64,000 nt of DNA from Vicugna vicugna. Taxonomy: Eukaryota. Positions 1 to 64,000 of the stretch are shown piece after piece (position 1 is the first letter of the stretch; the number at the start of each line of letters is the position of its first letter). The notes below the pieces were generated by a model. It was given only the letters and a program-made list of their open reading frames with translations. It searched no databases and was not told the DNA's origin. Both the position numbers and the translations under genes were made by a program. The stretch spans positions 344,982 through 408,981 of the forward strand of contig MU057576.1 of the NCBI GenBank assembly GCA_013265495.1. Reading direction: 5' to 3'.

Positions 1-1767
1 CCTTTTTTCAAATAAACTGAATCACATTGTTTGAGACATGGCAAACGTAAGCGAATCTGAAGATCTCTGTCTCCTCTGAGTCTCGTTGACTCAGGCCACG
101 TCTCTCTGCTCTGACTCACTCTCAAGTGCTCTGCCCTGCCTGGGCTCTTCTGCCTGAAATTTACCACCTGTTCTTTCTTGCCTCCTCCTGCCCTCTTCCT
201 GATCTCCCCTGATCCTTCATGCAAGTAGCTCCAAGTTCTTTCCAATATCAAGCAATCCTGCCTTTTGAACTCCTTCCAATTCTCAGCTCTGCCTATCACC
301 CTGCTTAACTCAACAAGAGCAGAAGAGCCTGGCAGATAACATAGGGGAACACCCCAGTGTCTGTTAATACTCTGTTCATGTTAAAAATGTAGACAGACTA
401 AATAAATCTGGGATCACGTTATAGAAATACAATCTGCATCCTCTCTCTCGATCTTATTTGATTGATTGATTGATTGATTGCTTAACGTTATATAATTGGC
501 ACTTTGCCAAATCCTTAAATATTGTTAGAATTTTTTTCAGTTGTCTGAGTTTTTTCAAGTATGCAGAATACTCCACTATACACATGTGCCATAAGGTATT
601 GACCTCATTCTCTAGGGTTAGATCCAGTGACCCCTTAGTTGGCAAAGCAGTTTAGTCCTCCTCCTTTTCAACTTTCTGAAGTTCATGATACTAGTGACCA
701 TCCTTCTGCCTTGAAAATTTCCTCCATTGGCTTCTGTAATGTCTCCTCGATCTCCCTTCGTGTTGACCAGCCCTACTTCTGTGACTTGTCTTCCTCCAGC
801 TCCTCCCCAAGGTTCTATCTAGGTACCCTCTTGGCCCCCTCTTTTCCTCTCTTTCCTCTCTGTCCATGAGTGGGCTCTTTCTCGGCTTCACTGGGACTTA
901 TTCCCAAATCTGTACCCTCAGCCCTTTCCAGTGTTCCAGACGAGCATCTCCCCTGTCAGCTGTATGTGACCGCCAAAATATAGTCCAGTGTATTTCCACC
1001 AACTCTGCTGACCAACCAAAGGGAGCCTCCTTTAACCAGGCCTGCTTGCCTCCTCTTTCTGCCCGCCCATGTTGTGGCTGTCTCCTTGGGGTTCAGCTTG
1101 ATGCCTTGGAGTCACTGTCCACTCCTTCCTTCACCCTTCTCTACACCAAGTGACCAAGCCCCACAGAAATCTTCTGAAATGTCTCCCACAGCAATTTCTT
1201 ACGTTCCATTCTCACTGCTCCGCTCAGACGTTGAATTTTCACCCCTCCCCCAACTTGCGTTCACCTCCTACTTGGTCTTTCTTCCTCTGTGTTTGTTCTC
1301 GCCAATCCGTCTTACCTCCAACCACCATATTAATCTTCCTAAAGGAGGGTGGCTTTAATTGAGTGTCCTACCTGTTCAATCATCTTCATCAAGCTCCGCA
1401 TGACTTACCAAATTGAGTTTTGACATTTAAGGTCCAGTTTAATATGACCTGTCTAACAACCTCCTCAGTCTTATTTCTCATTTCCTGCCACACACGTCCT
1501 GGAGGTGGAATAGTTTGGCTCCAGAGTCAGGTCCCAGCCTAGCAGTGCTTTGGCCTTGGATAAACCATCTGAACCTCTGCTTCCCCATCCACATAATGGG
1601 AGTATTAGCAACACCTCCCTCATGAGTTGTTGGGAGGATAGAATGAGATAAAGCACATAAAGAGTAATACCAGGCATACAGTAGGTTCTTAATAAATGTC
1701 AGCTGCTGTTACTGTCACAACATCAGTGCCATCTAAGTAAATCTCTTGGTTTCCCCATGCAAGTTTT

Positions 1768-1905
1768 TTTTTTAATTGTTTTCTTTATTTTGGGGAGAGG
1801 TAATTAAGTTTGCATATTTAGTTTTGGAGAGGGTACTGGGAATTGAGCCCAGGACCTTGTGTATGCTAAGCATGCGCTCTGCCACTTGACCTACACCCTC
1901 CCCCT
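1768..1905 (-). mobile_element. tRNA-derived SINE (camelid Vic-1-like)
   Basis: Reverse-complement A/B boxes; TSD CCCCATGCAAGTTTT on both sides. Confidence 0.85.
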
Positions 1906-2279
1906 CCCCATGCAAGTTTTAGAATTTATTTCCCATCCCCCTACTTTTGCTATTACTATGTCTTCTGCCTACAGCTTTCCCCCCATGCCTTCTGAAATCC
2001 TGTTCTCCAAGGCCTGGCTCAGATGCTGTTTCTCTGAAATTTTCCTCAACCACCAGCCAAAGGAGCTCTCTCCTTGCCCCCCTCTATATTCGAGCTCTTT
2101 GCCTTCAACACTTCTAAGGCATTTACACTGCCTTCTGGTGAGCTGTGTGAATGCTTTATCTTCCTACAAATTAAGGTGGGACTATGTCTTCTTCATATGT
2201 AATACCCTCTCCATAGCCCAGCACAGGGTCTGATACAGAGCTGAAACTTAGGAAACTTTCATCAAAAGGTTAAACGGAA

Positions 2280-2455
2280 GGGGTAAGGGCATAGCTCAAG
2301 TGGTAGAGTGCACGCCTAGCATGCATGCAGTCCTGGGTTCAGTCCCCAGTACCTCCATCAAAAAAAAATAAATAAATAGATAGATAAAACTAGTTACTCC
2401 CCCTCAAAAAAATTAGAAATTAAAAAAAATTAAATTAAAAAAAGTTAAAAAAAAG
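2280..2455 (+). mobile_element. tRNA-derived SINE (Vic-1-like)
   Basis: TAGCTCAAGTGGTAGAG...GGGTTCAGTCCCCAGTACCTCC and A-rich tail. Confidence 0.85.
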
Positions 2456-3559
2456 ATTAAATGGATGAAATTTCCTGTCTCAACAATAAAGTTACATCTT
2501 GATACCTGTCTATGAAACAAATATTCATTAAGCATACTATTAATCTTATTAATATATCTAATTAAGCCTGTTATTAATGACTACGGTTCTTGTCCTCTCA
2601 AGACTTACAGCCTAGTTCAGAAGATTATGCTTTCAGAAAACTGAGAACAAGTCGGGACAACATTTAACAATGTATTTAATCAACTATAATCAAATTTCAT
2701 AATGTATAATCCAGACAGACAGTTTCCTGGGTGGTCAAGTGAGGGAGAGGGTTGGGAGGAGTTAGAAGGTGAAGAGGGGAGAGGCAAAGGCAGAACTCTT
2801 CCCTTGAAGGGTGAGTGCACTGAAAGGCAGGCCATTAAGGTTGGGAGAGAAGAGGGGAATTATTATATCTGCTTTCATGGGGGATAAACTAATCTGAATG
2901 TGCTCCCTACTGAGTCTCTGCACTGGAGTATCAGTTGATGGAAATGGATGCCAGCTACACAGTTCACGTATAGTAATTATCATCATTATGAACACCAGGG
3001 ATTAACACTGACCTGTCAGAAGACCGTGTGAGTAATGGGCGTTTCCCAAACCTGAAGCAACTGCAATTCCTGGCGAATCAGCTTTGAGTTAAGAAGTTTC
3101 TGTTCTTTATGCTTTTTCTATTTTGAGCCTCTAAATTGCTATTCAGATTAATAAGGTCATGCATACTTCACCTAAGAGAAGAAGGTTTGCAGGGAGGTCA
3201 GCCTGCCCTTTCTGCCACATGTGCGCAGCCATGCGTGAGGCGCGAGCCAACTGTGAGTTAGGAGATTACGAAATTCTAGAAAGAAAACGACTGCCCCAAA
3301 AGATCGCCCCTAAAAAAGCCAGTTCACATGCCTGAAATGGCACTATTACATAGTATGCAGTGGTACCCAGCTCTTTCCTTACAAATATAAGTATTCCTGA
3401 AGAAGGCTACACTGAGTCTCTCATCTTTTGGTTTGAATGGGATTAGCAGTCACCTGAGGGGAGAGAAGGCATAGAAAGAGGAGGACAGGTCCCTGTCAGG
3501 AAAAGTAGGGGACAAAATAACTGGTCTTTTCTAAAGGGAAAAGCCTCCTGTCCCCGGAC

Positions 3560-4170
3560 TGCAGCGCCAGGACCAGTTCCTCCGCTTCTGCGGGCACCTG
3601 TCGTGTGCGGGAAGTCAGCGCGGCGGAGCCCGCCGCAGCCCGGCCCTGAGACCTGCGGGGTGGCTCGCCGGTCCCCCGGAGGGAGGGCTCGTGCGAGGAC
3701 CCCTGGCGGGACGCGCATCCCCGGCGGCGGCGGGTGTATTTATGTAAGGGCTTAAGGAATGCGGAGGGCCGGCCCTGGCGTGCAATTTGGCAGCGAAGGG
3801 ACTGATAACCCCCCAGGATATTGTTCAGAGCCCTGTCCCTGCCCCTACCCGGCGGAGCTCGCCAAGGCCTCTGCGCAGGCGGGGCAAAGGATGCTGCGGG
3901 TCCGCCCCACTGCGGGTCTCCTCGGGCCACGAGGCCTGCTCATGGGGAATTCCAAGTTCAGCTAGACTGGAGGGGTTTAAATGAATGCCATGCTTTCTCC
4001 GAAGTCGGAGTTCGTGGGTCTTATTCCTGTGTCTAACCCCAGTTCTCATGTTCTGTTTCCAATCTGCAGCCACACGGACTCTCCAGCTGGCGATCGACAC
4101 GCGTGCTGCCACCTCCAGGTGAAAAGGGGACACTGAGCGCACGGTAGCCGGACCGGCCGGTGACTGGAAG
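3560..4170. promoter_or_regulatory. Orphan CpG island / putative promoter
   Basis: High GC and CpG density against a CpG-poor background; GC boxes, TATTTAT at ~3737, TGATAA at ~3803; no recognisable coding exon. Confidence 0.7.
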
Positions 4171-4355
4171 GAGGGTTCCAGGACAGGCTGAAGTGTGTTC
4201 CAGATTACTGGAACTACTGGAATTACTGACGTTTAAATGCATTAATTCCTAAGAGCACAACAATTGATGAAAGACTTGATCTAGGCTCCACACATCCTCT
4301 GGCGGTTTCCCTTTGGTTTGTTTCTGCATTTTGTGGATTTGGAAGGGGATTGATG

Positions 4356-4486
4356 GGGGAGAATACAGCTCAAGTGGAAGAGCGCATGCTTACAACACAC
4401 GAGGTCCTGGGTTCAATCCCCAGTACTTCGCCAATAAACAAACAAACAAACAAACAAATGTAATTACCTCCCCTCAAAAAAAAAAA
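4356..4486 (+). mobile_element. tRNA-derived SINE (Vic-1-like)
   Basis: A/B boxes; TSD GGAAGGGGATTGATG at 4341 and 4487. Confidence 0.88.
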
Positions 4487-7400
4487 GGAAGGGGATTGAT
4501 GCTATATATTTGCACAGATGCAGTTCAGTGCTTTAAAACAGGCGTTCACCACCAGTGAGTGAAAGTGATCCTCTGTGACGTCACTGTGGTTTCCATCGCA
4601 GCCGACTCTCCCCCGCCTATACTGCTGAGAGTGGCCCCCAGGACACACCAGTGGTCATCATCTGGGTCACTCACACAGGAGGGCACCTCTTTGCCCTGTA
4701 TTCTTTCCTATGGCGACTCCTTCATCAGGCATTCCAATACCATAATTTAGAAAGTGAATGATTATTTTAAAAATAATTTTAGAACAGTTCCTAATATTAG
4801 AGTGATGGCTAAGGATACTGACTCTGAGGTCAGGCTGCTTAGTTTTAATCCTGACTCAAACTTTTTAACTTTGTGGCCTTGAGGTTACTTATTCTGTGCC
4901 TTACCATCCTTGCTGACTAAATGGAAATGATAATACAGTCCTCATTGGATTGTAGTGCATTTTAAGTGAGATAACGCACGTGAGTGCATACAGTGTAGTC
5001 TACTAAGAAAGAGGATGTGATCTGAGCTTAAAGAACCCGTATGCGTGTTCAGGCCTTGACACTTGCTAATTTAGGGAATATGGCATGAGTTATTTCACTT
5101 CTCTGTGCCTTGGGTTTATCGTCTATAAAACAGAAATGATAAGAGCATCTATCTCACAGATTATTTATGAGAATTAAATGAAATATATCTACTAGGCTTA
5201 GATACAGTAAGTACTCAAATGATAGTCTTTTAAACCTGAACTAGACTTTACTATATTCAGCATTCTGTTGTTTGGAAGATTCTGGTCTTTAAACTCCCAG
5301 GCAAACAATTTCTTCTGTTTGTTCATCATTTTACAGCTGTCTTGAGTACAACTGTATGTAATCCTTCCATTGCCTTGGGAGATAGATGTCCGTATCCCCA
5401 TTTTACAGATGAATAAACTAAGGCTCGGAGCGGTTTAGTGATTTGCCTGATGTCATCCAGCAAGTGGACAAAAATGCATGCCCCCCCCACCAAGAAAATG
5501 CACACCCAGCCCTTCTCTCCCCAAGACCAGGGCTCTTTTTACTATATCAAGGCTGCCTTGTGGTTCTCTTAATTGTGACGAGTACACATTTTCTTTTACA
5601 ACCCTTTGTCAGATTTCTATACCATGACTACAATTTTTTATGTTATATCAACTTCCTAAAACCAGCCTGCCAAATTTCAAGGAAACTGCACTTAGAGCCT
5701 TTTCTTCTTCATAACAAAACTTTTCTTCATGACTTATTAATGGATTGGCCTATTCAGTGTTGCTCTGAGTGGAGGATGGAGAGAGACAGCAGATGGAGCC
5801 ACTGGGGGTGGCGGCATCTCAGGAACCACCATTGTGTTAAGCCCGAGCCCCACACTCCCCCTTCTGAAATGCCCCCCCAACAGAGTTGAAATTACTTATT
5901 TCTTCCTCTTTCTTCCCTGACCGTGAGCTCTGTGAAGCTCAAGGCTGCATCTAACATGTCAGTTGTCTCAAAGTTCTTTCAATTTCCTTTCCATGGAAGA
6001 GAAAGTCATAGAAGAAAGACTTTTCACCGAAAGGAGTCAGGAAACAAGATGACATTTCTTTAGACCCTTGATAACAGGTCCATCCCAAACTATAGGGAAA
6101 GAAATTAAGGATAGATTCGATAATTTGGGGCTAAATATCTCATTGAAGCACTCTCTTTCCTGATTAGTAATAATAACAACTATTGCTTATCAAATGACAA
6201 CTATGAGGCAGGCACCAAACTCAGCGTGTTACACACATGAGCTCCTTTTAAGTTCTGCAGTGACCCTAACATCCTATGCACTTTATTCATCCTCGACTTC
6301 CTGATAGAGAAGCAGGCTGAGAGACTAACGTAGAGCAGAGAGATGGGGGGAGTGTGTGCACACTTCCCAGCCCAACCATCTTGATTCTTTCTCTTTGATT
6401 TATTTTCCACCCCCATCAGCCAGGGTTTATACCAGAGTCATCTTCTTTGGCTCCTTCCCTGACTGTGCCTGGCACTGCTGGCCCTGAGTTCCTGGCACCA
6501 GGGCGAGGGGGCCTATCCAGTGTCAGAGATCAGCAAAGCCCTTCAGGTGACAGACGGCCACTTGCCTTCCCAGTGAACTGCACCCCCACCTCCAGCAAGC
6601 GGCTTCAATGACATCTGGCAGCCAAGACCTTGTCTGTCCCGCAGCCAGTCCTCGCCCAGCTCACAGGAAGCAGCTGTCCCTTGAGTGCTCACCAAACATT
6701 TCTGTTTGGTTCATGGAGTCCTGATCCTCCCTGTTCTGTTCCCTTGTCCTTATTTGTCCCCACCCATCAGAACCCCCCAGAGCCAGATCCTTTTTATGAC
6801 TGATGGCACAGCCAGTTTGTGTCTGGGATCTGATTTCCAAATACTCAACAGTTCCAGTAATTTCAGCAGTAACTGCACAGGTGGCCCCAGACCATTCGTG
6901 GCTTCTGTTCCCAATATATTTTTTTTTAACTTTTCAAAGGTTGTTTAGAATTCCAAGCTCATGGAAGACACGTAGGAAGCCAAACAGCTCTACAGCGATG
7001 TGGCACTTGAGGAGAAGCAACGACAACCAAAGAAGGAGGGAAAGTAGGTGGAGATTCTGAAAGGATGTTCTGAGCAACTTGAGAGGCCACAGAACAATAA
7101 TTCCCAACTCCCAGCAGCAGAGGGACACTGCGAGACCTTGTTAAAAGGCAAAGATGCTGATTTCTCAGGTCTGGTACACAGCCCAGAAGTTAGAGGCAAC
7201 AGGAACACTTCCACTGCGGGAGGTCCACGGGTAACACTCAGAGACAGGCTGACTGGGGGACCAAGGACTTTTGAGAGAGGGAGCCTGCATCCCCAGGGAG
7301 GAGGCCTTGGAGCAAGGAGATGGAGAAGGGTTTCCTGAGGAAAGTATCCAGGAGGGAGGACAAGCAGGAAGGAGGAGACGGGGGATGTGCTATGGATGAG

Positions 7401-7609
7401 AAGGGGGTTCAGAGACCCCCCAGCAGCCACTTCCTGAAGGGACCTAAAAGTTAAATTCTGTATACAACTCATAAATCCTACCTCTCCAGCGACAGTTCGG
7501 CATCCTCTCTTAAATACATGCAGTGTGGGAAATGCAACAGTGGCTCCTCCCACTTTTAATCCTTCTTGGAATTATTTTTATTCTATTGAACCAAAATCTA
7601 TCTATTTGA

Positions 7610-7748
7610 GGGGAGGGTATAGCTCAAGTGGTAGAGGACATGCTTAGCATGCACGAAGTCCTGGGTTCAATCCCCAGTACCTCCTCTTTATTTTTTTTAA
7701 ATAAATAAACCTAATTATCTCCCCCTGCAAATAAACAAACAAATAAAT
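7610..7748 (+). mobile_element. tRNA-derived SINE (Vic-1-like)
   Basis: GGGGAGGGTATAGCTCAAGTGGTAGAG...GGTTCAATCCCCAGTACCTCC. Confidence 0.85.
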
Positions 7749-10700
7749 TTCAGTCCTAATTTTCCATTTGATTCTCTTTCATACCTTCTGTTTCCTTGCC
7801 GAGACAGTCTGTTTTTCATTAGTCTTAAGTACGTTTCTAACTGCTCACGGAAGCACTTTTATAACAGCTTCTCTAAAATCTGTGTCACCTCAGCGTTGGC
7901 ATCTGCTGATTGTCATGTCTCACTCAAGTTGAAATTTCCCTAGTCTCTTGACATGCTGAGTGATTTTCCATTATATCCTGGGCATTTGGGGATTTATAAG
8001 GCTCTAGATCTCATTTAAATTTTGTGTTTTAGCAGGCCACTTCTGACACCGTGCCATCAGGGAAAGGGGGTCGCTGCCTCATTGCTGACAGGCAGGGTGC
8101 CAGTCCATACTCCGCACTTGGCCTCCACGGACATCCCAGCGTGGGAGGGGCATCTTGTTAACATCGGGGCTGGGGGTGATGAGGGTTCCAGCTCCCTACA
8201 TAGCCTTCACAGACACCATGGGGTTCACTATGGGGGACACCAACCCTGCAGGGAAGGGATGGGGTTCCTCACTGCAGTCAGATGGGGGTAAAAGTTTAGG
8301 TTCTCTTGGCCTGTGCAGACAGGGATGGGGCTACAGTTTTTTTTTTTTACATGGGTCATCTTTTTCTGTTTACTTATGTACCTGGTAATTTTCGGTTGGA
8401 TACTAGACATCGTAAATTTTACCTTGTTAATTGTTAGATATTTTTGTGTTCTTATAAATATTCATAAGCTCAGTCCTGGGATACATTTACTTGGGGACAG
8501 TTTGATCCTGTCAGGCTGTGCCATTTGGGACGGTCCTGGGAAGTGCTGGGTGTAAGGCTGCTTATTCCCCACGACTGAAGCAAGTCTAAGAACAAGGACA
8601 TTCCCTTACGTAGCCACGATATAGTTTCTTCACTCAGAAAATTTAACATTGATAGCAAACTGTTATAAAAAATATAGTCAGCATTCAAATTTGGTTCAAA
8701 TCGTTTGTAACAACTTTTTTTCCAGTCCGGTCATGAATTGCATTTCTTTTTTTCAAAGACATATTTTAAAATATAACCCAAAAGAATCTCCAGTTGGTCA
8801 AATGCCAGGTCCTAGAGAAGGTGAGATGCCATGCTTGCCCTGCGAGGCTGAGCCTAGGATTCTGCCCCAACAGTCCAGCCCCATCCCTCGTTTGTTCAGT
8901 TTTCTCCCCAGTCTCTACCTCTGCCCTCTGCTTCTCTCCTTTTTCTACTGTCTCGTGCTTCCAGTGTCTTAAGGGCTTCCCGGTGGTAGGAGAGAGGGAG
9001 TGACACACTGGGGACCGCGCCTGGTCACTGCCTTCTAGGAACCTCTCCCTGGTACCTGCAGACAGGATGTATTCCTCCTCATTTGGCTCTTTGATGAGTG
9101 CAAAGTGGAAACCCTCAAAGTGCTCAATGGGGCATAAAGGCTGACTGAAAAAATGAGGTTTCAAGCAAATAGACAAACCCAGCAGTGAAAATCAATGAGA
9201 TTAAAGCTGCCCTGTTAGAAAATAAATGAGGTGCAAAGGGATCAACCATGAAATATGAGTCAGCAGACCTCATCCAGGAAATCCCAGACCAGTACTGCTC
9301 AGGCCGGGGGCCTCCCCATGTCTCCACCAGTCTCCCCATCTGCTACCACCTGCCCCTTCCTGCCTGTGCACCCACATGCTTTGGCCTTCTGGAAATGCCC
9401 CAGTTGCTGATTACTGAAATCTGACATCAAGACCACACCAGATCTCCCTCCTTGATTACTGCAGCCAGATCCTCTGCATCTCCACAGTTCTCTGTTCTGT
9501 CACTCTTGTGCCACTGATCTGGGTCTTCCTATACCCAAAGTTTTGGGGTATTTGGATTCTAAGCCCCTCCCAGACTGCAAGCTCCTGTGATGTCATGAAA
9601 ATTTTTAAATATTTGCTTTGGAATCAAGCCTGTTTCAAATCCCCAAAAATGTATGCCCCTGGGCTAGTTTCTAATCTTCTCTGAACCTCTGTTTCCTTAT
9701 CTGTACACTAAGACCATAATATCTCATGCAATTATGATGAAAATTAGATGAAATAAATTATGCAAAGGCCTCAGTCCAGTGCCTTGCATGTTTAAAATTT
9801 TCAACAAATGTAAGTTCTCTTCCTCACTTTTGAATCCCCAAAGTTTAAAATATGTTGCCAGTAATTTTTATGCAAATTACTGGCTTACAATCACATGACT
9901 AATGCACACTCATTCGGAAAGTATAGAAAACGTAGAAGAATCAGAAAATAGAAAGAAGCAAAAAGAAAACAGAAAATCTATAATTTTCAAACCCAAAGAT
10001 ACTAGTGCATAAATTGATACACATCTTTTGAAGTTTTAGAAAGATGTAGTCACTATAACACTGTACACAGTGCTTTCTAATCTGCTTTTTAATATGTTAA
10101 TGAGACAAACATCTTTCATTGTCCACGAATAGATTTATACAACGTTATCCATAATGACTATAGAGTGACATCATATAAGGATTTCTCAACTTAGCCAGTC
10201 CCCTACTCTTGATCATTTGCATTTTGTTCACTAAGCCATTGCTGGGATGAACATGCTTGTAAATCTTTGCTCTCATTTCAATTAAATTCCTGAGAGTGGA
10301 ATTGCTAAAATGAGGGGTATGGGGAAAAGTTAATACTTCTGGCACACATTGCCACATTACTCTCCCGAATGATCATGTCAATTTCTATTTCTCACCTACT
10401 CAAGGTATATAGTCATTCTTTTCTGGTCTTTGCTAAAGAGAAAATGGTACCTAATTGCTATTTTACTTTCCTTAAAAAAAAAATCACTTGTGGTTAAATG
10501 TGGAACTGAATGAATATAATTCTCCTTTCATTCTGACCATCAAAGCAAAGTCATCTACACATTTTGCCAGCATTGCTCGGCCAGGATGAGTGGTTATGAA
10601 GAAAAAATGGTCATAATTTGGACAAAGCTAATTTAAGAACCAAAATGATAGAGGAACAAGGACATCTGCAGTGTTGGGAGGAAATGGAGAGAACTGGGGC

Positions 10701-10909
10701 AAAGCGGGGACCTCAAGGGGCTGGGTTTGGAGAAGTAGTAAGTTTGGGATGGAACAAACCCAGTGACCATTGTAAAGTCAGTTACGGCTCTGCTCATTGG
10801 GAGCATTGCTGGAGTTGCCACATTGGTGGATGGGTTAGTTTTTATTCTCTTACATCAGCTCATTGTATAATATTTGTCCCTTAATAATCATTTTCCTCAT
10901 TCTCAATGG

Positions 10910-10940
10910 GCATCATCATCATCATCATCATCATCATCAT
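10910..10940. repeat. (CAT)n microsatellite, about 10 units
   Basis: Seen directly; others are (ATTG)n at ~460-480 and (CA)n at ~21577-21598 and ~62750-62785. Confidence 0.95.
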
Positions 10941-11190
10941 AAATGGAACTAACATTTGCTGAGCATTTTCCACAGGCCAGGTGTTATACTCTACTTGCAT
11001 TATCTAATTTGACCCTTACGACGTTCCCATAAAGTTTGTGCTATCAAGGTACCCATTTTCCAGATGAGGAAACTGAGTCTAGGAGAGATGGAGGGTCTTT
11101 CTCAAGGGCACAGAGCTAGTAATCAAGGGAGCAAGGATGACAACGCAGGCCTGCCTTTCTTCCAAGACTAAGTTTTTAACCACAACATTT
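10940..11190 (-). mobile_element. MIR SINE remnant (others of this type near 1.55-1.7, 4.8-5.45, 35.5, 53.2-53.4 and 57.2-57.4 kb)
   Basis: Core motif CCCATTTTCCAGATGAGGAAACTGAG. Confidence 0.6.
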
Positions 11191-12482
11191 CTCAAGGGCC
11201 GCTCAGCTGATGAATTGTACTAGATACCAGTTCAAGGTGAAGGGCAAACAGCCATGAGAAAATAAAGGTTAAAAGACTCCCAATGGCAATTCTACATGAA
11301 GAATGGGGAATTCTCTCTCCCTCCATCCTCAGTCCACTCTGATGGCTCATCTAAGGCCCCGGTTTTCCAAGCATTTGATTTGGTCTTCCCCCTGACTACT
11401 TCATTAAAGCCCGCCTCACCAAGCAGGGGAGAATTTAATGCACTTGACTCCTTGGAGATTTGATGCTCCTTTAGGCCTAGAGAACCGATCTCCTTACTCA
11501 CACATCCTTATCCCTTTCTCCCCTGGAAAGCCAATCTAAAATGGGTACCAGGAACTCACACTTGTCAAGCCTCATTTTGCACCTGCCTACCACCCCAAGG
11601 CTTGTATCTGTGCTTGCTGGGGCTCCCCTAACACAAACCCGTAAGTGGGACCTGGCCACATCTACAGTGGACAGGTGCGGACTCGAAGACTTAGGAGAGA
11701 GATGCAGAAGGACCCTTCCACTGGCGGCTTCTGATGGTTAACCCAGGGCAGCCCATGGTCCCCTTGGATTTTCATGCTGTAAAGATTTGGAATCACTTCA
11801 AGACAGAGGAGTTTGAGTCCCACAGAGTTCAAAGCCTGGCCTTGACATGAAAGCTGTCTTCTCCCTCCGGCCCATTCTGACCAGCCGAGTGGGAGATCCA
11901 CTGAAGCCACTCTGATGGTTTTCTCTTCCTGTTACAATGTCTTCTCATCACAGCGTCTTCCTGGAAAAGGCCAAGATTAGCACTTTATTTCAGCCCATTG
12001 CAACACAAGCTGCTTCCCAGCAGCTAAAGTGAGGTTTGAGGGAGCGAAAGAAAAACTTGCTACTCTGTTTCCCAGCTAAATCCCACTTCTTTCATGAGGT
12101 TTTCTCGACCACTCCTGCCAGCAAGTCCTTGGGCTGCATCTCTCCTGCTCTTCAGCTGTTCTGACCTCCTAGAACACTGCTTGTCTTCTTTAGCCATTTA
12201 CATAATGCCTTGCTGGTTTCATCACCCATTGACATGTGAACGCTGCCTCGTCTCCTTAACCAGATTGTGCACATCTGGAGGGACAGAGCTCTATTTTAAG
12301 ATATTTCTGTATCTTCCCCCAGCTCAGAATATGGTGGTATGTGCCTTCCCTGATCACCCCATTTAAACTCCAAACAAACCACCCCTCCATTCCAATCTGG
12401 AATATAACTTACTTATTTTGTTTAATATCTGCGCCCCATTGGAAGAAGTTTAGCCCCAGAAAGACAGGGATTTGAAAAAAAA

Positions 12483-13953
12483 TTTTTTTATTGAAGTACA
12501 GTCAGTTACCATGTGTCAGTTTCTGGTATACAGCACAATGTCCCAGTCATGCATATACATACATAAATTCATTTTCACATTTTTGTATATATATATTTTG
12601 TTGTTGTTGTTGAAGTACAGTCAGTTTACAATGTGTCAATTTCTGGTGCACAGCACAATGCTTCAGTCATACATGAACATACTTTTTTTTCATTTTCATA
12701 TTCTTTTTCACCAGAAGTTACTGCAAGATAATGAATATAGTTCCCTGTGCTATACAGCATGAACTTGTTATTTATCTATTCTATATGTATCAGTTAGTAT
12801 CTGCAAATCTCTAACTCCCAATTTATCCCCTCCCACCCCCCTTCCACACTGGTAACCACAAATTTGTTCTCTATGTCTGAGTGTCTGTTTCTGCTTTGCA
12901 AATAGGATTCCACATATAAGTAATATCATATGATATTTTTCTTTCTCTTTCTGGCTTATTTTACTTAGAATGACGATCTCCAGGTCCATCTGTGTTGCTG
13001 CAAATGGCATTATTTTAGTCTTTTTTAAGGCTGAGTATTCCATTGTATAAATACACCACCACTTCTTTATCCAGTCATCTGTTGATGGACATTTAGGTGG
13101 CTTCCATGTCTTGGTTATTGTAAATAGTGCTGCTATGAATATTGGAGTGCATGTATCTTTTCGAATTAGGGTTCCCTCCAGATATATGGCCAGTGGGACT
13201 GCTGGATCATATTGTAAGTTTATTTTTAGTAGTTTGAGGACTCTCCATACTGTTTTCCATAGTGACTGCACCAAACTACATTTCCACCAACAGTGTAGGA
13301 GGGTTCCCTTTTCTCCACAGCCTCTCCAGTATTTATCATTTGTGGACTTTTGAATGATGGCCATTCTGACTGGTGTAGGGTGATATCTAATTATAGTGTT
13401 GATTTGCATTTCTCTGATAATTAGTGATATTGAGCATTTTTTCATGTGTCTATAGGCCATTTGTATGTCTTCATTGAAGAATTGCTTGTTTAAGTCTTCT
13501 GCCCATTTTTGGATTGGGTTGTTTGCTTCTTTTTATTATTATTAAGTTATACGAGCTGTTTATATATTCTGGAAATTAAGCCTTTGTCGGCTGCATCATT
13601 TGCAAATATTTTCTCCCATTCTGTAGGTTGTCATTTTGTTTTGCTCATTTTGCTGTGCAAAAATGTTTAAGTTTAATTAGGTCCCATTTGTTTATTTTTG
13701 CTCTTATTTCTTTTGCCTGGGTAGACTGCCCTAGGAGAACATTGCTAAGACTGATGTCAGATAATGTTTTGCCTATGTTTTCTTCTAGGAGATTAAAGTG
13801 TCTTATTTCATATGTAAGTCTTTGAGCCATTTTGAGTTTATTTGTGTGTGTGGTGTGGGGGAGTGTTCTAATTTCACCAATTTCTGTGCTGCTGTCCAGT
13901 TTTCTCAACACCACTTGCTGAAAAGACTGTCTTTTCTCCATTGTATATTCTTG
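12483..13953 (-). mobile_element. 5'-truncated LINE-1 (ORF2 C-terminus and 3' UTR) with an extra short copy of the 3' end at 12483-12585
   Basis: ORF2 peptides [16 protein letters not shown]...[18 protein letters not shown] and KINKWDLIKLKHFCTAK. Splits an L2 3' end; AGGGATTT occurs on both sides. Confidence 0.92.
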
Positions 13954-16900
13954 CCAGAAAGGGATTTTCACCTGCTTCGTTCAACTGATTTTTCACCCAC
14001 ATTTAAAATAGTGCCTGACACAGAGTGAGCATTCAATAAATATGTGTTGAATTAACAGATGAATCAAAGGATGAATAACGTGGAAGACTATGAAGTAAAG
14101 AACCCGTCAGCATAAACGGCAGGATGACCTTTTTCATTTTCAGCTTTTCAGTGAGTATTTTATGTGTTGTTCTTTATGAATTTCAGGAGAATTTCTTTAG
14201 GCTGTCAAATAAATTTCATTTCTTTCTAGCTCAGGAAATCCTAAGGTAAAGAATAACCACCAGTACTTAACTGAGTTGCCACTATGCACCCCCGGCTATA
14301 TATTTTCATTTAATTAACACTCCTCTCCCCTAGGTTGATATTGTTAAAATGAACCATCTTACAGATGAGGATCTGAATCTTCTGAAAGGTAAATAACTTG
14401 CCTGGTCCCCAGCTAGGAAGTGGTGAGGCCAGGACTTGCACCCAGCCCACCGTAGTTCATCACTGCTCAGCTTTTCTGCCTTAACAGAATCCAGACTTCC
14501 AGGATGACCCTTGTGCTTCTTCCCTACGATGTTCAGGTCCTGGCCAGCCCAGCCCAGCCCAGCCTTTCCCAACACGAGACCGGATCTTGGGGATGCCATG
14601 GACAAGCTACAAGCCAGCTACTACCTGGAGAACTAAAGTGGGGCAAGTTTTTGATAGGAAACACAGCTGCAATTGTGCAAGGACTGAAATGGTTAACCCT
14701 AGAGATTGCCTCTGGGGCTCCCTGTTCCCTGGGCTTTCATGGCTAACCAAGGGCTTGTAAATGGACACATTCTTTTCAGCTATATTAAAACCATTATCCA
14801 GGCCTGGGATTCAGTTTGTCTCTTTTCAGTGACTTCGCATATCTCTGATCTGAAGCACAGACACCATATTCATAGGGTGATTTAAATACCCTCTCCTTTC
14901 CTTTCTTCTCATATCCTGGGCATAACACATACCACCCTCACTAACTTCTCAGTCAATATGCAGCCGACTCCTGGCCCCCGCTGTGAGGATGGAGATTACA
15001 GAGAATGAGGGGAGGGGGGCTCAAGGAGCATGGCCAGGGCTCAGAGCTGTTGGCATGAGGTATCTGAAAAGTACCAACTAACGGAGGAGTAAAAAGATTT
15101 TTTAGCAACATGGAGAATCCAGCTGAAGTTGGAAATCATTAATTTGCTCTGGAGCCAGGCAGCCTGGTTGTGGAATTTTCTCCAGCTGAACTCCAGCAGA
15201 GAAAACAAACAGTAAGGGGACTTCAGGGTTGGGAGATGGCCTGACAGGTGCACAGAGAGAGGAAGTGGCGGGTTGTTGACGAGAATGTAGCTGAGACAAT
15301 TGCCAGTGGGTCCCAGGCTGGAAAAGGGAGGGAGGCGAAGCCAGGAGGAACTCATACCCAGACTGTCCCAGCTCAGACAGGCTGTGGGTGAACCTGCCAG
15401 GACCCCAGAGGGATGGAGATGGGGGAGTCCCAGAAAAGGCAAGTCGAGGACAGAGGAAACAAATGCAGCTGACACTCCTGTGCTCAGTAGGGACCAGTAA
15501 CCTGAACAGCCCCATCTCCTCCCACAAGCGAGACAGCAGGAACCCTACACAGTCCCCTGGGACCATGCCATTCCCTGCGCATGAGAGATTCCCCAGACAT
15601 CAAGGCTACGCAAAGCCGCAGCTTCCCAGGAACAGCTCATCCTCTCAAGCCAAATCTCTCCAGTTTCACCTTTTATTTGAATGACACGAATCTCTCACAG
15701 CATCAAAAGCATCGCTGAAGAATTAAATCTCAAGAAAGCAGCAACCAGGAAAGCCTGGATCTCAAGGTCTAGAACTAGGGACTCAAAACCACTCAGACCC
15801 TGGCTGTCTGTTCAGAGTCCCTCTCTCCTTTGCTTGGTGAGTTACCTTTATTCTAAGAAACTTAAGATTCTAATCCTAACTCTGCCCGTCCGTTTCCCCA
15901 CTGAGTGACCTTAAGCCAGTTACTTACCTTTTCTGTGCCTCAGCTTCCTCGTGGAGATAATAGCAGTGTGTACCTCATAGGGTTCCTTGCAGAGTGAATA
16001 ATTTAACACTCGTAAAGCACTTGGAAGAGTCCCTGTCTCCTCCCCAAGTTGTTTCTCTTCCAAGAGAAGAGTCTGTACACCAAGGATTTAATCAGCAACT
16101 TGCCATCGAGGTTGAAGGTGATAAACTGGGGTCCCATTCAAGCCAATACCGGGATCCACAGAGACCCAATCTTGTGGATGGGCTGGAGGGTCAGCAGGAG
16201 CTGCGGTGCCACTCAGAGTCAGGCCTATTGTCTTCTTAAGAGCAGGGCAATCTATCCTGAACCTTGGTAATTACTCTCAGACCCCTACCCTGCCATTGGT
16301 TCCCTTGGTCATCAGTAGATGACCACACCTACTTGTCAAAGGGAAACTGGGCATCTTGCCCTCCACTCCCTTCCCCTACATTCAGATTTATCTGCTTTGA
16401 AATCCATCCACATTGCCTTTCCTCCATCTCTGGGAATGAGGTGCCCATTCCTATTCAAGAAGAACCCCTCCTCATGTCCTTTAACGCCCTCACACTCTTC
16501 CTCAGGACTGTTCCTCCGTCAGCCATCCTCTCTCTCCATACTCCCCATGCATCTTTCGCCTCTTTCTCCTGGCCCCTTCCCATAGCACTGAAACAAGCTC
16601 AGGTCTCTCCTACTCTAAAGACAAATAGATATCTCTAGACTCCCCCTTCCTTAGTCTCCACTTCCCCTCCCAGGATAGCATCTCAAAAAGTCATCTCCAC
16701 TCACTAACTCTACTTTCTCCCCTCCCATCCTCAACTTTCTTTTCTCCAGCTCCCACTCTTACTTCTCCTAAGAAGCTGATGTTTCCACTAACTACCAAAA
16801 GCCTGGGCTTCTGCTACACTGGACATCATTACTACCCTTCCTTTAAACTTTCTCCTCCCTGGTTTCTATAGTAACACTCTCCCTGCTCATTCCCCTGCCT

Positions 16901-16957
16901 CTCAAACCACTCCTTCTCCATGTCCTTCATGTGTTCCTTCCTCTTGGTCTATCCATT

Positions 16958-17558
16958 TGTTGCCAGTCAATGTAACCGGTGTTCCAGGTTCTTGTCCCAT
17001 CCCAGAAAGAATTCAGAGACAAGACACGGGGGTTAAGAAAGTAAAGTGAGGATTTATTAAGAGATGGATAGTACACTCTCAAGGGGAGAGCAGGCAGGCT
17101 CAGGTGAGCAGCTGCCCTGAGTTTCTTTGGCAAGTTGGTTACGTAGGGTGTAAAAATTAATGGGCAGAATATTGACTGGGGAGGGAAGGGTCTGGGGTCA
17201 TAGTCCCTGATTTTCATCCTAACTCCACCTTCCCTAAGGGAGGAGGGATTTTTGTCCTTACTTAGTCTGGATCGGAAGTGTCATGGCGTTGGTGCATGAT
17301 GGGTACTTCTGATCTGCAAGGCTAATTTGATTGAAATGAGGGCATAATGAACAAAAGGTTACATTTGGACACTGGCGATTCCCACCTTTCCCACCTTTCT
17401 TTGTTGGCCTCCAAAGGTGTGATCACTTATCAGCCCAGAGGTTCCTGCTTCCCTTTCTCCACCCAAGGACCCCTGGTGCTCACATGATGCATGGTTTCCT
17501 GCACTGAGCCTGCACCCCACTTTCTCTGTTCATATCAAGCTATCTGCCTGCTCTAACA
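16958..17558 (-). mobile_element. Solo ERV1-like LTR
   Basis: TGTTG...TAACA termini; TTTATT (minus-strand AATAAA) at ~17053; LTR-like composition; no TSD recognised. Confidence 0.65.
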
Positions 17559-18267
17559 CCTCCTCAAACAATCCATTCTCTCCTCCCCTCGCAGCCTCCC
17601 TGGGGGACCTTATCTACTCTCAAAGCTTCAGTCAGCTCCTACACAAGCTAATGATTGCCAAATATATCTCCATTAGCTTAATCCTTTCTCCAGAATGTCA
17701 GATTGTCCATCCAGCAGCCACTGCAACACCTTCACTTGGAGGTCCCCTGAAACATTGCAAACTCAGCATGTGGGTTTAGGGGAATAGTTCCTGAAACTAC
17801 ATTATATGGAAAATACTTGAAGACACCAGAGGTGCCTGAGTCACAGAGGTGACTCAGATGGATTATAGTGGTAAACTGGGCCATAGTGGTCAACCGGGAC
17901 AAGAACTGGAGATAATCCTTATAGACCCCAAGGGGTCAGATTCAGACCAATGACTGGGAAAACTGGAGAAGACAGATTTCAGCTAAATCTACAGAAGATC
18001 CTTTGGAAGTCAGAGTGACTCAAAGGTACACTTGGCTACCTTACAAGAGTGTGAGATCTTGGGTACTGAGCACATTCAAGCTCCAGGCTTTAAATTCCTT
18101 CCAACTCCAGGAGTCCATAATTCTGGAAGAAAACAAAACTGAGCTTATGAAGATTTGACCAAATGCAGTAAAACCTGGTAATACTGGTGCTGGTGCCAAT
18201 GGGCATTGGCTTGCTTGGCTGGATTCTCTAATCACCTGAAACGGAAGTAATAGTAGGGACATTTTAA

Positions 18268-19300
18268 TCAACAGATGACTGGATAAAGAAGTTGTGGTAT
18301 ATTTATACAATGGAATACTACTCAGTGATTAAAAAAAAGAATAAAACAATGCAATTTGTGGCAATATGGATGGACCTGGAGATCACCATTCTAAGTGAAG
18401 TAAGCCAGAAGGAGAAAGAAAAATAACATATTATATAATTTATATGTGAAATCTAAAAAAAAAAAAAAGAATAAAGCAATGCAATTTGTGGCAATATGGA
18501 TGAACCTGGAGATCACCATTCTAAGAGAAGTAAGCCAGAAGAAGAAAGAAAAATATCAAATTATATAATTTATATGTGAAATCTAAAAAAAAAAAAAAGA
18601 ATAAAGCAATGCAATTTGTGGCAATATGGATGAACCTGGAGATCACCATTCTAAGAGAAGTAAGCCAGAAGAAGAAAGAAAAATATCAAATTATATAATT
18701 TATATGTGAAATCTAAAAAAAAAAAAAAGAATAAAGCAATGCAATTTGTGGCAATATGGATGAACCTGGAGATCACCATTCTAAGAGAAGTAAGCCAGAA
18801 GAAGAAAGAAAAATATCAAATTATATAATTTATATGTGAAATCTAAAAAAAAAAAAAAGAATAAAGCAATGCAATTTGTGGCAATATGGATGAACCTGGA
18901 GATCACCATTCTAAGTGAAGTAAGCCAGAAGGAGAAAGAAAAATATCATATTATATAATTTATATGTGAAATCTTAAAAAAAAAAAAAGACTAATGAACT
19001 TATTTACAAAACAGAAACAGACTTAATGGACATAGAAAACAAACTTACGGTTTCCAGTGGGGAAGAGGGTGGGAAGGGATAAATTGGGAATTCCAGATTT
19101 GCACATACTAACTACTATATATAAAATAGATAAACCACAAGTTTCTACTGTACAGCACAGGAAACTATATTCAATATCTTATAGTAACATACAATGAAAA
19201 AGAATATGAAAACAAATATATGTACGTATATGTATGACTGAACTATTATGCTGTGCAACACAAATTGACACATCATTGTAAACTGACTTGACTTCAATTT
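18268..19300 (+). mobile_element. LINE-1 3' fragment containing a tandem amplification
   Basis: L1 3' motifs ACAGATGACTGGATAAAGAAG...TGGAATACTACTCAG and ...ACTGTACAGCACAGGAAACTATATTCAATATC. Confidence 0.9.
18331..18990 (+). repeat. Tandem repeat, 130-bp unit x 5, L1-derived
   Basis: Unit ATAAAGCAATGCAATTTGTGGCAATATGG... starts at 18341, 18471, 18601, 18731 and 18861. Confidence 0.97.
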
Positions 19301-20169
19301 TATTTTTAATCTGCTTTTTAAAAAGGGGTTCTGGTAATGAGGGAGCAGAAGCTGGACAGGGAGTGTGCTGGGTCTGGGGGCCTGCACGAGAGATGGGGAG
19401 AGTGGCCAGGCTGCAGGTTGATGGAGCAGGGTGCAGGGCGCAGTGGGGTGTGGCTCTGGGAACACAAGGCACCGGCTCCAGGGATGGGTCTGGGCCCAGC
19501 TACGGAGGAGGTGGCTCCACTGTCCCATCTGGCTAAGAGCCCAATGCTGGTGTAGACAGTGGTGGTATAACCCACAGAGATGCTCAGAGAGCCCAGCCCC
19601 ACAATTTTCTTGGGGTTTGTTTGTTTGTTAGTTAAAAATTATTTTTGCCCGGAAACTTTAAATGTTTAAATTTTTTAAAATCCTAATTTTATCCCTCATC
19701 CAAACCCAGCTCTTTTCATCTCTCCATGTTGACTTCCAGGTCCTGATCATAAGAACTTCCTTTTTCCAGAAGAGGATAGCTGTGCACGTAAATTTCTGCC
19801 ATTTTCCTTGAACATTACTCTGTAAGCCTGTGGCCTCCATGTCTTCAGAATGGTCATTTTAATGACTAAAGGACACCCCATTGCATAGATACACGATGGT
19901 TTAGTTAACCGCTTCCCTATTATGGGGGAGCGCCTTGTACTTTGAGATTCCCCATCCTTAGAAACTTTTCCTCAGAATAAATTCACAGGAGGCGGAAACT
20001 CGGTTAAAGGACATGATTATGTTTGACAGTTTCACTACTTTTTTTTCTTTCTTTCTTGATTTTTGCCTATCTCCAGCCATGGCGCTGACTAAATAATCAG
20101 GCAGATGATCTGCTTATGTTTGTTGCCAATATATGAAGTTGAGGTATTTTTTTTATATATTTGAATAAG

Positions 20170-20328
20170 CTTTTATTTATTTTTTGTTGTTGCTGAGTTG
20201 TTGGTTTTTTTTTTTTTTTGTGGGGGGGGGCAATTAGATTTATTTATTTTATGGAGGTACTGGGGATTGAACCCAGGACTCTGTGCATGCTAGGCATGTG
20301 CTCTACCACTGAGCTACAACCTCTGCCC
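20170..20328 (-). mobile_element. tRNA-derived SINE (Vic-1-like)
   Basis: GGAGGTACTGGGGATTGAACCCAGG...CTCTACCACTGAGCTA with T-rich tail on the left. Confidence 0.85.
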
Positions 20329-21416
20329 TTGAATATTAAACCAGGGTTTAAGTTACTGTAACCATTATTTTTATTTTAAAAGTAACGCTTGCTTATTGTA
20401 AAACTCTGAAATGTCTTTTATATATTTTTATATAATCCATCATATTGACCCATATCATCTCACTGTATTCTAATTTACTTAAATTCCTTTTGAAATTTTC
20501 CACCATTATCTCTCCATCTTTCTCATTTCTTTCTGTAACTTCAATTCTTATGAAGTTATTCCTTCACAATAGAAACAAACACTCTAATCTTTGCTGGTTT
20601 TTCCACGACTTGATTTAGATTTTTAATAAGCTTACAGATCTGGAGTTTACATTGGTGTGTGGTATGAGGGCCCACAAAATGAGCAGAAACCAGTCTCACA
20701 GTACATATTTTGTAACATACACAGTCCCACCCCTGGGAAGACAGTTTGGCAACATTACCTGGTACAGCAGTTATTTTTAAGGTTAACCAGTCACCTTCAC
20801 ATTGCTTTGCAAGAAAGGACTTCAATTTGTCCAGGTGTGAGTCTTGATTTATGCTTCGATATTTCCTACGGCAGTTAGCTTCTTGCCTTCTACATGGTAG
20901 ATGGTGCATAAGCATTTGTTCATTTGACCTGATTCAACATAAAAATAGAGCTAACAGCACAGAGCTGTTATTTAAAAGAATAATCCAGAAGCCGGAGGGT
21001 ACTGTTTTTAACCATCATGACATAGTCCCCACTGGTCAGCCTTTCCCAGTTCATTGCTGGGGGTAGAACGAGATGCTGTCAAAGCTGGGCACAGGCGAGG
21101 TTAACAGGGCATGGCTGTGTAGCAGACACATTTGGCTTCAAATCCTGCCTCTACCTCTCCCCAGCTAGGGGCCTTGAGCAAACTGAGCTCTGGGTTCCTC
21201 GTCCATGAAAAAGGCACAAAAGAGCTCCTGGTGTGGTTGAAAGAAGGGTTAGAAATAATAAACTCAGAGCACCTAGCACAGTGTTTGGCTCTAGTATGTG
21301 CTGAATGCATGATGATCATCATCTCCCTTGCCTCCGTTGTGTCCTAGAAAATCTAAGTGCTGAGGGATGTGCACAGCTATGGGAAAGCCTGAGTAGCAAG
21401 AAGGAACTGTATCAAG

Positions 21417-21538
21417 GAGGGTATAGCTCAAGTGGTAGAGCGCAAGCATGCTTGAGGTCCTGGGGTCAATTCCCAGCATCTCCTCTAAAAATAGACAAAC
21501 CTAACTACCTCCCACCCTGCCAAAATTTAAAAAAAAAA
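21417..21538 (+). mobile_element. tRNA-derived SINE (Vic-1-like)
   Basis: GGGTATAGCTCAAGTGGTAGAGCGC... and A tail. Confidence 0.8.
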
Positions 21539-22603
21539 TGTGCACAACAAAAATGTGTGCAACAACCACCCCCCTCAACACACACACACACACACACAAA
21601 CACGCAGAGTTCCAACCCCAACTGCCCTTGCGGAGGATGTTTTAACATAAGAATAGATCATTACCAAGTTAGTAAAAATTCTGTTTATCGGAGTCAAGAG
21701 TTTTTCCGTCTGGTTATCCATCACTAAAAGGCTGGATGCTTCCCAATTCATTCTTTTTTTTTTTTTTTCCCAATTCATTCTAACACACAAGTGGTCCATG
21801 AAAAGAGCAGGTTTTGCATAGGGCTTGAAGCATGCTGCCTTTTCTTTGACGTTTCCAAGATCAGCAACTTCCCCTTCCCAGGTCGCAAAATCACCAACAC
21901 GAGATTCACCCCAAGAAACCGAGTCCGGCTCAGCAACAGAACGTCAGCGGGCTAACGGGGAAAACCTGTCCCGTCATCTGAATGGATGCTAGAAAGTTGT
22001 TTGACCCGATTCAGCATCCATCCTGATTCTCTTAGAGAAAAATATAAAACCCTGTTATAATCGTTTGAGATATAGAAGACTCCTTTCCTGCTATAAATGT
22101 ATTAGAAACCAACAAGAAGCATGAAAAACAATGGTGAAATCTTAAAGGCACTGCTATTAAAATCAAGTTCAGGTCAAGAATGAGCTGTTTCTGGGCTTGT
22201 TCCAGAAGTTCTAGCCAGTGTGTTGAAATAAGAAAAAGAAGAAAGAAACAAATAAATCATTATCCTCGGATGATATGATATGACTATCATATAGAGGACT
22301 CATTAAAATAAGAAATATCAGGCAACAGAATTTTAAGCAGCTAACAAAGATAATAGTATAGAACTACATGGATAATTGTGGGAAAGTGTCCAAGACAGAG
22401 TATTAAGTGGAAGAAATAGGCTTCAAAATAATATGAATTTATTTAAATATATATTTATATACTTATGCTGAATATATATATTGACTATATATTATGTAAA
22501 AAAGCTTAAAGGAAATTCATCAAAATATATTTAGAGATTGCATCTCTGGCCTGTGGGGTTCCAGGTGATTCTTACTTTCTATTTATTTAGAAAAGAACAT
22601 TTA

Positions 22604-25600
22604 GGCAATCACCTCACGTACCACAACCTCACCTAACCTCTCACCCCGCTCTGATACCCCCAACCCCGGGATGGCAGCGCCCGCCAGCCTTGCCGGCAGG
22701 ACCACAGGACGCCAGCCCCGCCGTTAGCCTGTGGTACTAGGCCCGCCGAGGCCTGACCCCCGGAGCCGGGACCCACCGTGCAGCCAGCCGCCTGCCTAGG
22801 CTGAGGGGCCACTCCCTGCTCACGCCCGTGGGGAGGACGCTGCTGTCCCTGGGGCTGGGGGCTGGAGGGGTGGGGGGCAGCCAGGGCGAGGAAGTTGGGA
22901 CCAGTGTTGGGAAAAAAGAAGCGGGACCGGGTTCATGAGCACCCCCTCCCTCCGTTTCCCCGGTCCTCCCAGGGTTTTAGGGGTCACAGTGAGGCGGGAA
23001 GCCCCATAAAAAGACAGGCAGGACCCCTAAGCAGGGCCACTGCTCTCCTGCCAGCACCATCCAGTTCCCTGGACCAGAGGCTGTATCTCACTTTTTGCCT
23101 CTGAAACGGCTTACTTACCCCTAAAATACTATTGGTTCCCTGAGCTAACTTCTGATTGGTTATTTCCTTCACTCCTGATTGGTTATTACTCTCACTTCTG
23201 ATTGGTCCACTTCCCCAACTTCTGATTGGTCCATTTGTAGTACTTCATTTGCATGGAGCTCACTCCTGATTGGTCACTTCTCTCACTCCTGACTGGTCCA
23301 TTCCCCTCACTCCTGATTGGTTATTTCTCTCACTCCTGATTGGTCTATTTCTACAAAGCTTGTTTCTGGTTGGCCAACTTCTGTTATACTTTATTTGCAT
23401 ATGATGTTGCAAAGTGTAAAACTGGCAGCCTATAAAGGTCTGTGTAAACGTACGGAGTCCAGAGTTTGGAGTGTTAACTACTGTGAGTCTGTAGGGGTAG
23501 TAAGTCTGAGTTTTGTAAGTTTCGGAGTGCTGCTTGGTTTTTCGCCCAGGTCCAAATTGCGGACACTATTAAGCTGTCAGACATTTTTTTGCAACAGGAG
23601 CAGAGCGCGCCCATCCGGGAGGTGGATGAATGTGGGAGAAAACGGAGAACATGACGATCGTGTACAACTTGGACACGTCGCAGGGGCTGATGGGGCAAAT
23701 CCAAACTCAGCTGGCTTACCCCCCTGCGGGAGAAAAGTAAGTCAGAAGCCTAAGAAGGAGCCCTGGAGAAGCAGTGGGGCTGCCAACCACAACAGCTGGA
23801 CAGCTGCAAAGAAGGTGAGGATCTCCTGTGCTGTGACCACTGCCCGGCCACCTTGCATCTTCAGAGCTGTGATTCTCCATTGGGTGAAGAGATGTTGCCT
23901 CCTGGGGAGTGGATGTGTGTTACCGATGCACTGTGTTTGCAGGAAGAAACGAGAGCAGAAAAAGGAGTTCGGCCATGCGAATGGTCTGATGGACAAATCT
24001 GGCAAACGGGACTTTATCCTCCTGCAGTAACACTGACTCGTTAGACACATCACCTAACAAAACTGAACTTAAGGCCATTGCCCGTGCCCGGATCTTGGAG
24101 AGGAGAGCCAGCCGGCCTGGCATGCCCACATCCAACGCCAGTACAGAGACCCCTACCTCTGAGCAGAATGATGTGGATGAGGAACCAGCGGCAACAGAGC
24201 CGGACTATGTGCAGCCCCAGCTAAGGCAGGCCTTTGAGCCGCTGACTGCTGCCGCCATGGGGGCAGAATCCCACCCAGTTTCAGTTGCCCAGTGAAATGA
24301 TTTGCACCACTGCACTACCAGGTTCTAGCAAGAGAAGAAGAAAGGAGGAATCCGCAGGAGAAAACATTAAGAAGACACAGCGTGAGTTAGATCATAATGG
24401 GCTCACTCCCCTACCAAAGTTCGCTACACCTGTAACAGGAGTTGCCACATGGTTCCTCTCATCCAGTGACTGTTGTCCCCTCCTGTTCCACATGGACTGC
24501 CTCGAGCCACCGCTTGGTGCCATGCCCCTGGGCAGACGGATGTGTCCAAATCACATCGAACATGTGGTGCTCAACTGGAAGAACACGACGCGGAGCAAAC
24601 CGTGCCAGGTGTTTTACCGTTTCAAGGACACCATTTCGCAGCACGTTGTAAAAATGGACTTCCTGAGCCGAATCCACAAGCACCCTCCCAACCGCCACGT
24701 GCTCCAGTCGGTGAAAAGAAGCTTGAAGGTTCCTGATGCTATAAAATCTCAGTACGTTTCCACTCCTCTCATTGCACCCGCCGCCATTCGGGATGGGGAG
24801 CTGATTTGCAGTGGGATGCCTGAGGAATCACAGACGCACCTTTTGAACTCTGAGCACTTAGCCACTAGGCAGAGCAGCAAGACTGACTCTGGTGGTGGTG
24901 CGCGCCAGTGCAGCATATTGAAACATTTATCTGCTAAGCAGATGCCTTCGCATTGGGACTCTGAACAGAGAAGGCTGATACTAAGCCTGTTACTGTGACT
25001 GATAGGTCAATCACCAACTCCCTGCAAACCGCTGACAAGGCACCTACACTTTTCCTTTACCGCGGGCCCTACTCCTCAGGGGTTAGCAGCTGGAACTCCC
25101 TGAGCTGCTCTCCACTCCCAACTCTGGAGGACATCAGCTGCAGTTCTTGTGCGGAAAAATCCAAGAAAGCCCCCTGTGGGGCTGCCAACGGGCCAGTGAG
25201 CACAGAGGGGAAAGCCAACGGCCCACACCTCTACAGCAGCCCCACTGATCCCACGGACGCCCGGCGACTTCCAGGCGCCAACACCCCCCTTCCAGGTCTC
25301 TCCCACTGGCAAGGCTGGCCCTGGCCCCTCATGCCACCAGCGGCTGGGGGGCTTCAGAACCACACCGTCGGTATCATTGTGAAGACAGAATGCCACTTGC
25401 CCCAGGTTTTGCCACCAGGGGAGTTTGGTTCCTGTCCTAAGCCTGCCCCCTTACATTCCCAACTCTTGTGCCAGCATTGAGAACACCAGCACTTTGCAAA
25501 GAAAGACTGTCCGATCACAGATAGGATCTCTGCTGACAGATTCAAAGCCACTAGGCTCACCCTCAAATGCCACCCGGGTGCTCACTCCCCACCAAGCTGC

Positions 25601-27494
25601 GGGAGATGGTAACTTGGCCAGTGATTCTGCTCACCAGCGCCATCATCAGGTGGCAAGGTCAGCCCAGCACATTATCCATAGGAAGCGCTTTAACTGTACG
25701 TATCCTCTTTTTTAGCCAACTCTACTGCCATGGTGGACCTCGAAAACTGAGCATTTATGGATGTCAGTGGAGAAATCGAGATAAATATGTTGGACTAGAA
25801 GCTGATCAAGTTTCTGGCCTTGCAGAGAATAATACATCAGCTTTTCCCCTCCCGTGTCCAAGCTTCACCAGGCAGTGTCGCGGTATATCCACTGGCTTCT
25901 GGAGGGGACACCACAGAGAAGCGCAGAGAAAGGAGGTCCAGGCCGGAGCTGTGTTCTACCCTCTCAGGGTTGGTAGGAGCTGTGAACATGTGCTATCAAA
26001 CCCTCTACGTCAGGACAGGAGCTGACGTGGACGTGTGCCTCACAAACTACGTCACTGTAACTACGTGTCCGGGAAACGCACTTGCATGCTCTACGATGAG
26101 AATACCAAACGTTATGAGCTGGTAAACTACAGTGAGCGCGGGACAGCGGTGGACGGTGAGTGTGCTGTATTCATGTGACTTACCTGAGAAGACCCCGCCA
26201 ACACCCCCCCCCCAAGCAGTATTGTTGCCAAAGTGCAGAGGGTCATCAGGCGCGGCCAGCACCAGAAACAGGATGAAGAGCCAAGTGAGGAGGCAGCCAT
26301 GATGAGCTCCCAGGCCCGGGGCTGCAGCCGGGCCCCTGCAACTGCAAAGCCAGCAGCCCGAGCTTGACGGGGGGGCAGTGGGGCCGGCTGGGAAGGCACG
26401 GCCTTGCTGCACCACGGCAGCTACATCAAGCTGGGGTGCCTGCACTTTGTCTTCAGCATCACTGAGTTTGCAACCACACAGCCCCAAAGGGAGGCTGGCC
26501 TGCTGCAGGTTGGGGTCTTGGCCGAGAATCTCTCTCTCAAGCCCCACCAGGGCCCTGTGCTGTGCTCCAACTCCGTTCCCTCGGACTGGCAGCTACCCCA
26601 TCCCACACCTGTCTACCCAACCCAAGACTCCTGCAATACAAAAATGTACACAAACCAAGCATGGGGTTTCTCTATACTCCACCAGAAACCCTTCAACTAC
26701 AATCACTGCATGAAGTGAAGAAAACCTTTTGACTGTTTTTTAAAAATCCTTTTTCTTTCCTTAAGTTCTAGGGGGCATTTGCACATATATTTGTACCCAG
26801 CGTTTCATGGGAAAGCGGCAGATAGAGCTGAAGAACAGCGTGGGCAGGGAGGGGAAGGCCAATGGTCTGGACACAAAACCGTTCCCCACCCACCTCCTGC
26901 TCCCTCCCCCTACCCACCGTTGTAAAAGAATCGGTAACTTGTTCTAGTTTGTGGCAGTGACAATAGTTTTATATTAAAAGAAAAAGGTACAGTTCTCATA
27001 CAGCAAAATCTATACAGTATCATTGTTTTATTTAATAAAAAGATCGCTACCCATGGCTCCCCCCCTCCAGGTGATTCTCCCTTTCTGCAGCGATTGCACT
27101 ACAGGGAGCTACTGTGTATTACGGACAAATGAGAACTGGATTCTTTTTCTGGCTGTGCATCTTATTTTATTTCAAATAAGGAAAATGTATTTGGATTTTG
27201 TGGAAATACATCTAGTAATGACATTTTTTCAATGTTTTTAAAAACTGTGTACAGTACTACATGTACTACGTGTTCTTCAAATTGTCCATTGTAGCAAAAA
27301 CGTTTTTGTCGTAAACCTGTTTTGTCTCCTTTTTTGTTCTCCTGCCACTCCTCTCCTCTTCCTCCCACCCCCGGTTCCCTCCTCCTCTCCCACCCCCGGA
27401 ACTAGTACCAATGTACATAGTAATTGTAATGTTTTAGACTTTACAGAAACTTTCCTGTATTCTGCATATGAAAAAACAAAGACTTCAAAAAAAA
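22604..27494 (+). pseudogene. PHF12: Processed pseudogene of PHF12 (PHD finger protein 12 / Pf1), with 5' UTR, CDS remnant 23630-26583, 3' UTR and A-rich tail
   Basis: Intronless run of PHF12 peptides: [57 protein letters not shown]...[47 protein letters not shown]...SNSVP. Many frameshifts; first stop TAA at 23738; A-tract at ~27470-27494. The 5' boundary is inferred from the abrupt start of GC-rich sequence; no clean TSD seen. Confidence 0.93.
22905..23596 (+). mobile_element. Solo ERV LTR (CCAAT-array type) inserted in the PHF12 retrocopy 5' UTR
   Basis: TGTTG...CAACA termini; 22990-23596 aligns by eye to 44091-44625; repeated TCCTGATTGG units; ATTTGCAT at 23247 and 23393; TATAAA at 23431. 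The left end is either 22905 or 22990. Confidence 0.85.
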
Positions 27495-29085
27495 TTTTTT
27501 ATAAAATACTTTGCTTAGTGAATGCTTTATAATAAGCATATTTATATAATTAAAAAACCAATAAGCTTTTTTTACCCCCAAGGACACGCACATTGGGTGT
27601 GCATGCAAAACTCATTCCAGGATCATTAGGATGAGTGGCTTTTCTCCTAAAGTGGTTAAAGTTTGTGATTCAAGGCTGCTTCCCAGCTCACCCTCACCTC
27701 CCTGAAAAGCTAGATTCGTCTGTTCTGCCTGGTCTCTTCTCTGAAGGAGAGCCCCAGGTCCATGGGTTCCAGAAAGGCCTGATCTGGGCCAGATTCCTCG
27801 GGTGACTGTTGCCCCTGGCGTCATCACCTGCACATCGTCCTAGCCCCATCCTAGCTGTTTGCAAAGGATTCCCAACCCTCTAAGGCTGTCCACCTTGGCT
27901 GAAGCTGAGAAGGCTCTTCCTTGCAGGCATCAGCAGAAGTCTTGTCTCCTCAATAGGTGGGTTTGGGGATCACTCTGGCAACGTCAGGCCTCCATATGCC
28001 AAGCTTCTTTGCCCCACTTCTGGGCTGAAGGTCATGGTCAGAGAGCATGCCAAGTCCAATAGCCTCAAGCCCTGTACTTGCTGCCATTGCCCAGCTCTAT
28101 GTGGGGCATCTGGTCCAGTTTCTGACTCTTCGCTGTGCACCCTGGACATTATAAGGAGGCCTCTGCTTGGTCTCAATGCCTGCAAGCAAGAGGACTTGAT
28201 TTGCTATCTCCCTAGTTCAGTTGAGTCATAACCTAGAAGCCCCTCCCCTGGAGCCTCTTCTGCCTCATACTCACCCTGCACCCCACCAGCTTCCCTCCTG
28301 GTCCAGAACCCACCACATCATCAGAGGGTTTTCAGGTCAGCTCTATAAAGCTGACCATCCTCACTCAAGCCTGAAGCAATCCCTTCAAACCGCTACACCG
28401 ATGGAGTAGTGAGTGATCAAGACCCAGGGTAACTCAATAGACTGACATCACACTGGTGTTGAGTATCTTGGGAATTCTTTTTAAAAGATTGCCATAATCG
28501 ATCCTCATCTCCGCAGAATCGGCTCCCTATCAGTCTGAACCAGGAAGTAACATACAAATACAAATGCCTTCAAATAGATTTGCTTTGAACTTAGTTAACT
28601 CTATACTCATTTCTGCCTAGCTTGGTTATTTGATTTCTGACTCCATAATATTTGAGAAAAGCAAACTAGGAAAGGGGAAAGCAGTAGCTATAAGGCAGGC
28701 ATCAGGGAGTTACAGCCCAAGAATGATCACATGTAAGAGTTGGAAAAATGTGAGCCCTCAGCAGGAGGAAGCCAACAGCCCTGTGTATCTGATATTACCA
28801 TAGAGCACAATAATGGATGCTTGTAACATAGCCCCGAGTCTCCCACAAACATGGGTCACATTCAGCATCCTCCCCAAGGCCACCTAGGTGTTTGCAAAGA
28901 ACTCCCAGACTTCTGAAGGCTGCCCACCTTGCCCAAATTTGAGAGGGCTCCTCTTCATGGCGTATCCATCAGCAGCTTTTGCACAACCACACTGAAGCAG
29001 CATGGGTCAGTTCTCATCATCTGGATGACTATTCTCGGAAACCAATCCAAATTTTTATTGTTGATAGTTATATACTGATACATTT

Positions 29086-29248
29086 TTTTAAAGTTTATTT
29101 ATTTCTTATTGTATTATTTAATTAATTTGTTTTGGTGTAGGCGGAGGTAATTAGGTTTGTTTATTTTTGGAGGAGGTACTGGGGGTTGAACGCAGGACCA
29201 CGTGCTTGCTGAGCATGCGCTCTATCACTTGAGATATACTCTTCCCCC
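29086..29248 (-). mobile_element. tRNA-derived SINE (Vic-1-like)
   Basis: Reverse A/B boxes; TSD ATACTGATACATTT on both sides. Confidence 0.85.
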
Positions 29249-29683
29249 ATACTGATACATTTAAAGCACAAATAATGTTATTTTGCTGTATATGTGCTAC
29301 TGTCTAGAACTAGACAATGAAGGGGAAAGAAAGCCGGACTGATTAATTGTTAATGACTTGGGTTTTCCGGTTAACTTGGCTTTCCTTATCTGTACAGTGG
29401 AGTATATAACACCTGCCTGAAGCACGTCAAAAGGTCACTCACTGTGAAGATAGGACGACTGTGTGAAAGTCCCATCTACAGAAAGGAATAAGGAATGTGT
29501 TTTACCGCAGTAATTTCTCTTATCAAGATTGAGTCATGGATTCAAAGAACAAGAAGAAGGAAAATTACAAGTACATAATACTCAAGGTTAGAGATTAAAG
29601 TATATCTGGCAGACAGATAATTGATTCAGAATTGGGCACTGCTCGGAGCGGACTTCATTAGGAATACGTGGGTCTCTGGGAAA

Positions 29684-29700
29684 CAGCGACACCTACTGTA
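29684..29700 (-). promoter_or_regulatory. Candidate CTCF site
   Basis: Minus strand ACAGTAGGTGTCGCTG resembles the CTCF core consensus; ETS-like CCGGAAG at ~29732. Confidence 0.45.
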
Positions 29701-29878
29701 GTCCGCCTGATACTGTAACTGACCTGGAAAGCCGGAAGCCTTCAAACCTGTCATGACTGGTGTATAATTTTAGTCAGGCACTAGATACTATTACAAAAAA
29801 ATTAAAATTAAAAAACGGCCACATAGTATTTTCCTTGGAAAAAAATCACAATTTTCTTCTATTTAAAAGTAACTGCTT

Positions 29879-30000
29879 GGGGGAGGGTATAGCTCAGTGG
29901 TAGAATGCATGCTTAGCACGCAGAAGGTCCTGGGTTCAATCCCCAGTACCTCCACTGAAAAAAAAAATAAGTAAACAAAAAAAAAAAAACCTAATTTTAA
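29879..30000 (+). mobile_element. tRNA-derived SINE (Vic-1-like)
   Basis: A/B boxes; AAAAGTAACT repeated on both flanks. Confidence 0.85.
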
Positions 30001-30074
30001 AAAAGTAACTTCTATTATTTTTAATTCAAATTTGATGCATATTAATTGTAGAAAAATTTTAAAACAAAATATAT

Positions 30075-30270
30075 AAAATATATAAACAAGTTTATACTGT
30101 ATAGCACAGGGAAATATATTCAATATCTTGTAGTAGCTCATGGTGAAAAAGAATATGAAAATGAATATATGTATGTTCATGTATGACTGAAAAATTGTGC
30201 TTTACACTGGAAATTGACACAACATTGTTAATTGATTATAACTCAATAAAAAAGAAAGGAAAAAGAAAAT
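30075..30270 (+). mobile_element. Short L1 3'-end fragment
   Basis: ATACTGTATAGCACAGGGAAATATATTCAATATCTTGTAGT...CAATAAAAAA. Confidence 0.8.
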
Positions 30271-31759
30271 ATAATCTAGTAACAACATTTAACACTTTGG
30301 ATCCACTGGCACCACCATCTTCACCATCATTCTTCATTCTTCTCCTTCTTCCCCTCCCCACCTCCAAAAAAAACAGTAAATCAAAAATAAAATCTCTCAT
30401 CAGGGATAATCATTGCTAATAGCTTGGTGTGTGTCATTCCATATTTGTGTGGTAGTGGAAATATATGCCTATTACAAACAATAATGATGTACTGATTGTC
30501 ACTGCTCTCCAGCCAAAGATCACCAGCAAGTGGTTGCGCTTGACACTCTGCAGTGAGGGAGAAGGCACAAGGCATGGAAGTGCGGGCTGTTTCAGTAGGA
30601 GGCTGTTAGGAAGAACCTACAACACTTATGCTCTCATGCTAGGTGGTTTGCAGCGGGGTTTAAGGAAGCAGGGCTTCGCTCGAGATGGGATGTTGCCAGG
30701 AAGCAGCGTAATTCTATGCTTGGGTACCCTAATAAATATCACCTGGAAGGAGAGCTGACTAAAGCTGGTGAGGAATAGGTAAAGAAGTAGCAGTCACTTC
30801 TCTTAGCAGGGACAGGGAGATGCTTGGTCATTTCTGTGATTTGGACAATGTTCTAGTTTCGTCTGTGTGCAGACATCATGATGGAGTGGTCTTGTTTTTG
30901 TCTCACTCCATTCATCGCCAAGCGCCCTTACTGGATGTCAGTGCTGTGAAACAGGAGAACTAGTGTGATGCCAGGCCAGCTCCTAGCTCTCAGGTGCTGC
31001 TCTTTTCTTTAAGATTTTTTTTCCCTTTCTTAAGACTTAACAATGTTGTGGACATTTTTTCAACTCAATATTGGGTCTAATTTAACCAAATTTCTCTTGT
31101 TGAATAATTGTATTTTTTCTAATATTTTTGGCTTATAATTAATACTAAAACAAAAACTTTAAGAATACATCTTTGCACACGTATACTCATTTCTTTAAAA
31201 TAAATTTTCAGAAGTGTAATTATTGAGTCAAATGATATGTACATTTTAAAGTTTTTGATAGATGTCACCAGACGCCTTCTGTAGTTTGTGCTAATTTCAC
31301 TTCCAACTCTAGGACAGAATACTCAATTCCCCGCAAACCCTTGTCAGCACGAAGTATCATCCATCATTTTTTTAACCTTTGCCAGTTTCAGAGATAGAAA
31401 TACATCTTGTTTTTTTTAAAGCTTTATTATATAAACTTGGATACACAAAAAAGACCTTGTAAGGCATATATAGGTCCCACTAGACTACACTAAACTAGAC
31501 CATCTCAGCAGCTTCAGGGGATTCCAATTAGCGGTACAAAGCCTCTTCGTTGGTGTCTCAAGTCTGTCTCTCAAGCTGCCAGTTAAGAAGAGATGTAAGC
31601 AGAACGAGGTGTCTACAGCTTGCTTGCAATTTGGGACACACCTTCACAATAGTGCTTTTCAAAGTGTCTGGTTATCTGCTCGCTCATCAGCCTCCCCACT
31701 GAATTAAGAGCTTCAAGGGGGCAGGGACTATGTCTCGCTTTTTTTTTTCCCTCCAATTT

Positions 31760-32110
31760 TCTAAACTGTGGTAAAATACACATAACATGAAACTTACCAT
31801 CTTAACCATTTTTAAGTGTAGAGTTCGGTGGTGTTAAATACATTCATAAGACTGTGCAACCATCACCACCATCCATTTCTAGACCTCTTTCCACCTTGTA
31901 AAACTGAAACCATATATCTAATTAAACAGTGAACCCCCTATTCCTCTCACCCCCCAGCCCACCACCATTCTACTTGCTGTCTCTGTGAATCTGACCACTC
32001 TTAGTACCTCCTATTCTTGGAATCAGACAGTATTTCTGTGACTGGCTTATTTCACTTATCAGAATGTCCCCAAGGCTAATCCATGTTGTAGCACGTCAGA
32101 ACCTTCTTTT
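31760..32110 (-). mobile_element. Old L1M 3'-UTR fragment
   Basis: GTGGTAAAATACACATAACATGAAACTTACCATCTTAACCATTTTTAAGTGTA motif. Confidence 0.7.
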
Positions 32111-32784
32111 CTAAGTAGTGTAAGAAATAAGTTGTTTTATACCACTAAGAATATGGGGTTGTATGTTACTGCAGCATAACAAAGCCTGTCCTGACTAGTA
32201 CAGCAAAAAATACCCAAAAGAACAAGAACTTATCTAGCAAAGCTCCTAAGGGTAGCTTTGTCCTAAACCTTTGTAGAAGTAGCACGTGGCCCCCTTGGTT
32301 TGTCAACTAGGACCCTGCAGGTTCACATGTCCTTCTTTCTAAGGACAGTTACTTGGGAATTACAGGGTGATCACAATTTTTGGTAAGCTACAGTTTTGTA
32401 ATGAAACTGGACAAATTGCCTCAATGCAGTAAATCAGAGAGGTGATGGGTTTTGAATCTGAGAAAAGATGAATTTGGTGGACATGTTTGGGGACATGCTA
32501 CATTAGGGGGAATGGCTCCTGCAAAGGGCTGGAAGAAGGCCCTCTTTCTTCATTTCAGACTAGTGGTCACTCAACCCTACTGTCTACAGTCAGTTCTGCT
32601 CTCTCAACCTTTGGGCCAGTTCATAATGCAGGTGCTCTGGACTCAGCTAATTTTTAGAAATGCTGGTATTATAGTACACAGGAATTTTTCTCCACAAACT
32701 CATAGGTTCAAAATACTATTTTATTTCTATAGATCAAGTTAACCTGGTTCTGAGTTCCCAGTTACTTCAGCGGGAAAATATTCT

Positions 32785-32845
32785 ATCTCAGCCATCTTGG
32801 GGATGGCCATCCTTCATCTCAGCCATCTTGGGGATGGCCATCCTT
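32785..32845. repeat. 31-bp tandem duplication
   Basis: ATCTCAGCCATCTTGGGGATGGCCATCCTT at 32785 and 32816. Confidence 0.95.
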
Positions 32846-35459
32846 GACCCTAGAACCGAGTATGAATTCAGGGCACTCGTGCAGCTCCCAGCAAAGGGAA
32901 GAAACTCTGGTTCCTATGATTGTGGATGAGAAGCTGACCATCCCAGTCCACACAAAGGATAGGCAGCTCCATCCTTCCACACCAAAGCATGGGGACACCT
33001 CCCCATGTCTTCATGGCCATGCCTGTCTCCAGCATTCATACCTCCTATCCCACCAGAGTTTGGGTCACTTCTGGAGGAGCTGCATGGAGGCAGGGCACAG
33101 TTCTCTATCACTTAAAGAACAAAACTGCCATCTGTACTTTCTCCTCAGGGAAAGGCCACCTCTGCCTCCTCACTTCTTGTAAAGGAAGGAACAGAAGCTT
33201 ACCTAACACCCATGACTACGCGTGTCTTGAAAGGAGAGTGCTGAGAAGGCGTGCCAAGTCTGTGCATTTTGGGGCTTGGAGGGGAGAATTCCAGCGAGGC
33301 CATCTAAGGAGGTTAGAACCCGTCGCCTGACAGATACGAAGCAAGCCTGCAAAGGCCTGAAGCTGGGCTTTTCCCATGAGTTCTCTTCCTCCACCTCTGA
33401 CCAGGGAGGTCTAATCAGTCTCAACCAATAACCTTCAGAGAGTCCTTGGAGTGGACCTCAGCCCCAGGAGAATTTTATTCGCAGCCTCCTCAACCCAAAG
33501 GCCTTGCCTGAAGCTGACGGTGGGTGGCAGGCTGGTCTTTGGATCCGGCATCAGTTGCTGACTCCTCCTGCCCCAGTCATAGTTCCAAGTGCAGGTGGTG
33601 AAAGACTCTAGCTCGTGGCTCAGCGCTGCCAAGCCTTGGACACCACGACAGGGGTGCCAACTCTGACACAGGTGAGGGGCACCATGCCCACCAGCGGGCA
33701 GATCTGGATTTATCTGCAGCCCTAAACCCCAGGCCCAGTGCGTCTAGGAAAAACACCAGTCCCGTGGGCTGGGAACCCTTGGGAAAAAGAGAGGAAGAGA
33801 ATTCCTGTTTCGTACTATTTCTCCCCAGGACCTGTGGCAGCCCTCTGAAAGACCCCTCATCGTGGCCCTTCCAGGCACCCCTGGCTCCACCTAACATGCT
33901 CAGGGAGCCAGAGCGCCCTCTGAAGGGCTTGTGCTTCCCTCCCTCAGCCAGGACCTGGTGCTTTACATCCAGCCAGACGGCCTGCTCTGCGACCACAGCT
34001 GCTGTCTCCTGGCCACACAAATTGCCATGTCACAGAGAGGTCTGTCCCTGGGCCGCATAAGGGAGAATTTAAAAACTGCAGAAAAATCTCTTACTGATTT
34101 TATTGCTAGTTTTTCCTCCAATTGGTGAAAGGGATCTTTAAGAATTCCAACTTCGGCTCTGCTACAGCCAAAAAGGCAAGCCCTATCCCCACACCCTTGA
34201 GACAGGATCTCTGCGTAGTTGACCAAGAAAGGTCTCTTGTAACCATGACTGCCCCCCTCTGACTAGGGTAGAGTAGCCAGGAGGGACAGGGCCCAGCAGA
34301 TACCAAAAGGAGGTTTTCCTGCCATCGCTGGGGCCGCCTTGCGGGGTTGCTGGCGAAAGGGAGGGAAGTCAGGAGACTCCTGGGAATGGATGTGAGTCTT
34401 CCTCCTGTTGGGTTAGGGCCAGTGATGTGGTGGAATCTGCTTGGTTCCTAAGAGCCAACAGTGAGCATCTCTGTCTGGCTCTATTTTCAGTAAGGTCATG
34501 TGGGTGGCAGCAGACCACTTCTTAGGCGTGACAAGCTAAGAGTCACAATTTATGGCCCAGGGACCAGAGCCAAAAAACAGAGGAGAATTTAAGAGTGAGG
34601 ACCAGTTAGTGAGCAATCTTTAGAGTCTGCAGTTAAACACAAACAAGAGCCCCTTCCCCCACCTTCCCGCTGGCTGCTTTGAGGTATGAGAGCCAGTCGG
34701 GTCTCTGGTTGCCAGAATCCTCACAAGTCTACCTGCAAAAACCCTGCACCTTCCTCAGCTCCCTTAGGATCCACGGATCCTCCCCCATCCCACCCACCTC
34801 CCCACCCACCACAGCACAGAGATAATGCAGTCAGTTATTCACGCTATGTCCTTGGTTCCACACTTCCATGCTATCACTTCTCTTGGGGCTTGAACTTCCC
34901 GCAGCCTAAGATGTGGCTCTCCTCCCTTCAAGCCTGTTTCCATCCTTCCTCAGTCTTCCTACCTTCCTCATCCCATCTTCCTCCAACCAGAGCCACTGTC
35001 CAGGGACCAAATGCCCCACATCCATGGTGATCTGGTCTCCCCACTCCTTTTCTTAGAAAACTCTTTCCCCAGAGCCCCCAGGCCCCTCTGAAGTCTCCCA
35101 TTTCCCCTTCCTCTCCCAAAATGAAACTGACTTATCCCCTCAAGAGAGTGGAGGGATGTGAGGATAAACCAAAGAACGTGGAGTCTTCCTCTGCGCCTGC
35201 GTAGAAAGACGAACCAGGTCACTAAAAGCAGACACATCTGAGGATTCTAAAACCCACAGGCCCTGCCTCCCAAAGCCTAGACACTGGCAGCTAAGGTCTG
35301 ACAGAGATGACCCAGGACACGATGTCTGTGTGAGGCAATGACCCCCCTCCCATCAAATGGGGCTTAAAGTGACTGCGTGTGTCATGGCTATCAGATGGGG
35401 TAAGCTATATGATTCCGGCCAATTTTTACAATAACAGCCTCTGCTGAAATAGACAGTGC

Positions 35460-35465
35460 TTTATT
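35460..35465 (-). terminator. Candidate SEMA4F polyadenylation signal (AATAAA), giving a ~1.7-kb 3' UTR
   Basis: TTTATT on the + strand; the first canonical minus-strand AATAAA I found downstream of the stop codon. Confidence 0.5.
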
Positions 35466-37175
35466 GTTTATACATTCTCTCATTTAACCCTTGCAGCAAC
35501 CCTGAGGTAGGTGTTACCATCCCCGCTTTACAAAGGAGTGAACCGTTATCCTAGGTTAGATGACCTGCCGAAGATCATACGCTTATTAGTGGTAAAACCA
35601 CTGATCATCCAGAACCAAGGGGACTCTCGAGTAATTCACAGGCTGCTGCCAAGGAAAAGTGGAGCTGAAAAGGTCAACCGGGAAAGGCTGGACCACTCAC
35701 GGAGCTCAAGGGGGCCCCTGACCAGGGATGAATGAGGCACATACACGGGCCAAGACTGGAACTGAGCAGAAGCCCAGAACATCTGGGAGTTGTGAAGCAG
35801 GAAGGGGTCTTTAAGTTTGGTGCGAATTGACAGTGCCTTCAAAGATGTGCAGAGCCCACCTTCCAGGGAGTGGAGACACAAGAGGGTGTCCTGCAGCTGC
35901 CCGTCCAGGGGCTGGCCACAGGGCAGGTGTGGTGGGGCAGGAAGAACTGCCACTCAGTGGCACCACCTCAGCCTGGCCAACACCTGGTGACCTTGGAGCA
36001 GTGGTCCTTTAACTCCATTAAGGCTTGAGAATCTGATGAGAGCCACAAACCCTCCCCCCACCCCCAGAAAAATACAGACACACATGTACGGAAGGCATTT
36101 TGCATATGGTTTCAGGGAGTCCGTGGACCCCAGGTGAACTCCGGCTTTAGAGCAAGGGTGTCAACCTGAGTAAAGTCACTGACACAAACCTATCTTTGTG
36201 TAGCTTGTATTCCCTATGACTGTTCCCCTTCTGTCATCCCCTGATAGTGACAATAAATTTCACGACATTCTAAATAGGAGCCAAGGGAAGGGGTCCAGCC
36301 AGAGGAAGAGAGCTGTGCATGGCAGTGGTGGCAGCCAGGAGGCAAAAACAAAGAGAAGGATGGGGTCACACGTATCACGTCCTTTCCCACCTTCCCAGAA
36401 GGTCACTTTGGGAGTTTTTCTCTACTCAACAGAAGAGTTGTGGGAGGTGATGGAGACAGGGCAGTGGTTTGTTTCCTTTTAGAAAGGAGAGCCGTTCCTT
36501 GACTGGCTACAGGGTATCAAGTTCTGCAGGTGGTGCCCGCATTCCTACCTGCCCCTGTCGGCCCCCCGGGAACACGCCCGAGCAGGGGCCCGGTCACCCG
36601 TGCAATTGTGGCCAGGTCTCCTACGAACACCCATGTATTTACACATGCTTTTCACAGAAGAAGGGGGACTGGTTTGGGAGGAGATCTCAGGGGAGTAGAT
36701 CAGAGAGATTCCATGTTGCAGTTTGGGGATCATGCGCTCCCCACAAAGAATCAGATAAATTGGGAGAAACAGCAAAGGACTCAGCACACATTAGCCCTCA
36801 GCCCCTTCCACAGCTCCTCCTTCTGGCCAGGGCCCAACCAGAAGGCAAAGTCATAGCGATGTCCTGGGCCCCAGCCCCAAACTAATGGGCCCAAGAGAGT
36901 GGGCTGAAGGGGTCATGGGGGTTTAGAGGACAAGGGTGGGAAAGGTCCCGATTACTGTAAGAGCAGTTCTGATCTCCCATGGGAGTCAGCCAATGGCCTG
37001 GCCCTGAGCCCGTCCAGGCCCAGAGAGGGCAGACCTCAGTGAAGTTCACGTGACCACTCAAGGGCCAAGGCGAACTCAGACGCCATGATGACTGTCCATG
37101 CCCAGTGACCCCCAGAGTCCCAGCAGTCACTCCATTCTAGTGGTCACTCATACACTAGTGGTCACCTGCCCGGCC

Positions 37176-37786
37176 CTAGATGGATGTTTCATCACATGTG
37201 GCTAGAGGAGCCCCAGTGAGCCGAATGTGGGCTGGGCTTGGGCAAGGATCAAGCAGGAAGGGTGGAGGGAAGCCACCAAAGCCACTGCCCCTCTTGGCCA
37301 GGGCCAGGGGCAGACGCTCATCTTCAGGAGAGGGGGAGGGAGGGTCCTGGCTGTAGCTAGTGGTCCCAGAGGGCGGGACCCCCAGGTCCAAGCCCACCTT
37401 GTCTCTAGCCAGAAGCTCCCTCTGTCTCTGGCGCTGCTGACGCCGACCGATCAGGAGGAGAGTCAGGGATGCTACGAGAGCCCCCAGGAAGAAGCCGGCC
37501 AGTCCCGCCCCCACTGTGTGAGCCTGGCTGGGGGGGCCCTGCCGGCTGTCCCATACCAAGCTGTAAGCGGCTACCACCCGGGCTACCCCCCCCTCCTGAC
37601 ATTCACAGGCATAAGCGCCCATGGACCCTGGGGATATCACCACCTCTAGCCCATCCCGCCGGGGGGTAAGTGCAGTCACTCCGCTGGGCTGGTGCCACAC
37701 ACAGGATGCCCAGGCTGAGCCTGGGGAACATGGCAGGACGACATGAGCAGCGGTAGCCACAGGAACTTCAAACACCACTGGGTGCT
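37176..37786 (-). CDS. SEMA4F: SEMA4F exon 14 (Ig-like, TM, Pro-rich tail, PDZ-binding ETSI)
   Basis: [19 protein letters not shown]...[22 protein letters not shown]...CDETSI*; acceptor TCTCTGCAG; stop TAG at 37176-37178. Confidence 0.97.
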
Positions 37787-40700
37787 CTGCAGAGACAGCA
37801 AAGGCACAAAAGGTGGTGGGGTTACAGGCTGGAGGTGTGAATGGAGAGAAATGTGGGGCGATATCAGATACGAGAAGGGGCCATGGTGGACAAAGGTAAA
37901 AAGGGGATTCCTCAAGAGGGCAAGGCTCTGGGTCACTGGCTGCCATATCTTCCAGGATCCAGGTTTTAACGTAGGTCCAAAGAGGACAATTCTCTGTGCC
38001 CCTTCCATCCACTCCACCCACGTTTCCCTAAACCATACGCACCTCCGGGCTCTTTAGGACACAAAGAAGAGACATCCGCTGACTCTATGTCTTGGACCAA
38101 CCTATAAAGAAGAGAGTGCTTGATCAATCCAGTGTCAGCATCCCCTTCCACCCTCCTCAGCACCAGTGAACATTCACTCATCCGGTACAGTCCCCATCAT
38201 CTCATAAATCACTTTAAGAATTATCTGTCAACATTCTCTTCATCACCAAATTTTTCCCCAGTACCTCTTATAATCATGACACTTGCCACGTCAAATTCTA
38301 CAAATACTTCTAGCAGACTACAGAGAATTAAATTTGCTTGAGGTCTATCAGGAAGAAGTCTGGTGGGGGTGATTTAAAAGAAACAAAGGGACTTTCCAAG
38401 AAACGTTAACTGGCTGTCCACAACCACAAGATCTCTCTGGAAATCTTCTCTGTTAAAAGATTTCTCTATTAAGGGAAAGAGAAAATTTCTTTTCTATAAA
38501 AGCTAATCAAAATTCTGAGAGGGTCAGTAAGATGACTTTTTGTTTCAGAAAAATAGTTCGGCTAAGGATGCATCCGTGGTTGTCACTAGCTCTCAGCTGG
38601 TACTGAACACAGGGGGAATGAATCATCCACAGAACGTGTGAAAGTGTAAAGACTGGACCCTGAGGAAGGAGCTGGATTCATACATAAAACAGAAACAGAC
38701 TCACAGACATAGAAAACACACTTATGGTTACCAGGTGGGAAGGGATGAACTGGGAGTTCGAGATTTGCAGATACTGACAGGTATATATAAAATAGATAAA
38801 CAAGTACATACTGTATAGCACAGGGAAATATATTCAATATCTTGCAGTAACTTACAGTGAAAAAGAATATGGAAACGAATATATGTATATTCATGTACAA
38901 CTGAAGAATTGGGCTGTACACCAGAAATTGACACAACATTGTAAACTGACTATACTTCAATAAAAAGTAAAAAATTTAAAAAAAAGCTGGATGGAAAAGG
39001 AACCAGTAAGGGAGACAGACTGGTGAGGTAGGGAGGAAAATCAGGAGAACGCAGAGTCCTCGGAGGCGAGAGGATCGTGTATTTCAAGGAGGGAAGGAGG
39101 GATTTGTCAGCTGTGAGAATGCTTCTAAGAGCTCTTGTAAAATGAAAACGAAGTGAATGACCATGTGGAAATCAATCACACAGTCAAGGCAGGTCCAGCA
39201 GAGAGGTGGAGACACTGATGGGACAGCACCAGATGGACAGACAGGTAAGTTAGCACAGACTGACAGATGGATACACAAGAGACCCTAAGAAACACACAAA
39301 CAGAGACAGGGCAGCATTAACAGATGAGAAACACAGACAGACGTGGGTGGGCCAGAGCCCCGGGATATCAGGCGAGTGAGCAGCGCAGCCACTCACCCTC
39401 CACGCTCCCCGGCATGGGCCACACACGCATCCAGCCGGAAGCTCCAGGCGCAGACGGGGTCCTGGGCCAGGATGCACTCCGAGCAGCTCTGGAGACGGCC
39501 GCAGTCGGTTGTGTTCACTTGCGTCACCTCAGTTCGGGAGCCAATCAGGAGCCAGTTCTACGGAAAGGGAGTGGGGAAGAAGGATGCACTGGGTCTCCCA
39601 GACCTCAGGGTCACAGACTGGCCCTGGACTCGGCCGTCTCCCCACCAGATTTGCTGAAAGCTACAACTCACTTGATACAATTTCATACTGTCAACTGGCT
39701 GCGGCTCTGGGAATAGGGCCAGATCCTCGAGGACGCTGAGCTGGGCCCCGATCTGCACTGCTCGGTGGAGGTGTCCATCCCCTAGGAAGCAGGCAAGGGG
39801 CAAGACGTGGTAATGCAGGCATCCCTGTGCCTGTGACTCTGACACCTGTACGTATGGGGCCCCCGTGACAAGAGCCTGTGTGCACTGGATAGGCAGCTTG
39901 CTTGGCCATGACACATACCTGTCCCCAGGTAGAGCACATCATACTCTTTCCCTGAGAGGCTGGGCACCCTGTGGGCCACGAGCCTGAGATAGGCCGTATC
40001 TGTAGTGACCAGCACGGAGCGGCCATCCGCTGGAAACACTGGCTTGTCCATGAGTGGGTGGTCCCGGATGAAGGTGAGCACACGGTCAGGCAGGAAGAGC
40101 GAGGAGCTGAACTGCTGGAGCTTCATGTTGTTGGTGATGCACTAGGGGGAAACACAGGGTGCACGGCCAGGCTTCCCAGGGGCCGGGAAGTGTCTGTGAT
40201 GCTTAGATGGGCCTGGTCCTAAAGGGGCAATTCAGGCACCGCGTGGGATAAGGAACTGTCCCCTGCCCCCTCACCTCCCCGGGTCTGGGCTGCGGCACGT
40301 CATTGTCCATGACGGGCAGTCCCCTGTTGCAGTCATGTCTCAGCTCTCTGAAGGAACCATTCAGCACCGTCCGAATGTCTTGTGGGCGGAAGGCACACAC
40401 AGCAGACATGGCAGCCCCTTCCCTAGAAGAGGCAGCCACATGTTCGAGCCAGATATTTGGAGGAAATTGGGGGAGGCAACTCACCCCGACAAATGCGATG
40501 CCGCACGAGAGATGCTCCAGGGCGCAGGGAAGCACCCCCGACTCCGGAGGACAGAGCTTTGACCCCACCGAGCCCAGGTGTCGCCCACCCTGTAACTCTC
40601 CACAGCAGGACCCCTCACCACTGGGAAGAAAAGATGCCATAAAAGATGGGGGTCCCTCCTCCGTGCGCAGGTCGAAGAATGGCCATGTCCTGCAGGACGC

Positions 40701-43700
40701 TGGCGGCCTGGCCATGCTCAGGCCCTGGACACAGCAGGTCGGCCTTCAGAAAAGTCGTCCACTTCTGCTGGAGAGTCTTCCGGCCCCCAAGATCCCCCTG
40801 GGGTAACAAGCACATGGGAGTTCTCTTTAGAAGACCAACACTGGGGGAGGACTGCGGAGACCAACACAAGTTCCCCCAGACAGACAGAGAGGGAGACAGA
40901 CACACAGGACATCTGTCTATGCATGCAGGGCAGAGACACAGACAGAGTAACTGAGGAGGGCAGGGCGACAACAATGATGGTGACTAAGTTCACTGTGCAC
41001 TTATGAATTACTGTACCTCGCGCTTTAATTTACCTCCTTTAGTCCTCAAAACAGCCCTCAGAGCTAGGCGTCATTAACACCCTCGTCTGTAAGGATGCTG
41101 CCCAGTCACAGAGGCAGTCAGCAGTGCGGCAGGGACCTGAACCCACGTCTGTCTCTCTATAGTTCCTGCCTTTAACCTCTGCACTACCTCCTGGGGACAG
41201 TGTCACAAGGGTAATTACGGGGGTAAAAGAGGCCAGAGTCCTTCCCCACATTCCTCAGGCTCCCAGAAAAGTAGCCAAGGCCCAGCAAAAAGGGAGACAG
41301 GGGACAGATGCAAAGACAGAGACCCAGAGAGGGAAAGACAGGACAACAGGCAGCAGAGCAAACAGGACAGGCAGCTGGGGGCAGAGCCTCACCGCGCACA
41401 CACGGGCCACCCTCGGGACCTTAAAGTGCTCGTATGAGTCAAACGCTCGGGAAATCTCCGTAAAGAAGAAGTAGATTTCATCGTCTCCGTCTTCATCCCC
41501 CCACTCGGCTGGGCTCAAGGCCACGGCTGCAGCAAAGGCTGGGGCTGGGGAGACCAGCGGCCTCAGATTCCACAGACACAGCCTGGGGCCACCCAGCCGC
41601 CACCCACTGTGTCCCCAGATAGCCAGCACTCCCTCCTCTCCCCACCGTTAAGCCAGGATGGCAAGGTCTCTGTGCGAATCCAGTCCTCAGCACGACCCAC
41701 AGCCCGGGAGATGATCGACTGGGTCCCCAGGTAGTTTTTCACAGTGGCCGTGTAGAGGACGCCCCCTGCAAGGGCGACAGGATGGAGAGGGACTGTCAGA
41801 GACTCACTGAGGAAGCAGAGGGGGTCGCAGGCCGAGCAGGGAGCACAGCGGGGGTAAGAAATCGCAGGCAATGCTAAGCATGATGGTCACTCTCTCCCTT
41901 AAACAAAGGGCTACAGGGCAGTAAAGGGAACCAGGAACCAGTCCCTGTGGAAACTGAGATGCTTTTTGTTGTTGGTCTGTTTCTTGTTGTTATTTTTAAG
42001 GCCTATCTATCCTGTAATATGCTAATTACACGGTAATTTTTCAGGAAGGGTTTGCTCTGCAGCACGTTCCCATCTCACTGGAGTTCTCCCGCTGTGTAAA
42101 CTTCTGAGGGTCAGTGGGTGTGTGCGGCCGTGGAACAAGTCACAGCTTTAGCGTATGTTAGCATCACTTCAGGAACTGATCCAAATGCAGATTCCTGGGC
42201 CCTGGGCCCAGCAATGCTCACTCAGTAGGGTTGGGGATGTGGCCCAAGAGCTACATTTCAAACAAGCAGTTGGAATTACCCCGACATGGGTGGTTCAAGA
42301 GCTCACTTTGAGAAATACCAACCTAGAAGATCACTGCATGTCCCGCTGCCAGCCACGGGAAGCAACGAGGATCAGATCCTCTCCTGGTTCAGCTGGGGGA
42401 CAGAAGTGCTCTAGGGACTGCGGGGATTGGAGAAGAGAGGGGATCACAGGCATTCTGGGAAGGAAGGGCAGCTGCAGCTCTGTGGGCTGAATGCCAGAGG
42501 ACCAGAGCCACTCTGAGTAACAAGGCCAAGGCCTCGGATGTGAGTGGAGAAGGGGCAATAAAAGGTCACAGATCCCCTGGTGGAGTTCTGAGTATCACAG
42601 GGACTCTGGAGAGAACAGAGAAGCATTCCTTCATCACCTGTTACATAAAAGGCCCTGTGCTGGGTGCTAAGCATGTCACTGCCCCCCCCCCCGCAAGAAT
42701 TCCCACTGGAGTCTGGAAGACAAACTGGAATCAGACACCAGGTGGCATGGACTCAGATGTGTGCAGGAGCACAGAGGACCCAGGCACGTCTCACGGGGGA
42801 GCAGCATCTCAGAGGTAACGTCTGAGCTGCGTCTGAAGAATGAGCAATATGCCGGCCAGGACTTCAGAAGAGGGGAGCCGTGTTCAGGGATGTGGGGACC
42901 CCCTGTGGCTGAAGCTCTGGCAGGGCTCAGGGGCTCCGGGGCAAGTGAGCAGAGATGAGCCGGAGGGGTAGAGACAGGCACCCCACAGTGATGAGTCTGC
43001 TCTGCCAGGGAAATGTGCACTTTAGCCTAAAGGTGAGAATCAAACTGAGATTTTTCTTGAGGAGGAGTGACGTAATGGTTTTGGTTTTTAAGAAGACAGT
43101 GCTAGTTACAAGGCCCTTCACACAGTCCAGGCAAGAACGGAGGGCCTGAACAAGGCACTGGCAGAGGGAGAAAGGGGGATGGATTGGGGGGCTATTTCAG
43201 AGGCAGAGCCCATTAACAAGATTTGAAAATCGACTGAGTATGAGTTGTGAAAGAATGGAGTAAAGTAACGCCTGTAAGGTTTCCACTTAGAGGATGGATG
43301 ACAGTAGATGGTGATGCTATGAACCACGTGAAGAAATGGTAAAAGGCTCAGAAAGGAGGTGGCTGGAGAGAGGTGAGTTCAGTTGTTGGACACACTAAGG
43401 GTGAAGCACCTTCAGGACACCTGGTGGAGATACTGGAAGGCAATCAAACAGAAAGGTGTGGGCAACACAGGCAGCAGGGCCAGAGTCAGGCAGCTTGGTA
43501 GTCCTGACCGCCAGGGAGAAAGGAAATCGAGAAGAGAGCCCTGAGGCACCACCATTTGAAGGCAATCAGAGAAGATCGAGCCAGAGAGGCTGGAGGAGCC
43601 TTTTCTTGCTTGGGAACCCCAGCAGGACCCTGAGGGCACGTGCGCGGGGCCCGGGGTCACAGAAGCTTGAGTGGAGCTGCATGTCTCAGGCATTGAAAAG

Positions 43701-46700
43701 ATAACCACTGATACTTTGAAAACACTTTAATGCAGAGCAAAAAGGGCCAGGAGCCCTCTGAGGGCAACAAGGAAAGATTAGAAAATCCCTTCCTTACAGG
43801 GTAGGGAGGGGAGACTTGGGTTTGTGAAAAGAATCCAAGCACTTTGGGGCCAGGAAGGCTTGGGTCTGCACACTTACTACTAGTAAGATCTCAGGCAAGT
43901 TAACCTTTCTCAGCCCTGAGTTCCTCAAATGCAGACTGAGGAGCCCACCACCTTCCACTCAGAGGGGAGCTAAGGAGGCCGCCCCAGGCAGGGCCTGGCA
44001 CATGGCTGCCATTCAACACGTGTTAGTTGCAGCTCCTTATGAACCATAAGGGGCCATAGGCTTGATCTGCTGCCATAGGTGGGGAGGGGGTAAGGCGGGA
44101 AGCCCCATGGAAAAGACCGGCAGGACCCCCAGGCAGGGCCACTACCTCCTGCCAGGACCATCCGGTTCCCTGGCCCAGAGGCTCTATCTCACTTTTTGCC
44201 TCTGAGGCAGCTTACTTCTAGGAAACTGGAACTTACCCCTAAAATTCTACTGGTTTCCTGAGCTCACTCCTGATTGGTCCATTTGTAGCACTTCATTTGC
44301 ATGGAGCACACTCCTGATTGGTTATTTCTCTCCCTCCTGATTGGTCCATTTCTACAAAGCTTGTTCCTAATTAGTCAACTTTTGTTATACTTTATTTGCA
44401 TATGATGTTGCAAAGTGTAAACTGGCAGCCTATAAAGGCCTGTGTAAGCCTACAGACGGGGTCCAGAGCTTGGAGTGTTAACTCCCTTGGGTCCACTGGC
44501 ATAATAAACCTGAATTCTCCAACTCTCCGAGTTCTGCTTGGTCTCTCGACGGATCCATGTTGCTGTCACAACTGAGTTGTAACACTAAGCTGTAACACTG
44601 AGCTGTGACACACTTTTCTGCAACAGGGGACAACCATAAAATGACATCCCATTCCCTTCCAGGTATGTCAGGAGGGGAAAAAAAAAATCAGGTTTGGGGC
44701 AAAGGTTCTGGCAGCAAACAGAGCAACAAATGAGGCAACCCTTAGCTCCAGGGGGGAAAAGTTGATATAGAAGCCAGAACTGTAATGAAAACTTTCCCTA
44801 AAAAGGTGTCATACACAAAACACTCTAAAAGCAAAACTGTGACAGAAGCTGTGTCATGGATACCCTGAGAATGGGGGAAATGTGGTGGAGGAGACAGTTA
44901 TGTATATTTTGGAAGCATTACTTGGTGTGTTTAGGCAGGGGGTGGGGGTGGGGGGAGTCATAAATATTCTAGAAACATGGAAAGGACCACAGATAACCAT
45001 GCAAGGACCTAGTGGTGGATGGAGGTAAAGTCCCAAAACGTTCTCAGGGATCAATGACAGTCAATTTCACATATTCTGTTGCACTGTTCATATAATAAAA
45101 TATCCCTGTATGTGCAACTGTTTGGCAAATTATTACTGAATAGATCAAGCCAGAAAACATGAAACACACATCTGCTATTGGCAAAAGCGGATGTGCAAAA
45201 GAGAGTGACGCCCACAGTGTCGAGCTCAGCGAACAAGCTGGTTAGAAAAAAAAGACCAGGCATAATTCAACCCAATTTTTAAAAATACGTATATATGTCT
45301 GCAGGCACAGGGAAGACTGAAGGAACTACAGCTCTACAGTGCTACTGATGTTTGTTTCTGACCAATGAAATTACAAGTGATTTTCATGTTCTTTGTACTT
45401 TTTTATATGCACTGAATTTTTTTTTTTTTTTTGTAGTTAGCATCTTTTCTTTTTAGAACCTTCCAAATTAAGACACTTGCATTTTGGAAATATAAGAGGA
45501 AAAATAATAAGATTGAAAGCCACCAAGATGAAGAATCACAGTCAAAGAAAAATCACAATTACGTGTGGAAACAGACCTCTACCTGCTCAGAGGTAGAGCC
45601 TGTGAATGTAGGCCGCCCACATATGGTAACAACCCAACACAGACAGGCTTGGATATGAGCCATGATGGTGACTATTTCACTAAACGCTGGGGGATTCAAA
45701 TTTTCACTCTGGTAACAAAACGCTCACTTTCACACAAGGTTTACAATAGAAAGTTGCCATTTACTTGCTTTAAAAAGAGGGTTTTAAACATGACCTGGCC
45801 TTCCTTCCTCTACTCCTTTTTCTTCTCACAGTCAGAGCTTCACAGGAGAGACAGCTCCTGCCCTAATAGTCTCCATTTCCTTGTCTAAGGATTAAGCCAG
45901 CTGTATATATTTTTTCTTTTTAAACAGCCTAATACCAGGACATAATTATAGATCATTGGAGACGCAGGGTTTACTCTGCTTTTTCCACTGCTGGCCATAT
46001 AGGATTCCTGTAACTATCTTGTTTGGGTGTGTGAATGCTAGTATTGGGCACACACACATGGATTTAAGAGAAAAGCTTGACCCTAAAACGCTGGCAACAC
46101 CCTAGTGCATTGGGAACACATGCAATACTCCAGGACAGATGCAATAATCACAAGATGCAATCAGCCCAAAAGGAGACAATGAAAACACAAGATGGGCTGT
46201 CAAAGAGAAAGAGCAAAAGCTCCCTTCTTCTGTTCTTGATAAAAGCCCAATTTATTACTGGATGTGATAGAGAGGACCAAAGATAACTGATCACTGTCTC
46301 CAGCTTGGGACCTTGGGTCATGGCACTGTGCACTCACAGGAGGGGACACTGGTGGAGGAGAAGGTCCGGGGGAGCTCAGTTTGAGATACGCTGATTTTGA
46401 GATTCCTGTGGCACACTGAATTGGAGATGTCTGGAAAGCAGCTGGATGTGAGGTCTGTAGCTCCAGATAATGGATGAGAAGTATCAAAATACAGTGGACA
46501 CAGAACCCCTGGGGCTGGCCGACATCCCAATTACACAGAATGCAAGAGAAGAGGATCTTGGGTGGAGCTCCAAAACTGAAAGGATCAGCAGAAGACAAAA
46601 ATCCTACAGGGAAGACTGAGAAGGAACTGCGAACATCCTTGGGCTCCTGTTAATGTTACTGTCAAAACATCTGAATTTTTCCAAACTGGAATACTTCAAA

Positions 46701-49700
46701 TAGAGACCTTGAGATCATTTTGTTAATCTTCTCTAAGATTAATGTTATATCTGAAGACAAGATTTCTGAGGCTTTTTCCTAAAGAAATCCAAGACCAATA
46801 AACACGTGAAAAGCTGTTCACTCTCACTAATTGAAATGCAAATCAAAAGCATCAGATTGGACTTTGGAGGAAGGCACTGTTGTATGTTTATTAACTATAT
46901 TTTTAGGGACTGACAGGGTATAATGAAACAGGCCCTCTCACCACTGCTGGCAGGACTAACTGGAGAGCAGTTTGGCCAAGACCATCAAGCATGATAAAAA
47001 TCTTTTACATCCTTTGGCCCAGCAATCCTGCTTTTTGGATTAATTCATGCAGGTGATTATATTCATGTAAAGGATTTACATAAACGTTTATGTTAAAGGA
47101 TTCCTTCTGCAACATTATTTATAAAAGAAATTATTTTAAAATCTGAATGTATAATTATATGGGAGTAATTAAATAATTGTGCTCCATCCATATGATGAAA
47201 GAGAAAGTCATCATTAAAACTCATGTTTGAATAATTAAATTCTATGATGAGAAAATGTTCAGCATACAATAGTAAGTGAAGTACACGTGATAATTCCAGC
47301 TTATTACAAATACACACAAGAGTGTAAGAAAACACTCCAAAATAATAACAGTGGCTACCTGGTGATGACTGAATTACAATCAACTTTTCACTTTCTTCTT
47401 TATATATTTCTATATTTCCTCAATTTTCTATAATGCACATTGCAATTTTCATAATTTAAAGTAAAAAATGTTCCTGCTTTTATATTCTAATATTATATTC
47501 TAATATTTTCATTACTAAGAGCTCTTTTTATCTCAAAATACCTCCATTATCCTTAAGAACAGCTGTATAGCTCTGAACTGGGAATTTTGATTCTAATTCT
47601 TAAATAATGTCGCCAGTATTTCCTATACTGCTATTTTCAAAACAGAGGGATAATGGATCAACACTGGAAGCTCCAACTAAACACTGGCACTTATGTCTGA
47701 CCAAGAAAAAATATAAATCATAGCCTTCTCAAGAACTGCAGAGGAAAACTTGCAATATTGATACAGGCTATTATTTGGATCTGAGACAGAAAAAGCCATG
47801 GAGGTTCTATGTTAACTGTCTTGAGCTAGTCATTCTAAACCATTAGAAAGTGATTTCTTATCACCTCCATCAATCATCAGCTGAAAGGCAACACTGAATT
47901 TCATTATCTTGGGGAAAGGAAAAAAAGAGACTTGAAATCTCTTTGAAAATGTTCTTTGTTAAATATGATCTTATTTATGAAATTTGTATCCATAGACTAC
48001 AAGCTAATGTGAATCCAACTGCTGAGTGGAACGCAGACAAAATACACACAGAGGGTTGAATATACTTCAAGATTACTGCTTGAAACAAAAAGAAAAGTTA
48101 ATTATTTTAGATTGTTGCCATTGAGAAGTCATTTTGTTGATTAACAATTATACAGCATCAAGAGACATTCACAGTTGCTAAAACTGAGAAATCTTTCTTA
48201 ATGAGCCTAATGACTGGCTCAGAGTTTTGCCCAAAATGCTTGACAAAAAGCCAAGAAAAATAAACAATTAACTAAACTCTTATTCATATATGTATGAGTA
48301 TAAACAAGTCTCATTGATTTCAACTGTAGATGAATAATAAAAATGACAACCCAAATATTGTATCTACTAGCTATATACTTTATGTTCATTTTCCAAAATT
48401 GTTATTTCATTGCATTTTAGAAAAGGTAAATCACTGACACAATGAGTGATTTAATTCATATAGCTTTTAAGACTTTTCCTACAAATGAAGTCATGCATAA
48501 GAAAAGTTTCATTGTTAGATCTTTTAGCCCGATTTCTGTTTCCCATCAAATACTGTCCAAAAGTATTGGTAAAAATTAACTTTATGATAAAGTTCGCAGG
48601 AACTTTAGCGATGAAAGGAGAAACAGTATGATGCATGATGCTAAGTCAACTGATTAGCTAGCTGGAGAAAATCAATTTGAATTCCCTTCTCATGCCATTT
48701 GTCAAAACAAGTTCTAAACAGATCAAAGAGTTAAATGTTTGGGGGGAAAATTTTGTTGTTGTTGAAATATAGTTGATTTACAATGTTGTGTTAGTTTCTG
48801 GTGCACAGCATGATGATTCAATTGCACATATAGAAATCCTTTTTCATATTCTTTTAGGGGAAAATTTTTTAAGAAGAAAAATCTTATCTGCTCTCTAACT
48901 GAAGAAGGATTTAGCTTAAAAAATATAATCACAAAGAAAAAAATGTAGATTGGAACACGAATATCCTACCTGAGGATCGGCCCAAGAACATGAGCAGAGG
49001 ACTGACCAAAGAAGAAATAAAAATAGATGCTAAAACACAAAAAAAGCTCAACTTTGCTAATATTCAAAGACATGTAAATCAAAACAAGGTGCCATTTTTA
49101 GCTTCAAATTAGCACAAAATAAATTTAATGAGAATACTACAGTGTGGTGAACTTTATGTGAGAAAAAAACTCACATTCACTGCTGATTTAGGGTGTAAAT
49201 TGGTATACCCTTTCTAAAAACTCAATTAGCAACAGATAATGAGCCATAAAATATTCACACCCTTTAGCAGAGTAATCCAAGAGACTTAAGGACACAGTCT
49301 AAAGTGAGGATAAAAATTTATGGACAAAAATGTGCATTACAGTATTGCAGACAATAGCAAAAACTTTGAAGTAAACTAAATAAACTTGAAAATAAATGTA
49401 CATGATTTAGAATTCCTTAATTAAATTATGGTATGCTCAGAGGATGAGTAGTATGGTGTCAGTAAAATTTTTATCTACAAAGAATTTTAATTTTTTTTTA
49501 TCCTTCTGAGGGATACTTTTTTAAATTGTATTTTTTTCTTTTTTTGATGTGGGGGTAGGTAATTAGGTTTATTTATCTTTGGAGGAAGTACTGGGGATTG
49601 AACCCAGGACCTTGTGCATACTAAGCATGCGCTCTACCATTTGAACTACACCCTCCCCACTAAAGAATTTTTTAATTATATAGAAATGCCTATGATATAA

Positions 49701-52700
49701 AGTTACATGACAATACTCAAAACTGTATCCACGTTGCATGACATTTACAAGTTCATGAAACACACACTCATTCTATTAACCTGCTTTTTTTGCACTATCA
49801 TGGGAAGAATGGCTGGATTCTCCCTGAACCTGGAGTGTGTGTGGAGTGGTCTAAACAAAAATACAGACTATGTGGCACACAAAACAGCTCCTGCTACCAA
49901 GGAATTAGGCAATCATTCTTCAGGAAAAGTTTAGGCACAACCTGTGACAGAACCATTCAGCACCTGAGCAACTGTGTAGGTATAGCTTGTTCAAAGGAAA
50001 TAATAGTAGCAATTTATTAATAGTCATTACTGATTCCTCTGAGCAACAAAGGACTGGTCAGCCAAACACACATGCATGAGTACATATCCACGTGCACACA
50101 TACGTTAAAAAAGCTAGAAGGAAATACCTAAAATATTAGCAGTGGTTTTCAGAGTGGGGATCCTCTAGAACCATGCTGATATGGTAGCTACTAGATGCAA
50201 ATGGCTGTTTACGTTCAAATTAAAATTATACGTAAAATTTAATATTCTTTCCTTCAGTGGCACTAGTCACATCTCAAGGGCTCAGTAACCAACTACACGT
50301 CACTAGTGGCTACCGTATTAGACAGCAAAGATACAGAACAATTCCACGGTCATATAAAGTTCTTTTGGACCCTACTGTTCTAAAAGACTTCTTATGTCCT
50401 TCTTTACACTTTTTGCAAATTTATTACAATATGCATAGTAGTAGATTCCTCTTATAAACAGGAAAAAATGACTAAAAGAAATGAGGTTAACAGAGGAAGC
50501 ATTCACTCTAGAGATGCAAGGGAAATGATACTCTGGGGAGGGGGAAGCAGGCGGTCACAAGCGCTCAGGGAAGAACAGGGAAGGCTAGAAAGAGATGTGG
50601 GAATAATAGACATTCCGAGGAAAGGGAAGAAAGGACACAGAAATTCCAACAGGAGGGGTGGGAAGGAGGCAATTACAGCAAGGCTCTTGTCTCTCCCCAC
50701 TCACCAGCCATTACAGCTGCTGACCGCTGAGCTGGCTCAAAAGGGCATTTCCCCCGGCCACTCTCAAGTCTTTCCACCTCCTGGAAACTGGACACATCCT
50801 ACAGACCAGAAGGGGGCAATTGGTTTAGAGGTCATGGGGAGGTTCATGGTGAGAATAACAAAGATGGTCAGATGAAGAACAAACCCAATTCCATTCCCCT
50901 CCCTCCTCCCCCCGCTCCCCCACTACCATTACCATATTCCCAGTCTGCTGATCCGGGCTCCCCCACCCACAACTTCATTTCCCATCTCTGCCATCCCTCT
51001 TTTCAGTTTATTTCTCTTTCCTCAACTCCCGTGGCACCCAACCCCCATGTGCTCTGATGAAGGCTATACCTACGATTACCCTAGAAGACACTGAGAGGCT
51101 GAAAGGCAGATCTTTCCTCTGAAATGCCGAACTGTACGGTCTGCAGATTGCCTGAGGATGTGCTGCAGGACAAGGAGGACCAGGGGAGAGAGCAGGCCTC
51201 CCAAGGGCCAGAGCACTTGGGAAGGGTAAAGAAAGTGCTTCATATCATAGGCATTTCTATATAAAGCACTTCAGATAGGGAGGACCATCTGCAGCCCATG
51301 CGTCTAGAGAGAAGGGCCACCCTTCCCCTGCTCCCACCCCATGAATAAAAGACAGAACCAGAATCAAGGATACACAGAAGCAAGGAAAAGCATCTGTAAA
51401 GTCCATGAAGACCTGAAGGTCAGGTCAGAATTTGAGGCTTTGGCAAGGAAGTGTCTTCCTCAGTCAGAGACTCCAGAGGTACTGAGGCGGGGGGTGGTGT
51501 GAGAGTTCCACCAGAGCCAGCCAGGTGTTACCTTTCTTAACTGAGCATCCAGCACTAAAAGAGGCTTCAAGATAGCATGCAAAAACGAAAATCCAGATTT
51601 TTAACCTGGACTGACAGGGAAGTTAATTGTGGCCAGTTAGGGGTCAGAGTTACGGCATGGAAGTGCCAGGCGTGATATTTCCAGTTCACAAACTAGGGTA
51701 GGGCACGGTGCTGCTGAGGCCTAACCACTGTGACGGCAGCTGGAGACAAGCAGCGGAGCTCTCCACCCCCTCGGCACCCTGGCCTGCTCTGACTGCTCTC
51801 TACCTGCTGTACTTGGCAAACATGGTTTTGTGTTACTGAAAGAGCCTGGAAGAAGGCCTGTTAGAATTGGATGTTATCTGAGTCCCCCTCCAAAAGAATA
51901 CTAGGTCAAGAATCTTCTGGAATGGAGGACCCCACAGAAGCACAATCTCCTCCCCGGTGTGGCAGTGGGATCACCCCAGCCTAGGGAGAAAGATGGCAGT
52001 TCAGTGAGAGATGACCAAGATGTTTGGGCACTCTGGGCATGGCGTATGTCCCACTGCTGACGCCTGTCTTATCTCTCACCTAAACTACAAGACTCCCACC
52101 CAAGGTTAACATTCCTACACTACCGGTCACTGCCTTGGTAAGTACTCAAGCCAGAGAAAGACGAAAACGGCTCACTATTGCCTCTTTAGTGCAAACTGCT
52201 TATTTTCCAATACCTCAGAAAATGAACTCTTTCTTCTAACCAAACCTGGAATCCTGTTATTCCTAGAAAACCAAGTACATTTTTCCCATCTCTATGCCTG
52301 AAACGACTCCCTCATGTTTCACTTAGGACTTAAAAAGAACGAGCTTTTGCTCAGTTCTCATTCTCTTCCATCTTCATGCACCATTGGGTACTTTTGATTC
52401 ACTTCCCTCCTTGCAATATTCTATTTCTTAACTCTCTTGAAATTCTCCCCTCCTGGAGTCCCTCCTCCTGGCTGTTGTCTCTTTATCTCCTTTGGTTGTT
52501 TCTCTTTTCCTTTCTAGCCTCTCACCGTGTGTCCTTACTCCTTTTCACATACACTTTAAAGATCTCGTTCATTTTTACATTTCCAGCCAGACTTTCTATG
52601 CAGATCATTCCCCAAACTCTCCTAGTCTGATGTCTTCCAAACTTGATTGCTGGCCTTCCTCACAGAGATGACCTACCAGCCCCTTGAAACTCAACATGTC

Positions 52701-55700
52701 AAACAAAGCTCGTCCTCTTCCAGTTTCCCCAAATGGCATCATCGTGTTATTCAGGTTCACAGCCTTGGAGTAAGTGAGTCTATTAACTACATAGGCTATG
52801 ACTACTGTACAGTCAAAGCGATATTTAATTAGGGTCTTAAAGGGGTAAGACCCCTCCATCACATTCTCTATCTCAATGTTAAGATTCTTCATTATACAAC
52901 CATTGCATCAGTCAGCACAGTCCTATCAACACCAGTTGTGGTGAAGTCAAGTCCCTCAAGTTGAAAGCCAGAGCTATGTAGGAAGGCAGGGTTGGAACCC
53001 ATCCTTTGAACATGGCCAAGAAGGGTGCAAGGCACATGAAAGACCGTTCCCAAGTGGTTAGGGGGTTAAAAAAAGAAAAAGATTGTCCCTCTTACATGAA
53101 ACAGATCAAATGTCACAAGAAATTGAAGCCAGCAAAGGTCTTCTTCTAGATTCCAGGGTAGTGGAGCAGAGCCAGACACATCTGGGTTTGAATCTTGGCT
53201 CTGCCTCTGCCAGCTATACATCTCAGACTTTTACCTAACTTTTCAGAACTTCTGTTTCATGGCCTGAAAAATGGAAATAAATACTATCATGGTGTATTAT
53301 CACTATCATAATAAATAAGTATCATGATGTGATTGATAAGAATTAAATTCAACTGTGAATGTAGAGTATTTACCACCAAGCCTGTGACAGAGTGGACACT
53401 CAATTGAATGGCAAGTCTTATTGTTGTTGGTGCTGTAGTTGTAAGTCTAACATTCTTCTGTTAACTGCTGGAGCTCCCTCTACAAAATGAGTTAAAAAAT
53501 TTCCCTCCAGGGTCTGATGCGCTGTCACTGAAGGGCAGTTCTCCACGTTGCTGGAGTTGGTAGGTCCTATATGCTTGAACTTCCTTTTGAAAGCACCGTT
53601 AGTTCTCTGAGCCATCAACTCTGAGCAAGTTGTTGCGTTTGGATCAGCTCGTCAAAGGTCTCAGATAATAGTTAGACATCGTCTCAAAAAAAAAAAGTTA
53701 TAGATGGTCTCAGAGTCATTAGTCTGGGACATGAGAGGTTCAGCTCTAAGGATGAGGTAAGGACCTGCTCAAGCAGATGGGGATTGCCAGGAGGCAGGAT
53801 GAGACAGATAAAAACAGAAGAGAGCCTTCAAGAAGTCCAGAGAGCAGTCTTGGGATTTTGAAGGGCTAACATAGTAGTTAGCTGTGTCCTATATTCTCCT
53901 ACAAACAAGCCTTGACCAAAGGTTGCGCCTTCATTTCATGAGCCTGCTAGCTAGGAGGGTTCAGAGAAAGAATTAAAAGTCATACGCGTGCGAGACATAG
54001 GCCCCTGGCTTCACTCTCGGTTGCTGATAGTTCTCAAGAATGGAGAGGGGTCCAAGTCACGCCAGTCCTGACAGGTATGTCTAGGACACTGTCTGTCTAG
54101 ACACTTATCTAACAGTCGTTAGGGTCCCACCTCAGAGAGCCAAAGAAGAAACAGAAGGCCCTCGGGAACTAACTTGGAGTAATCGCATTGTCTGTGAACC
54201 ATGGCTCCGTTATTCGTACCCATGGGCTCCCTGATTCCGTGCACACTGGGAAAAGGGCAAATGTGGCAATGGCGGTCCCACAGCTACTTTGTGAGCTTCG
54301 TGAGACTATGGGAAAACCAGACCCTCAACATTACCTGAACGGACATTGAGATTTTCACCACCACCCTGAACTAGGAAACCTCTCCAGGATGAGGGAGCTA
54401 CCCACATCCCAGTCAGGAGTCTATGAACGGCATTATGAAAATAACTCAACTTGAGCCCAGCTAACTCCAAGGACAGCCCAGAGGGACTGACTGAGGCGAT
54501 CAAGCCTGTACAATTATAGCATTCTAAAACAGAGCTATGAGGGTGATGTTTCACAAAGAGGAATTTGGAGGTACACACTGACTAGATCCATGTGGCAAGG
54601 ATCACTGCAGACTGTAGGTCAAGTCAAGACCCACCACTGAGGCTCAGGGCCAGGAAAGGGAGTTGCTGGAGCCCCTCCTATTCCTAGCACAAAGGGAGAA
54701 AAAGGTGTCTGGTGATACGAAAGACATGTGAGGCTTATGACTCATCCTAGGGCCTGGTCACAAATACACGCTGCTGTAGGAACCGTGACTGACTGCTGGA
54801 TAACTGCTGGGGAAAGCTGAGGGGTCACCAATTCCTGAGATGTCACCAATCCCAGGGACTTTTGAAGCCATGACTAACCTAGATGTGATTAGGGGTATCC
54901 ATGTCCCAAGCTTGCCTGGGTGGGGGGCTGGAGACGCCCAGGGCCTTAGCAGCAATGAACAGGACCAAGGAGAAAACATGGTTGACAGAGTGCCAACCGT
55001 GAAGGCAAGATCCAGAGTATGGAGCCAGCAGGTGCTATATTAGTGAGCAGTGACCTCAAAAGCCATGAGAGCAAAGGGTCACAGCCCACACAGGATGGGG
55101 CTGACAGTGGGGGTGAGAGGAGGTGGTGAAAGATAGTTACATGACATGGGAGGAAGAAACAGGTACGGACTATGCTGATTAAGAAATGGATGCAGGCTGC
55201 CTGGACAAAGCACGGAAAACCTGAGTTACACGCCCCTGAAGTTTCTCCCAGATTTACCCTCTCCTCAGCCCAGCTAGTGTCCCACTATGACTCCTTACAC
55301 TCTGTATACCTCATCTTCTAAGGACAGCCTCCCGCCCCGCCCTTTTCACACCCCCCTCAGTGGCAGACAAAGGCTCTACCCTGTGAGGAAATCCCTCACC
55401 CCCAGTGCTCATCACGCACAAGGGCTGCCTTAAGCATGATCCCCGTCACAGTCACTCACAGGAGACCCCTCCCAGCCTCCCACCCCTGTCACTCACAATA
55501 ACCCCGCACTTCGGATCAAAAGCGAAGGTGCCACAAGTGAGGAGGTGAGAAGCATTGGCAATGGCGAGAATCTGGACAAAATTGTGACATTCGTCCTGAG
55601 GGTCAGAGATGGTTAGAGAGAATCAGAAGCAGCAGGTACAAGGAGAGGTGATGTTAGGACAGCTGATATGCAGCTCGGGGCGTGGTGTTAGAGTCCCTGC

Positions 55701-58700
55701 CTGGGCCCACTGGGTGGGAGCACGGCAGGGGGACTGATGCAGAGCCAGGGCTGGGCCAAGGCCTCAGCTGACACTCAGGACAGGGCTGGGGTTTATACCT
55801 ACCTCCTTCTTGCCTTTCTTGCTACAGTTCTGTCGGTGGGCCTCAGGCACGATCCAGTCAATCTAAGGAACAAGGAGTAACCATTTCCCCCAGGATCTCC
55901 CCCAGTTCCTCCCAAGTCAGGGTCAGTGACACTGCTCTACAACCTCCATCAATCTGGGAACTTCAGAGATACATCCACCCCTTGACCCCAGAGCTTTGTT
56001 TTTCAAACTGGAGGTCTCTACCCACTGAGTCATAAAATCAATTGTGAAATGTCAACTAACATTACTTTTGATGAAACAGAATACATCAGAGTGTATCACA
56101 TACAGGAGAGTAAATATTGTTTTGAGAAACTTCTCTTTCAGTACACACTTTGTGTACTGGATCAAAATGTACCATATATTTCTTACTAACGGAGGGTCAG
56201 AAAAACTTGAAAACTGTTGCCCTAGAGTAAAATGATTCTCGTTCATCCTCTGCCCACAGCCACCTGAAACCTGGTCACTGTGGCCTCCTCCCCATTATCA
56301 TGACCCTCCCTCATAGCCTCCCCGGTCACCATGCCCCCCTCCATCACCCTCGGCTAAGATGATGAAGTTGAGGACCTACCCTTATTTTCACCAACACTCT
56401 GCCTCCTGTCACAACCCCCACCCCCGCCCAACACATCCCATAAAACCATGGATCTAATCACATGCTCTGTGATCTGAGGTCCTCCCCACTCTCATCTCTC
56501 ACCCTGCGGGGTCTCTCCCCTGAAAAGGGCAGAGATAAAGCGAAGATGGTGTCCCGGGCGCCGACGTAAAGGGTGTGGGAAGCAGGATCCACGAGCAGAA
56601 CAGAGTAATTGTATGTCTGGGGGATGGTGAACCGGGTGAGATAGGAGTCAGCCTCTGGCAGGAAGAGAGAGTCAAAGTGAGGAGTGATATCAGCCGTCAC
56701 TTCATAAGGGTGGAGTCTGCAAGGGTAAAGCCAAAGTGGTCCGTTTTTGTTTTCTTCCCAGTACTATTTATTTAGCAAACTTAAGGGCAAAAACAGAGCC
56801 TTGACAGGCCAGCCATTTAACCTCCCCAGAGATACATAACTGATGACATCAGAGGACTTAGCACACACAATACAGCTAAGTATGCTTTCTCTATAAAAAT
56901 AGAGCACTTTATTAAAATAGCGGCATAAATAGTAAGTCTGTAATTTCTATTCATAACAACATGATACATAATTTGAAAATACCTATAGAAGGTACAAATA
57001 CTTTCTAAATTTCCTTTTTTTCAAAAAAAAACACTACTCAGTAGTGACTTCTTTTTACTTAGAGGGGAAATGTTTCACTCTCTTCACCAACTCATTAGGA
57101 GACTATCTCCTCTCTCTGCCACCACCCTTTGTCTCAATCCCACCCTTGATCTCACCCCAATTCCACCCAAAGAGGTGGAGAGGTAGAGTGGGCATGAGTT
57201 CCGTGCTTTGGAATCAGGTCAGCCCAAGTTCAACTGTGGCTCTTTCACTTACCAGACGTATGATCTTGAGTAAGTTAACTTGCCCTTTCTGAGCATCACT
57301 TTCCTCATCAGTAAACACCACCATCCAGGGTTGTTGAGAATTAAGTGAGATAGCATATGTAGAAGCATCTGACACATACGACATATTTCACAAACGGTTC
57401 CTTTCTTCCTTCGTTAAGCATGTGCTCTGTTTGGGCCAAATCTAAACCCATCTCAGCATTCAAAACTCTTATCTATTTAAGTATTATACAAAAAGAAACA
57501 AGCTAGCATGGGGGGAGAGTATCGCTCAAGTGGTAGAGTGCATGCTTAGCATGCATGAGGTCCCCAGTACCTCCATTGAAAAAGTAAATAAATAAATAAA
57601 CCTAATTACTTTCCCTCCCTGTAAATAAATAAATAAGTAGGCAAGCAAGCTAGCATAAATTTAACTTCTTAGCTCAATCTCTGGCTCTGGAAACCTGAAT
57701 CAATACAGCTCTGCTCTACCTGCTTCACCTGCTCAGCTGCCCTCAAGACCAGTAGCATGGCCAGCAGCCGTGCACTTCCTAGATGTGGTGATGTATGGAG
57801 CCCCACCCACCCCATCCTCCCAGATCCACAATGTATGGATCTGTACTCTGTCCCATACTTATCCCACCCAGCTGCCCCACCTCGTCCTATAGACCTCTCC
57901 AGATTCCTGGATATCAACCCAGCCTGGCAACCTCAGCTCCATGTTGCGGCTACTGTTCCAGCACAAACGGAAACCCAGGCTCTGACCACAACTGTATCTT
58001 CTGGATTCATAGCACCCCTATATGTCACTGGCCTGAAGGGACAGAAGTAGTTTAGAAGGCTCTAAGTTACCCAGTTGTGAGTTTTTGCCAACAGGTTGTA
58101 CTCTCGGCTTCACTGGTTCCACCTGCCCACAGTGCTAACACTTAATGCCCACTGAGAAAAACACCACTTGTGCCCACCTCGGCAAAGAGCCTTTTAAGTG
58201 CGAATCACTCCAATAACCACTTTTTACATTGTGGCATCCCCCAGCTTTTTTCACATATTTTGAAGGGACATCTCCCTCTTCCTTTTTTTCCTTCTGAGGG
58301 CTTAAAAAATTGTTTAAACAGAATTTTAAGTCAATTCAATGAATGGTTTTCCAACACTCAGTTTGGGAATGGATAGAGGGAGCAGGGAACTGAGAAAATC
58401 AGGAGGGTTATGGTAGATCCAATCACGGGAGAACCGGAGTTGGTGTCAGAGATGAGAAGACTGGGGAGTGGGCTAAGGACATTAGGGCTGTGAGCAAGGC
58501 AGAAGGCTTGGAGGAGATTAGAACTAATGAATTTGAGAAGTGGGCAGATGGAAATTCTAGGCTGATAATAGTAAGGATGTGTGTTTGTAGCTGTATGAAA
58601 GACCTATAGGTTTGACAGCAGAGTGGATGTCAGTCTGGCTTGACGGACACAGGTGCATGTGAGGGATGAGGGGAATAAGGGAGAGGAAACTTCGAAATGG

Positions 58701-59203
58701 ACGACTTCCAGCAACCCCCGTCCTCTCCCTGGGCCTCAGTGTCCGCGTGTGCACGGGGAGGGGCTTAACTCTGCTGCGGTTCCGTGAATAATACGGGGCC
58801 GCGGGAGCCGCCTGGGCGTGTCGTGGGAACCGAGTCGCGAGGCCCGGGCCGGGTGGAGCAGCACCATGTGGGGGTCCCGCCCGCATCCGGGCCGGGCGTG
58901 GCCGCCGTGGGCGGCGCGGGACGCCGTGCGCCGAGCTGTGAGGATGCGACTGCCCGGACGGGGAGCGCAGGCAGGTCTGGGTACCTGCAAGCAGGGTCTG
59001 GGCGCGGGGCGCAGGGCTAAGGGCGAGGGCGCCCGCGCCTTACCAGAGATAGGAAGCGAGGTCCTGGGCACCGAGCGGGGCACGCGGCCAGACACCGAGC
59101 CGCTCAGCACCGCCAGCAGCAGCAGCAGCAGCAGCAGGAACGGGAAGGGCGTGACCGGGGCCGGCCCAGGGACCGGGCGTGGCCGCGCGGCAGAGACTGT
59201 CAT
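37176..59203 (-). CDS. SEMA4F: Semaphorin-4F, spliced CDS of 14 exons, 2328 nt / 775 aa (signal peptide, Sema, PSI, Ig-like, TM, cytoplasmic tail ending ETSI)
   Basis: Exons assembled by hand (160+152+60+99+94+120+152+179+148+223+110+161+59+611 = 2328 nt). All introns are GT-AG with consistent phases. The translation matches recalled mammalian SEMA4F from [10 protein letters not shown] to LATCDETSI*. Confidence 0.97.
38043..38101 (-). CDS. SEMA4F: SEMA4F exon 13
   Basis: [19 protein letters not shown]; acceptor CTTTATAG, donor GTGCGT. Confidence 0.94.
38678..38985 (+). mobile_element. Short L1 3'-end fragment in SEMA4F intron 12
   Basis: AAAACAGAAACAGACTCACAGACATAG...TACTTCAATAAAAA; GCTGGAT on both flanks. 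Confidence 0.85.
39397..39557 (-). CDS. SEMA4F: SEMA4F exon 12 (PSI domain)
   Basis: [53 protein letters not shown]; acceptor TTCCGTAG, donor GTGAGT. Confidence 0.96.
39672..39781 (-). CDS. SEMA4F: SEMA4F exon 11
   Basis: [36 protein letters not shown]; acceptor CTTCCTAG, donor GTGAGT. Confidence 0.95.
39919..40141 (-). CDS. SEMA4F: SEMA4F exon 10
   Basis: [37 protein letters not shown]...EYDVLYLGT; acceptor CCCCCTAG, donor GTATGT. Confidence 0.96.
40275..40422 (-). CDS. SEMA4F: SEMA4F exon 9
   Basis: [49 protein letters not shown]; acceptor TCTTCTAG, donor GTGAGG. Confidence 0.96.
40619..40797 (-). CDS. SEMA4F: SEMA4F exon 8
   Basis: [29 protein letters not shown]...[10 protein letters not shown]; acceptor TTACCCCAG, donor GTGAGG. 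Confidence 0.96.
41393..41544 (-). CDS. SEMA4F: SEMA4F exon 7
   Basis: [50 protein letters not shown]; donor GTGAGG. Confidence 0.95.
41646..41765 (-). CDS. SEMA4F: SEMA4F exon 6
   Basis: [39 protein letters not shown]; acceptor CTTGCAG, donor GTGGGG. Confidence 0.95.
42140..42325. mobile_element. MER5A-like hAT DNA transposon remnant
   Basis: AAATGCAGATTCCTGGGCCC...CACTTTGAGAAA motifs. Confidence 0.6.
44091..44625 (+). mobile_element. Solo ERV LTR, same family as the 23-kb copy, antisense in SEMA4F intron 5
   Basis: Ends ...CTGCAACA; flanked by GGGG/GGGG (4-bp TSD-like); octamers at 44295 and 44394; TATAAA at 44431; AATAAA at 44503. Confidence 0.88.
49520..49658 (-). mobile_element. tRNA-derived SINE (Vic-1-like) in SEMA4F intron 5
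   Basis: GGAAGTACTGGGGATTGAACCCAGGACC...ACACCCTCCCC. Confidence 0.85.
50165..50380. mobile_element. MER3/MER33-like hAT DNA transposon remnant
   Basis: ATATGGTAGCTACTAG...GCACTAGTCACAT...CTAGTGGCTACCGTATTAGACAG motifs. Confidence 0.6.
50705..50798 (-). CDS. SEMA4F: SEMA4F exon 5
   Basis: [31 protein letters not shown] (GRGKCPF motif); acceptor TCTGTAG, donor GTGAGT. Confidence 0.96.
55497..55595 (-). CDS. SEMA4F: SEMA4F exon 4
   Basis: [33 protein letters not shown] (Sema CGT.AF.P.C motif); acceptor CCCTCAG, donor GTGAGT. Confidence 0.96.
55803..55862 (-). CDS. SEMA4F: SEMA4F exon 3
   Basis: [20 protein letters not shown]; acceptor TTCCTTAG, donor GTAGGT. Confidence 0.95.
56503..56654 (-). 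CDS. SEMA4F: SEMA4F exon 2
   Basis: [50 protein letters not shown]; acceptor TTCCTGCCAG, donor GTGAGA. Confidence 0.96.
57510..57640 (+). mobile_element. tRNA-derived SINE (Vic-1-like) with its B box deleted
   Basis: TSD CAAGCTAGCAT; reads GAGGTCCCCAGTACC, lacking the TGGGTTCAATCC segment. Confidence 0.8.
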
Positions 59204-59480
59204 CTTTGCCACCGCCTGGCCGCCGGGGTGTGGCGAGCCCGGTAGACTCCGCTCAGAGCCGCGGCGCCGCCAGCCTCGGCCCCACTCGGCTCGCCTCGGT
59301 GCGGTTCGGCTTGCGGCTGCCGGACCGAACGCAACCCGTCACCGCCCCTTCAAGAAAGTACCAATGAGCTGGACGATTTTCTCCTCCAACCAATAGGGTT
59401 GTGTGGAGGCGGGACTAAAGAGAGAAGTCCAACCCAGATAGAGGCGGAGCTAGACCCAGGTGTAGGTGGGGGTTCTAGCT
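58730..59480 (-). promoter_or_regulatory. SEMA4F CpG-island promoter, TATA-less, with GC boxes and CCAAT boxes
   Basis: Dense CpG around exon 1; CCAAT at 59361 and 59390; GC-box-like motifs CCGCCC (~59342), GGAGGCGGGAC (~59405), GAGGCGGAG (~59441). Confidence 0.85.
59044..59203 (-). CDS. SEMA4F: SEMA4F exon 1 (coding part; signal peptide)
   Basis: ATG at 59203; [53 protein letters not shown]; donor G|GTAAGG. Confidence 0.95.
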
Positions 59481-60086
59481 CCTTAACTGGGCTGGCTATG
59501 TCGCTCCAGGACCCTGAGTGGCGGGTTTGCAAAGACTACTCCAAAACTCTAATTTCCGTATCTGTTCTAATAGGGAAAATATGTGAGTAAATGGGTACAC
59601 GCACCAAGTTTCTCAAAATTATTGCTTTTGCAAGCATTTAATGAGGGCTTTCTATGTGACAATCACAAAGCGAAACACACAAGAACAAAATACAATACAG
59701 TGATATAAAAAAAAAAACATGGTCCTTGGCTTTAGGGAGCTCATAGTGAAATAAGACAGATACATAAACAAATAACTGCAAACAGATAATTGCAATACAA
59801 AGTGATTCATATTTACTATAATAATGTGCAATTAATGCTCAGCAGGGATAGGTTTTGCCTGGAAAAATCAAGGTTTCACAGAAGTGACATCTGAATTAAG
59901 TGTTAAAGAATAAGTTGGACTTTGAGGGTGAAAGGTAAAAAACCGCCAATGAACATGTCCACTTGGATATACTGCAGACAAGACAAACACAGGGCCTGAG
60001 CATAATTTGCTATTTCTCCCTTCCCAACCTTTGCTCCTCCTTCAAGCCTTGGAGGTAATCTTTGCTTTCCCCTCTTTCATCCCCTG

Positions 60087-60980
60087 TTATATTAGTTATC
60101 TAGGCTGCATAACAAGTAACAAATTATTACAGCATAATGTAGTAGCTTAAAACACCAATAACATTTACTATTGTAACAGAGCAGGACCCTATGGGGCCTT
60201 CCCAGAACAGACCTCCCACCCCCGTCCTCTGCCAGCCTCTTGTTTGTAGAAAAACTTTAGCCTCCTAGGCCTTCCCTGAGTTCCAAAGAATACATTTAAT
60301 CAGAGAAGTGAGAAAATGCAGAAAGAAAGGAAAATAGTCAAGCAAGACAAAATAATAACAGTTTAGCCATTAAATGAAGGACGTTTAGTTCTTCCTCAAG
60401 GGCTACAGATAATATTCTGAGCCACATCTTTTGATCTGTTTTGCAAAGACTGAAACTCCCCCCAGGTGCAAGAAGGTAACTGTAGACCCCACATGAGTTG
60501 GAACCAGAATGTTGATAATGTTGACCCTCACGGTTTCCCTTTGTTAGCAATTCAGGAATAGCTTAACTGGGTAGTCTGGCTCCATCTCTCTTGAGATTAC
60601 AGTCAAGTTATTGCATGGGGCTACAACCATCTGAAAGCTTAACTGGGGCTGGAGGATCCACTTCAAGGATGCCTTACTTCCATGACTGGCAAACTGATGG
60701 TGTCTGTTGGCAGTCAGTTTCTGTTCCTCTTTACCGGGACCTCTCCATGGGGCTGCCTGAATATCCTCGCATCACGCAGTGGCTTCCTCAGAGCAAATGA
60801 TTCAAAGGAGCAAAATGAAAGTCACAATGCTTTTTATAATCTAGTCTGAGACATAACATGCAATCACTTCTGCCCTATTCTGTTGGTTACACAGGCCAAC
60901 CCTGATGCACTGTAGGAAGGCGCTACACAAGGGTGTAATACAGCGATCTGGGGGACGCATCTTGGAAGCTGCCTACCACA
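60087..60980. mobile_element. MLT1-type (ERVL-MaLR) LTR interrupted by a younger LTR fragment at ~60172-60525
   Basis: MLT-like motifs TAGTAGCTTAAAACA, GGGGCTGGAGGATCCACTTCAAGGATG and CTACCACA; the inserted piece starts TGTAACAGAGCAGGACCC. Confidence 0.65.
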
Positions 60981-61510
60981 TCCACATGTAAGCATTCACC
61001 ATGTCCTGGTAATCTGCCTCCTAAATGACTTAAATCCATCATTTTCTGTCCATTATCCTTTTAATGCAGGACTTTATCATCACTCACCTAGACTACCCAA
61101 TAGTTTCATTAAAAAAAAAAAAAAACTTTGCCTCCAATCTGTCCCATTCCAAATTTCCAGTAGGGTAACCTTTCTAAAGTGCAAGTTCTGGTTTATTCAT
61201 TCAACAGTTACTGAAGGCATACTACGTGCTAGGCATTTTGCTAAGAAGCAGAGATAAGATGATTAAAACGTGGTGTCTGAATTCAGATTGCTTAGTCTAG
61301 AAGGGGAAATATATATTTGAAAGTGGTACATCAAATCTACTCTCTGAAACTTTCTAACACAGTAGCCTCAACACAGAGTTCTTCTGGCACTGATGCATGC
61401 CTCTCCCTAGCTGCTCCTCAGCAATGCAGCCTAGGCTTTATTTGCTTCTCTGAGCATGGTTTTGCTATTGAATTTTTTGTCTTTTGATTTTTCTTTAAAA
61501 TTTCTTTTCA

Positions 61511-64000
61511 GGGAGGAGATCAAGATGGCATACCAAGAGGACATGGAGTTCACCTGCCCCCAACAAACACATTAAATAATATATCTACGTGTGGAGCAAT
61601 TCTCACTAAAAACAAACTGGAGACTGGCAGAAAAACTCTTATCAATCAAGGCTGTAAGAAAGATCCATAGATAGCTGGATAAGGAGGGAAGAGAAGCAAC
61701 CAGGTCAGGACCAGCACCCTAGGAGGGGACACAGAATAGAAGGGGGGTTACACAGGCTCAGGGAGCCTCCTTGGAAAGTTAGTGGTTTGAACCACATACT
61801 GGGTGCCCCAGCCCTGGGGTCCAACACCAGGAAGATGAGTCCCTTCAGCTGGTTTGAAAACCAGTGGGACAGACAGCCGGGCTGTAAGAAACCTAGATTC
61901 TTCTTGTGAAGAGCACACACATGCTTGCTTACTCCTGAAAGGGGGCGGAGCAAGCAGGGTAGAAAATGCCTGGGACTCTGGCTGTTTTCCCATGACTGCA
62001 CAGCATACACCCCAGCCTGAACCAAGCCCTCACTGGCCCCTTTTGCTCCTTCACAGGGCTCCACACTAGGGAGAAGGCTGCCATGGCTGAGGAGAACACA
62101 CAGTTTTAGGGGGCAGAGCCAGCTCTGATCCAGCACACCATCCAAATGAGACAAGGGCAGCCATTACTAGTGTTCATTATGGTAGCAGATTGGGAGCAGT
62201 CCGGAATTCTGACTGGTGCCAGGACTGCACCCAGGTCCACACCAAGCACCCCCTCCAGCCCCTCTTGCTCCAGCACTGCTCCACCCTGGGGCAAGGGTGC
62301 CAATGCTGGGAGGAGGGAAAGCACACACACAAAGAGGGTACAGAACCACCTCGGACCCAACCCTCGGGGTTTCTGCTCCAGCAATCTGGGACCCAACACT
62401 GCCCCCAGTAGGATGGTGTTGGCCACTGAGCAGAGTAGAAAGCCTGGCTCATACCTGGCTCTGGCTCTAGAAACTTCATCCCAGCTCCATCTCCTACCAA
62501 GATGATACCTGCCAGCGCACCCTTGGGGAAGATGTGACTCATAATCATTTCAAATCCACCTCTCCCAAAAGAGCTACTGGACACATGCAGACAGTATGGG
62601 GATGCTCCCACACAAGGACACTCCTTCAAGACCAGAATAGGAAAAAAACACACGCACCCTAATGTTCATAGCAGCACTATTTACAATAGCCAAGACAGAA
62701 ACAACCCAAATGTCTATCAACATATGACGGGATAAAGAAGATGTGTTATACACACACACACACACATACACACACACACACACACTGAAATTCTACTCAG
62801 CCATCAAAAAGGTCACAATAATGCCATTTGCAGCAACATGAATGGACCTGGAGATTGTCATTCTAAGTGAAGTAAACCAGAAAGAGAAAGAAAAATGCCA
62901 TACAATATCGCTTATATGTGGAATCTGAAAAACAAAAAGGACTACTTATTATTTATAACTCATGATTGACTTCTTGAATATGTGTAAGCACATTTGACTG
63001 TCCTTTATAATTGGGTAACTGTATTCTGTTGATTCTTATTTTGTGGTTGGCTTTATTCCTTTGATAACTATATAAGTTTAAAGAGCTAAAGCTCTAAACT
63101 GTTCTTAGAAAGAAAGAACAGTACATATACGTAAATTTTTTTAATGTGCAGTATATTGTATATATATATTTACATGCAATATATTGTATATGTACAGTCA
63201 AATTGTGTCAATTGTACCTAATAAAACTGAAAATGGGAAAAAAAAGACCAGAATAGGTAACTATTTTGCCTAATTCTATAGAGACAGAAAAAGTTAAGCA
63301 AAATGAGAAGACAGAGTAATTTGTTTCAAACAAAAGAACAAGAAAAAATTTTAAAAACAACTAATGAAAAAGAGGTAAAAAATTTACAAAATAAAGAGTT
63401 CAAAGCATTATTAATAAGAACGCTAACTGAACTAGGGAAAAGAATTGATGAACACAGAATTTTAACAAGGAACTAGAAAATACAAGAAAGAACCTGTCAG
63501 AACTGAAGAATACACTAAACTGAAATGAAAAACACACTAGAAGGAATTAATAGCAGACTAAGTGATACAGAAGAATGCAAAAGTAACCTGAAGATAGAAT
63601 AATGGAAATCACCCAATTGGAATAGCAAAAAGAAAAACAGATTAAACAATGAGAACAGTATAAGGAACCTCTGGGACAACACCAAGCATACCAACATTCA
63701 AATTATAAGGGTCTCAGAAGGAGAAAAAGAGAAGGAGATCAAAAATGTGTTTGATGAAATTACGGCTAAAAATTTCCCAAACCTGAAGAAGGAAACAGAT
63801 ATCCATGTATAGGAAGCACAGAGAGTCCCCCAAACACATGAACTCAAACAGACACACACTGAGACATATCATAATGAAAATGTGAAAAATTAAAGATAAA
63901 AAGAGAATTCTAAAGGCAGCAAGAGAAAAACAAAGGGTCACATACCAAGGAACCCCCATGAAGCTATCAGCTGATTTTTCTGCAGAAACGTTGCAGGCCA
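61511..64000 (+). mobile_element. 5' part of a LINE-1 (5' UTR and degraded ORF1 from ATG 63303), running off the window edge
   Basis: Starts GGGAGGAGATCAAGATGGC; ORF1-like MRRQSNLFQTKEQEK...KEFKALLIRTLTELGKRIDEH and LWDNTKHTNIQIIRVSEGE...AKNFPNLKKE, with frameshifts. Confidence 0.9.
62642..63243 (+). mobile_element. Younger L1-derived insertion nested in the L1 5' UTR
   Basis: Perfect 14-bp TSD AAGACCAGAATAGG at 62628-62641 and 63244-63257; L1 ORF2-end/3' sequence with an internal (CA)n; AATAAA and A tail. Confidence 0.9.

What the first reader, a model, noticed from the sequence alone, without database searches (positions are those of the whole stretch)
22905..23740. LTR promoter with a degenerate poly(A) signal sits 33 bp upstream of the PHF12 retrocopy ATG, in sense orientation
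Seen: the solo LTR splits the retrocopy 5' UTR and ends at 23596; the PHF12 ATG is at 23630. The LTR keeps TATAAA (23431), two octamers and eight ATTGG boxes. Where the sister LTR has ATAATAAACC (44501), this copy reads GTAGTAAGTC (~23497). Established: solo LTRs can act as promoters for retrocopies; NF-Y binds CCAAT and POU factors bind ATTTGCAT. Inference: LTR transcripts could read through ~4 kb of PHF12-like RNA including the 3' UTR, possibly in germline or early embryo, giving a candidate regulatory RNA.
Basis: partly seen in the sequence, partly recalled or inferred. Interest (0 to 1): 0.7.

Follow-up and report, generated by a model that had tools for sequence, protein, structure and literature searches.

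The report
Solo LTR inside dead PHF12 retrocopy
A leftover retroviral promoter sits just in front of a long-dead copy of the PHF12 gene, a known kind of arrangement that can make a non-coding RNA, but nothing tested shows that this one is switched on or does anything.

Summary
The anatomy is as described. A 692-bp solo LTR (22905-23596) ends 33 nt before the PHF12 ATG, in sense, with TATAAA, two octamers and eight ATTGG boxes, and without the sister's AATAAA. (1) The sister LTR has the same TATA, both octamers and three ATTGG, so these are family traits. (2) The missing AATAAA is not a point loss. It lies in a 49-nt block with 20 differences against 46 of 439 elsewhere. The two LTRs also differ at the 5' end, in repeat number and in U5, so the change cannot be polarised. 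(3) That block carries three moderate splice-donor-like hexamers, which could route an RNA past the retrocopy. (4) The retrocopy is dead: stop after 36 codons, about 20 frameshifts, about 9.5% change at second codon positions. (5) No listed RNA run held it at high share (weak, tissues unknown, no reads laid). Closest known: LTR 'pseudogene recycling' (PMC5538554). Most likely a neutral nested fossil, silent or leaky.

The parts
22600..22904 (+). G+C-rich left flank, probable 5' part of the PHF12 5' UTR (left limit approximate)
   Evidence: 70% G+C, CpG o/e 0.51; identity with the parent's 5' UTR inferred, not tested
22898..22904 (+). left copy of a 7-nt target-site-duplication-like repeat
   Evidence: 1 mismatch to 23597-23603
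22905..23596 (+). solo LTR, 692 bp, TG...CA; no internal ERV sequence seen next to it
   Evidence: 422 of 488 aligned columns identical to the sister LTR
23148..23352 (+). 23-bp tandem array (8.9 copies) holding 7 of the 8 ATTGG boxes (the eighth is at 23131)
23247..23254 (+). octamer ATTTGCAT (also in sister, 44295)
23393..23400 (+). octamer ATTTGCAT (also in sister, 44394)
23431..23436 (+). TATAAA; predicted start about 23455-23463; this copy is 4 nt shorter than the sister between TATA and R
   Evidence: alignment; start position inferred
23480..23528 (+). diverged G/T-rich R block: no AATAAA, three GTRAGT hexamers (23483, 23500, 23515)
23597..23603 (+). right copy of the 7-nt repeat; first bases of the remaining 33-nt 5' UTR
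23626..24030 (+). first ATG after the LTR: 134-aa frame-mosaic ORF with no Pfam family
23630..23740 (+). PHF12 ATG and the 36-codon ORF that it still opens
23630..26583 (+). intronless, full-length but disabled PHF12 coding sequence (about 20 frameshifts, 3 in-frame stops, 785 of 969 codons identical in residue)
26584..27494 (+). probable 3' UTR with ATTAAA 26973, AATAAA 27034 and an 8-nt A tract at 27487-27494 (tail remnant, inferred)
44057..44625 (+). sister solo LTR in a SEMA4F intron, antisense to that gene; 5' end uncertain (homology starts near 44085); keeps AATAAA at 44503 and a folding R/U5

Best explanation
Two fossils, one inside the other. A full-length PHF12 mRNA was retrocopied into DNA downstream of SEMA4F and has decayed neutrally since (decay shown; L1 as the agent inferred). 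Later an endogenous retrovirus inserted into its 5' UTR in sense and was reduced to a solo LTR (order inferred from the flanking 7-nt repeat). The LTR still carries the standard promoter of its family (TATA, octamers, inverted CCAAT array). It is most likely silenced in somatic tissue and at most leaks when its family is derepressed in germ cells or early embryos (inferred). Any RNA would be non-coding in effect (36-codon PHF12 stub, 134-aa mosaic ORF) and without selected function. The missing poly(A) hexamer is part of a diverged R block, most simply a subfamily difference plus later decay, not an adaptation of this locus.
For: ORF dead: stop after 36 codons; 20 frameshifts and 3 stops in a frameshift-aware alignment to P0006. 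Neutral decay: second codon positions changed at 38 of 390 A/T and 22 of 236 C/G sites among 738 of 969 codons kept away from indels, while camel and bat PHF12 differ at 3 of 426 residues. CpG loss: of 39 Arg codons 11 read CGN, 9 CAN/TGN, 12 AGR, 7 other. Promoter motifs are shared with the sister. The two LTRs differ at the 5' end, in ATTGG number (8 vs 3) and in a U5 13-bp array found only in the sister, as subfamilies would. None of the 24 runs listed is an RNA run with half or more of the 432 words (weak). Mouse: only 5.4% of lowly expressed retrocopies carry H3K4me3, and the authors read low-level expression as possible noise (PMC4772013, passages).
Against: The promoter core is intact, with more ATTGG boxes than the sister. 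The R block is far more diverged than the rest (20 of 49 vs 46 of 439, p 4e-7; 0 of 5000 scan permutations) and holds the only cluster of three GTRAGT within 200 nt on either strand of the window; neutral point decay alone does not explain that. The RNA negative is weak: only part of SRA is served, six places were kept for RNA, tissues are not shown, four raw RNA runs were unindexed, and no reads were laid. Most mammalian retrocopies show some transcription, above all in testis (PMC4772013, passages).
Confidence: 0.72

Rival explanations
1. One reading: NF-Y and a POU factor drive the LTR in germ cells or at genome activation. With no AATAAA in R, polymerase reads through unspliced to 27034 or 27549, giving a robust 3.6-4.1-kb sense PHF12-like lncRNA that may compete for regulators of the parent's 3' UTR.
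For: Geometry and motifs. 78 of 842 ERVL LTR first exons gave transcripts with processed-pseudogene sequence, and sense copies without coding capacity become lncRNAs (PMC5538554, passages). MER41_BT elements open in bovine 8-cell embryos are enriched for POU5F1 and NFY motifs (bioRxiv 2019.12.12.874479, passages). Donor-like sites could further suppress 3' processing through U1, as in foamy virus (PMC3694450).
Against: No RNA run at high share among those listed (weak). About 9.5% neutral divergence from the parent erodes shared regulatory sites. A sense copy cannot pair with the parent mRNA, so the endo-siRNA route described for antisense copies does not apply. The regulatory step has no evidence at all: I put it at about 0.03 within this rival.
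Confidence: 0.12
2. The LTR acts as promoter plus short first exon: transcription starts near 23460 and splices from 23483, 23500 or 23515 to a downstream acceptor, either the weak AG at the LTR end (23597) or further on. Part or all of the retrocopy is skipped, and the RNA may run on toward the SEMA4F 3' end in antisense.
For: Three GTRAGT in 38 nt, none in the sister; 34 of 20000 dinucleotide shuffles of 23446-23596 reach three, and 0 of 200000 random mutations of the sister block do (motif chosen after seeing it). 23514 matches TGTAAGY, the motif used to plot ERVL LTR donors (PMC5538554, section 4).
Against: All lack G at -1 and match a recalled 11-letter donor consensus at only 6, 7 and 7 places; 552 of 3018 plus-strand GT sites score 6 or more and 180 score 7 or more. 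The acceptor at 23597 has 12 of 20 pyrimidines and an upstream AG. In-LTR donors are rare outside MaLRs: 4% (23 of 536) for RLTR10 (PMC13408016, passages); LTR12 splice sites are called uncommon (PMC11853044, passages). No spliced read was examined.
Confidence: 0.1
3. The diverged R block, including the lost AATAAA and the donor-like hexamers, is an assembly error or a private allele of the assembled animal.
For: The differences are tightly clustered and one-sided: at the 23 differences in 23480-23545 this copy has G or T 20 times. Even the best runs lack 9% or more of the sampled words.
Against: The block is gap-free and in register with the sister, and 13 of its 20 differences are transitions. 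16 runs from 6 studies hold 0.74-0.91 of the words of 23431-27510, so the stretch as a whole is well assembled; but the LTR is only 166 of these 4080 nt, so this does not settle the block.
Confidence: 0.06

Closest known systems
'Pseudogene recycling' by ERVL/MaLR solo LTRs in oocytes and zygotes (Franke et al. 2017, PMC5538554; passages and section 4 read)
   Same: A solo LTR inserted at an already integrated processed pseudogene; sense orientation without coding capacity predicts a lncRNA; a TGTAAGY donor-like motif lies in the 3' part of the LTR.
   Different: Those cases rest on RNA-seq transcript models, and here none is shown. This LTR looks ERV1-like rather than ERVL (recalled resemblance, not classified by a call), and it sits inside the retrocopy's own 5' UTR.
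LTR12/ERV9 solo LTR promoters with tandem CCAAT repeats bound by NF-Y (review PMC11853044; passages)
   Same: U3 built from a variable number of tandem repeats, each with a CCAAT box; variable U5 repeats.
   Different: Repeat unit is 23 bp here against about 41 bp; two octamers here; no sequence comparison with LTR12 was possible, so this is an analogy only.
Bovine MER41_BT LTRs beside ERV1-1_BT, open at genome activation (bioRxiv 10.1101/2019.12.12.874479; passages; its supplementary Figure S9 not seen)
   Same: ERV1-linked LTR in an artiodactyl with POU5F1 and NFY motifs.
   Different: Chromatin and RNA data exist for cattle; homology to this LTR was not tested.
Transcribed processed pseudogenes in mammals (Carelli et al. 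2016, PMC4772013; passages)
   Same: Intronless retrocopy that could recruit a nearby proto-promoter; testis is the likeliest place of expression.
   Different: No intact ORF, no purifying selection and no expression shown here.

Membership tests
Processed pseudogene of PHF12 | Intronless copy of the spliced coding sequence | tested here: met
   All 1004 codons of P0006 map colinearly on 23630-26580
Processed pseudogene of PHF12 | Disabled ORF and neutral decay | tested here: met
   36-codon ORF, 20 frameshifts, 3 stops; 9.3-9.7% change at second positions
Processed pseudogene of PHF12 | Poly(A) tail remnant and target-site duplication | tested here: inconclusive
   8-nt A tract at 27487-27494; only A/T-rich 9-10-mers with mismatches as TSD candidates
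Solo ERV LTR | TG...CA termini and U3-R-U5 signals | tested here: met
   TG 22905, CA 23596, TATA; poly(A) hexamer present in the homologous sister
Solo ERV LTR | Target-site duplication flanking a single LTR | tested here: met
   7 nt with 1 mismatch abutting both ends; longer than the 4-6 nt that I recall as usual
Solo ERV LTR | Dispersed family with many copies | tested here: inconclusive
   One more copy in the window; no genome held; no true copies in viral or metagenome contigs
ERV1 class / named camelid LTR family | Match to a curated repeat-library entry or linked ERV1 internal genes | not testable with these tools
   No repeat library or genome available; the label ERV1-like is recalled
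LTR-recycled pseudogene (active LTR-initiated transcript) | Solo LTR upstream of a retrocopy with a usable orientation | tested here: met
LTR-recycled pseudogene (active LTR-initiated transcript) | Transcript starting in the LTR and containing pseudogene sequence | tested here: inconclusive
   No listed RNA run with half or more of the words; tissues unknown; no reads laid
LTR-recycled pseudogene (active LTR-initiated transcript) | Open or unmethylated LTR with NF-Y/POU binding | not testable with these tools
   Needs ATAC, ChIP or bisulphite data; CpGs are split evenly between the two LTRs (4 only here, 4 only in the sister, 3 shared)
Functional retrogene | Intact ORF under purifying selection | tested here: not met

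The most novel reading that the evidence does not exclude
After insertion, this LTR's R region was remodelled in one 49-nt block from a folded poly(A) module into a cluster of U1/splice-donor sites. That turned an ERV1-like solo LTR into a MaLR-style promoter-plus-first-exon, kept across camelids, which drives a germline or genome-activation lncRNA through or over the PHF12 retrocopy and toward the 3' end of SEMA4F in antisense.
Probability: 0.05. Interest if true: 0.6.

Novelty: new member of a known kind. Interest (0 to 1): 0.18.

Why it matters
As it stands, it is a tidy example of a nested fossil and one more candidate for LTR recycling of a pseudogene, a class already described with transcript data in rodents. 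If starts at 23455-23465 were found, it would add a camelid case with a locus-specific, easily mapped transcript (about 9.5% diverged from the parent). The one odd feature is the R block: if other copies of the family lack it and other camelids share it, it would be a rare, datable case of an LTR trading its poly(A) signal for splice donors after insertion.

Tried and rejected
Whole-genome search: no genome is held for this window, so family copies could not be counted. LTR motif scans: 0 hits in viral contigs, 0 in the first metagenome scan, 10 in the second, and all 10 of 10 matched over the 18-21-nt seed only, so they are chance. Sequencing runs: four RNA-type rows of organism C held 0.05-0.07 of the words. 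Four raw RNA runs of organism A were unindexed and untested. No reads were laid on the locus, so starts, joints and the letters of the R block remain open. Protein traces of the locus: 0 of 5 ORF sequences in the collection; 0 of 316 candidates scored for the 237-aa frame across the LTR junction; 0 Pfam families for 3 of 3 retrocopy ORFs. Rfam: 0 matches in 22900-27700. An inverted 13-nt likeness between the R block and U3 reached 46 of 2000 shuffles (post hoc, dropped). A clean TSD for the retrocopy was not found. A provirus between the two LTRs is rejected: the 20 kb between them holds the retrocopy and SEMA4F exons. Literature: PHF12 + pseudogene + camel gave 1 paper, unrelated by its title (listing only); alpaca + endogenous retrovirus + LTR + camelid gave 2. 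Passages of one of them (PMC8605555) give ERV1 counts and ages but do not name this family; its supplements were not opened and may do so. PMC5494522, PMC5408686 and PMC9733328 were read as passages and add background only.

Full report
Setting. The window holds SEMA4F on the minus strand, from a first exon near 59.2 kb to a stop at about 37176 (translations; Sema, PSI and Sema4F_C hits). The finding lies about 10-14 kb past that stop, on the plus strand, so it points toward the SEMA4F 3' end. The organism is not given. No whole genome is held.

Observation. All coordinates hold. The LTR runs from TG at 22905 to CA at 23596, 33 nt before the ATG at 23630. That ATG is PHF12 Met1. TATAAA (23431), two octamers (23247, 23393) and eight ATTGG (23131-23339) are present, and 23497 reads GTAGTAAGTC where the sister reads ATAATAAACC at 44501. 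Seven of the ATTGG lie in a 23-bp array of 8.9 copies. A 7-nt repeat with one mismatch abuts both ends, as expected of an insertion into existing sequence. That the left flank is the parent's 5' UTR is likely from its composition but was not tested against parent DNA.

The retrocopy is dead. The PHF12 ATG opens 36 codons, and an out-of-frame ATG 4 nt upstream opens a 134-aa mosaic with no Pfam family. A frameshift-aware alignment to a 1004-aa mammalian PHF12 (P0006) covers the whole coding sequence without introns, with 785 of 969 residues identical, 20 frameshifts and 3 stops (some paired shifts may be alignment artefacts). In 738 of 969 codons away from indels, second positions changed at 38 of 390 A/T and 22 of 236 C/G sites, whereas camel and bat PHF12 differ at 3 of 426 residues. 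This is neutral decay of about 9.5%. Outside one block the two LTRs differ at 46 of 439 columns, 10.5% summed over both copies. If the two are of similar age, the LTR arrived when the retrocopy already had roughly half of its lesions, so it never drove a PHF12 protein. This is inference, and it fails if the sister is much younger.

The promoter motifs are family traits. The sister LTR, in a SEMA4F intron, has the same TATA box, both octamers and three ATTGG. CCAAT repeat arrays of variable length are a known U3 design (LTR12; PMC11853044, passages). CpGs are split evenly between the copies (4, 4 and 3 shared), which gives no sign that this copy escaped methylation. Intact motifs show potential only.

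The poly(A) argument. The lost hexamer lies in a gap-free 49-nt block (23480-23528) with 20 differences, against 46 of 439 elsewhere (Fisher p 4e-7; 0 of 5000 permutations reach 20 in any 49 columns). The sister's R/U5 folds well (z -3.0, 2 of 200 shuffles; its U5 repeats contribute), and this copy's does not (z -0.1, 85 of 200). The copies also differ at the 5' end, in repeat number and in U5. They are therefore probably different subfamilies, and two copies cannot say whether the block is inherited, arose in place or is an assembly error. I found no third copy. Loss of the signal is also not needed for read-through: retroviruses get past an intact 5'-LTR signal by donor-bound U1 or by weak sites (PMC3694450, abstract and Background), and solo LTRs carry promoter and poly(A) site together at insertion yet serve as first exons (PMC5538554, section 4).

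The same block holds three GTRAGT hexamers (23483, 23500, 23515), absent from the sister, and it is the only such cluster in the window. Shuffles reach three in 34 of 20000 trials, but the motif was chosen after seeing it. One site matches the TGTAAGY motif used for ERVL LTR donors. Against this, they match a recalled 11-letter consensus at only 6-7 places, and 180 of 3018 plus-strand GT sites score 7 or more. If the LTR fires, these sites could splice past the retrocopy instead of reading through it.

Expression. For 23431-27510, 16 of 24 listed runs held 0.74-0.91 of 432 words: 13 of organism A and 3 of organism B, from 6 studies. Eleven are marked as probable DNA, and five have no kind on record but are of the same genome-like size. 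So the retrocopy is real and shared by two species labels; the LTR is only 4% of that query, so its sharing is not shown. No RNA run held half or more of the words. Germline or embryo expression remains untested.

Mechanism and odds. Most likely (0.72) this is a neutral nested fossil, silent in soma and at most leaky in germ cells or embryos. A robust unspliced sense lncRNA (0.12) or a spliced LTR first exon (0.10) remain possible, and an artefactual block is least likely (0.06). A read-through RNA would end near 27034 or 27549, giving 3.6-4.1 kb. Being sense, it could not form the double-stranded RNA that makes antisense recycled pseudogenes regulatory (PMC5538554, passages).

Comparison and novelty. 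It would work like 'pseudogene recycling' by solo LTRs (78 of 842 first-exon LTRs in PMC5538554), and its motif set recalls bovine MER41_BT elements open at genome activation (bioRxiv 2019.12.12.874479, passages). It meets the structural tests for a processed pseudogene and a solo LTR. It fails the test for a retrogene and has not met the defining test of a recycled pseudogene, which is a transcript. Searches showed no paper on this locus; supplements of PMC8605555, PMC5538554 and the bovine preprint were not seen and could bear on the family's name and activity. Verdict: new member of a known kind, activity unproven, interest 0.18.

Noticed in passing
window 23480-23528: Diverged, G/T-biased, gap-free R block with three GTRAGT hexamers; its origin (subfamily, local change or assembly error) is unexplained.
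   Followed up: partly
window 22898-22904 / 23597-23603 and 44050-44056 / 44626-44632: Both LTRs can be read with a 7-nt flanking repeat with one mismatch, longer than I recall as usual for ERVs. The sister's case needs a TA start at 44057 and may be chance.
   Followed up: partly
window 44562-44611: 13-bp tandem array (3.8 copies) in the sister LTR's U5, absent from the LTR at 22905.
   Followed up: no
window 23737: A fourth GTAAGT overlaps the stop of the 36-codon ORF at the first frameshift of the retrocopy.
   Followed up: no
window about 22400-22590 and 27495-27560: A/T-rich flanks of the retrocopy resemble the two halves of an old L1 3' end (recalled, not tested), which suggests insertion into an older L1.
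   Followed up: no
window 18331-18994: 130-bp tandem array, 5.1 copies at 97% match, of an L1 3'-end-like segment (the L1 label is recalled from the related ORF2-like frame at 12771-13532).
   Followed up: no
window about 3400-4250: G+C-rich, CpG-island-like stretch with no gene identified.
   Followed up: no
window 37176-59200, minus strand: SEMA4F exons; the sister LTR lies in one of its introns in antisense.
   Followed up: partly
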